Of a stretch of 64,000 nucleotides of DNA, positions 1 through 64,000 are shown in pieces. Source of the stretch: Eledone cirrhosa (Eukaryota); contig OZ024753.1 in assembly GCA_964016885.1 (NCBI GenBank), positions 27,094,001 to 27,158,000 on the forward strand, read 5' to 3'. Each line of letters opens with the position of its first letter. The first letter of the stretch is position 1. The notes under the pieces were generated by a model. That model saw nothing but the letters and a program-made list of their open reading frames with translations. It was not told the DNA's origin and made no database searches. A program made the position numbers and the translations under genes.

Positions 1-59
1 CCCTGCTGTGGGTACGCAGCTATTGTCTTCTGATCAGCCACTACACCAATACTCAGTAA

Positions 60-715
60 ACACACACTTTCTCTCTCTCTCCAACAATTGTTGATAACAT
101 CCTAAGCTAGACTACTCATAAAAATAACAAAGTTGACATGTACCACAGGATGTGTTCCTGGATTCTCAGACCTTTCCAGCCGAGAGATATCCAAACCATT
201 ATCCAAACAAAGTATTGAGAAAATTGAAGCACCTCAAAGGTCAATCACATAAAATAAAAATAAAATAAAAATATACAGCATGACAGGCCTTGACTATTGG
301 GGTCGACTAGAAAAGCTCAAACTCTACTCTCTCCAACGCCGCTATGAGCGTTACATTATCAGCATGATGTGGAAAATATTCCATAAGTATTGCCTAAATG
401 GTGTTGGCATCATCTTTAAAATACACCTAAAGCTTGGGCCCCGTGCTTATCAGCCCACAAACTCGTATTTCATAACAACGTTGCGGCACAATTATTTCAC
501 GTCAACTGGTTCCGCTCTCTTTAACATTACACCAAAACAAATGAAAACAGAAACAGAATCCCCAAAATTACAGATAACCTCCTACACCCGAATATGTCTA
601 CGAAAACAATAACTCTCAACTTGAGTGGCCATTATGTCCAAATCATGATTTGAAAAACTTCGCCAGGTGGTGCTAATAAGTTAGACATAGCCTGGGCCAA
701 TACTGACCGAAACCT
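60..715 (+). mobile_element. decayed LINE 3' fragment (CR1/L2-group RT C-terminus)
   Basis: KIEAPQRSIT...LDYWGRLEKLKLYSLQRRYERY motif typical of the post-RT region; disrupted. Confidence 0.7.
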
Positions 716-724
716 ATGAAGGTT

Positions 725-755
<31 letters not shown>

Positions 756-911
756 GAGAGAGTAATAGATATGAGTGCATGCGACCAAATCTATACTTGC
801 ACACAAACAAGCACTCGCAAAAGTATATACATAAACACACACCTACGTACGCAAGCACACATACATACACATATGTATGTTTGTCTGTATATATATATGC
901 ACACACACATA

Positions 912-953
<42 letters not shown>

Positions 954-1085
954 CACACTTATATATATATATATATATATATACTCATATATATATACAC
1001 ACACACATATATATACATATATATATATACATATACACTCAGACACACGCACCACCACCACTACCAACGCTACCACCACCATCAT
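725..1085. repeat. compound (CA)n/(TA)n/(ACC)n microsatellite field
   Basis: Seen directly; similar arrays occur throughout the window. Confidence 0.95.
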
Positions 1086-1301
1086 CAAGCCACATTAAGA
1101 ACTCCTCTCCCCCTACTATGTTGCTATGTCTGTCGACCAGGTGTTGATAGCTTAACCCCAGATGATTACTACCATAGATCCAACAAACCCGAATACTTCC
1201 GCTTATTGAATGCAAAAGGTTCATGAGTTCAGTCGCGCACCGAAGATCAATACTTACCATTTTGAGTGTGTATGTGTCTAGGTGTGAGTGTATGTGTGTA
1301 G

Positions 1302-1344
<43 letters not shown>

Positions 1345-1610
1345 AAGGGTATTGGGTATTATACTTTCTTTGCCACGGGCAGAAAATGACGAACCTCGGC
1401 CTGGTCATGTTTATATATATATGTATCTCTCTCTCTCTATATATATATATATATACATATTTAATATAGAAATGGCTTCTACAGGACTAGAACTGTTTCA
1501 TTGGAAGGAAATCATCTGGAAAGCTTTGTAGAAGCCATTTTTATATTAAATATTTATACTCTGTTATATATTGAGTATCTTACTTACTGTGGTTACCCCC
1601 GATTGAACCC

Positions 1611-1663
<53 letters not shown>

Positions 1664-3749
1664 CAAGGAAACAACAAACAGAGGTACAACAAATCTTATT
1701 AGTTTCACGTTTTATATGGAAAAGGGGAAAGAATGTTCGACGTGTCAGGCTTTAGCCCTTCTTCAGGAGTACATATATATATATATACATATAAAAATGA
1801 GAAAACTCATCTCTAGAACAGCCGTTAAAATAGCTAAATGCTGTCTTTGCTGATAGGACAGAGACCAGCGGACAGTGATCAATAGAGAGACAATCCGCAA
1901 AATGAGTGACAGGCAGATGAAATGTGCATGCGCGACCTTACTTTTCGGGGTCCAATTATGGCCACCACTGTAATGTGGATGAACTGTTTCAAAACTGGCC
2001 TCTCATCGGGCGCCAGAACAAAATTATGAAAAACACCCCTCGCCCACCTAAAAAAAAAAAAGTAACAAAACAAAAAAAAACACTGCGTTAGCCCACACAA
2101 TTTGGTTTTAATACAGTGAAGAGCACCTTTTCGAAAACACTATGGACATATACGTGATAGACCACTCCCCCAAGAACATACCTACGCCAATAAACGTCTC
2201 CGACTCCAAAATGCTACTAGATAAAGCGGAAGATATAAGTACGAAGATTGAGATGGAAGGTTGTCTTTTTTATGGAGATTTGGTCACTATCACCACCGAA
2301 AGATTCAACTTCAAGTTGAATAAACATATAAATATTTAAACATATATACATACGTATCCTATATTACATGTATGTGTTTGTGTAGAGAAATGTATCATAT
2401 TCTTTTGCAGTAGACTGTCGAACAACATGCTTCGCGGCATAGAGTTACGTTCTGAGTTCAAATCCCGCCGAGGTTAGCTTTGTCTTTCATCATTACCGGA
2501 TCGATAAAATAAAGTACCCGTAATGCACTGGGGTCGATTTAATCGAATTTCTCCTCTCCCCCAAATTGCTGGCCTTCTTGTAGTAGAAATCATTATTTTA
2601 TAGGAAACTGTTTAATAAATGTTACTTGAGCCCAATCTACGATATAGTGCGGATCATGTAGTATATACTATAAAAAAGGGGGGGGGGGGGCTAAATTAAA
2701 AATATAATAATGATTTCTACTATTGACACAAGGCCAACAATTTTTGTGGGAGGGGAAAGTCTATTAAATTCACCCCAGGGAATTATTGGTGCTTTATATT
2801 ATCGATCCCGTGAGGTTGAAAGGCAAAGCTAAACTCGGCGGGATTTGAACTCAGAACGTAAAGAGACATAACTATGCCACAAAGCATGGTGTCCGACGCT
2901 TACCGATTCTAGTACTATAGTATAAAGCACTTAACACAAGACCGCTGGAAATACGGGGACTATAGCAGATAGAACTTTTGTTATAAGGCATTTTGTTACC
3001 ATAGACACTGTCTATGGCTTTCAAATAACTTTGAAGATAATTTCGAATTCGGAGGGATTTAGTAATATAACTAACTTTCACATTATTAATCTGTTCTTTG
3101 AAACATAACTTAACAAAAGTTTTTATTATATAAAATTACGATTGGAGGCTGCTATTTCTAGCAGCGGGGAGGTGTGTGGGTATGTAACTCCGTAAAGACT
3201 CCTTTTAATTTTGTTAAGATGTAACATCATCATCGTACACACACACACATACTCTCTCTCTCTCTCACACACACACACACTCTCTCTCACACTCATTCAC
3301 ATACTCTCAATATCAGCAGTGTGCATGGGTCCCGAGATAATGTTTGGCCGTCGGAGGAAAAAAAACAACCTTCAAAGATATCCGTTAGAGTGATGAAAAA
3401 AAAACCCACACCTCCATTCAATAGTTTATAGGAATTGTAATCGATAAGAGGATAAGAGATAATCTATATACGTCAAAAGGAAGAAATTTACACTGGGTTT
3501 GGCGAAACTGAAATCAAAGATTGTTTTCAGCTATGTCTGAAAGTTGGTTGATTTAAGATGGTATTGAAGTCTTTTTAGCGTTAGACGAATTATATCTTAG
3601 CGAGATTGGGGTGATGAGCGAATATGTCTGTGGTAAAATGGCTGCTTAAATCTGATTGTGTGATATGTCTGGTTCCTCACATCACTTTACTATTTCTACA
3701 TTAACAAGTATGAAATTTTGCAGTACACAGTGGTTACATACATGACATT

Positions 3750-4000
3750 TTGACTGGCACTTCGTCGGTTACGACGACGAGTGTTCCAGTTGATCTGATC
3801 AACGGAACAGCCTGCTCGGGAAATTAACGTTCAAGTGACTGAGCATTCCACAGTCACACATACCCGTAACGTAGTTCTCTGGGAGATTCAGCGCGACACC
3901 GAACGTGACAAGGTTGGCCCTTCGAATTACAGGTACAATTCATTTTTTCCAGCTGAGTGAACTGGAGTAACGTGAAATAAAGTGTCTTGCTTAAGGACAG
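3750..4000 (-). mobile_element. SINE body/tail of a third family
   Basis: Shares the CCTTAAGCAAGACACTTTATTTCAC...CCAGTTCACTCAGCTG domain; a diverged opposite-strand copy of the tail lies at about 45860-46010. Confidence 0.6.
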
Positions 4001-4837
4001 AACATACATATATACTTACATACATATATTTATACTTGGCTCGATTTCGAGTAATGCCATCGCTTGATACTTAAGCATGAGCATCATGGACGTTGATTTT
4101 TAGTCCTGCTAGGGACTTGCTTATGGCCAACAATGTCATGCATCGCAAAAGAATGTCATATCAAGCGATGTCTGTGCTTGAAGATTTTTTAAGTGAGGAA
4201 AGGCAATCCCACTCTCTGAACATCGAAGGCATTTGCCCAAAAAGTTAAACTGGTCTACATCATTGAATGCAAACGAAGTCACAGGTTTTTATATCAGAGT
4301 GACCTTCTCCCAAAGAGATGTCTTAATGAAAACTAAGAGTCCCTCACTACACACACACAACTTTATTGGATGGCCGTTGACTCTCTTGAGTTCCTGCGCT
4401 CTCTGACTGGTTTTGTCTTTCATGCCACTGGGTGTCCAACCCCCCCCCCCCTCGCCAAGCAAGGGGTAAAGAATCGTTGACTGGTTCTTTATTTTATCGA
4501 TCCCAGAAGGACGAAAGGCAAAGTTGACCTCAGATAGTAAAGAGCCAGAAAAAATACTGCAATTGTATTCTATCCGACGCTCTACCAATTCTTCCAATCC
4601 TCTATCCTCGATAATTCAATATTAAGTATTAATGGTTTATGATTTAGGCACAAGGCCAACAATTTTGGGGAAAGTCGATTAAATTGACCCCAGTGCATTA
4701 CTGGTACTTTATTTTATCGACCCCGTAAGGATGAAAGGCAAATTTAACCTCGGCAGGATTTGAACTTAGAATGTAAACTATGCCGCAAAGCATGTTGTCT
4801 GACGCTCTACCGATTACTGCCAATCTATATTAATAAT

Positions 4838-5354
4838 ATTGCCATAGAGATCCTTATTTGTTGGGTGTTCCCTCCAAGACACGTTTAAAGCAGCACGGAG
4901 CATAGCTTTTTCTCCAGTTTCGAAGTTAGCGTCCAAGTGATAGAGCCATAAACAAGCACAGATTTCACAGCAGCTCTGAAGAAATTCCTTTTCAGTTTGG
5001 CCGGCAGGTTTGATTTCCATATCTTTTCCATTGCATTCAATGCTCCCCAGGCTTTTCCCAGTCTGATGTTAACATCATGTTCTGTGGAGGCGATATAGCT
5101 ACCCAGGTTAATACGTGGACAGATACTCAGATTTGCTGGCCACTGTTGGCGCAGCAAGGAAGAGATAGCAGGTGATGTGTTGTTATGGAGTCCATCTCAT
5201 GGAGCAAGAAACACTGGTCGTCCCAAGAAGACATGTCAAGCAACTTGAGGACGATGCTGGATGCACTGCCGAAGAACTGGCAAACGCTATGAGAGACAGA
5301 TGGATGGAGGAAACATGTCGTAGAAAGCCGAGCAAGTCCGACTTGGTGATGATG
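4838..5354 (+). mobile_element. RTE-clade LINE 3' fragment with 5' inversion and 11-bp TSD
   Basis: 4838-5108 antisense (LGSYI...VLVYGS..W...LYGN); 5109-5354 sense (LRFAGHCWR...GRP...(GAT)n); ATATTAATAAT at 4827-4837 and 5355-5365. Confidence 0.8.
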
Positions 5355-7924
5355 ATATTAATAATTGTTGTTTATATTATCCAGCTCAGCCACGATGCAG
5401 CAGATCTATGTTCAAAGATCTTTTATTCAAGCATACTTTATTTAAAAGTAAAAGTTTACAATTCATTAACGTTTCCATTAAAAAAAAAGACGAAAAAGCG
5501 AAAGAATATTACAGTGGCGGTGTCCTAGCATGGCCTCAGCCCCTCGGCTGGAAAGGAAAGGGCGGAGGAGGGGCTACAAACCCAAGTACAGGAAGATAGC
5601 TAATTACCAGAACTTCACTGATCGCTTCCTTTTCGTGACGGTCGCCATCGAGATCTGTAGTCTACTGGGATCCGAACTGCTACGCACTCTATCGAGTAAC
5701 GTTACTCGAAAGACCCTTCGGAGGAACCCCATTTCGGCGCTTGTATTCTTTCGGTCATTACCCAAAATTCATGATCATAGGCAATGCCGAATTTAATGGG
5801 GAGTAAAGGGGGCCATTGCCTCGGGATCCCTGCAGTGTATGTGTGTGGAGTGGGCACCAGCGAAGGCCGTAGCAATTTATTTGTGCACTCAGCTGGGCTT
5901 TTTAGTTTTAGGATGGGTAGAATTTTTTACTTTTAATACCTGTATGTATAACTTTTCAATTACAATCTAACTTTGATATGTAAAATTGGGGTGGGTGGGT
6001 TGCTGTGCATTATTTTTTGTGAATGAGGGGTCCCCAAATTGAAGTGCCCCGGGCTCATCAAGGTCTAAATCCAATCCTGACCATAGGTAAGGGTTGGCAC
6101 GAATACCGAATTGAAGATAGCAAGTTTCGTTTTTACACCTACCTTTCTTTTTCTGATTACCGAATGCTGAAACTGACGCATTACTGCACCAGCCCCAACA
6201 ATTATTGCACTTAATTCAGCCTCTTACCTTCCATCACTCGTGAACACAGCCCCGAGATACTTGAACTCCACCTGCTTCAGTGGAACTCCATTCACATGTA
6301 AAATGCACTGCACAGGCTTCCTTCAGAGGACGAGCGACTGTTTTCACAGCAACTCGTTCTCTAGCAGAACAGCTCTGCCGAGTATCATTCGTTAGTTCGT
6401 TGTTGTTATTTAGCCTCAGGTCAGCCCCGATTGAGCAAATTTAAGATCAATACACTGCTGCTATGACCGTCTCGCTATTTCTCAGAATTACATAATCCCA
6501 CCTGTGATTTGAAGGTGATTTACTTACTTTTTTTTAGCAAATCGAAGTACTACGTAAGGTCCCCTCGTTGGCTTCTGGTAATTAGTGCTATTGTTAAGCC
6601 ACAAGTCTCCTCTGAACAAACCATGGCCATGACACCTTATTTTCAGACAATATACCCAGGACTACGCTATCCACTGTGTTCATCGAATTTTTACAGATGG
6701 TATGAGTGATGTTTGAAAGAGACCACGTAGAGGTTACTTTGAATACTCGCATAGTAGTAATTATTTGATGTGATGTGTTGGCTGCGAAGGCATCAGATAA
6801 ACGAACGACTGTCATAATCATTAAAATAAACTTTTTCTAACTTTATTTTGCCTTACCGATTACACTTTCAAGGGAGACAACTCTAAAAGCACGATAAACC
6901 GAGCTAACGAAAGCTCCATCTACAGCGAATAAATTCACTTGAATAACTTTTTAAAACAATAATATATTGGATGAAAGGAGTCTGAGAAAGAAATGAAACG
7001 ATAACAGCTAAACGTCTTTGATTAAAGATTTGAACCAATATAAACCTAAAAAAATACAATCTATATTTTGTAAATATTTTTTCCACTTCGCACAAGATGA
7101 ACTTTTTTAGGTTTTAGTATATAGGATTTAATCTTCGAAAATTTTAAGTAATACTGTTTGGCACTATGTGGATTCTCTAATAAATGTATTTCTCTTTTGA
7201 GAGAGAGAGAAAGAGAGAGCCAGTATTATAATCAGGTTACTGTTTACCAATTGTTCTGGTTATTTGCAAAGTTTAAATAGGGACCTCAATAAAATACTAA
7301 TGCTCCTACATATGGGAAGGTGCCGGAGCTACACATACAAATATCCTAGACTGCATCTCAAACTAATGTCATCTAACTATTGGTAAAGAGTGAAACATCA
7401 GGCCCCCACAGATGTGCTGTCTGCTTACACTATTCTGACAGATCGTTTGCCTGGTCTCACAATAAAACGTTGATTAATCAACTGTACTCCCTACTTCTTA
7501 ACCCTTTAGCATTTATAATAACTCTATATTACTATTAAATTTTCACAGTAAAGGCTTTACCGTAACATAATATTGTTGATTTTGAGAACATCTGTATGAG
7601 TGGCCAGTTATGGCTGGTTTAAGCAGAAAGAGGTGGGAGAATTCTGGCCAGATCTGGGCTGTGACTATGCGACGAATCATTTGGTCAGACACTGCCGATT
7701 TTGCCAATCTATCGCCCTGATTTCTGATTTAGGCACAAGGTGGGATTTGAACTAAGAACATAGAAAGTTGTAAATACCATAAAGTATTTTGTCCAAAATT
7801 CTACCAATAATATCAATAACAAATATAAATATGACAATAAAATATAGATATTTGAGGTGATGTCCCAACATGTCCAAAATACAAGGATTTTAAAACTAGT
7901 GAAAAAATAAAAATAGAATTTATA

Positions 7925-8588
7925 TATTTTACATATTTCTTTTTATTTCACAAGACAAACATTACAAAAAGATGACTAACAAAATGAGATTTTAGAATCA
8001 AATGTACAAAAAAAAAAAAAAAATCTCAATTCAATTATTTTTGTTGAGAGAAATTTAAATATATAAAAAAAAAAACTGCATTTGTCGTATCTTTATTTTA
8101 ATGGTTGAAAAAAAAAAAAAATTAAAACAATATATTTGGTTTTCTTAATCCCTGTTTCCTTTCGTTTGGAAGAAATTCTATTTGAAAGGATTATTGGTAC
8201 CAAGTAACAATTAGTAACTATTGGTATGACAATGTCGACACCAATCAGTACTAGAGGCATTCTATATCAAAACGTTGGTGGTAGTAATGAGTACAACAGA
8301 TTTGGTACCAATATAGTTACTAGTTATTGGTAGAAATCAGTATGAGAAGTACCAGGTAATTTATTATCTTAGAACTGATATGCAATACCTAATTACTGTA
8401 TTAACCAGTATCAAATAATGCACATAGGAAATAATGGCATTTAAAAAAAAAATATTCCTCTTTAATGAAATACGGCTACCTGTACAACTGAAGTTACTAG
8501 AATATTGGTCAAGTGGGAGACAGGAGTATGACAGGATGTGTCTATATATACATGAGTGTGAATATATATATATAGATGTGTGAGTAAC

Positions 8589-8636
<48 letters not shown>

Positions 8637-9596
8637 AAATTCAGAACTCCAACGGCTGGGTTCCGGCCGTTTCATCAGCTACATTCGAACTGTTCGATTC
8701 TAGCTGTTGAAATGGCCAGAGCTCAGCCGTCGGTGTCCTGAATTTTTTCATATTACCCACTCTACTACCCCAAGTATTGAGAACTCTGGTGAGTAATGGT
8801 CTAACTGGTTTTTACTACCTCCAATCTGATATATATATAAAAATTAAAGGTCGACCTTTAATTTTTATCTTTAATTTTTAATAAATGCTCGGATTTATTC
8901 CTTGAAATCTTTGAGCTTCTACAGGTGGTATGGCGCATGTTTGTGATTTTCTCAGACATAACATCTATAATTTTGATAGTATTATATATATATATGTGTG
9001 TGTGAGAGGGTGTCAATACATAAACTTTTATTAGAGACAGTGTGAGGCAGTAAAAATGGACCACAGTTCAAATTAATATGTTAAAAATAAAAAAAAAACT
9101 GTAACATTAAAATAAAACCCGAATAAACAAAGATGAAGCTGCAGCTTTGGTTTAGTAAGTTATTTCTCATGAAAATGGTCAACACAGTGTGTGGGGGTTT
9201 CAACAGTGTGTGCATGTGTGTGGGGTGGGTCAACAGTGTATGTGTGTGTGTGTGTGTGGGGGGGGGTCAACATAGTGTGTGTGGGAATAGAAGTAGTGTT
9301 ATTTCTAAACTTATCTTAATCTATTATCTTAAGCCTGGAAGCCAAGACTGAGTGGTAGAAGTAATTGAAGTATTATTTAGAGGTGTTTCTGTTCACTTAT
9401 CACAATAAGTCTGGAAGTAATGGTTGACCAATGTTAATAACACAAACAGACAAACAAAATAACAATATAACAATGTAACAGTAAAAAAAACCCCAAAACA
9501 TATATATTCTTTCTCTCTCCAGCTCTTAGTTGCCACAGTGTATGTTTATGGAACAGTCTCTCACAGTGACAACAGTCATCTTTGAAGTAAGAAAAA
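7925..9596 (-). other. predicted terminal 3'-UTR exon of the EFCAB14-like gene
   Basis: Strong acceptor atattttatatttcag| before 9596; minus-strand AATAAA at 8092-8097 and 7942-7947; AU-rich sequence. The 3' end is approximate. Confidence 0.5.
8631..8751. repeat. imperfect palindrome in the predicted 3'UTR
   Basis: ATGAAAAAATTCAGAAC...CATCAGCTA / TAGCTGTTG...CTGAATTTTTTCAT. Confidence 0.8.
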
Positions 9597-10295
9597 CTGA
9601 AATATAAAATATAACATATATATATAACAGAGAGAAATAAAATAAGGTAAAATAATTCCAATATGAAAAGAACTAAACAGCATCATAATCATCGGGTGGA
9701 AGATTGGCAATATCCGTAGAGCGTCAGACACCATACTTTGCAGAGTTATGGCCCTTTACGTTCTGAGTTCAAATCCCAGAGGTTAGCTATGCCTTTCATC
9801 CTCATGGAGGTCGATAAAGTAAAGCACCAGTAATGCACTGGAATAATTGCTGGCCTTGTGCCAAAAGTAGAAACAATTATAATCATCGAGTAAAGCTTCA
9901 CATATAGTGAATTGAAATCCTTCGATCAATTGAACTTATTTAAGCAATTCGTGGAGACTTCTGGTGTCCTTCATCCTAGGACCACCTCCCTACTCACCAT
10001 CATCGACACAGAGTTGGGTAACTGCAGGTGTGAGCCAGGTGAGTTGGAATGGCTCTTCCAGTGGGTCTCCCTCACCATCCTCTGGGATGAGGGATATATC
10101 TCTATTCTGTCTGCATGGGCCCCCATTTGCTCCTAATAGTGAGAGATGGGGAGAGCGGGAGAGACGGCGGCAGTGACAGTGGGAGTTTGGTTCCTTTGTG
10201 TTTGGACCTGGTGTATATGTTTCACGGACATACTCACAAACTTAATGTTCTTATATAAAATTATGTTGGAAGATTTTAATTAACATTAAGTTTAA

Positions 10296-10495
10296 CCCTT
10301 TAGCATTTAAACCGGCCATATCAGGCCAGAATTTTCTTCTTTCTGTTCAAACTGGCCACTCATACTGATTTTAAGGCATTGTTCTCAAAATAAATAACAT
10401 CAAAATCACATAGATTCGATATTATGTGAGATAATTATGTAACATAAAGCCTTTACCACAAAAATACAATAGCATATAATCTAAATGCTAAAGGG
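10296..10495. mobile_element. piggyBac-like MITE (about 200 bp, TTAA target duplication)
   Basis: TTAA|CCCTTTAGCATTTA...TAAATGCTAAAGGG|TTAA. Further copies at about 7503, 10605-10816, 18740-18931, 26000-26207, 29980-30185, 31057-31275, 31336-31537, 32460-32654, 33602-33788, 39751-39965, 42111-42318 and 52962-53140. Confidence 0.85.
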
Positions 10496-11214
10496 TTAAG
10501 ATCTAAAACAAGAAGAAAGGGATGTAACTCTAGTACTGACATATTTTGGTTTTATCAACTGATTAGAATTATCTCTTTGCTGGATTTTTTGTTTTTTTTT
10601 TAAATTTTACATTTACATTACTCTATATTTACTATTGTATTTTCACAGTAAAGGCTTTACTTCACACAATTATCTCAAATGATATTGAATCTATGAGATT
10701 TTGATATTATTTATTTTTAGATATTATTTATTTTATGAGCGGCCAGTTATGGCTGGTTTGATCAGAAAGAGGTCAGAAAATTCTGGCCAGATACGGCCGG
10801 TTTAAATGCTAAAGGGTTAAACAACCCTAACGGATGTTTTTGTTTATTAATTTTCTATGTTACATATGATGAGACCCTACTATATATGTATTTGGCATGT
10901 TATATACTCTGCTGTTGTATTTCCCACCAATCACATTGTTGGCTAGACTACATATTTGTAGTTTTCTATTTTTCCTTGCTTTTTGATTTCAAATGTAAAC
11001 TTTGCCATTTGGCCCACATTTATTATAAGATAAGCGAATGTGTAAAAATGCAACTGAGCATATATATGCATGTATGTGTTTCAGTTTATGTACATGAAGA
11101 TATGCATGTGTGCATATACATGGAGTCGATGAGTGAATGTATATGCAGATAAATTGTGTCAAGAGCTCTATCTATGAAGCTAGAATGTCATCCTGATATA
11201 TCCAGTTGTACGGG

Positions 11215-11303
11215 AAGAAATTAGGAAATTCTTTGTACTTACTCTGAACTATTGGTCAAGAAATTAGGAAATTCTTTGTACTTACTCTGAACTATTGGTC
11301 AAG
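11215..11303. repeat. perfect 43-bp tandem duplication covering the post-stop sequence and splice donor
   Basis: AAGAAATTAGGAAATTCTTTGTACTTACTCTGAACTATTGGTC x2 (11215-11257, 11258-11300). Confidence 0.95.
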
Positions 11304-11484
11304 TTGAAATTGTGGTACTAGAAATGTTTTTCGTCGAGGTCACTGGAGTGGAGGTGGCGACATTTGTGGTGGTAGTAGTAGTAGCAGCTGTGGCTGTCTC
11401 ATTAAGCCGGGAGTCAAAATTATATAACTGCATTTGTAGCTGTAATATCTGATCCTGGAGTTTAATTTCTGTGGAATTCAAATC
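11299..11484 (-). CDS. EFCAB14: EFCAB14-like exon 7 (last coding exon: coiled coil then Thr/Ser-rich tail, TGA stop)
   Basis: tttttgtcttctag| acceptor; DLNSTEIKLQDQILQLQMQLYNFDSRLNETATAATTTTTTNVATSTPVTSTKNISSTTIST*. Donor AGA|GTAAGT lies 13 nt after the stop (exon ends 11286). Confidence 0.78.
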   Translation of the reverse strand, partial: DLNSTEIKLQDQILQLQMQLYNFDSRLNETATAATTTTTTNVATSTPVTSTKNISSTTIST

Positions 11485-11689
11485 CTAGAAGACAAAAATA
11501 AAATAAATAAATGTTTCTCATATAATAATTGTTTCTACTTTAGGCACAAGGCCAACAATTTTGGGGGAAGAAGAAAGTCGATTAAAACAACCCCATTGCC
11601 AGTAAACTCTGTAAATTGTCTGTTGATCAAACGCAAGCAATATCTGGCAGAGAGGACTCTCTAGTCTGGCTGGGCATAAGGCGACCTCT

Positions 11690-11828
11690 CTTGTGCTGGT
11701 GCTACAATAAAATACACCCAGGACACTCTGTAAAGTGAGTGCTGCTGCCACAATAAAATACACACAGGACACTGTAAAGTGAGTGCTGGTACTACAATAA
11801 AATGCACCCAGTACTTTCTGAAAAGTTA
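11690..11828. repeat. about 44-bp unit x3, derived from the SINE/RTE tail module
   Basis: GTGCTGGTGCTACAATAAAATACACCCAGGACACTCTGTAAAGTGA units resemble AAAAAGCACCCAGCACTCACTGTAAATGA. Confidence 0.7.
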
Positions 11829-12056
11829 ATAATAATAAGAATGACAATGAAAATTATTGTATACAGTGCTCAGGTGCACAACAACTCATCAAAGATGCAT
11901 GTATAGTACATAGAATAATGTACAAATAATGTTGGCATGAGATCTTTCTGAATTGTCTAGTCTCAGACTGTGACAAACCATCCAACCTATGTCAGCATGA
12001 AACGCAGGAATAAATATAAAAAAAAAATGAACAAAGGGAAAAAGTAGGTTACTAAC

Positions 12057-12140
12057 TTCTTGAAATTGGGTAGTTAATCTGGTGAAATCATATGTGAAGT
12101 TATGTCCCTTCTCAATTTGAAGCTGTTTGATATCTGATCT
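12057..12140 (-). CDS. EFCAB14: EFCAB14-like exon 6
   Basis: tcattcacag| acceptor; RSDIKQLQIEKGHNFTYDFTRLTTQFQE; donor |GTTAGT; 84 nt, phase 0 to 0. Confidence 0.72.
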
Positions 12141-12214
12141 CTGTGAATGACACAAACATAAGTTATAGTTAAAACAATGTATCTCTGATCGAGACGAAGC
12201 GAGAGTGTATTTGA

Positions 12215-12615
12215 ATACATATAAAAATGAGAAAACTCATTGCTAGAACAGCTGTTAAAACAGCTAAATGCTGTCAAAGACAGCGATGGGAAAAATGTGA
12301 AACCATTTTGCTGGTTTGAGAGCTGATGAGGGTGGAGATGTGCGTGCGCGTAAACTTGTCTTGTACATCGTCTTTCTTTATTTCCTTCTTCCAGTCACTT
12401 CTGTGCACTAGTGCACTTTTTCTTGTCCTCCTCCTCCTCCTCTTTCAATCTTTTCTATATTTAATCTGCCTGTCACCCACTTTATGCATTGTCTCACTGT
12501 TGACCACTGGCTGCTGGTCTCTGTCCTGAGGTATTTTTGCCCATCGCTGTCTTTGACAGCATTTAGCTGTTTTAACGGCTGTTCTAGTGATGAGTTTTCT
12601 CATTTCTATATGTAT
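12215..12615. repeat. foldback element with about 80-bp inverted arms
   Basis: 12215-12296 is the reverse complement of 12534-12615 with few mismatches; a single arm also occurs at about 1785-1845. Confidence 0.8.
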
Positions 12616-13043
12616 AAGTTATAGTATGTATAAAGAAAGTAGACATTAACTACAAAAACAAAAATGTTCGAAGCATGCAGAGTCTGACATACACATTTAT
12701 CATATGTAAATTAAACACAATTACATGTTTAGTTTACATATGATAATGAAGATTATGTGTACAGTGCTCAGGTGCACTACAACTCATCAAAAGTACATAG
12801 AACAATGTACAAATGCCAGGAAAGCGAACAGTGTATGAGTCATGACACACAGACACATACTAATGAGAATCAGCCCAGGTTTAAACAACAACATTAACAG
12901 GATACTTGTAAACTTCTTCAAGCATCTGATCAAGCAGATTGACAGCATCTCTTCATTACAGTGCGGACAGAAATAAATAAGAACTCAATAAAACTTCAGT
13001 AGGTTAAAAGAAAGAGAAGATGAAATAAAAATATCCAGCTCAC

Positions 13044-13154
13044 CAATTCTTTCATACTTGTAGTGATATTCTCAAAGTTGGTAGAATCAATCTGGAATTT
13101 ATTTTCTACTTTGCTTTTCAGCGTTGCTAAGTCACTTCCTTGACTTCTTAAACT
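13044..13154 (-). CDS. EFCAB14: EFCAB14-like exon 5
   Basis: ttcttctttgcag| acceptor; SLRSQGSDLATLKSKVENKFQIDSTNFENITTSMKEL; donor |GTGAG; 111 nt, open, phase 0 to 0. Confidence 0.82.
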
Positions 13155-13566
13155 CTGCAAAGAAGAACAAAAAAAATATTACTAATACCTCAGTACTTTC
13201 TATGATACAATAATGGATGAATTGTCTCTTCATTATCATTATCATCACAATTTTACATCTGTTTTCCGTCTCTTCGTTGCTACCGTGGAGTCTGTCTTGG
13301 ACACTGACCAAAAGACTCACACAGATGGTATATGGGTGCTACAAGAGGATGCTGAGGATGTCTCTGAATATTAATCAGTATGCACTGAGGATGAAGAACG
13401 CAGAGCTGTACAGGAGCTTCCCAAAGGTCACCTGATCTAACTTCTCACAACAGGACAACTCGTCTAATCCATGATAACGTGGAAAATGGACATTAAATGG
13501 TGATGATTATGATGATAATGATGATATATATATATATAAACACAGACAAGTATATTGATACTTTAC

Positions 13567-13665
13567 CTTTGACATAGTCTCAACTTCAGTTGGCAGTGCC
13601 TGAAGGGAAGGAGCTTTAGCAAGACTTGATTCTAAACTGACTGATTTTTCTTTGAGAGTGGCAAC
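13567..13665 (-). CDS. EFCAB14: EFCAB14-like exon 4
   Basis: tttgtag| acceptor; VATLKEKSVSLESSLAKAPSLQALPTEVETMSK; donor AAG|GTAAA; 99 nt, phase 0 to 0. LPTEVE resembles EFCAB14 LPTTVE. Confidence 0.88.
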
Positions 13666-14673
13666 CTACAAATTTACAGAAATATATTATCAATGGTAAC
13701 AACTGTAACAACAAGTGATCAATATTTATATTGGCAGTATCGGTGGAACATTGGACAACATGCTTTATGGTATAGAATTATGGCCTTTTACAAATCTGAA
13801 TTCAAATCCTGCTGAGGTTAGCTTTGCCTTTCATCTTTACGAGATCAATAAAATAAAGTACCAGTAATGCACTGGAGTCAATTAAATTGTCTTTCTCCTT
13901 CCTCAAAATTGTTGGCCTTGTGCCTAAATCATAATCCATTATTGATAACAAGACTCACTAATTAGAAAAGTAACTTATGTAGCAGTGAGATGACCAGTGC
14001 TAGAACTAGGTATTAGAAACAAAAGCAAGCACAGCTTTCACCATACTTGCCAAAGTAGTGATGAAAGAGTCACTAAGTAAATATACAAGTTTATACTATA
14101 TATTAGTTGGTGTAGAAAACTAGAATTGTTTAGTAATTAAATAGTTCAGAGACAACATTCACATGAAAGACCTCAATAAACAATACAATCTGTCACTAAC
14201 TTCTTGTTTGAGATTTTGATACTTTAGATCTCAGCTCAATATACTCTGTATAGGGTTTTACCCTTACATTATTTATAACCAAGCGTAGATATAGAATCTT
14301 ATATAGAATTAACTGACTTAGGGAGAAATAATAAAAACCAAGTGGCCGATGATAGAAACCAATATTTACAAGCAAATACTGTTTAACTGATTCTTCAATT
14401 AATGATCTCAATAGAAAGTAGCATTCCATGACTAGTCATTAGTTAATGTTCGTTAATTAGTTGTTTATTAATACAGTTTACTGTATCCAGATTAACTGGG
14501 ACAATCGTATTCATACCTCTACTCTACCCCCATAATCCAATTATCAACACCGGCCCATATTCCTTTCTTTAGAGACAACAGAAAAAAAAAAAAAGAAACC
14601 CCCAAAAAACAAAATGTCCACTGAGTTGTCATGGTATTGTTTGAGATTAAGATGATAATATATATATACTTAC

Positions 14674-14819
14674 TTCTTTTGTAAGTAAGGTGACATTATT
14701 CAGAATGGCTTGGAGACCATTTTTACCAGATTTGTAGTTATTAAGAGTTTTGTTCAACTCTTGAATTTGGGTGTGAAGCCGTTGAAATTCTTCAGGTGTA
14801 AACTGATTCTTTCTTTCAA
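14674..14819 (-). CDS. EFCAB14: EFCAB14-like exon 3 (coiled coil)
   Basis: cttatag| acceptor; (V)ERKNQFTPEEFQRLHTQIQELNKTLNNYKSGKNGLQAILNNVTLLTKE; donor |GTAAGT; 146 nt, phase 1 to 0. Confidence 0.88.
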
Positions 14820-17800
14820 CTATAAGATATAAGTATACAGAATGTTTGGTATTAATACAACAGAAATATATAAAACAAAACAGAATAATATAAGAAAGTA
14901 AAATGAGTGTGTGGGCATATGTATGCATGTGTACATAAACATACACAAATAACTACACATACATTATAAACACTCACACATAACTACTACACACACAATA
15001 TAGACACACACACATAAGTACACATACAATATAAATATTATCCTATTGGATTTACTGCAATACTCGAAACTGTGTGTGGATTTTTGTAATATATATTTCC
15101 CTATGGGTCAAATATATTAAATAAATACTATTTACAGTAAAAGGTCACATGGACATAACTTTCAAAAAACAGTTACCAATATAGTCATAAGAAAGATCAG
15201 TTCATAGCAACAAAGTACGAAGGGAAGTAACTCACAGCTCACTCTCGAGCTTAAAAATTATATACGTATTCATGATTTCTCTAGACTAAGCGCAAGAACA
15301 CTATTATTGGGATAAGGGTACATATGGTTGAATTTAATTATATGGACAGTATTTAGTTTATTGATTATGAAGAGATAAAATACTAAGTTAACTTATGACA
15401 GGATTTTTACATACTATTTCAATTAATTAATGAAGAATTTGGGGGGAATTACTAAAATTATTAATTATTTTATTACTAAGATAATATAACTTAATGTAAG
15501 GTTTAAATGCTAAAGGATTAAGGCTGTGAGATTTTGCTGCTATTTCTAGCAGACAGAGCAACCATGCAGAGGCTTCCTAAGTGGTGATGATAAAATATTT
15601 TATATGATAGTAATTTATAGAATTTCAACCAGACTCTAAAGACTTGTATATTCTGACATAAGATTATACATGAAGCCTTTAAAAATACAACCCAAAATGG
15701 ATCATATATAGCAAGAATGAAATTTGAACTTTTGATCTAATGATATAATAATCTGACATACGCATCATATTCCCCTGGTAGTAACTCTAATTACCTAGAC
15801 CACAACAATTTTGTCATTATTGATTTGCTATCATTAGAATATTTACTGTATAATGTGAGATAACTTGAAATAGTAGTAGGGTGGAGACAGGATGAGGTGT
15901 TGCAGGTATGTGGGGGTACTGAAGGAGGAGAGGAAAAGTGACGGAATGATGGAGGGAGGTGTGGAAAAGAAAGGGGCAGAGGCAGAGAGGTAAGGCATGA
16001 AACAAGGACTGGTGGTGGCAGGAGGAAGACAAACAGAAAGAAGAGTGAGAATATCGGGGAAGTGAGCCACTATGCAAAGATTTAACATTTTTGTCTCCAT
16101 ATTGCTAGCGAAATGTACTTTAATTCAATTAATTAATGAAGAATTTTGAGAGATTTACCAAAATTATCATTTCATTACTAAGATAGTAACATGTCTAAAG
16201 TCTGTCATAAGCCAGAAGGTTTGTTAGGTCGGTGCTTATACTGGACAGGACGCCAGTCCATCACAGGGTTAAAACCCCAGCTATTGCTGGTACCCATTTT
16301 CAGCTGAGTATACTGGAGCAACATGAAATGAAGTGTTTTACTCAAGAACACAACACGCAACCTATCCCAGTAAACAAACTTATGACATTATGATCCTAAG
16401 TCCAACACCCTTATCACTAGGCCACGCGCATCCACATATAGTTCATATAAGAACTCGAGCAGCTTTTGGCTGAGTTGGTATTAAAAGGATAAATAAATAT
16501 AAAATCTGTCATATTGAAGATGGTGAGATGATTGAATAACTGGTATTGTTGTTAGGATAACTGTCGGACAAAGATAGTTGGACTAGGTTAACTCTTAACA
16601 ACAGATGTGAAATTATTTAAAATGGGATAATTGGTATTCAGTGTCATAGCAAAGTGGCATGGAAAATGAAGTTAAGCCACAGAGGATTATGAACTCAGAA
16701 ATGAAAAGTAGTGAGCTAGGAAACTGTAAAATCATCAAAACCAGCTGTATACTATATGTACAATGTCCACTACATTTAGTTTGATAGTTAACTATTGAAG
16801 CAAGGCCTCAGAATCATAGGGAATGAGAAGCTATGAGATTGTAAAGGGTATCAGAAGTTTCAATGAAGGGAAATAAACTACAACTGGGAATGAAACCCAA
16901 CTTACTAAGAGATCATCTTTTAGCCACCTAGATTAGTAAGTAACAGTATTAGAAAGATGTTGCTATGGTGATTTAGCAATCTGTGAGTATTGATTGATTA
17001 ATGAACAGTGAAGTAATTATACGAAGGGAAATTTGAGTGAAGAAGGTAAAAAAAATATGAAAGAAGATTAGTAAGAGTATCTAATGTCAAGACCAATATT
17101 TAGTAATCATCATCACTAATGCCACCAACTTACCATAAATACCCTCACCACCATCCACCACCCATCCTCATTATTAACACTATCATTAAATTTGTTAATA
17201 TATATATCCTCTCAACCTCTAAAATGTCTGATTTTCCAAGCTGGCATTGCTTTGAAAACTAAGTTGGAATGCAATAAAACGTGACTTAAAAAGAAATTAA
17301 ATTATAGGTTAAATATTCCTTATGTGTTGCTGTACTATTGTCTAAGGGAGTATATATAAATAAATAAAACAAGATATAGTCTTTTAGGGCCCAAACCGAC
17401 CCTGGTTCTATGAAAAATGACCACCCATTTTAAAGGTTTCCAATTTAAATAAAAATCTTCCAACATAAGTTACTCTCTTAGTAATGAAATAATTAAAAAT
17501 GTTAGTAAATCCTTCGAAATTCTTCATTAATTAATTAAAATGGAGTGTATTTCATTAGAAATGCAGTCATGAAAGGGTTACTTGTCTGTTACTTGTCACA
17601 TTGGTTGAACTTCTAAAATATATTCAACATCACTTAGAAAGCCATGAATGCCACACAATTACTCTCAACTTCTTGCCTGTATATAATGTCATTAATAGCA
17701 CTGATATATAATCTCACTTAGCTCAAGTATATAATCTCTCTTATACAGGGAGAGAAGGAGGATATGAGACATTGATGTCTGTTGCAGGTAAGCTGGTGGA

Positions 17801-20800
17801 AGGGAAATATCAAAGGGATATGTAACGTAATACATTGGAAAACATGAGTCAATTATTTGTTAGGGGGTCAGTGAGTGCATCAGTAAAGAAAGGGGAGAAC
17901 AGATAGGTTAGGTACATAGAGATTTAAGGTGAAGATAGTTTGTATATAATCAAGTTCAGAGACATATAGAACATTGTAGTAGAAGTAGCTGTTGTTTATC
18001 CCAAGGTCAGCCTTAATTTAGCAGACCTATAATCAAAAGTATTCCAGCCACCACTATGCTATTTAGTTTTCAGAATAGTGCATCAAAGATTACATTATCC
18101 AGTGTATTTTCTATCCTTTTTAAGATGGCAGAATGTGATTTAAAGGACCAATGGTTTGATATTTCTAGCAGATATTCAGATAAAGTCTTAGCTGATAGAA
18201 GGGTTGACAATAAATATGTCAATACATACTGTGATAGAGCACACACACTCAACACAAAGACATCATTAGTGTGTAACAAAGCTAACAACTGATGAATAAC
18301 ACTAGAAACTGGTGGTATGTTTAGCAGGTTGGGCAGCCACATAGACTTTTTCATTGGCCATTAGTAATGGTGTGTTGCTTAAAATGTAGTGTCTTTGATA
18401 GTGTAAGGAAGTAGTTTAGTTTATAGTGGCTGTGGTAGGGTAGGGAGATAATCGTATAATGGCGTGTTTATAGTATTGTAAAGGGGTAGCTTGCTATATA
18501 GTGTCCGTTGAAGTATTATCTGGCCAGACAGGGATGTCCATATTTTTAATCAAGTGAAGATAAACCATAATACAATATTAATTTCCGCTCAGAGTAAGTA
18601 GCCATAAGGCCTACACTACTACAAGCAGTGTGCTTTATTTTGGTCTTCAATTATTAGTTTATGATATATATTTGTATAGATGATCCATTTTAAAGGGTTG
18701 CATGGATATGAAGCTATGATAGATAACACTTGTTTAACTCCCATTTACATTACTCTCCATATACTATGGTATTTTCGCAGTAAAGGCTTTATCTCACATA
18801 ATAACGCATCAATGAGATTTTGATATTATTTATTTTGAGAACAATACCTTAAAATCAGTATGCGTGGCCAGTTTGGACAGAAAGAGATGAGAGAATTATG
18901 GCCGGATACAGCCAGTTTAGATGCTAAAAGGTTAAGATGCTGTGCAGTGTTATCAAACCTAGTGGCTGCAATTTGACTATTCTGCTATATCTGCATCATC
19001 ACTTTTAATCCCCTTTTATGACATTCAGGGATAGTCTACCAATTCTAAATTAAATAAACACAGCTTAATTTTCTTGATACCAAAGTGCCTGAAACTGCTC
19101 TGGTTTTATGATACACAACTCATTTTAAAATGTCCATACTTATATCAAAACCTTCCATCATAATTTTATCTAAGAAATTTGTGTTAAGTAAGGTTTCAGA
19201 CATCAGCTTACTAACAAAAAGTTAGCTATCTCATTACATTCTTTTCTAAGTATTTCATTAGAAATACTGAAACCAAAGAGTTAAACTGGAGATCAAATCA
19301 ATGAAGACATAGAAATATGTAAATAAAGATGCAAATATTAAAACAAATTTCCACACTTTGAATAATTATATTAATAATGAATTTAGACATTTAATAAGTG
19401 TACACACAAATATACACTATTTGTGTGTGTGTGTGTGTGTGTGTGTGCAGGTGCACATGTGTATATAATGGTTGAACTATTTATATGATTTTCCTCCCGT
19501 GACACATAGCTATTAAACTGCAAATTGATCAGTGTAAATAACTGACCATCCTATTTGAATATTTGATATATGCTGTCAGCTATGTATCAGAGAAGTAATG
19601 TGAAAAGAAAGAATAAAAAAAAAAATCAAACTTTTAATGGTGGTAATATGCAGTCTTCAACTGAAGTGACTTACACACTTTAAAATGGCAATTGTTAAAA
19701 GGTTACAATACTTATTATATACCTATAAAATTAGGTGTGAAAAGCAAGTAGATTGACACATATCTAAATAATAGTTCACTATAAAAGGTGACATGTTTGA
19801 GTCAAGGTATCTTTGTAAGTATAAGGTTATCTTGGAATATAATAGATTCTAGTCAAAGGCATACATACAGTATCAAATTCTTAGAAACATAACTAGCTTG
19901 TTATGAATTTTCTATTTTTTATTTTTGAAAGAATAATCACATATATTGATATTTAAATGAATATTTTCAAAATGTTAAAATTCATGTATGAACATAGAGG
20001 CAGTGAAATTGGCAGGATAAAATGCACTGTGGTATCTGTTCCAGTTTACTGAATCCAACTCCAGCTTGGTCTGTCACCACAGAGTGATGGATTGATGCAG
20101 TGATGGACTGCTGGAATGCTGGATTGATAGAGTGATGGATTGACGGAATGATGGATTGATAGACTGATGGATTAATGATTGATGGAGTTGTTAAGGCATC
20201 AAACAAGATGCCTTGTTGTATTATGAGTTCTTGAATGGTTGGATTAATTTGTCACTTGGTTTAAGACCACCACATGGTTTATGGGTAACTGACTTTAGTG
20301 GAATTTACTCATTTAGACTAGGTTTCCAGTTTGAGGATAACTTCTCTCCCTATTACAGATCCCAATGGCCTTTAAAGAATAAAGGGCCCTACTCTTCTCC
20401 TCTAAGTAGTAAAAAAATGACTAGAAATAGGGAGATGTAGTTGATTTGAAATACCATAATACTTGGACTTAACAGACATTTTTATCAGAAAGGATTTCAA
20501 GTTATGTTACATTGGGGAGGATTTGAATTAAAAAGTCCTGATTATTATGACAGTCATAATAAACAAATTTGTACACTTTCTCTGCTGCAATTGATCTGAC
20601 ATAAGCTGACAACAATTGATCTGATATAACCTAACAGTAATTGATCTGATGTAACCTGACTGCATATAAAAAAAATTTTAGCTTCTGTCCTGCAACCTAC
20701 ACAAACCAAAGGATGAGAATAACATTTCTAAAAGCAAGAGATATGAAAAATATCTGGATCCACTATGTACTCATAATATTTGTACACACTAATATATGAT

Positions 20801-21986
20801 ATACCTTCAAAATCATATAGAAATTTAGACAGTGAATGAGCTTCCAGATAGTTGCTTGAGTTGCTCAATATAGCAATATGTAAATAACAAAACAGTGGAA
20901 TAAATCTTATACTATAAGGAAGACACTTATCCCTTCTTTAGATGTGTGTGTCTATTATATATATATTACTGCTTAGTCAAGTAGGGAAGGCCATGGCCCA
21001 TGAAACTAGCAGAAAGAAGGGAGCAAAGTATTCTGAAACCAGAGAAGTTGTCTGAATGTTTGCAACAGAGTGAACTGTGGCACCAAATGTTTGGCTGTTG
21101 GTCTTTAAATGGAGAACAGATTAAGATTAGGTATACCACCTAATAGGCCATATAGCAGTATTTTGACTCAGCAAAAGATGGAACAAATATGGCAAGGTAT
21201 CTTGTACAAAGCTCTAACAATTTCACCATTCTACCACTCTGGCTCAGTCCTGTATTTCACCAATCTACCACCCAGGCTCAGTCCTATATTTTATCAACAC
21301 TGACAGAATGAAAGTCAAAGTTGACCCTGATGGAATTAGACGTGTTTAGGTTAAAAATTGCTAATGTGGAAGTAAATACAGTGTTGTAGAATGGTCATGG
21401 AGGAGGGAATCTGTGAATAAGGGATGTGAGTAGTTTGTTAACTGTATGATGTGAGACAAGAGTTTGAAACAAAACCTGGATCAATTAAAATGGAAAAGGG
21501 GCAGTGAAGTGAAGTGAAAGAAGTGAGCATATTGACAAAAAGACACATAGTCCAGAGTTGACTATACCGAGAAAAAAAAAAACATAGGATAATCGCATCT
21601 GGAACATTTCTAATTATAGGCCTGCTTAATCAAGGATGACTTGGGGTTAAACAACAACAAATTAAAATCCACACACACACAATGCAACATAAAAGTAAAA
21701 AATATAACCAAACTATTTTTCATTTTCTTTTTTGAAAATTCAACAAAAACAATATATTTGTAACACAATCTTAGCAATACTTTTCCCTGAAATACTATGG
21801 TTAAGATGAGCAACAACAAGGATAAAATAAAATAAAAAAGAACAAAACAACAAAGCCCGTTGGAATGTTAGAAAAAAAAACAACAACTAAAAAGCATACA
21901 AAACATGCAGTTAGAAACCATGCGGTTAATAGGGGAAGAATAATTTGTGTTGCTGAGGTGGCAGATTTGGTAAAAACAAACTTTAC

Positions 21987-22135
21987 CTGTTTCTAATTTT
22001 TTCTGGAAGTAGTCCAAATTTTTCCGTAAAGCAAAATGCATCCAAAGTAGTGTTCCACAGGCAACTAGACAAGCTAGCAATACTAAAAAACCGGAGACAG
22101 TCAAGCATGTCGTACATACATTCGAACGACTCCGT
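21987..22135 (-). CDS. EFCAB14: EFCAB14-like exon 2 (CxxC + signal-anchor TM helix)
   Basis: ttttatttctag| acceptor; (K)RSRSNVCTTCLTVSGFLVLLACLVACGTLLWMHFALRKNLDYFQKKLET; donor G|GTAAA; 149 nt, phase 2 to 1. Matches the recalled EFCAB14 segment CKICYPLCGFVILAACVVACVGLVWMQVAL. Confidence 0.9.
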
Positions 22136-22825
22136 CTAGAAATAAAACAGGGAGGTGGTAGTTAGTAGAATTAGAAACACCCATCCCAAAATGAATTAAG
22201 CATTATTAAATAAGATTAAAACAGATGTTTCATATTTTCAAATTTGCCATAATCAAATACACATTGTTATGATTCTTTATGTGTATAATTTTATTGAGTT
22301 GTTTTCCTAAAGACAATATTTATTGATTGATATTAATCAATATCAAACCAGATAATAAAGTAGCACCAATTTCAATTTTTTTCCAAGATCTTTTTTTCTC
22401 CAATTTGTTGATTGGTTTGGTGAGAATCAAGGGAAGCAAGAATAATCATCTAATTTTGTTTCATTACAAAATAATCTGTTTGATTAATCTTCAGCACACT
22501 GAATTTTTTAATGAATTGCTTCCCCCGACACTGCAATATGTATTAAGGGGAAATTACGCTATTGTCACTGACAGCACATTCCATGTATTTTTGTTCCATT
22601 TAATCTTAGGTCAGTCATATTAAATGTTTTTTACCAGGTAAGTTGGAAGGGTTTGCTTGATGAAACCAACACCTTTGGTTTCACCAAGTAGGATTATTTT
22701 AATATACAATAACTAGATCCCATAACTAACTGTATTTGCCTATTTATAGCCGCAAATGGAGATGAATATCTTTTGCATTCAGAATTCCTGACTGGTAATG
22801 AAGTCTATTTTTTCCTGTCATTATT

Positions 22826-23130
22826 ATAGCGCCGAGGTTAACTTTGCCTTTCATCCTTACGGGGTCGATAAAATAAAGTACCAGTAATGCACTGGGTAAT
22901 TGCTGGCCTTGTGCCAAAAGTAGAAACAATTATTATAGCGGTGAATTGGCAGTATCAATAGAGGGTCGGACGCCATGCTTTGACGCATAGAGTTACGGCC
23001 CTTGCCATTCTGAGTTCAAATCCCGCCGAGGTTAACTTTGCCTTTCATCCTTACGGGGTCAATAAAATAAAGTACCAGTAATGTACTGGGTAATTGCTGG
23101 CCTTGTGCCAATAGTAGAAACAATTATTAT
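22826..23130 (+). mobile_element. same SINE family, partial + full tandem copies
   Basis: Sequence near-identical to 47426-47800. Confidence 0.8.
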
Positions 23131-23436
23131 AGTATATTGAATCTATCAATTAATTCCCTAAATTATTCATCATTTTAAAAATGATTTGAAAATTATAGGC
23201 AATATATTTCATTGGAAAGGGTTTATACTGAAGATAAATTCAGTTTAAGAGAAAAACAAATATTTTTTTATAAATTCAAAACTATCACCCGATGCTTTAT
23301 ATTGAATAAGAAATGAAATAAAAATTATACTATTTTACTATTTACCATGTGAATAATACAAAATATGGTAAAATTTCTCTGTCAGCATCAACATCCTCAT
23401 CATAGATGTCTTGTTCCATGTTTAGATTTTAATTAA

Positions 23437-23698
23437 CCACTTTGATACCAAATTGATAAAAACTGCCCATGGTTCTATAATGCAAAATTGTTTATTTGAA
23501 AGTGTTTATATTTATCTACAAAAAAACCCCTTCCATCATAATTTTACTTAAGAACCTTTGTTAAGTTATGTTCCAAACATCAGCTTAATAATGAGACACT
23601 TGGTTATAATACTAAACTGTTACAAATTCTTGATTATTTTTGTAATTAATTGAAAATCATAGGCAGTGTCTTTCATTAGAAATATAGTAACGAAAGGG
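23437..23698. mobile_element. older, distinct TTAA-type MITE
   Basis: TTAA|CCACTTTGATACC...TAACGAAAGGG|TTAA; decayed relatives at about 17385-17580 and 19065-19285. Confidence 0.55.
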
Positions 23699-23759
23699 TT
23701 AATAATATAAATATATTTAATCTCAAAAGTGTTCACTATTGTAGAAAACATTTACAATC

Positions 23760-24210
23760 TGCAATAGGTGTGAAGGATGATCTTTTTAACTGGTTGAAGT
23801 CCTTCATTCTCAGTCGAAGAGATGTAGTCACGGTTCTAGGACACCATTCCTCACCGTATGAGATGTCATCTGGTGTACCACAGGGATCTGTTCTTGGCCC
23901 CTTTTGTTTGTGGCATATATTAATGACATAGATGCCAACTTAAAGAACGCCACAGTACAGCTCCCATGACTTTAGGAATCATTTTTTCACGCTCAGAGTT
24001 GCTGCATCAGTTGTTAGCTGTTGAGACACTGCATCCTTTAAAACCTCCATGCTTCCTGAGATTCGCCAACACTATACCTGACGTCCCCCCACCATACACA
24101 TGCACGCATGTATTTCATGACATTTGTACATTATTCTATGTACTATACATGCACCTTTGATGAGTTGTAGTGCACCTGAGCACTGTACACAATAATTTCA
24201 TTATTATTAT
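23760..24210 (+). mobile_element. internally deleted copy of the same CR1-like family
   Basis: 23760-23958 closely matches about 63010-63210 (GVPQGSVLGP region), then jumps to the ORF2 end and 3'UTR with an (ATT)n tail. Further 3'-end fragments at about 50935-51145 (+), 11850-11930 (-) and 12745-12860 (-). Confidence 0.85.
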
Positions 24211-24714
24211 AACATGTTGAAGTGGTTTCCTCCAATACTATATAACATGTTGAAGTGGTTTCCTCCAATACTACATGAAAAATTGTTAAACACACAGATA
24301 ACCATTAAGTGAAATAAATAAAGCAATTCAAGTATATACACTTATTTCACAGCAGGCTTATCTTTTAAGTAGAAACCCTTGTTGCAAATTGATAATCTAC
24401 TTCATTCAGTTTGACAGATTCAATAGAAATTCTGACTAACTAACATTTACCAATATATTTGCTGTTTCAGAATGGGGAAATCAAAGCATTAATCAATAAA
24501 ATGTGTATATAAATATATAGATATAATAGTAGTATTTATATATATATAGTAGTACTAATATCATAATATAGTTATAATTCTAATATTAATGGTAGTAATT
24601 ATACTCATTTACAGGGTGTTTTTTTTAGCTCAATGCAATGATGGGTTACACAGAGCTGTTAATATATATGTATATTGCTAGCACGGAAGATGGATGTTAA
24701 ATGATGATGATGAT

Positions 24715-25580
24715 GGTGTATCATCATCATCATCATCATTTAACGTCTGTGTTCCACGCTTGCATGGGTTTGGACGGAGGGTTTTCCCACTTGAGGCAAG
24801 AGTGGTTATCTTGCTCGCATAGGACTATCTGGCGGGTTTTCTACAGCTGGATGCTCTTCCTAACACCAACCACATTTACAGTGTGGACTGGGAGGTTTTT
24901 ACCGTGTTGCCTACACGGCCACATTACAGCGTGAACTGTGTTTTTTGACGTGACACCTACACGATCTCATTTGTTTCGGCCTGGATGTTGTGGCACCAAC
25001 ATAACTTTACATTGAAAGGGGCGGTGTGGATGGGGTGGGGGTGGTGGGACGGGGGTGTATTTTGTTAGAGATGCCTACTGACTGTAGTAGGTTTAACTTT
25101 GTATTTAGGTAAGGCGGGTCTTCTCTATTACTGAGTACCGCCAAAGGTCTCGGTCCAGTGACATTGTCTTGGTGAGGTGTAAGTGTGTGAGGTCGGAATT
25201 TATCAGCTCGTCCCAGGTTTTTCTGGGTCTGCCTATTCCGTGGCTACCGTCTATCTTTATTGCCCTGCACTTTGTTATACAGCTATCGTCCTTCATGCGC
25301 ATCACGTGACCATACCAACGTAGCCTTCTCTTGAGTAAACAACATCTGATCCCTCTTATTTCTAATTTTTTCCTTAGTTCGTTTATGCTTTGCCGTTCAC
25401 GCATATTACTATTACACATCCAGCGGAGCATGCAAGCTTTGTTTCTCTCTAGTCTGCGTATATCCTCTGCACACAATGCCCAGGTCTCACTGCCATGCAA
25501 CATTGCTGTTCGTATGCAGGCATCGTACAACCTGCCTTTCATTTTTAGGGAGAACCCTTTAGCGGCTAATAGCGGTATAA
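24715..25580 (-). mobile_element. RTE-clade LINE 3' fragment (close relative of 49330-50160)
   Basis: ORF 25105-25698 KMKGRLYDACIRTAMLHGSETW...RRLRWYGHVMR...GRPRKTW; shared 3'UTR with (GAT)n tail. Confidence 0.85.
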
Positions 25581-28288
25581 TATATATATATATATATATA
25601 TGCAATGGAATCAAAATGAGGGAGCAGAAGTCATGATAATATTGATTGTATGTAAAAACAAAGTGGTATTGGTTGCAAGATGACTGAGCCAACGTCACCT
25701 CAATGTGGTTTTGCTAATGAGGCTCTATGGATGAACAAATATGTTAATGAACAATAAAGATTTACATACATACAAACATATATGTCATAACTGTTCATAG
25801 CATATTTGCTGACCATCAGACATGAAGAGAAGGAAGATTGATTGTAATCTACTGTAGTTATTTCTTAGTTGGTTCTATATATATAATATAACATATTAAT
25901 TTCAACTGGTAAAGCAGTTTAACTATTCTAGTTATTAATATTATTATTACTACTATTATATAATATAACAAGAATTTATAGGTTATATTACTGCCTTAAC
26001 CCTTTAGTCTATATTTACTATTTACTCTATATTTACTATTATATTTTCAAAGTGAACATGTTATCTTACATAATATCGAATCTATGGGATTTCGATATTT
26101 ATTTTGAGAATATCTTAACATCAGTATGAGTGGCTGGTTATAGCTCGTTTGAAAAGAAAGAGGTGAGAGAATTCTGGCTGGATATTGCTGGTTTAAATGC
26201 TAAAGGGTTAATAAGCAACACTTCTCAAAGAAACAATTCAAAATACTGGCTAACAAACTATCTTTTAGAAGGAGAATCAGGGTGGAGAGAGAGGCACTGC
26301 ACCCCAGTAAATTTACTGAAAGGTGGGTGAATGAAGCAAAAATGGCCCGAGTGATTGGGCCTTCTCTGTTTATAAGCCTGTAGGTTGAGGAAGAGAGCAA
26401 AAGGAAGAAAGGAGCACTTGCACAACACGCTCCTTGAGTTGAGGGTTGTTCTATCGACGGGGTATTAAACAACCCATTTGTGGCGCATCCCCCCTATTGG
26501 GGATTTCGATTGTTGAAATTGTTTGTTTTTATATTTTTTACACGACTGTACGTAAAATCCCCGGCATGTCTTTGTATTGTCCCCTTTCTTGTTGCGCCCT
26601 TGTGGCTAATAAAGAAATCTATCTATCAAGTTGCCAAACCAATGTTGTGTACAAAAACAACAAATCGTGAATTTGCAATTATTCAGATAATCCCATGTGT
26701 CCATTTCTAAGATGCTGAGATGTGATTTAAGGGAGATTTAGCTGCTATTTCTAGCAAACTGAACAATAACAGAGGTTCTAGAGACAGATTTAGCATTAGA
26801 AGGACCACTTATAATCTGTCTTTCTAATAATAACATTTGAAATATTTTATTCTTGAATTGGTTGACTGTCTTTGTCTTGTCAACTTTAGTTAGTAAACAA
26901 TCTTAGTTTCTATGGATGCTGTTCAAGAAAAGTTTGCAGACTTGTTATATTCGATATTGATTATCTAATAATTTAATATGAAGAGTCACTTTTAATGGCT
27001 GATGGAATTCCTAGACAGCATATTTGCTGAAATTGACTTTTCCTGTTATTAATCTTATTGACATATGCCATATTTTCTTTTCATTGTCTGTGGAGCACCG
27101 AATGGAAATCAAGTGCCTTATATTTTAGATATAACTTCATATAGCAGATCTTTTGAAGTTGAAATCAATTTGCCATCTTTCCTTTGCACATTTTCTGTTC
27201 TAGAAGAATCTAAATTATAAAGATGCTTGGTTGTTTTGTGCCCAAATGGAGTTAACCATACTGCAGTTTGTTTTCCTAAAATTAGATACCACATCCATTT
27301 AATATTGATGTATTTTATGCCAGCAAGAGCATCACATTATTCCAAACCAGTCATGCGTTAATATCTAAATTAGCCCCTTCAATTCATTTATTAAAAATAG
27401 ATCAATACTGCACTATTGAGTCTAACAGATTAACCAGGGCAAGCAACATGTAAAAGTAGAGACAAACTTAAATACTTTTCAGTGTAGCTTAATAGCCTAA
27501 TACAAAACAATAAAACCTGTTAAAACATTTCCTTGCAGAAACATATGAATACTTATTTTTTTATGCAACACAGGCTATCTTCTAGTTTTACTATTTCATG
27601 ACTATAATCCTAACAATACATTGTCTATGTGAAACACATAGACAATTTATTGTTAGGATTATTAACTTTGAAAATAATGACTTTTGAAGGATTAAGTTGG
27701 TGATTGGAACCCAACTTAACAAAATGGGTCTTACATAATTTTGTTGAGAGGTCTTAACTGTCCTGTAGCTTAGCAGTTTGGCAAAAAGAGATTGATGAAA
27801 TTAGTACTAGAATTAAAAAAAAAAGGAAATTACTGGATTTGATACATTCCATAAAACCCATTAAAGTTAGTGCCCCAGCATGGCCATAGTTCAATAACTG
27901 AAGCCAGTAAATAAGTATGTAAATATATCATTATCATTATTTAATGTCCAATCTCTCTCTCTATATATATATACATACATACACAGGGTGTCCCCTCAAA
28001 ATGTAAACATACTTTTATTAGAATGCTATTGAAGTATGTATACAATTTTTGGGACACTCAGACAGCTTCTTACATAATACGGTTACGTTCTCGAGGCAAT
28101 CCAAATTAAAACGACAAGGGAATGGACAAAGATGATGTTCTTGAAGCCTTCGGAAGCTGTCTGATGAGATCATGGCACTGGGTATATGGAATCGCGTGGC
28201 CACTGTCGTCATTGAAGTATGTATCATAGCCTTATCAATAAAGGACTTTAACATCTGAAACTACTTCGCATTTTTCTACTCTCTCGCG

Positions 28289-28323
<35 letters not shown>

Positions 28324-31300
28324 AAGGAAAATACAGAGATACAAAACAATGTTATTAGGTTCACGTTTAGATGAAAGAGAAAACGAGTTCAACTATTGGA
28401 CTTTAACACTTGGTCAGGAGATACAGTAGAAAGATAGAATTACTCCTACACAAAGATATATTAAATAACAGAACAAAAAAAAACAGAGTTACTAACTACT
28501 AGCTCACTAACCAACTGTTTCCTCTTTTTGTCTGATCTATTACTATTACAATGGATTCTGTTTCCCTTGAATGAGCTAGCTGAATACCACCTCTGTTAAA
28601 GGTCATCTGAAGTACTCACATCTCCTCCTCCTTACTTTCTCACCTACTAAACCTTATACTATTATTGGCAATGTAAAGCCATTTGGATATTGCGAGATAT
28701 ATTTGAGAAATTTGATGATAAAAGGGGTTAAGAGCAAACTGTTGAGAAAATCTATACACAAATCAAGTCAATTTAATAGATATACATCAATCTAAATACA
28801 CACACATCTCAAACATCAGCTTAGTAAAAGAAGATTTGAAGTATATGACCTAATGAAACATCCTCTCTAATACGCAGAGACATAGAAAATTTGAATTTAT
28901 TCATGAGTATATGGTTATTTTTACGTCATCGTATCTGTAAGTACATTGTTGATATGACCGTAGAGCATCTATTTACTAATGCGATTACAGGCTTGTTTGA
29001 TTGGCAGGTACAATCAGGTCTTATGACAAAGCTGATTTCAACTGGCTGGCTAACTGACTGACGTAAATACTGTTTATATTGCAAAAGGTAAGTTTACAAT
29101 AAATGTAACATGATATATAAATATCTAAGTTCAACCTGCATGAAGAGTAGAGAACAAGTGAGAGAGTGGCTGAGAATAAAGGCATTAGCTAAGGTTTGTA
29201 AAAAAAAAAAACAATTGTATTGGTATGGATCTCTCTCATCTCATCTGCCCTATAGTCTGGTGGACTGTTGGGGCACCACAGATGACATGGCAACCAGCTC
29301 CTTTCATTCCTCTCGCCTCTCTGCCCTCCGCATGGTTGCACCCAGTTTCATGCCTGTCCATTCCGGGATGTTGTCCTCTCCTCTCTTTTTCTGTCTGCCT
29401 CTCTTCCTCCCTCCTTGTACTGTTCTCTGCAGGACAATCTTGACAAGCCCTGAAGATCTTGGTATGGATAATGTGATGAAAATAAATGAGGAGTGTTGGG
29501 TAATAATATTAGAAGATACTAGAGGCAGAGGAATTACATGGCAAGACATGGTTAAGTCAGATCTATATATTGTAAATTTCTGAGTCATGAGAGAACTAAA
29601 CACCAAAAGTATCTCACCTAGTGAGAAACTAAAGCACAATTACCAGTCAATGCTGAAACCAGAAAAATTAAGAATTCAATCTAGTGAAATCAATACCAGA
29701 GAATATTAAATCTAAGCCATGCGAGAAGGCTATTTATCAAACTGTGAGAGGGACAAGTATATATTTGAATCTCTCAAAGCTACCAGCTGCTGTGACATAC
29801 GTTATTACATAATTTAAATGCCCTGTTTGAATACTATTTTCATTAAAATAAAAGTATTGTATCTTGAATAAAAAAAATAATTTGAATATTGATGTAATTC
29901 CAAATGACTTTTTTATTTATTTAAATAGAGAATGGAACTTTAAAGTTAGCCAAAAGGAGAGGAGCACAGTCAATTAACCCTTTAGCATTTAAACTGGTCA
30001 TATCCGGCCAGAATTCTCCCACCTCCTTCTGTTCAAACTAGCTGTAACCAACTGCTCATACTGACGTTAAGGTATTATTCTCAAAATAAATAATATTAAA
30101 ATCTTATAGATTCGATATTATGTGAGATAAAGCCTTTACTGTGAAAATATAATAGTAAATATAGAGTAATGTAAATGCTAAAGGATGCCACAAATATATT
30201 CCAACAAGAAGAAATTTAACAAACAGAAAAGAAAATAGCAATAATTTCTATTGAAACACTTTCATTGATGTTTTATTTCCCTTATATCTATTTTAAAGAA
30301 ATAAGGGTTGATATGATTAGGGTCACATTGTCAAATTTAAGGAGATTGAAAACAAGGTAAACTGTAGCATCAACATCATTCCACAGGTGTATTAACACAG
30401 TTGGAATATCTAAACCAGATTGCACAGACTTCAGATAGACTTACTTTGTTAGAATAAGCATACACATACATTAAAATTTATCATATTAGACATGGTAGAT
30501 TGGTGGCTTTCAAAACAATAATCTAGCCATAATGTGATTAAAAGCACACACACACACACACACACACATAAACAGTAGTATACAACCTACAAAACAAAAA
30601 AACAAAGATAAAACTTAAATTTTTAAAATCTTGCAGGCTTGTTCAAGGTGATTGAAAACCCCTTAAGTAATTCTTCTTCATCAATAATCACCAAAGTTTA
30701 GTTCTGTTCTGCTTACATATATTAATTATTGTCTCATTCAATAGTATTTTACACTTAACTGCCTCACAAACCAGCTAATGGTAATTGGTATGAAGTTAAT
30801 TCTATACAAAAGGTCAACAAAGGCAAGATGATATTAAGAACAACCTGAAACTGTTAACATATGTAACATATGACCTACATATATATATACATACCTCAAC
30901 ACACTGTAATTTATACACAGGCACACACATGCATGAGTAATGTAAAATAAATGGATCTTCACAGTTTTCAAATATGAGCATTCACCAATCATGATTATTG
31001 TCTTTTATTTTTTACGGGCATATTACATCCAGCTCTTATGTGTCCTTTCCATTAAACCTTTAGCATTTAAACCAGCCATATCCGGTCAGAATTCCCTCAC
31101 CTCTTTCTGTTCAAACTGGCTGTAACCGGTAACTCATATTAATGTTAAGGTATAGTTCGCAAAATAAATAATATCAAAATCTCATTGATTCGATATTATG
31201 TGAGGTATTATGTAAGATAAAGCCTTTACCACAAAATTACAATAGTAAATATAAAGTAATGTGAATGCTAAAGAGTTAACTGAACTACTTGTTTGTTGAA

Positions 31301-34300
31301 TTTAGTGTCTAAATTCAGGAGACAGGTATGTTTAACTCTTTAGCATATAAATTGGCCAGAATTCTCTCACCTCTTTCTGTTCAAAGCGGCCATAACTGGC
31401 CTCTCATATTGTTGTTAAGGTATTGTTCTCAAAATAAATAATATTAATATTTAATATTATGTGAGATAATTATGTAAGATAAAGCCTTTACCACAAAAAT
31501 ACAATAGTATATATAGAGTAATGTAAATGCTAAAGGGTTAAAAAACAACAAACAGATATTGGTTAGGACTAGGGTTAGAAAATGGTACTTTCGTCTAATG
31601 AATTTTCATTGAACTACCTTTCACTGCATCAAAATGTATTTTTCTATGTGGATTATCAAACAATCACAAATCCCATGACTTCTGACAAAAATTATTCTAC
31701 AAAATAATGTATTTACAAAATTATATTATGAAGAGTCATTGTACTGGGAAGATGTTACATTCTAGATGGAAACTGAAAAAGGGTTGTGGTCTCTGTTTTC
31801 TGAGAATTCATAATTTAATCATCTGCCACGTTTACTGTTAATAAAACAAAATAAATAAAAACAACTCACCTACACAACATACTAGGCCTTGTCTCAAGCT
31901 ATTCTGAATTTTACTAAATACAGCAAATCTTAATTTACTTTCACTCCGTCTGAGATGTCACAACAATTTCTGTTAGCTGTTACATGCAAATTTCAAAAAG
32001 AATCATATCTATCACCACCCCCATACATTCTCCTATTCCAATTGCACAATTCTGCCATATGTCACCAAGATTTGCTTCCAAATTTCTTAAGTCTTCATTT
32101 CTTTCTTCCTACATATATATACTTCCAAGTTACAAAGTCTGACTTGTGATTCTCAGAAACAAAATCAACAGATACTCAGACAGTTTATATTTTAACCCGA
32201 CAAGCTAAAGATAGAATCTCTACACAGTTGCCTGAAATAGTAAAGAATCTTCCTCAAATCACACACTTTCATTGTGGATTGGCAGTTTCGGTAGAGGGTC
32301 GGACGTCATGCTTTGACACAGAGTTACGGCCCTTGCTATTCTGAGTTCAAATCCAGCTGAGGTTAACTTTGCCTTTCATCCTTATGGGGTCGATAAAATA
32401 AAGTACCAGTAATACACTGGGTAATTGCTGGCCTTGTGCCAAAAGTAGAAACAAATATATATACTATTATATTTTCATGGTAAAGGTTTTATCTTACATA
32501 ATTACCTCACATAATATCGAATCTATGAAATTTTGATATCATTTATTTTGAGAACAATATCTTAACACAAGTATGATCAGCTGGTTACGGCTGGTTTGAA
32601 CAGAAAAAGGTGAGAGAATTCTATCCGGATACAGCTGGTTTAAATGCTAAAGTGTTAAAGGAAAGGACACATTAGAGCTAGATGTAACATGCCCGTAAAA
32701 AATAAAAAAAACTATAATCATGATTGGAACAGCTCCGAATAGAGGTTTGCAGAATCAGAGCTGAGAAACCATAACAACAACAAGAAACAGAAAAAGAAAA
32801 ATAATTCAATGATAAACTTGACAATGTTGGGGCTATTGTTTTAAATCCATTTCCCATTGTTCTGCATTGGTGTGATGGAGTTTGTTGGTGAAAGTGATTT
32901 TAGAAACCATTCTAAGCAAAGTGATGTACTTTATTCAGAGGTCTAATACAATGTGTATCATCCATCTGAGGTGCTGTAATGATGTATGACATGTCATGGG
33001 CATTTAAACCTGGCAGAGCCCATCCCTATTCAGGTCTGAACACAGCCCCTTTCTGAGAGAGAGAGATACAATAGTTGACTGGTACTTTATTTATCAATGT
33101 CGGAAGGAAGAAGGGCTTTGAACTGAAGAATAGAGAGAGCTGGAACGAATACAACAAAGCATTCTATCCAATATTCCATAGTAGTCTTCAGGCATTTGAT
33201 CATGAACTCAATCATTTAAACAATGAAGCAGGAGAATGACATACATAACCACTGTAAATCCTGCTTCATATGAGAACTGTAACTCAGGGTATTGCAATCA
33301 GTTTGAATCTATACAGTTGGGTATCATAACCAAATTTGAAAACATGAGACTGCGTCATGTAACCTGACATCTCTTCACCAGCAATTTCAAAGCTATTCAT
33401 TATGTTGAAAACATATAAATTGTTCTAGAATGGATTTGAAATCAGAATATTTCTAAATAAATAGTACCAATAACCTTATCCATTAAGCTACCCTGATGGC
33501 TTAGTGGATTAGGATGTTAATAGCTTTCATTTAGATATAATGATTCTGAGTTCAAATACAGCTTGGGATAATGTAACTTACTCAAAACTAAATATATTTA
33601 ACACTTTAGCATTTAAACCGGCCGGAATTCTCTCTTCTTTCTGTTCAAACTGGTTGTAACCAGCTGCTCACTGACGTTAAGATATTGTTCTCAAAATAAA
33701 TAACATCAAAATCTCATAGATTCGGTATTATGTGAGGTAAAGCCTTTGCCATGAAAATATAATAGTAAGTATAGAGTATGCTAAAGGGTTAAACTGATTG
33801 AAATGCTTAATTCATCTCGTTAAGACATAATATAGTAAGTTGACCAAAATGTTTAACTACTATAATATATCCCTTTACATTCTGAATTCAAATGCCTCTA
33901 GCTCATCCTGTTGAAATTAGCTTTACTTTTTACTCATCTAGATTTATAGAATCAGGCTCAATTATCTGTCCCAAGTCAGTCTTGATCAAAATTATTTCCA
34001 GTTGTGGTGATCCAATTTTTTTTCTTCAGATAATGAATCTTGGACATCATTATAAAGTGTGTCGCCAGTTTGTTTTTAAAAGTCAGGTATGATTTGAAGG
34101 AGATTTGGCTGCTAATTCTAGCAAGTCACAGACACTCATTTCTGACACAAATTATGGCCAGTAATATACATTTTTTTTTGTAATAATACTTATTAGAGGA
34201 AAAAGGGAGGAAGTTATCTTCAAGCAAGAAACCTAGCCTAAATGCTTACAACAGATTATATTCTGCTAAAGAAATTCAAAGGACAGGCTCTTCTTCTTTG

Positions 34301-36087
34301 CCCACTTATGCCTGAGAGGGTCGTGGGGCAGAGTTCTCAAACACTCCCTCCAGTGGGTTCTGTCAGAAGCAACCGTCTCCAACTGATCTGGCTGGATCCC
34401 CAAGCGTGACCAGCCAAGCTCATGGATGTTATCTAACCATCTTGCTCGGGTTCTACTCCTGGGTCTCTTGCCGGTTGGTTTTGCCTCTAAAATTTGTTCA
34501 GCAATTCTTTCCTGCTGGTGTTAAACTAGACTATGAAATTAACTAAAAGTTTTTTGCTGTTAAACTGGGCTATGAAATTAACTAAAACCTTGTCCTACAA
34601 TGTTGAGATATTATGAGAAATCACTGTTATATAAAGCTGATGAGACATGGTAAAATTCATTACAAGTATTTAGTTTTGTCCTTTTACATTTTGAGTCTAA
34701 ATTCCACTGCGACTCACTTTGCCCTTTATCTTTCTAGGTTCGATAAAATGAATACTATACATCTAGTGGAGATCGATTTCATCAACTATACCCCTTTCCT
34801 ATCCACTTTGTAACTATGCCAATGTTAGAGGTTCTAATAATAATAATTATTATAAGTATCTTTAAAACAATAAAGCTTTAAAAAGGTCAGGAACTACAGT
34901 TAAGTGATTTGGCCATAGAAACAACACAGAAGGTGTATAGGGATATACACTCTAGAGATCTGAAATTAATCCCACCCCACCTTTTGGTAACAGCAACAAC
35001 ATTGCAAAATGCATAGTTTGGCTACCTCTAGACTTTAGATCATCATCATTTTACATCCGCTTCTCACACACAAACAATATGCATAGCTTGACTACCTCTA
35101 TACACTCACACCCAAACATACATATATATATATATATACAATACATCACACACACACAAACACAAACATATATATAATACATCACACACACACACATATA
35201 TAATACATTTGTTGTCCACCTTCAAACTGCATTATACAAACATATATATAATAATGACATATCAATCATTAATATTTAACATCTGTTTTACCCTAACTGC
35301 CAAGTAAAAACTTACTTCTGCCCTTCTATTCTGGCATAATTTCAACTTACTATTTTATGAAGGCCTTTTCTTATTTATCTACATACTCATAATAATAGTT
35401 TAGCAAATCTATCTCTATTGTCTGTTTTTTCACTATGTTTTCATTGGCATGTCTAAACTGACATCAATGCCATACTTAAGATAAAGATTTATTTCTCTAT
35501 CTATAAATAGGACTTAATAAATATAGCTTAATAACATAAAATCTGCTGTCTGATACAATAACTACTAATAATAATAGATAAGATCCAGCATCTTAAATAT
35601 AAAACAAATGGTAATAACACAAATGCAAGAGCGTAATCTTTTACAATTTTCTAATGAGTTTACTCAGTTAAAAGTGATGTCTAAAGTCTGTCATAAGCTA
35701 GAAAGCTTGTTAGGCCTGCGCTTATCCCAGTTTCACAGAGTGAAGCGACTGAGAGTACAAGACTTCCTCCTGGACAGGACACCAGCTATTGTTAGTTCTC
35801 ATTTACTGAAGCAACGCGAAATGAAGTGTTTTGCTGAAAAACACAACGTGCAACCCAGCCCAGGAATCAAATCTACGACACCCTTACCATTAGGCCACGC
35901 ACCTCCACAGTGATTTAACAAGAATAATGTAGCTTTTTATGTAGACTAAGCGTAAAGATTTCTGAAATATATTTTCTTGTTCTTATGAGTCAACAAGCAG
36001 TGCACTGGTTCAACCCTAGTCTACAGGTGGGGGATTCAGGAGTAGGCTTTTCAAGTTAACAAAACAACAACAAAAGGTATTACAACA

Positions 36088-36254
36088 TGGTTTGGGCTGG
36101 AGAAGAGTGCGTAGGAAAGATGGGTTGGGTTGGAGAAGAGAGGAAAGGAAAGGTGGGTTGGGTTGGAGAAGAGAGGGAAGGAAAGGTGGGTTGGGTTGGA
36201 GAAGAGAGGGAAGGAAAGTTGGGTTGGGCTGGAGAAGAGTGGGAAGGAAAGGTG
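36088..36254. repeat. 33-bp G-rich minisatellite, about 5 units
   Basis: TGGGTTGGGTTGGAGAAGAGAGGGAAGGAAAGG units. Confidence 0.85.
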
Positions 36255-37242
36255 TATCTTTACTTTAAAAACAAAATGAAGTCATTAGATTAACTAAAAT
36301 TTAAACTTTTAATAAAAAAAAAACCAGTGGATCAATATAAATAAATAAATAAATAAAGAAAGAAAGAAAGAAAAAAGGCATTGGAAATATGAAAATGAAT
36401 GGAAGGGAATGAGAAAGATGTGGGTGAATAAATGGGGGGAGCAGCAGGCAGTCATTAAGTTGTAAATGGATTTTATTAACAATGGCAGGCATTCTCCTCA
36501 GCATGACAAATAAATAAGAGAGAAAACAGTGAGATGAGCAGTGGTGAAGATTAGAAACCATAAATGATGCATGCACAGTTATTATTATATGGCAAGTTTT
36601 TGATTCTGACAAAAGCATTGAATGGGCTGCAGACAGTCAGACAACCAGAAGACTGTGCTTCCAACAGTGCCACTTCAGAGACAGCAGATAAGAATATCAT
36701 ATAATTAATGGATACAATTTGGCTGGAGACATGTTCAAACATTTTTAATTGCTATTATAAATAAATAAATAAATGAAGTTAAGCTTTCTTTCCAGACACA
36801 GTGGAAAATAATAAATTAAATGGTTATCTCATTATATAACAAACAAAAGTGACAGAATGCAGCTGAACAAAATATAATCAAGTTCAATATAAAAAAAATA
36901 GGCTATCTTGATTATGGTCTTTCTCAAATAATTCACAACCAAAGGCCTCTTTTATGAAATTTTTCTTTCTTGCAAATTCTCTACTCCCAGATTGCTATAG
37001 GGATATATATATATATATTAATTCAAAATATTAATAAAAATAGACATTCGTGTGATCAAGTATATTTTATTATACATATTTCAGAGGTACTGATCTATCT
37101 TCAACAGTACATCCTCATCAGATAAAATAAGATGATGCATGACATACCCAGACATAGTAGATGGTTAAGATTCAGTCATGGTAGTGAATATATTCTTTGA
37201 TTTATTCATTGAACCTTGTTTAACCTTTAAATATATATATAT

Positions 37243-37605
37243 GGAGGCACATGGCTTAGTGGTTAGAGCATTGGCCTTGCAATCGAAAGGTTGTGAGTTC
37301 AATTCCCAGACCGGTGATGTGCTGTTTCCTTGAGCAAGACACTTTATTTCACACTGCTCCAGTTTACTCAGCTGTAGAAATGAGATGATAGGGACTGGGG
37401 TCCCTATCATTCCACTGCAAAGTGGTCGTGGAGGTGCCACAGCAAAAAAGCACCCAGCACTCACTGTAAATGAGGTTGGTGTTAGGAAGGGCATCCAGCT
37501 GTAGAAATCAAGCCAGAATCAGTTCCCGTCCCACCCTTGCAAGCAGGGAAAAGCGGACGTAAAATGAAATGATGATGAAATGAAATGATGATGATGATGA
37601 TGATA
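37243..37605 (+). mobile_element. tRNA-head SINE with conserved central domain and RTE-type tail
   Basis: TGGCTTAGTGG A-box, GAGTTCAATTCC B-box, CCTTGAGCAAGACACTTTA central motif, then a tail shared with the RTE fragments and (GAT)n. Related heads at about 16290-16435(-), 35800-35910(-) and 44660-44720(-). Confidence 0.8.
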
Positions 37606-39750
37606 TATATATATGAAAACAAAGGTTATAGAAAAAAGTAAGAATGGAAACAGCATGGAAATATATTTAAAGAATCTTTTTTTCTTCTTTAATCCATCAA
37701 AGTGACATTATTCGGAAAAGCAGAAAAATCTTTTTCAAAGAGAGAGAGAGAGGAGAGAAATAGGGAGAGGGAGTAAGAGATGTTTATACTCAGACAAGAA
37801 TGGATACCCTCTAGCATGTCTATATTACATTTTTAACAATGTACCTGGAATTTTGAACTTAGCCCATGGGTCTCTAATACTAAACTTTGCAGATGCCAAG
37901 TTGCTACCTGCTGATCTAGATAGTAAATGATAAAATTCACTTCAACCAGTAAAGAAGATTAGATAAAATGTGAATCAATTTTCTGTTTCAAGTATTAAGT
38001 AAGAAGAAACTTGATACTTAAGCTGCAGCTTGTAGTTTGTATTCTGCTTTAGAACAATATTGACTAAATAGATTTCTTTTTAAACAATTAAAGAGTAAGC
38101 TAGTATTCTTCAGAGAATATATCTGCATTTTTTTATATCTAAACACTCCTTATATAAAAATACAAAGATACAGAGATAAGTAAGTGGCAAGCAGAATACA
38201 TTAGCTTGTTCTACACAACCAGCCTTCTCATACATTTCATCTCAAATATAAACAACTTTGTGAGTGTTTCTATGTTCTCACTAGAGTTGTTAGAAATACA
38301 AGTCAAATCTCCCTCAAATCAAACCCTACCATCTTGAAAAGGACACATTAGATATTGTAACCTAGAATATACAATGCCTGAAAAAAATTCACAGCTGAAG
38401 CACTTTTGATTGGTGCAGACTAGTGTCTTCTACATGTTTATTTCATGCTGTGCACATAGGAGGGCAGGTCTACAGCACATCATAATGCCAGAAGTCTTGA
38501 TTCTGTGTCACCTCCTTTGTGAGGTTTAATTGGGCAAGGCTAGCTTTTATCACTTCATTCTAAGCTATCCTAGGTCTTCCGTTTGCATAGCTACCATCAA
38601 TTGATTACCCTGCATCTTTTTATACAACTGTCATCCTATACACACACACACACTTATGTATAAATTAGTGAGTGTGTGTGTGTTTTGGAGGTATCATTTC
38701 TTTAGCCAAAACATTGGTTACTATGTGAGGAAAGAGACTGAAGAATGAAATTGCTGTACAGTACAATTTGACAAGTTGTTTGGCAGTATCAGTAGAGTGC
38801 TGGACAATATGCTTTACGGCATAGAGTAATAGCCTATTATATTCCAAGTTCAAATTCCGCTGATGTTAGGTTTGCCTTTCACTCTCATGGAATCGATAAA
38901 ATAAAGAACCAGTAATGTACTGGGGTTGATTCAATTGACTTTCCCTTCCCCAGGCCTTGTGCTGAAATCAGAAAGCATTATTTAAATGAAAGGGAGGTTG
39001 ATTGGCAGAATCTGGGGTTGATTTAATTGATTTTCCCTTCCCCTTCAAATTGTTGGCCTTGTGCCTAAAGTAGAAACAAATATTCACCTGGAGTGTGAAT
39101 AATTTCTACAAGGAGAAAAGGTCCAACCTATAATTATGAGATTTTAGAGAGAGTGAGAGAGACAGGGAAAGAGAGATAGTGAGATGGGCAAAGTGAGACA
39201 AATATAGTCTATAGATCGATATTATAAAAATGTGGAAATGTCTATTTTACATCACATTTGCATGAGTCAAGATTAAAGGTTTCAATTATGATACTGGTTT
39301 TTAAGTGACTAGGATTTATTACAGAGCATAAATTGTTTTGAAGTAGTAACAATTTAATTTAAGAGTTTTCTACAACTACCGTCATCATTATGAGATCTAG
39401 GAATATTATTTCTTCTTTAATATATACATAGAGAAGAGGTTTATATGAGCAGTGTTTGTTTCATGATTCATTGTGAAATCCTTAGCTCTCTCATATTTCA
39501 CCTGATTATTGCCAACAGTTTGCTGCACTATTAGCAACACCAATAATAATTGTTTCTACTTTAGGCACAAGGCCAGCAATTACCCAGTGCATTACTGGTA
39601 CTTTATTTTATCGACCCTGTGAGGATGAAAGGCAAAGTCAACCTCGGCGGGATTTGAACTCAGATCATAAAGGGACGTAACTATGCTGGAAAGCATGGCG
39701 TCCGACCCTCTACCGATACTGCCAATCCATAATAATGGTTTCTGATTTAA

Positions 39751-39965
39751 CCCTTTAGCATTTACATTACTCTATATTTACCATTATATTTTCATGATAA
39801 AGGCTTTATTTCACATAATTATCTCACATAATATTGACGCTATGAGATTTTATTATTTATTTTAAGAATACCTTAACATCAGTATGAGAAGCCAGTTATT
39901 GCTGGTTTGAACAGAAAGAGGTTAGAGAATTCTGGCCGGATATGGACAGTTTAAATGCTAAAGGG
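39751..39965. mobile_element. piggyBac-like MITE, intact copy
   Basis: Perfect CCCTTTAGCATTTA TIRs, TTAA on both sides. Confidence 0.85.
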
Positions 39966-41381
39966 TTAATGATCAAACCAATCAGGCTAATTTCCCTTTT
40001 TCTATCCACGGAGAAATAAAAAAAAAAGGGAGAGACATTGGTTTCTATTTAACCAGTGTATCTGATTGTATATAGCAGTAGTGGTAAAAAACAACTTGTA
40101 CTGCTAGATAAGACATATCATCAGCACCATCTTACATCTGTTTTTCCATACTGGCATGGGTTGGACGGATCATCACATAAGTTACTTCTTGTTTGGAGTT
40201 ACTAACTACCCTCCATTTTTAGCATGGTTTCTATGACTGGCTGGCCATCATTTCTACCACTTTACAAAAATATACAGAATATATGCTAAAAATAAATGGC
40301 ATTATTAAAAAAATACCCAATAGCCTGTAAATCTCCACTCATACGAAATGTTTTTAGTTTTTTTTAAGGATGTTAAGTCCTGCTTGAATAACTCAACAAT
40401 ACAAGCAGACATTAAATATTTAGGTGCAGCCTAAATATTTGGTCCCATGCCATATGTTACCATGCAATATTTGGCTTGTGTAGACTCTAGAATGGCAGTG
40501 CTTGCAATAGTAATGTAGAAGATTATTGATTAACATCAAATTAAGGTCTTGGCAAGCACACCAGTCACGACCATCCCATCCCATCCTTTTGTATAAGGGA
40601 CTACATCATCCAATGTGTCCTTCCATTTTGATAATAAATATGGTATATTTTAAGAAAAGTTTGATGGTACTTCTAGCATGTCAAGTGGCTCCATAAATGT
40701 TTCACCATTGGCTTGAGATCTAAAAGGAAGGTAGGTGTGAGAGAATTTTAATTTGTGGTTAACAAGAGGTGTTTAGGGGTTGGCAATTTAGTGTGACCAT
40801 TAATAAGGTAAGGTTTTTTTTTTCCTTGTGTGTGTATATGCATATATTAAGATTTAGTGAGAAAAAACTCATCATGATGAGTACAAACAAGGAAAAATAG
40901 TATTCTATCTAACCTTGCTTATATATAGATCTCCCTACCATCTTGTTTGTACTCACGGCGAATTGGCAGAGTCGTTAAGACGCCGGGTAGAATGCAGTAC
41001 AGTATTTTCCCCACCTCATTGCACGATCTGAGTTTAAATCCCACCATGGTCAACTTTGCCTTTCATCCTTTCGAGATCGATAAAAAAAGTACCAGTCCAG
41101 TATTGGGGTCGATTCTTCCTCTATAGAAAAAATCAGCTGTTTTCAGACCTGGAGAGGGTTGGGCTCCGTCAGGTATAAAAGTGCCTTAGACATGCCATAC
41201 AACGGTGCCTCTACAACTCCACAAGGATCTTTATCCTTTAATCTTAATATATAATATTGCTTCTCTGAGAGATTTCTCCCATTGAGATGTTTAAGTATTA
41301 GAGACTAATAAACCCGGCAATTACTCTGTATAATTAGCTCCTGATTATTACTGGAATTCTATAAGAATCCAGCTTCTATAA

Positions 41382-41468
41382 TTTTCGGCGGAAGCAGGGG
41401 AGTACGTGGCTCTGATGAATGCCAACCAGCATGAAACAGACTGTCAGCTTCTCTCCTTTCGCCGAAAA
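41382..41468 (+). ncRNA. type I hammerhead ribozyme (Penelope-type)
   Basis: CTGATGA 41412-41418; stem II ATGC/GCAT with loop CAACCA; GAAA 41433-41436; stem III CAG-a-CTG; GTC cleavage triplet ending at 41445; stem I GCT/AGC extended by TTTTCGGCG...CGCCGAAAA. Confidence 0.85.
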
Positions 41469-44157
41469 GAAGTGACGTAGTCACTACTTTAAAATTGATA
41501 GCATATGGTCTTCTAAATGTTTTTAATTAAACATACGGTATATTACCAAATATACTATACATACATTCATATATATATCATCCACTTCATTTTCAGTCTG
41601 TTTTAAGTGAATGACAGGAAAGAACTGGCATCAAACAAATAAAGCCTACTACATGTGTTGAGTACTTTTTTTCTTTTGTTTGTTAACATGGAAAATAGAG
41701 GTGTGATGGTGATGGTGACACAATTATATATAATTGTGTATGCATCACTGCTTGAAGTTGATTCACTACACAATGAAAAGAATATAAAATGAAATAGCAT
41801 ATATTTTAACTAGAGCAAGATATTCATGTGTTAAGTGAAGAATAGTTACATGTCAGTTGATAATTCTTTTCTAAAGATTAGTTTAAACATTTTTCATGTT
41901 GGATACAACAGAGAATTGTTAGATGTTAGATAATACCAACACAATGAGGGGAGCTTCTATGTGAATGTATAACCTGCTGGAAATAACAGCCAAATTCCCA
42001 ATCATATCCTACTGTCTTAGGAAAAAAAAAAAATGACATATTAGCTTAGGTGGCCCAGAGTTTATTGCCTGGGACAAAATATGATATGGTTACTGATGAA
42101 ATGCTTTTAACCCTTCAGCATTTAAACCGGCCATATCTGTCCCGAATCATCTCACTTCTTTTTTTTCAAACCGGCTGTAACTGGCTGCTCATACTTATGT
42201 TAAGGTATTGTTCTCAAAATGAATAACCTCAAAATCTTAGAGTTGATATTATGTGAGATAAAACCTCGACCCCAAAAATACAATAGTATATATATAGGGT
42301 AATGTAAATGCTAAATGGTTAATATGTTCTATCAGAGGTGTACTGGTTACTAAACAACAAGGATAAACAACCTCAAGTCAATGAGAGAGTGGTACATCCT
42401 GAGAGAAATGACACTTTAAATTTCCTCAGTACCAACCCCTACACTTTGCCTTAAAAAATAAAGACACAATGGTCAATTCTGAAGAAAAAAAAGGTTTGAT
42501 CAAGACTATAAACAACAAATAGAATAAACACAATAACCAATATCCACACACTACACCCAGAACACTACTGCCAACACCACTCTAAGATATTATTTTCCAC
42601 CACTAATAATGAACACCAGACAAGCATGCTGCAATATTTAGTTACATTCCGAATTTAAAGTCTTGCCAGAGTTGACTTTGCTTGGTATATTCACATTACA
42701 TAATTTGATTATTTTTTACTATAATGACACGCCAAGATGAACTTTCATCTTTCTAGAGTCGATAAAATAAAGTACTTGAGAGCACTAAGATCAATAAATT
42801 GTTGGTCTTGTACCTAAGTCAGAAATAATTATAATGGCAAAAGGTCAGATTTATTGGGGATATATTAGTAATTATCATCTATTCTAGTACTTTCATAAAA
42901 GCTGTTGATAAAATAAAAGTCGATACATCTGATCTGAAATTTTTTTATCATCTATTGTATTACATCTTCAAACACATGCGTAACTTACACTATTGCACTG
43001 AAGCTTTGTATATTATACAATTAAGGCACTAAAGCAAGGTTTCCCAAACTTTTACAAATGTGGAACCCTCTGTGGTTCAGAAAATTTTAAGGGAACCCCA
43101 AAGTCTAATACTGTTATATGGTCGTAATATAAATATACTCCTCTACCTCTTTTTCACGGAACCCCAGACACTCCTTTGCAGAATCCTTGGGTTCATGGTT
43201 GGAACGCTTTGATCATAGAGTCTACAAGATCGGAAATTCAACAAGCAAACTAGCGTGTGTAAGCTTTGTTTTGATTCTAGATTTTCATGTGAAATATTTA
43301 TGTAATTAATAGAGATATATATGTGTACAAGTTGAATTTTGACAGCTATGGCATTTGTGTTTGTAATTTAGATTTTCAGCATATTTTGTTTGGGTGAAAA
43401 ATGTGAACTTTGCTATTATATAATTTCAGCTTGATTAATATATTTTATGAAGAAAGGGTGGCATATATGTAAAACAGCAATGAAAGAAAGGTAATTGTGG
43501 GACTATCAAAAGTAAGAGCATCATTTCAATAATGAAGCTATATATTTCAGTAGTAATTGGATAGTCTTCTCAATAGAGTTTCTTTCTCACTATCAAGTAA
43601 CCACTATGAAGTTGACCTTTGTGGCCTCATAGATAAGTATTCATTGTGAATTGGCCTTGAGTCCCCAATATCAAACAGCAATCTGCTTATTCTCTCAAGT
43701 CCCTGAGACAAAAGGAAGCAATACTCATAAATAGCCTGCTCCCAGAGTAAATTTAGGCAGTTGCAGAGTTCTTACTAACTAGCTAAAATGTAGTGGTCAA
43801 CTGTCTAACACACCAACCCCTTTGGGTCTCTCTCTTTCTTTCAACCAGGACAGTGAAAATCATCCTATCAACAGAAGTTTGGTAAATATATTTTTAATAA
43901 TACCTTTGCAAGCAAATAGACATACACATCAGTTTCTTACTGAATCCATCTTAATTTATATATGTATATAATAAATTAAGAGTGACTAACTAACTTAGAC
44001 TTATAACATGATTTTACTCTACGTACATTTCAATGTACAACAGCCGGCCATACCTCAATATATATACTAGGTGTTAGTCTGCTGCTCTACATATCTTCAG
44101 GAATATAAATGTTGTTACAAGCATCAAGAAAGTCTTCTGTTGAAACAGATATTGTTA

Positions 44158-44511
44158 TACTTTGGGTGGGTCATGTTGCCAATAAAAACACACGTAGCAG
44201 TTAGGTTTCACTTCAGTTTTATTATTAATTAGGTAACTAATCAATTCCTCGGTTACTATAGTAATTTAGTTGTCGAAGCTCTTTCGTAAATAGACAACAA
44301 AGACGAGATGGGGTAAAGGGAACAAGATTCAAACAAAGAGGAGACACAGAAGACCAAGAATAGACATTGAGAAAGACACAATGTGTGACGAAAGACCATT
44401 GACAATTTAATAACCAACAGATGAATGGGTTAATTACCTAATAATAAAACGGAAGTGAGGGTCATCTGGTGCGTGTGTTTATATTGCCAAACATGACCCT
44501 CCCAAAGGATA
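44158..44511. repeat. diverged foldback element, about 90-bp arms
   Basis: CTTTGGGTGGGTCATGTT...AATAAAAACACACG vs CGTGTGTTTATATTG...AACATGACCCTCCCAAAG. Confidence 0.6.
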
Positions 44512-44723
44512 TTTTTAACTGCGGTTACTCCCGATTTCACTCGCATATCAATATCTATATATACATTTAGGTTTGTTGGTTCACCACTGGATAGAACTGG
44601 TCATTCCATATAGTCAACCTTAATGTAATGTATTTATATATATATCTTTTGAAAATCTTCCGTGAATCGAACTCACGACGTCACGATTGTAAGCCCGACC
44701 CTCTAACCACTAAGCTATATGTG

Positions 44724-44789
<66 letters not shown>

Positions 44790-44949
44790 ATTAGAATTTA
44801 GTGTGTGTGTGTGTGTGTGAGTGCGCGCGCGCTTATAGATGTACATCAGTTCGGTAGATGACAAGACGAATATATACATGAATATAGGCATATATAGTTG
44901 TTCGGTAAGTTACAGATGCGCATCTGCTCCATTGGTTACGAATGTATGA

Positions 44950-44998
<49 letters not shown>

Positions 44999-45159
44999 TA
45001 AAAGATGTGGTGTGTGTATGTGTGTAAACTCGACCAGTTTACCACAACAGTAACTACATACTTTAAAATAAGTATATATATCTTAGCTTAAACCAAACGA
45101 CATTACCTTACTATATTTAGATAAAACAAATACAATCAAAGTGTATCTAAAGAACTTAC

Positions 45160-45326
45160 TTTCTAATGATAGCTTTTTGCGTGGGAACAGTAAATTCGGT
45201 CTCGGAAGAATCAGTATCGTCATCGCCACCAGAGTTTGGCCGTAGTAGTTCCTGGCCACTACCTCGACATTTTCGACGAAGTTTCCCGTTGCCGACCAGG
45301 GCGTCCAGTTCACGGCGCTTTTTCAT
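45160..45326 (-). CDS. EFCAB14: EFCAB14-like type II membrane protein, coding exon 1 (cytoplasmic N-terminus)
   Basis: ATG at 45326, MKKRRELDALVGNGKLRRKCRGSGQELLRPNSGGDDDTDSSETEFTVPTQKAIIR+AA, donor AA|GTAAG (phase 2). Resembles the EFCAB14 N-terminus as I recall it (MKKRKELNALIG...LLR...DSDSESS). Not in the ORF track. Confidence 0.85.
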
Positions 45327-45800
45327 CCTTTTGATCGGCTTGAAATCAACATTGGCCCTTGTCTGAGAATCCAGTTTCGCTCGTTGTTAATGATGCTATT
45401 GACGATCGTGACAGTAAAACAGGGACGACAATTGCGATGGACGTAGGAAAAACAACCAGACAAGAACATAGAGCAATCATCGGTATACAAGTGTCGTTGG
45501 CAGACAGCTTTCTAGCCGTAACCGTCGCCTACCTTTCTCTCAACCGCTCATCGCCGCCAGCTTAATATTAGTTGTTAAACGAAGGAAAAGTCACAACATC
45601 CTCGAGAGCAATGCTATATACAGTTTTGCTAACGATATTGACGTGTAGGAGTTAACTTCCGCTGAATTACGGGCTAAAGCAAATCCTGAAGTTTCATTGG
45701 ATAATAAATATTGTGTGTATGTCAGTGTATTATATATTAGTGTGCAGGTCGTTGTTTTACGGACGGAATAAACGATCGGTTTCTTCAAACTTTAACAAAG
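45327..45800 (-). promoter_or_regulatory. CpG-enriched 5'UTR/promoter region of the EFCAB14-like gene
   Basis: Visible CpG enrichment against a CpG-poor background directly upstream of ATG 45326; ETS-type CGGAAGT at 45655-45661 (minus strand); TGACG half-CRE near 45639. Confidence 0.5.
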
Positions 45801-47302
45801 CTATGTTTGTATGTGTGTGAAATTTGGTAGACGGTAACTGATTGGAAGCCCGTCGGATGGACTGTGACACGCTGTTTCTGTATGGGAATTACGTTAAGGG
45901 TAAACGTGTCTATCTATGGAACACTCAACCACTTACACGTTAATTTCCGAGTTGGACGTTCAGTTGATCGAAACGACAGAATGCTTATCGTCGAAACAGA
46001 CGGAGATCCATCATGTGTTTCTGTGTTTGTATTCGCGCTTACGATGCACGCATAACAATTGGCTCTGTTTGTTTCTGTTGTTCCTCGTTACCAACTTTAT
46101 ATATAGCATAGAAATTGGTAAAAATGTTTATTCTCAATACGTGTTTCACTCACAAAATTGGCTTAAAAACCATTGATAATTACATAAATATGAAAAAGAA
46201 AGATAACAAGAAAATTAAGTAATGAGAAAAAAGGGGGAAGGGGTAAAGAATGGCAGATCTGGTTGTACGGGAAATTGAGGTAAGGAGTGTAAATGCCATA
46301 AATGAGAGGAAAGGAGTGAAAAAGAGAGGTTTCAAAGGCCACAGAAGAAAGGGAGGGCAAGGGTGAGGGGTTTATAGTAAAAGAAAAAACAAATTTAATT
46401 CGTCCACTGACTTGCTTTTCAACAGTTTGAGGGAGACACCGCTAAGTTGAGTGGAAGATATCAAATTTCCATATTCCTGTCAAAGTTTGCACATAGCAGT
46501 TTTCACTGACACTTGTGTTTTCTTACAATGATGTATATACTGCCAGGGCCCCCAAAAGAAATTTCACAAGGCGGTACAAGACCCCTTTGGGGTAAGAAGT
46601 AGGCAAAGATTTTTCTCAAAATGGCTGTTGCATGGTTGCTGTGGGGCCTTCTTAGATCTTGGGCCCCAGAACAAAGTACCGACTGGACTCTCCTCTCATA
46701 GGCCCTGTATACAGCAGGCATGGTTGTGTGGTTAAGGAGCTCTTTCGCAATCATGTGGTTCTGGGTTCAGTCCCACTGCATGGCACATTGGGCAGGTGTT
46801 CTCTACCAATACCTTCAGAGAGGAACATACATATCTGTCTAACCCATGCTAGTGTGGGGGAAAATGGACGTTAAATGGTGATGATATATGTGTGTGTGTT
46901 GTTTTCACTCTTTTGCATTACATACACAAAGAGAGAGAGAGAGACAAAAGATAGACACACACACACATATATATATATATAGTTAGAGCAAGGAGTTGAT
47001 CACTAAAACGTCCAAGCCTTGTTGATTATGTTACTAAATTTAGACATCATTCAAATGAAGCTCAAGGTATCAATAGATTGCATATATAAATGCCTAAGTG
47101 CATGGGGAATTTTTTAATAACTGGCTTAGCTCATATTTCATGGAATGGTTTTAGCCATTGTAGTTCTTCTTGTGGCAATTACTGTAATAGTAAGAATAAG
47201 GGAGATGTTTGTTGTAGTTATGCTACATCTAGGAGTTGTAGTGGTGGTGGTAACACATTAAAGTTGATACTAATAGCAGTGATTATTGTTTGGAAAATAA
47301 TT

Positions 47303-47331
47303 TCAAGGGAGATAACTCCTGTTCTCTTCAA
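47303..47331 (-). CDS. candidate short terminal exon of the duplicate, (V)EENRSYLP*
   Basis: ttgtag|TTGAAGAG phase-1 acceptor starting V-E like exon 3 (VERKNQFTP), but the polypyrimidine tract is weak. An out-of-frame Thr-rich stretch follows. Confidence 0.3.
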
Positions 47332-47425
47332 CTACAATATTGTGAATTACTTGAATTGGGCCAACGAAACCTTTATATCACTTGATATTTCATTAGCATG
47401 CTTTTCCATCCTCATTATTTATGTG

Positions 47426-47800
47426 GATTGGCAGTATCGGTAGAGCGTCAGACGCCATGCTTTCCAGCATAGTTACGTCCCTTTACAGTCTGAGTTCAAA
47501 TCCCGCCGAGGTTTACTTTGCCTTTCATCCTTACGGGGTCGATAAAATAAAGTACCAGTAATGCACTGGGTAATTGCTGGCCTTGTGCCTAAAGTAGAAA
47601 TAATTATTTATGTGGATTAGCAGTATCGGTAGAGGGTTGGACACTATGCTTTGACGCATAGAGTTACGGCCCTTGCCATTTTGAGTTCGAATCCCGCCGA
47701 GGTTAACTTTGCCTTTCATTCTTATGAGGGTCGATAAAATAAAGTACCGGTAATGCACTGGGTTATTTGCTGGCCTTGTGACAAAAAGTAGAAACAATTA
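47426..47800 (+). mobile_element. tRNA-derived SINE, two head-to-tail copies (about 180 bp unit)
   Basis: A-box-like TGGCAGTATCGGTAGAG, B-box GAGTTCAAATCC, body TTTGCCTTTCATCCTTACGGGGTCGATAAAATAAAGTACCAG. Other copies near 2405, 2720(-), 4480(-), 4645(-), 9700, 13730, 22826, 32276, 38780, 39545(-), 40960 and 53330(-). Confidence 0.85.
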
Positions 47801-48059
47801 TTTACAGGTGAGTGAGTTAGGAAAAATTGGGATGGTTGAATGATGAATAGACAGCTTTGAATTAATTAATGTGAATACTGATTGTTATAGTAGATTTGAT
47901 TTGCCCTGTAATTTGCACTTCCTAATATAGCAACTAACATACAAAGTCAATTTTACTGCGAGTTACCTGTGTTTTCCATATAATTTATAGTTCATCCTGC
48001 ATTTCACATGTTGAATAGAGCTGGGCTATATATTTGATATTCAAATATCAATAATATAT

Positions 48060-48305
48060 CTTCTTCTTCACCCACTTATTCCTGAGAGGGTCGTGGGGGT
48101 AGAGTCTGTCAGAAGCAACCGTCTCCAACTGAACCGGCTGTATCCCCAAGCGTGACCAGCCAAGCTCATGGATGTTATCCAACCATCTTGCTTGGGGTCT
48201 ACTACTGGGTCTCCTATCTGTTGGTTTCGCCTGTAAAATCTGCCCAGCAATTCTTTCCCGAGACATTCTAACCACATGCCCATAGAATTGGAGCCGTGAT
48301 CTCTC
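48060..48305 (-). mobile_element. second RTE-type family 3' fragment with (GAA)n tail
   Basis: ERSRLQFYGHVVRMSRERIA...RPQARW; homologous pieces at about 34285-34515 (-), 52395-52725 (+) and 57665-57890 (+). Confidence 0.7.
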
Positions 48306-48499
48306 AATTATATATATCAAAAGTGGAAGTATATAATCAAATGTCAAAATAGAGTACAGGCAGATATATAGGTTGTAATTGCCAGCTACAGAAAGATGTA
48401 ATTGCTTAATATTTATCGCATGCGAAAAAGGTGTTAAGAGAGAAGCTAGGTTAGAGCTTGGAAAGATTTAGTGATGTATTTAGGAAATAAGCAGGGCAT

Positions 48500-48781
48500 G
48501 TATACATACAAAAGTATTTGAAGGAAAATCAACCAACTTTCATTAAAACTGTTTAATCATTTACAGTTGTTTCTTGTGTAAAACAGAATGAGATCTGTCT
48601 GCCAAAATAATCAGCAAAATCCGCATTTGTCCATTAGAATACCTGGCAAACTCAAATGTGAATTTTGCAGATTATTTTGGCGAACAGACTCATTCTGTTA
48701 TACAGCAGAAACAATTGTAAATGATTAAACAGTTTTAATGAAAGTTGGTTGATTTTTCTTCAAATACTTTTGTGTGTATAT
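48500..48781. repeat. inverted repeat, about 130-bp arms with about 20-nt spacer
   Basis: CAAAAGTATTTGAAGGAAAATCAACCAACTTTCATTAAAACTGTTTAATCATTTACA... is mirrored at the right end. Confidence 0.85.
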
Positions 48782-48782
48782 A

Positions 48783-48873
48783 TACATGGTGCGGCAAAAT
48801 GATCTGACACATTTATTCTATTTCGCTTTTACGAAACGTACAAATGTGTCAGATCCTTTTGCCGCACCTTGTA
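48783..48873. mobile_element. TA-flanked Tc1/mariner-like MITE (about 90 bp)
   Basis: TA|CATGGTGCGGCAAAATGATCTGACACATTT ... AAATGTGTCAGATCCTTTTGCCGCACCTTG|TA. Confidence 0.7.
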
Positions 48874-48944
48874 TATATATATGTAAAATCCCAACCGTGA
48901 CGCCAAGCAGATTCAGCTTGTGTTGTGATTTTACATAGCCCTAT

Positions 48945-50160
48945 ATCAAGTACTCCCATGATTAGTCGTTTCTTCAGTCTCAGCACCGCAGACTCTCTCT
49001 CTGTCTGGGAAATGGCCATGCTCAGTGTGTAGGAAAGGAGTAGGCAGAAACTCCATTTTATGTCCCAAATGCAAAGTATGGGTGCATAAAAGATGTAGTG
49101 GGATCACAGGTAAGATAACTAAGAATATAGATTTTATATGTGGCCGGTGCTCTGGTGCAATAAGTAGCAGCAAGTGCCCACAGAATACTAGCTCATTCCA
49201 TTGCAGAGATGGTTCTATAGAAATAGTGGACACCTTCCGTTACCTGGGTGACAAAATCAGCAGTGGGGGAGGGTGCTCTGAAAGTACAGTAGCTAGAGTC
49301 AGAACGGGATGGAAAAAGTTCAGAGAGATTATACCACTATTGGCTCTCTAAAAATGAAAGGCAGGCTGTATGATGCCTGCATACGAACAGCAATGTTACA
49401 TGGCAGTGAGACCTGGGCATTGTGTGCAGAGGATATACGTAGACTGGAGAGGAACGAAGCTTGCATGCTCTGCTGGATGTGTAATAGTAATATACGTGAA
49501 CAGCAAAGCATAAACGAACTAAGGGAGAAATTAGGAATAAGAGGGATCAGATGTTGTTTACTCGAGAGACGACTACGTTGGTACGGTCACGTGATGCGCA
49601 TGAAAGACGACAGCTGTATAAAAACGTGCAGGGCGATAAAAATAGACGGTAGCCATGGAGTAGGCAGACCCAGAAAAACCTGGGGCGACTTGATAAATTC
49701 CGACCTCACACACTTACACCTCTCCAAGACAATGTCACTGGACCGAGATCTTTGGCGCTACACAGTAATACAGAAGACCCGCCTTGCCTAAGTACAAAGC
49801 GAAACCTACAGTCAGTAGGCACCTCTAACAAAAATACACCCCCGTCCCACTACCCCCACCCCCTTCAATGTGAAGTTATGTTGGTACCACAACATCCAGT
49901 CCGAAACAAATGAGGTCGTGTAGGTGTCACGACAAAAAAACACACAGTCCACGCTGTAATGTGGCCGTGTAGGTAACATGGTAAAAACCTCCCAGTCCAC
50001 ACTGTAAACGTGGTTGGTGTTAGGGAGGGCATCCAGCTGTAGAAAACCCGCCAGACAGTCCTATACGAGCAGGACAACCAATCTTGCCTCAAGTGGGAAA
50101 ACTTCCGTCCAAACCCATGCAAGCGTGGAAGATGGACGTTTAAACGATGATGATGATGAT
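48945..50160 (+). mobile_element. RTE-clade LINE 3' part with PHD-like zinc finger, frameshifted
   Basis: CSVC..GRNSILCPKCKVWVHKRC...FICGRC, FRYLG, MLHGSETW, RRLRWYGHVMR, GRPRKTW; (GAT)n tail. Confidence 0.85.
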
Positions 50161-51579
50161 ATATATATATATAGCTGACTTCCCACAGGAACAAGCCGAA
50201 GCATATAGACAATATGCCCCCATCCCCTCCCACTGCAGAGTGGTCGTGGAGGTGTCACGACAAAAAAGCACCCAGACCGCACTATAAAGTGGTTGTGTAG
50301 GCGCCATGGAAAAAAAGCACTCAGCACTCACTGTAAATGAGGTTGGTGTTAGGAAGGGCATCCAGTTGTAGAAATCAAGCCAAAATTAATTCCCGTATGA
50401 GCAAGATAAGATCACCCGACCTAACATTGCCCACAATAGGACAACCTGCCTAACCCATGCTAGCATGGAAGAATGAATGTAAAACGGTGATGATGATGAT
50501 GATAAATATATATACACACATTTGTAGTGCAATAAACAGCTTTTTAAAAAAATAATGAAATACATGTTTTTTGTCTTTTGTTAATAAATGTACAATTTAA
50601 CCTTTAAAAATCTTATCTATTCTATGCTAATATAGAAAAGGTGAAAGTAAAAATGATGATGACGTGCATGCTCGAGTTTATGTGTAATATTGGTGAAATA
50701 ACGCTAACAACATTGATTGTAGAAATAAATCATAGATTTCAAATGAGATGTTATTCTGCACATGTTCCTCGTGTCACTCTCACCATTGTAAATACAGTAA
50801 AATAATGAATGACTTACTGGAAACCAGGAATTAACAACGAAATTGTACAAAAAAATATGATATAAAATAAATACAAAGGCTTTATTATATCGGTGTCTGT
50901 CAATTTATTGCAAACTATATCAAAATCTTGACACTTCATCCTTCAAAACTTCCATGCTTCCCGAAAATCGCCAACACTACACCTGATATTCCCCTCCATA
51001 CACACGCAAACATGTATCTGTGTGTATATTATGACTCATACACTGTTCACTTTTCCTGACATTTGTACATTTTTCTATGTACTATACATGTACCTTTGAT
51101 GAGTTGTAGTGCACCTGAGCACTGTACACAATAATTTTCATTATTATCCTTATCCTTATCAAAATATAGAAGTGAGATTGCCAATTGGATAAAAGGTATT
51201 GGACTACAATTTTATAGGTTGTGAGTTCAATTTTGCTCAAGTTTAAAGTCAGAACACTTTATTCTATATTGCTTCAGTTCACATAGCTGTTGGGAATGGA
51301 TGCCAGATTATCTGAGAGAATGTTGCCTGTGATTGTCGAGTATCCTATCTGAGAGAATGTTGCCTGTGATTGTCGAGTATCCTATCTGGGAGAGTAAAGA
51401 TGGGGAGATATTTATCTTTCATCCACTTAAGGCCATGGAAACATGAGTAAGCACCAGTTCTTAAAAAACCCTTAAATTATAGGAATCTTTTATATTTACA
51501 TTGAAATGAAAATTAATCTTTCCAAATCCGAAAAGCCACAATAAAAAAGAAAAGAACAAAAAAAAACAATAAAACACCA

Positions 51580-51612
<33 letters not shown>

Positions 51613-51634
51613 TGTATGTATGTATGTATGTATG

Positions 51635-51684
<50 letters not shown>

Positions 51685-51720
51685 TATATTTATATACATA
51701 TATATATACACATACTACAT

Positions 51721-51897
51721 CAGACCTGCCAACCTCTAAAGACCCAAACGGGGAGTATCATAAAAAACCGGAGAAATGAGGCAAAATGGGAAGATTTTAC
51801 ATAATGAAAGCTATACCCATTTTCACAAAAGAAGACATCCCTCACCTCAAAGTGGGTGGGAGACCTCCCTGTCGGACAGGGAGAGTTGACAGGTCTG
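51721..51897. mobile_element. MITE with CAGACCTGCCAAC/GTTGACAGGTCTG TIRs
   Basis: 13-bp TIR with one mismatch, seen directly. Confidence 0.6.
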
Positions 51898-52082
51898 ATA
51901 TATACATACTAAAAACAAAATTCTAGAGTTATTAAATGAAGCAATCAAGGATTAGTGTTGTGTTATTGTTAATTAAAAGCATATTAGTCAAAAAGGATAC
52001 CAAATTTGAAAACAAAGATGGATGGCAAGACTTGCCAAAACAAACTAACAAAACAAGAGAATTCAAAACAGAAATACCTTAC

Positions 52083-52237
52083 CTGATTGGAACTCTTTCT
52101 TTAAGTTTGAAACTTGTTGCAAGAGAACAAAGGTAACCAGTGCCACTGCAATTAATCCAGCTATTGCTATGGTAGCAATGAAGTACTTAATGTGTTTGCA
52201 TGGATTGCATGATGGTTCATCAAACTGTGGCTTCTTC
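52083..52237 (-). CDS. CxxC + transmembrane exon of the EFCAB14-like duplicate / alternative N-terminus
   Basis: ttattgttattctag| acceptor; (K)KKPQFDEPSCNPCKHIKYFIATIAIAGLIAVALVTFVLLQQVSNLKKEFQS; donor CAG|GTAAG; 155 nt, phase 2 to 1, as for exon 2. Confidence 0.75.
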
Positions 52238-53469
52238 CTAGAATAACAATAAAAAAAAAAATGTAATGTTCTTTCCATATGATTAATGAAATTGTTTTAT
52301 TTAAAGTCTAGGCATGTATACACTAGCTAATAAAATATTTCAGAACACACATGTGAATACAAGTGGTTGAAATGGGGTTCCTCCAAAGGATTTTGGAGTA
52401 ATGTTACTCGTTACAGTGCATAGCTCGGAGATCAGAGAGTCATTCAAGGTAGAGGCACTACTTCTCCAAATTGAAAGATTATAGCTCCGATACAATGGGT
52501 ATGTGGTTAGAATGTTTCAGGAAAGAATCGTCGGAGAGATTTTACGGGCAAAACCAACTGGTAGGAGACCCAGGGTAGGTCGCAAGCAAGATGGTTGGAT
52601 TGCATCCATGAGCTTGGCTAGTCTCGCTTGGAGACAGTTCCTTCTGACAGGACCCACAGGAAGGAGTATTTGAGGACTCTGCCCTCAAATACTCCTTCTC
52701 AGGAATATGTGGGCGAAGAAGAAGAAATGTACGGCATAGATTGATTGAAACTAGAATCATATATACATATATTACATAAGAACATACAGCAGTACACCTA
52801 TACTACATGAATCGACCGATGGAAAGAGAAATATATATCAGTACACACACTCCATGGATAATGATATGTATACTATGAAGCACATGTTTACAGCAAAGAA
52901 GCATGTGTGTTAAGAACCTGACAATAAAGTTCTTATATAAAATTACGATGGAAGGTTTTAACCCTTTAGCATTTAAACCAGCTGTATCTGGCCAGAATTT
53001 CTCTCACCTCTGTTCAAACTGACCATAACTGGCTGCTGACACTTATGTTAAGGTATTGTTCTCAAAATAAATGATATCAAAATCTTGTAGATTCGATATT
53101 ATGTGAGATAGTTATGTTTACTGTGAAAATACAATAGTATATATGTATGGTCCCGTTACTCCTCAGAGTCGTGGGGTGTCGTATTGACATACATAGTGTT
53201 TCTTGGGCATTTTAAGCCTGGCAGAGCCCATCCCTCTCCAGGTCTGAGTACAGCAGATTTCTTCCAGAGAAAGATAGAAAGTGAAAGAGAGAGAGGAAAT
53301 GAGAAAGAGATATAGAGGAAGAATCCACCCCAGTACTAGACTGGTACTTTTTTTATCGACCTCGAAAGGATGAAAGGCAAACTTGACCTCGGCGGGATTT
53401 GGACTCAGAGAACAGAGAGCCGAAATGAATACCATAAAGCATTCTATCCAACAGTATATATATATATAT

Positions 53470-53588
53470 ATATTTATTAAAATAACAGATTAAAGTTTAA
53501 GCAAAGAATCGCTGCTTTCAGAAGATCCCGTTAAGGGTGAAAGCAACGATTCTTTGCTTAAACTTTAATCTGTTATTTTAATAAATAT
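53470..53588. repeat. hairpin with 51-bp arms, 1 mismatch, 17-nt loop
   Basis: 53470-53520 pairs with 53538-53588. Confidence 0.9.
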
Positions 53589-53671
53589 TTGCTCTATGGT
53601 TCTTATATATTTGATATATATTTATCCTTATCGAGCCCTCTTTGGATTTTAGTCTTCAAATTTATTATTAT

Positions 53672-53704
<33 letters not shown>

Positions 53705-53709
<5 letters not shown>

Positions 53710-54442
53710 GGCAGACTGTATGATGCGTGTATCCGAACAGCAATGTTACATGGTAGTAAGACCTGGGTGCTGAAGGTGGAAGACTTACGTAGATTAGAGA
53801 GAAACGAAGCCTGCATGCTCCGATGGATCTCTAATAGTAATATACGCGACCGACAAAGCATAAATGAGAGAGACTGAGCATAAGAGGAATCAAATGCTGT
53901 GTGCAGGAGAGGCGGTTGCGTTGGTATGGACATGTGATGCGTATGAAGGATGACAGCTGCATAAAAAGGTGCAGAGCACTAGAAGTCGATGGAAACCGCG
54001 GAGTGGGGAGACCCAAGATGACCTGGGATGGGGTGATAAAAGCCGACCTTACCCAATTACACCTCTCAAAGGCGATGACACACGACCGTGACCTCTGGCG
54101 TCACGCAGTAATACTGAGTACCCGACCTCCCATGGGTACAAGCTGAAGAATATAGACAATATGCCCCCATACCCCCCACTGCAAGGTGGTCGTGGAGGTG
54201 CCATGGCAAAAAAGCACCCAGCCCACACTGTAAAGTGGACGTGTAGGCGCCACGAAAAAGCACCCAACACTCACTGTAAATGAGGTTGGTGTTAGGAAGG
54301 GCATCCAGCTGTAGAAATCAAGCCAAATCAGTTCCTGTATGAGCAAGGCATGGTCAGCCGACCAGACACTGCCCACAACAGGACAACTCGTCTAACCCAT
54401 GCTAGCGTGGAAGAACGGACGTAAAACGGTGATGATGATGAT
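53705..54442 (+). mobile_element. RTE-clade LINE 3' fragment, related subfamily
   Basis: MKGRLYDACIRTAMLHGSKTW...ERRLRWYGHVMR; the tail GTTAGGAAGGGCATCCAGCTGTAGAAA...(GAT)n recurs at about 50170-50500 and 59190-59348. Confidence 0.8.
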
Positions 54443-54451
54443 GGAGAGAGA

Positions 54452-54506
<55 letters not shown>

Positions 54507-56698
54507 TAATGTAAATGTTAAAGGGTTAATGGACTGTTTTATCCAAGAACCAGTGGCAGTTTCAGGCAGGTTGGTTATTTCAATAAATACATTGAACATT
54601 TCACTTATTTTATTAAATTTTATGGCTAAAACTCCATCTTCTAATATAGTCATAGGCAAACTGCAGCCTACAAGCTGCCCATTTGGCTTGCTGAATCCCA
54701 TGCCTAATTTCAAAATGACTCAACTGTACTATGAGTATATTTATCCAGTGGAAGATGAGATGTGAGAACAGAAGTAGAGAGTGGGAGAGTAGTGTAATGT
54801 ACTACTATTTGCATTTAAGCACATTCAATTAAAGGTGATACCAACTTAGTTGTTAATAAAGAGAAGGAAATATAATCAATATATTGTGGAAAGGCCTTAA
54901 TAATATATATGCAATCTGTTATAATATGGGGAAACATTGAGTGCATGCAACAGAATGAAAGTTAACATAAGAGTCGGCAGAGTTATCGACTCTTTAGGAA
55001 GAACTACAAGAGAAAGAGAAAGTATTTTGAAAATTAGGGAAATAATCTTTCACGTTTTTATTAAATTAGAAACTATTATTATTTACATTAAATGATCATT
55101 TAAAGTATTTTCAAATGTTTATGAGGAAATTCTTAAAATGAACTGTGATAATCTCAAGAAAAAAAAAAAAAATGCAAGATTTCACTACGTAGTCAAGGAT
55201 ATTTATTTTATGCCAACGTGTCAAAGTTGACATATTCAAAATAACTGAATCAGCCGCCTAGCAAATCTCGATTTTGGTCACTGTTGGAACTCAGAAATAC
55301 CAGCCAAATTTACCTCACATCATGAAGTACACACAATGATCAACCCTCCTCCTCCCACAAATAAAAACAGACGAATATGTCTTTGATCATAATAGGTCTG
55401 TTCGATCACGACTGACGTGGGATAAAAAGTATATATATATATAGTTATTACTGTGATATGAAAGACAATTTTATACCATAGTAATATATACATAATAGGG
55501 TTAACGTATCGTAAGAGAGGATGAAGTAGAGAGGTACAACTCCTTCATTCACTTATATATCACCTTGATCGACCAGTTATATATATATATATTAGTTATT
55601 ACTGTGATATGAAAGACATTTTTATACTATAGTAATATATATATATATATATATTGCTTTTTTTTGTTAAGTTACAAATAAATTAATATTCGATAAAATT
55701 AAATTAATTCTACAGACACGGGAAAAGGTGAATACGATATCAAAACTTCAACCAAATTTTAAAATAACGGAAATCTGTGATTTAGAACACCACAAGTAAT
55801 ATAATACAGCAGTAGGAACAAATATTTAAAAGTTTATCAAACATTTAAAAAGATTTACGAAAGTGAGTTTAGCAACAAGAACAACAGTAAAACATGAGAA
55901 ACAGGAAGAAGTTATAACTGACAAGTAAGCAAACTAACACGACACACATGTTGTACGTGTCCGATTTAACACAGAAATACAATGTTATTTATACAACTGT
56001 AAATAATAAATATATATATTTAGTCTGATCCATTTATGTATCAATAAAGTTCGATGTTTAAAGCTTAAAAAACAAAAGAAATATAATTCTACAAACACAC
56101 ATACATACACGTATATATTTATACCACTCATTAGTCATACAACTCTAAACAGACACCAGGAAGTCGTTATATGGTCATTTGACTTGCTAGAAAAAGCAGC
56201 CAATTACCCTCAATTACACCCTACCGGTTTAAAAATAGGACACATTGGTCAATGTAGTCCTAGATCTACAGGCTGGTCATTGTTAAAATGCCTTTGACCG
56301 TATGTCCGTTTAACAAGGACTGACCTGAAACTTAACAACACGTACACAACTATACAAACACACTTGTATACAAATACACATAATACGTGTCTAAAACTAC
56401 ACATTCGTAAATATACGCTCGTACACTCATAAAACTCCTTACACAAACTTAGTTATGCAATCGTGGCAAAAATTAAAAGTTTTTCTCATACAAAAAAAAA
56501 CAAACAAAACTTCGAGATATGAAAAAGATGTTTGTAGGAAAAATAATAGAAATACACAGTATATATATATTCATTTAATGGCTATGTGGTGAGCCTTGTT
56601 TACTCTGGAGTTTCACCTGCGCACTCGCAGGATCATTATATATATGTATATATATATATTTAAAGACGAAGAAAAATTTCTTATAACCGTATACTCAC

Positions 56699-56826
56699 TT
56701 TTTACCAAACAATTTTGATCTTTTCGTCTTAAGAGGAGGTAAGGTTAGAATTTCCTGAGAATCACTGGCACTATCGTTAAGTAAATTTATCATGTTGTGG
56801 TCATCGGCATCACCTTTGGATTTCAT
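56699..56826 (-). CDS. first coding exon of an EFCAB14-like duplicate / alternative N-terminus
   Basis: ATG 56826, MKSKGDADDHNMINLLNDSASDSQEILTLPPLKTKRSKLFGK+AA, donor AA|GTGAGT (phase 2, same as exon 1); joins in frame to 52237. Confidence 0.65.
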
Positions 56827-56963
56827 AACGATTCTTAGACAGAGACACCAAGATAGAAGAAAAGAAGAAAAAATACTTTTAAGAAATGAAATGTAGTTGT
56901 GGTGGTGGAGTTGTTATAGAGTGGCGATGTTACTGACGGGAAACAGAGTGGGGTATAGGAACA

Positions 56964-56973
56964 GTGACGTCAC
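56964..56973. promoter_or_regulatory. full palindromic CRE (GTGACGTCAC) about 140 nt upstream of ATG 56826
   Basis: TGACGTCA at 56965-56972 seen directly; its position fits a proximal promoter. Confidence 0.5.
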
Positions 56974-57989
56974 ACGATGACTAATTTGTTTGATGAACCT
57001 TGGGTTAAATCAAATAGTAATTGCTGCTGTTATTGTTTGTGATTTATCTGGGCCTTACATGAAACTGTTTGAGTACATTAATAAACAAATTTACTTTTCT
57101 TTCTTTTTTATTCGCTGCATACTTTTAAACTTTCTTTTCCTATCGTTCTATTTTTTTTTATTTTTGCGTTCTGTATTTTTGTCTTTCCGTAAATCTTTCT
57201 TTCCTTCATGACACTACTAATTCTCTTACATTTAGACAAGTATAGGTAAGTAAGAAGCTAGGAACTGCTGTTTAGCCCTGGATTAATCTTGATCAAGTAG
57301 TCCTATGATAAAAAGCATTCCGGCTGTTACGTTTCTTGGGTGAGGGTGGGGGCACCTAGGGCTACATTTTTAAGACAGTGGAGGTGTGATTCAAGGGAGA
57401 TTTGAGTGTTATTTCTAGCAATGTGAGTGACTAGGTATAGACCCTCCTTGTTACTACGAACCATTTTGAGCTGAGATAAGGGAATTACCAATGTTTGTCA
57501 CCATTTTGTGATTAACCAAGGAGGAGGGCTATGTGGTCAATCGACCTGCTAGAATTAGCAGCCACATTCCTTTCAAATAATAAAAAAAAAGGATATGTTG
57601 GATAATGTTTTTCAACGTCAGAAAATAATGGGATGGTTATAGCTGGAATGCCTTGCTCAATCAGTGTTGGGCATGTGGTTAGAATGTCTCAGGAACAATT
57701 TGGCGGAAGTGGCAAAACCAACCGGTAAGAAACCCAGGGGTAGATCTCGAGCATGATGGTTGGATAGGCTGGTCACGCTTGGTGATCCAGCTGGATCAGA
57801 TAGAGGTTGCTTCTGACAAGACCCACTGGATGGAGTGTTTGAGGACTCTTCCCCCACGACCCTCTCAGGAATAAGTGGGCGAAGAAGAAATGTTGATCTG
57901 TGGCTAAACAACAGCAATACTCACTAAGGGTATTTGACTTCTGGTTGTTTCATTTACATTTTATTAAGTAAATATGTTGACCGTTAATC

Positions 57990-58730
57990 ATCATCATGGT
58001 CCTTTAACCCTTTTCAGGGTCGTTGGGACACTGTAATGTTGAGCACTGCATCATCTGCCTCCAATTCTAGTGGACATGGGTGAGTGCTTGGATTGTGGCA
58101 AAGTTCTTTCCTGTCCACTCAGTTATGTTGTTTGTCCACCGCTTCTTCTGTTTGCCTCACCTTCTCTTTCCCCTGCACTGTTCTCTGGAGAATTGTCTTG
58201 GAGAGTCTATATGATCTTGTTATTGCCCATACCACCTCAGCTTCCCCCTCTTCATCGTGGCCAGCAGATCTTCAAAGTGGCTCATGTGTCAGGGGATTCT
58301 TTTGAGGACATCCTCATTCCCGATGTGTAGGAGATTCTCAGGAATCTTCTATAGCATCCTACCACCACTGTTTGGATCTTTCTTTGCAGTTCAGTGGTCA
58401 GGGTCATGACTCACATGAGGGGCGGGGGGCAAGAGTTAAGAAGGCCCCCACAGCAAATATGAAACATCTTTGCCTGCTTCAGGCCCCAAAGGGGCTCTTG
58501 TACCATATTGCAAAATTTCTCTTGGATGCCCAGCGTATAGAAGGACGGATAGGACCAAAGCATGCAGGAGTTTTATTTTGCATCTGAGAGTGGTGTTTTA
58601 GCTTGGCAAGTGCTGTGGCTGTTAGAGCACTCCTTACAAGGACCTCTGGCTTTGACCCCCTATTGACTGATGATGGCGCCAAGGTACTTGAACTGCATCA
58701 CAGTTTCCCGATCTTGACCACTGACTGTCA
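57990..58730 (-). mobile_element. decayed RTE-type LINE fragment
   Basis: Minus strand reads like KTILQ.TVQG.R..GK...W; a related piece lies at about 29230-29460 (KIVLQRTVQGGRKRGRQKKR). Confidence 0.55.
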
Positions 58731-58733
58731 TCC

Positions 58734-59158
58734 CAGGGGCGGTGGAAGCATTTCTGAATTGGGGGGTGGTGGTGTCAATTTAGTTGTAGTTATTAGTTTA
58801 GCTCTTTGCACTCTAAAATGGTCAGAAAATACAAGCTAGTCATATTACATTTACAGCTTTCAATAATTGTAAAGTGATTATAGAAAAATGACCTATGAAA
58901 TTGGTCATTTGGCAAATAGTGATATGTGGAGAAAAAGTAATGACATGACAAAAAAAATGTACTATGAAGGTTAACATAATATATTACACTGTTGTTATCA
59001 AATATCAACCAAGGTATAGAAAAGCTTCGACATGTGATAACCATAACATGTTCATAAATTGTAACACAAGATGTGTTTTGGTAGTTTGGGGAGATAAATT
59101 GATTATTAGGGAGGTGGGGAGGAATGGCTCCTGGCCCTCCCCAGTTCCACCGCCCCTG
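58734..59158. mobile_element. non-autonomous DNA transposon with 14-bp TIR (hAT-like ends)
   Basis: CAGGGGCGGTGGAA ... TTCCACCGCCCCTG; no clear TSD. Confidence 0.65.
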
Positions 59159-59468
59159 ATTCATCATATATATATATATAAATACATCCTGGTGTTAGGA
59201 AGGGCATCCAGCTGTAGAAATCAAGCCAGATCAGTTCCTGTATGAGCAAGGCATGGTCAGCCGACCAGACACTGCCCACAACAGGACAACCCGTCTAACC
59301 CATGCTAGCGTGGAAGAACGGACGTAAAACGGTGATGATGATGATGATATATATATATATAAATATATATAATAAAGTATTATATATAGAGTTATAAACT
59401 CAAATAGTCTTTTACAATTAATTAGCTCAAAGAAAGGAATATTTCTGAGCCGTGTAATACGAATGAAT

Positions 59469-59838
59469 ATATGATAGGGATAAACACTGATACGAGTATA
59501 CATGTGTTCGTATTGCAAATGACCAAGTTAGCTAGATTGAAAAATACTAATTAAAATAATACGGTTTGCCTGTCTCGATTTAAAATAATAAATCAATAAA
59601 AACAAACCTATATTTAGGAACTTTCACTTAATTGTTGCAAAACAAATTTGAAATTTAAAATTTAAATTTGTCCAGGTATCACGGCTTTTGCCAATATAGG
59701 TTTGTTTTTATTGATTTATTATTTTAAAGCGAGACAGGCAAACCGTATTATTTTAATTAGTATTTTTCAATCTAGCTAACTTGGTCATTTGCAATACGAA
59801 CACATGTATACTCGTATCACTGTTTATCCCTATCATAT
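59469..59838. repeat. near-perfect inverted repeat, about 145-bp arms
   Basis: 59469-59615 vs 59693-59838; about 2 mismatches by eye. Confidence 0.9.
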
Positions 59839-59890
59839 AATAAAGTATATATTTTGATTATGCGAATATTTTTCATTTGTTAACATTTTG

Positions 59891-59939
<49 letters not shown>

Positions 59940-59940
<1 letters not shown>

Positions 59941-60827
59941 GTTTGAATATGTATAATAAAGCCAAAACAATGCAGGTATGGACATAGAAAAAAGAATACA
60001 ATTGCAAAAGATATTGTTGACAATTCGTCTTTTACCTTAGATTTATTTAAATGTCCTTAATTTTCGAGATAATATCTCTTCTTGAGAGGGAAATAAAGGT
60101 CTCAAACCAGCGTTCTAAATATCTTGCCAAGCCATGCTGACAGGAAATAGTATAGAGTATCTGTTCTATCTCTAATGTCAAAGAGTTAAAATTAGGTGGA
60201 TAAAGAGTAGTCTCCCTTTAAAAGGGGTTTGTTTAGGTTTTTTTTTATTATATAGATGCCTGTTTAAGTGTGTGGGAGAATGCATGAAGCTGTAAGTATG
60301 TGAGTGTGTGTGTGTGGGTGTGAGAAGATAAGTCTATTCGTAAATGTGGGGGATAGGTGTTATCTGGTGTTAGAACTGGTTTTGTGTGTGTATGTGTGAG
60401 AGAATATGTGGAGGTGTAAGCGTGTGTGTGTGTGCGTGCGTGTGTGGGGTGTGTAAATATGGGGCAAGAAGCCCTATCAGGTTATAAATTGGGTGTTGAG
60501 TTCTAGTCTATTATTGATTGGTTTTATCTATAATTAGTGCTTTTTTAATTCTAAGATTGCCGAGGTTTCTTTCCTTAGTTTCTATCCTAACTGTTATGGT
60601 TTTGTCGGTGTTTTTGCATTTAACTAGGTGTTTCTTAAATGAGGAAGCGTTAGTATTGAGGTGTTCTTTTATTGTTATGTGGAGTGGTCTGGTGGTGCTA
60701 CCTACGTAGAAGTTGTTGCATTTGTCACACTCTAGCCTGTATACGACGTAAGCCTGGTGGCATAGGTCTGTGTCGTTGATGGGGCAGTTGGCTAGTCTGC
60801 AGCAGTTGTCATGTCTGGTGGACTCCT

Positions 60828-60830
<3 letters not shown>
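59940..60830 (-). mobile_element. Penelope-like element 3' remnant with GIY-YIG endonuclease
   Basis: ORF 60511-60831: VVYRLECDKCNNFYVGSTTRPL..IKEH GIY-YIG signature; decayed hammerhead motif downstream at about 60055-60090. Confidence 0.8.
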
Positions 60831-60889
<59 letters not shown>

Positions 60890-61016
60890 TATTCAAAATG
60901 TTAACAAATGAAAAATATTTGCATAATCAAAATATATACTTTATTATATATATTTCAAAGGTACTGTGTTGTTTCAGTACGTTTTCATCAGACAAAATAT
61001 ATGATTTGATATATAT

Positions 61017-64000
61017 AAAGCTCCGTGCTGCAGCTTCCTTGAATCGGAACTCAGCACAACATGAAAGTTTTAGTCTGCGTGATGATGGGCAGATCTGGAG
61101 GTTTGTTAAGGCTGGTGAAACGTGGAAGAGAGATACCAGCTGGTCTGAGTGTGATCTACCCACAATAACTGGCAATGTAAAAACTGCTACAACTCTGGGA
61201 AACTAAACCAGAACAACCTGCCACCCTCTACACACCATCATAAACTGCGAGCAGGGTACAAATTGTTGTCCTTAAATGCTCGCAGTTTATGCAACAAGAT
61301 ACATCTGTTTGAATCCTACGTCAGAAGCATCGACCCTGACTTCATCACAGTCACAGAAACATGGGCACATTCCTTACTCTGTGATGGTGTTTTCAGCATT
61401 ACTGGGTACAACCTTTTCCGCAAGGACCGCATTAATCGCCGTGGTGGTGGTGTGATGGTCTACGTTCGTTCAAACTTTTCGGTAATTCCCTGCGTTGATT
61501 TGAACGAATCACAGGAAGAAGTTTTTTTCTGTGACATACGTATGACCATGTCAACACTTCTGCTTGGTGTTGTTTATCGCTCCCCAAACTACCATCAGGA
61601 CACACAGCTTTGCGATATCCTCAGAGCTGCTGCCAAGAAAACAGCCACTTATGTGTTTATTGCAGGTGACTTCAATCATCCTGAGATCGATTGGGAAACC
61701 TTTCGTTGGCCACAAGGTGCAAACGATTTCCTTGAACTAGTGCTGGACTCAAACTGGTCACAAGTAGTCACCTCTCCAACAAGAGGTGACAACACTTTGG
61801 ACCTGATCTTCACCACTACTCCTGAAGTGTGTATCAGTTGTACTACCGAGGAACCTCTAGGCGACTCTGATCATGCTCTGATCATTGCTAATCTGGCACT
61901 TGAGGGCAGCAACAAAAACCAGAGCCATCTCCAATCTGCTTGCTTTGATTGGAAGAGGGCGGATTGGAACTTGTACTGCACTGAGCTACAGCGCCCAAAC
62001 TGGCATGAGATGTATAACTCTGTAGATGTGAACACTATACTCCAGAGCATCCTGGACTCAATATGGATAGCGTGTGCAGCATCGGTGCCACGTAAGCGGA
62101 AAAATAACCACCCCAAAAGTGCAATTTGGGAAACTTCAGCGGTCCGACTTGCCAAGAAAGAACGTCGGAACGCTGAACGGGAATATAAACTGCATAAATC
62201 AGATGCCAACAGAAAAAAGCGGAATAAATTTTCTAACCATCTCAAGCAAGTCACAAAGAAGGCAGTGCTTGAATTTGAACAGTGCATAGCAACCAATCCT
62301 AACAGTAAGGTGTTCTGGAAATATGTTCATTCAAAGCAGAGACCTCACTCTCCAGTTGGTCCTTTTCGCAATCCCCACACAAGCCAGATCACTGACGATC
62401 CCAAAGAATGCGCAGAACTCATTGCTGAGTGCTATGCAAGTATTTTTACTGTTGAAAACCAGAATGTACCATCTCCACCATCTCTAACATCAAATTCCAT
62501 AACAACTATGGAATTTACACCTGCAATGTTGCGACGTCACCTTAAGAATAAGCGCAACTATGCCTCCCCTGGTCTTGATGGTGTTACATACCTGCTTCTC
62601 AAACGTGGCGGGTATTTCCTTTTGCGCCAGCTTTCTTTCTCCTTTCAATACTGTCTCAACAATGGTGCTACTCCGGAGCAGTGGAAAACTGCCAGTGTCA
62701 TTCCCCTGTTCAAAAAGGGCAACCGCATGTCACCTGTCAACTATCGTCCAGTCAGTCTTACTAGCTGTATGGCCAAACTGATGGAATCCTGTGTCAGAGA
62801 AACACTTTGGAACTTCTGGAGCTCTCACAGCCTCATCCGGCCCTCACAGTTTGGATTTATCCCTAACTCCAGCTGCTGTGATCAGCTTATCGAGTTCCTT
62901 GAAGACATCACCCGGATCACTGACAGCGGCTCATGGGTGGATGTTGTTTACCTTGACTTTGCTAAGGCTTTTAATTCTGTGCCACACAAAAGACTTATGG
63001 AAAAACTCTCTGCAATGGGTGTGAGGGATGATCTTTTCGACTGGTTGAAATCCTTCATTCTCAGCCGAAAAGAAGTAGTCACGGTTCTAGGACAGCATTC
63101 TTCACCATATGAGATGTCATCTGGTGTACCACAGGGATCTGTTCTTGGTCCCCTTTTGTTTGTGGCATATATTAATGACATAGATGCCAACTTACAGAAT
63201 GCCACGGTACTGAAATATGCAGATGACATCAAGCTGTACCTTGAAATCAAAAGGACTGATCCTGAAATCTACAACTCTTTCCTACAATCAGACCTGGGCA
63301 CAATGCAGCAATGGATCACAGACTGGCAACTGAAGCTGGCTGTGGACAAGTGTACCACCATGCATTTTGGGAGGAAAAATCCAGCGTCCACATACTCCCT
63401 CCACAACACTGATATCAAGAAGTCCTCTTGTGAACGTGACCTGGGCATTACTGTCAGCAGCGATTTGCGTTGGACAAAGCATGTTGTCAAGAAGGCCGAG
63501 GGTGTCTTGGCATCACTCAGCAAGACCTTTGTTAGTCGCTCTCCAGCCATCTATTTAAAACTGTATACAGCTATGGCACGACCACACTTGGAATTCGCAT
63601 CATCAGTCTGGAACCCCTATCTTGCTCAGAACATTGACCTCCTGGAAACTGTTCAGAGACGTGCAACCAAGCGCATACCCTCCATCAGACACCTACCATA
63701 CTCTGAACGCCTTGCTTCCCTGGGCATGGATTCATTGAAGCTCCGACGTCTGGCAATGGACTTGGTAAATACCCACAAAGTTATTAACCATCTCGCCAAT
63801 TGCAACCCTGAGCACCTTTTTGATCTCCATGTGTCTAACACAAGTGGACATGCCTACAAAGTCAGAAAACAACATAGCTCCCATGTCGTAGACATTTTTT
63901 CACGCTCAGAGTTGCTGAAGCATGGAACAAACTGCCTGCGTCAGTTGTTAGCTGCCGAGACACTGCATCCTTTAAGACACTCATGCTTCCCGAAATACGC
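61017..64000 (+). mobile_element. CR1-like LINE, 5'-truncated in ORF1, running off the window end
   Basis: ORF1 remnant ends ...TTLGN* at 61206; ORF2 carries APE endonuclease and RT; 3' end is homologous to the fragment at 23960-24210. Confidence 0.93.
61197..64000 (+). CDS. CR1-like ORF2: APE endonuclease + reverse transcriptase (no stop seen in window)
   Basis: One frame: LNARSL, VTETW, RKDR..RGGGV, GDFNHPEIDW, TLDLIF, SDH, NYRPVSLTS, QFGF, YLDFAKAF, GVPQGSVLGP, YADD (63216-63227). Near 63890 the conserved FFTLRV..WNKLP tail shifts frame. Confidence 0.9.

What the first reader, a model, noticed from the sequence alone, without database searches (positions are those of the whole stretch)
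52083..56973. Second promoter + first exon + TM exon upstream: swappable N-terminal module or hidden paralog of EFCAB14-like
Seen: ATG exon 56826-56699 and TM exon 52237-52083 join in frame, have canonical splice sites and share phases 2 and 1 with exons 1-2. Features align: LL..S..DS.E..T.P, CNPC vs CTTC, TM helix, TFVLLQQVSNLKKEFQS vs HFALRKNLDYFQKKLET. A perfect CRE lies about 140 nt upstream. I found no convincing full set of exons 3-7 before 45.3 kb, and the phase-1 donor at 52083 fits the exon 3 acceptor at 14819. Inference: either two promoters attach different cytoplasmic tails and anchors to one shared ectodomain (variable-first-exon design, one possibly cAMP-responsive), or this is a separate microprotein paralog. 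Open frames despite strong divergence suggest selection.
Basis: partly seen in the sequence, partly recalled or inferred. Interest (0 to 1): 0.75.

Follow-up and report, generated by a model that had tools for sequence, protein, structure and literature searches.

The report
Swappable anchor on cephalopod EFCAB14-like protein
In octopuses and cuttlefish, one membrane-protein gene has a second front end (two extra exons, likely an old duplicate with its own promoter) that puts a different cytoplasmic tail and membrane anchor on the same outer coiled coil, likely sending the protein to a different compartment of the cell.

Summary
The two upstream exons (56826-56699, 52237-52083) are real, in frame and canonical. 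They are an alternative front end of the EFCAB14-like gene, not a separate microprotein. O. sinensis RefSeq isoforms X1 and X2 differ only in this module and share 220 identical residues. A cuttlefish protein and two unnamed proteins carry the same upstream module, and one of these shares 163 identical residues with a downstream-type protein. The module is 41-44% identical between octopods and decapods, like the shared ectodomain. It scores above tail/helix/lumen-preserving shuffles against a profile of the ancestral exons 1-2, so it is likely an internal duplicate. It lacks the N-terminal di-arginine ER signal and carries a conserved DSQE[IL]L dileucine-like motif, so I predict a sorting switch (about 55%). 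The perfect CRE is real and unique in the window; cAMP control is untested. In the window's own species a spliced contig covers exon 52237-52083 but stops at its donor, so that junction is not bridged. No EF-hand was found in these proteins. The design is a known kind (variable first exons, ECE-1-like); the isoform is machine-annotated and I found no paper on it.

The parts
56965..56972 (.). Perfect palindromic CRE, about 40 nt before the inferred 5' end of the upstream (A) transcript
   Evidence: surrounding 271 nt single-copy in the genome; function untested
56932..56938 (-). Half-CRE (CGTCA) overlapping a TCAGT initiator-like word near the inferred start
   Evidence: the initiator reading is recalled from insects, weak
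56699..56924 (-). Exon A1: 5' UTR plus coding 56826-56699 (cytoplasmic tail); second in-frame ATG at 56793
   Evidence: 5' extent inferred from the 226 unlaid letters of X4 record 22 and X4 holding 0.77 of the words of 56695-56960
56746..56763 (-). DSQEIL dileucine-like motif (DSQELL in decapods)
52083..52237 (-). Exon A2: basic stretch, CxxC, transmembrane helix, start of coiled coil; phase-1 donor
   Evidence: covered exactly end to end by X4 record 22
45160..45624 (-). Exon B1: CpG-rich 5' end, coding 45326-45160, begins MKKRR (di-arginine ER-type signal)
   Evidence: X4 record 17 letters 1-465
21987..22135 (-). Exon B2: Cys-rich transmembrane helix; phase-1 donor
14674..14819 (-). Shared exon 3, first luminal coiled-coil exon; common acceptor
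13567..13665 (-). Shared exon 4
13044..13154 (-). Shared exon 5
12057..12140 (-). Shared exon 6
   Evidence: matches the O. sinensis proteins
11286..11484 (-). Shared exon 7: end of coiled coil, Ser/Thr-rich tail, stop at 11301-11299, donor in the 3' UTR
9010..9596 (-). Probable non-coding last exon (acceptor at 9596 or 9579; AATAAA at 9032)

Best explanation
The two exons are an alternative front end of the single EFCAB14-like gene, likely an old internal duplicate of exons 1-2 with its own promoter, that swaps the cytoplasmic tail and membrane helix on a shared luminal coiled coil and is predicted to change where the protein sits in the cell. Shown: both front ends joined to the same exon 3 in database proteins of an octopod and of decapods; single-copy shared exons. 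Inferred (about 93%): the same junction in the window's species. Inferred (about 80%): origin by duplication, with the downstream form ancestral. Predicted (about 55%): form B, starting MKKRR, is held in the ER or early Golgi; form A lost that segment, turned the ancestral acidic EEF stretch into DSQE[IL]L, and would be picked up by AP adaptors for endosomes or lysosomes. Speculative (about 35%): the CRE makes form A cAMP/CREB-inducible.
For: O. sinensis XP_029639880.1 (isoform X2, P0003) has the A module and XP_029639879.1 (isoform X1, P0011) the B module, followed by 220 identical residues. Of the 9 hits, 4 are A-type (P0003, P0005 from Acanthosepion pharaonis, and unnamed Logan P0006, P0009), 3 are B-type, 2 have neither front end. 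P0009 (A) and P0008 (B) share 163 identical residues from exon 3 on. Octopod-decapod identity: A module 41-44%, B module 89-90%, first 150 ectodomain residues 40-55%. X4 contigs start or stop exactly at exon edges 52237/52083 and 45160, while X1 and X2 run through. Against a profile of B modules (2 coleoid + 6 outgroup), 4 A modules beat segment-preserving shuffles (1, 1, 0, 0 of 1000; outgroup-only profile 3, 5, 0, 0 of 1000), collinear over profile positions 24-29 to 99-102; hhalign probability 63%, E 7e-5. Outgroup genomic loci keep phase 2 (4 of 4 examined) and phase 1 (2 of 2) introns at the same places. DSQE[IL]L is one of three 6-residue windows with 5 invariant positions in the A alignment and the only one in the tail; no B tail has the motif (0 of 5). 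MKKRR fits the NH2-XXXRR arrangement and [DE]XXXL[LI] is the stated dileucine consensus (PMC3952855, passages).
Against: In the window's species the junction 52083 to 14819 is not bridged: X4 record 22 ends exactly at the donor, and record 17 (1613 nt) by length alone seems to run unbroken past exon 3. Graph cleaning could cause this, but that is my inference. X4 is not on record as RNA and all runs are one study. The octopod motif is DxxxIL, not the strict consensus (strict pattern met in decapods only), and a loose motif appears in 10-17% of shuffled A tails. The window's A form starts MKSK, which fits the XKXK version of the ER signal in PMC3952855 (1 of 5 A proteins). With coleoid sequences alone A-B similarity was weak (hhalign E 0.23; 15-382 of 2000 segment shuffles reach the score), and tail-only scores stay modest (1-33 of 1000). 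The A promoter is only mildly CpG-rich (o/e 0.87-0.91 against 1.22-1.35 at B). CRE conservation in other species could not be checked.
Confidence: 0.7

Rival explanations
1. The architecture is as described, but the second front end serves only tissue- or stage-specific expression; both forms go to the same compartment and the conserved tail residues are inherited family features.
For: LL, acidic/Ser stretch, Pro and Cys are shared with the ancestral module, so some conservation needs no new signal. The octopod motif is non-canonical, and loose motifs arise in 10-17% of shuffles. In TPC1, losing an N-terminal dileucine by an alternative promoter changed localisation only partly (PMC4386455, passages).
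Against: A lacks the first 23-28 profile positions, the best-kept part of B, and its 30-residue tail core is kept between octopods and decapods (0 of 2000 shuffles reach the tail score) in a form that differs from B.
Confidence: 0.22
2. The upstream exons are a separate short gene (about 104 aa) ending in an exon at 47331, or splice to an unknown exon in this species, and the joined proteins elsewhere are read-through or model artefacts.
For: X4 record 22 stops at donor 52083 without bridging. An AG at 47332 gives a phase-1 frame starting VEE that faintly recalls exon 3.
Against: A-plus-exon-3 proteins in 4 records from three kinds of source (RefSeq, a cuttlefish genome annotation, Logan contigs of 1.3-2.6 kb). 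The 47331 stretch is not similar to exon 3 and has the weakest pyrimidine tract of 10 acceptors compared (8 of 15).
Confidence: 0.05
3. The A module is not a duplicate but an unrelated tail-plus-helix pair recruited to the gene; its likeness to B is convergence of type II anchors.
For: A-B identity is about 23-25% in octopods; exon A1 against B1 DNA is not above shuffles (52 of 500).
Against: Profile scores above shuffles that keep tail, helix and lumen composition, same intron phases and positions, exon A2 against B2 DNA 7 of 500. This rival concerns origin only and is compatible with the sorting model.
Confidence: 0.15

Closest known systems
EFCAB14 / KIAA0494 homologues; O. sinensis isoforms X1 (XP_029639879.1) and X2 (XP_029639880.1)
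   Same: Same gene. The A form is already machine-annotated as isoform X2, under the name 'PH domain-containing rcdII'. Nearest Atlas clusters for the B form are EF-hand/EFCAB14-named (0.94 arthropod cluster, 0.76-0.77 chordate clusters).
   Different: No EF-hand family hit in 6 coleoid proteins or 2 outgroup proteins. No paper found on the two front ends.
Endothelin-converting enzyme 1 isoforms a-d
   Same: Type II membrane protein; alternative promoters give different N-terminal cytoplasmic regions and different locations, surface or endosomes (PMC2567069, passages).
   Different: ECE-1 forms differ only in part of the tail. Here the whole tail, the helix and the first luminal turns are replaced by a two-exon cassette.
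Variable-first-exon genes (GCNT2, UGT1A, clustered protocadherins; recalled, no call)
   Same: Duplicated 5' exons with their own promoters spliced to common 3' exons. In GCNT2, as I recall, the variable exon includes tail and helix of a type II protein.
   Different: Only two cassettes, each of two exons, 23% identical, with opposite predicted sorting signals; no array.
Drosophila Dscam1 exon 17.1 / 17.2
   Same: Two alternative transmembrane exons on a shared ectodomain direct the protein to dendrites or axons (PMC2566808, passages).
   Different: Dscam1 chooses by mutually exclusive splicing of an internal exon; here the choice is tied to the first exon.
Invariant chain CD74 p33/p35 (recalled; only reference titles seen)
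   Same: Type II protein whose N-terminus toggles between a di-arginine ER signal and dileucine endosomal signals.
   Different: CD74 uses two start codons in one exon and keeps one helix.

Membership tests
EFCAB14 (features recalled; no Pfam family matched) | Basic N-terminal motif of the MKKRREL type | tested here: met
   Form B and 7 of 7 outgroup loci (the loci were found partly by this pattern, so the count is not independent). Absent from form A (0 of 5).
EFCAB14 (features recalled; no Pfam family matched) | Single transmembrane helix after a short tail, type II orientation | tested here: met
   One hydrophobic 21-mer at residues 50-86 in 10 of 10 front ends; 3-8 N-glycosylation sequons after it and 0-1 before it in 5 proteins. 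Orientation is inferred.
EFCAB14 (features recalled; no Pfam family matched) | Long luminal coiled coil | tested here: met
   Only coiled-coil families score in Pfam; model shows long helices 53-276 but at mean pLDDT 47.5.
EFCAB14 (features recalled; no Pfam family matched) | C-terminal EF-hand | tested here: not met
   No EF-hand family among listed hits for 6 coleoid proteins (lists cut at 25 for two; a weak EF_assoc_2 hit, E 0.03, lies on the helix) or 2 outgroup proteins; no loop pattern in the proteins; one pattern hit in 8985 frames is a low-complexity repeat. So: an EF-hand-less homologue, not an EF-hand protein.
Alternative-promoter / variable-first-exon genes | Different 5' exons joined to the same 3' exons | tested here: met
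   O. sinensis X1/X2 and P0008/P0009; not bridged in the window's species.
Alternative-promoter / variable-first-exon genes | Each 5' exon has its own transcription start | tested here: inconclusive
   X4 record 17 begins at 45624, not at an acceptor, in a CpG-rich stretch; record 22 would begin near 56924. Contigs cannot show a start.
Alternative-promoter / variable-first-exon genes | Variable exons are paralogous | tested here: met
   Profile test; moderate strength.
Alternative-promoter / variable-first-exon genes | Tissue- or signal-specific use of the promoters | not testable with these tools
   One RNA-like run only.
Clustered protocadherin-type arrays | Many tandem variable cassettes | tested here: not met
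   Two cassettes in 214 kb.
ECE-1-type tail isoforms | Transmembrane helix shared, only the tail differs | tested here: not met
   Each cassette has its own helix.
ECE-1-type tail isoforms | Isoforms occupy different compartments | not testable with these tools
   Predicted from motifs only.

The most novel reading that the evidence does not exclude
Coleoid cephalopods duplicated the two-exon anchor of an ancient, unstudied coiled-coil membrane protein and rewired the copy into a CREB-driven cassette that exchanges ER retention for endosomal or vesicle sorting, so that cAMP signalling, for example in neurons, relocates the same luminal rod between compartments.
Probability: 0.15. Interest if true: 0.72.

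Novelty: new member of a known kind. Interest (0 to 1): 0.45.

Why it matters
EFCAB14 appears in the papers listed only in passing in screens and association studies (listings), so a natural pair of forms with one ectodomain and two anchors is a ready handle on what the rod does and where. The A cassette has been kept since octopods and decapods split (roughly 270-300 million years, recalled), which argues for a function. It is also a clear case of a duplicated promoter-plus-two-exon unit turning one motif into a candidate sorting signal. It matters less as a new principle: alternative promoters that change tails and location are well known.

Tried and rejected
Protein search with exon 52237-52083 alone: 0 of 30 candidates passed, a false blank, since P0003 carries that exon. 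The same exon against 1.84 billion representatives gave 1 hit, a tandem-repeat frame, rejected. A profile search with 7 aligned proteins returned only the same 9 proteins, so the range of the A module outside coleoids is unknown. No RNA holder was listed on record. No X4 piece was listed at 47331, but that table is cut, so this is not evidence. Exon A1 lay outside the laid stretch. Complex prediction for two copies of the ectodomain: no answer. No solved relative. The structure model was too poor for a fold search. Atlas search with residues 1-130 of P0003 gave an EFCAB14 cluster at 0.90 but includes shared residues, so it is not independent. Five upstream ATGs in the B leader equal chance (5 seen, 5.3 expected). 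Paper one search (any 2 of 6 terms) returned only general cephalopod papers and is uninformative. Earlier findings: three look-ups, nothing shown. L007 was left out of the outgroup profile (only 38 residues matched, exon end unclear); 6 of 7 loci were used, with splice sites chosen by eye.
Full report
Observation. On the minus strand, exon A1 (coding 56826-56699) and exon A2 (52237-52083) have canonical splice sites and join in frame into a 94-residue front end: acidic/Ser stretch, basic stretch, CxxC, a hydrophobic helix and the first turns of a coiled coil. The downstream gene has exons B1 45326-45160, B2 22135-21987 and shared-type exons at 14819-14674, 13665-13567, 13154-13044, 12140-12057 and 11484 to a stop at 11301-11299. 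Both front ends have a phase-2 first intron and a phase-1 donor, so either reads into exon 3 (302 or 313 aa). The CRE is at 56972-56965, the only perfect copy in the window (0.44 expected), in single-copy DNA.

Where does the donor at 52083 go? A search with exon 3 for longer proteins gave 9 hits among 20 candidates. Four begin with an A-type module, three with the B-type module and two with neither. O. sinensis isoforms X1 and X2 have consecutive RefSeq accessions, carry B and A respectively, and share 220 identical residues from exon 3 on. Acanthosepion pharaonis P0005 and unnamed Logan proteins P0006 and P0009 are A-type; P0009 shares 163 identical residues with B-type P0008. I call P0006, P0008 and P0009 decapod from their likeness to P0005; their source is unnamed. 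In the genome, exon A2, exon 3 and exon B1 each have one strong match, and exon-level profiles over 214 kb found two front ends and one ectodomain. The candidate exon at 47331 is not similar to exon 3.

Evidence from the window's own species. Four runs of one study hold the A1 region; none is on record as RNA. X4 behaves like RNA: record 17 (1613 nt) lies on 45624-45160 with letters 1-465 and record 22 (381 nt) on 52237-52083 with letters 227-381, both ending at splice sites where X1 and X2 run through. Reading record coordinates in the record's own direction, the 226 unlaid letters fit A1 from about 56924, in line with X4 holding 0.77 of the words of 56695-56960. Record 22 stops exactly at the donor, and record 17 by length could run from B1 to a CA repeat near 9220-9280 without a break at exon 3. 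So the A2-to-exon-3 junction is not shown in this species. Removal of a short, lower-depth link during graph cleaning would explain it, but that is inference and I count the result against the model.

Conservation and origin. Between octopods and decapods the A module is 41-44% identical, the first 150 ectodomain residues 40-55%, the B module 89-90%. With coleoid sequences alone A and B were only weakly alike. A metagenome scan gave 7 distant relatives among 328 pattern matches, all B-type at the start and of unidentified animals. Using 6 of them, the first intron is phase 2 in 4 of 4 genomic loci and the second phase 1 in 2 of 2, so B is the ancestral form. Against a B profile, four A modules scored 12-15 bits, reached by 0-1 of 1000 shuffles that keep tail, helix and lumen composition (0-5 of 1000 with outgroups only; tail alone 1-33 of 1000); hhalign gave 57-63% probability (the hmmsearch shuffle test ran without the null2 correction). 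The match is collinear from the conserved LL to the exon 2/3 border and omits the basic N-terminal segment. A is therefore likely a duplicate of exons 1-2 that starts just before the LL. The decapod start Met aligns with the second ATG at 56793. Whether A exists outside coleoids is unknown.

Likely mechanism. The protein is a type II membrane protein by hydropathy and sequon distribution, with a long helical luminal part and a Ser/Thr-rich end (low-confidence model). Form B starts MKKRR, one of the five N-terminal arrangements given for ER localisation of type II proteins (PMC3952855, passages). Form A lacks it and has DSQEIL (octopods) or DSQELL (decapods) about 30-35 residues before the helix, the best-kept window of the tail, in place of the ancestral acidic EEF stretch. 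That matches or nearly matches the [DE]XXXL[LI] consensus in the same paper. I predict B in the ER or early Golgi and A in the endosomal system (about 55%). Against this: the octopod motif is non-canonical, loose motifs occur in 10-17% of shuffled tails, and this species' A form begins MKSK. The CRE about 40 nt before the inferred start and a half-site at 56938-56934 suggest CREB input, but one site in one species is weak evidence.

Comparison with known systems. It works like ECE-1, where alternative promoters change the tail and the location (PMC2567069, passages), and like Dscam1 exon 17, where two helices target one ectodomain differently (PMC2566808, passages). TPC1B is a caution: loss of an N-terminal dileucine shifted location only partly (PMC4386455, passages). 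In build it is a two-member variable-first-exon gene (GCNT2, UGT1A: recalled). It is an EFCAB14 homologue by database names and Atlas neighbours but fails the EF-hand test, as do two outgroup proteins.

Novelty. The A form already stands in RefSeq as an automatic model with a misleading name. Searches for EFCAB14 with cephalopod (0 papers), the long name with octopus (0), EFCAB14 (74 papers, 30 listed), KIAA0494 (26, 15 listed), EFCAB14 with Golgi (10) and cephalopod with alternative promoter (3) showed no title or abstract start on these forms; I saw listings only. The library lacks most subscription papers, and I read no supplements; cephalopod transcriptome tables may list the isoform.

Verdict. 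Interest 0.45.

Noticed in passing
window 61155-63998 (+): Uninterrupted 948-aa frame with endonuclease and reverse transcriptase domains of a LINE, running to the window edge.
   Followed up: partly
window 60888-60514 (-): GIY-YIG endonuclease-like fragment (E 0.001, under the Pfam cut-off), perhaps from a Penelope-type element (element type recalled).
   Followed up: partly
window 11303-11218 (-): Tandem duplication of about 43 nt that copies the exon 7 stop region and donor, giving donors after 11286 and 11243.
   Followed up: partly
window 45469-45323 (-): An upstream frame of 48 codons ends in a TGA that overlaps the ATG of form B; the A leader has no upstream ATG. Counts are at chance level.
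   Followed up: partly
window 45322-45160 (-) and P0001, P0002: O. vulgaris models include a helix-less form that reads exon B1 in another frame into exon 3 (P0001) and a form lacking exon 4 (P0002); support unknown.
   Followed up: no
L005:148-1395 and L006:324-1781: Full-length distant homologues (415 and 485 aa) also end without an EF-hand, so the lack is not peculiar to cephalopods.
   Followed up: partly
window 52160-52146 (-), exon A2: AGLIA is invariant in all 5 A-type helices, a small-xxx-small pattern that could pack helices.
   Followed up: no
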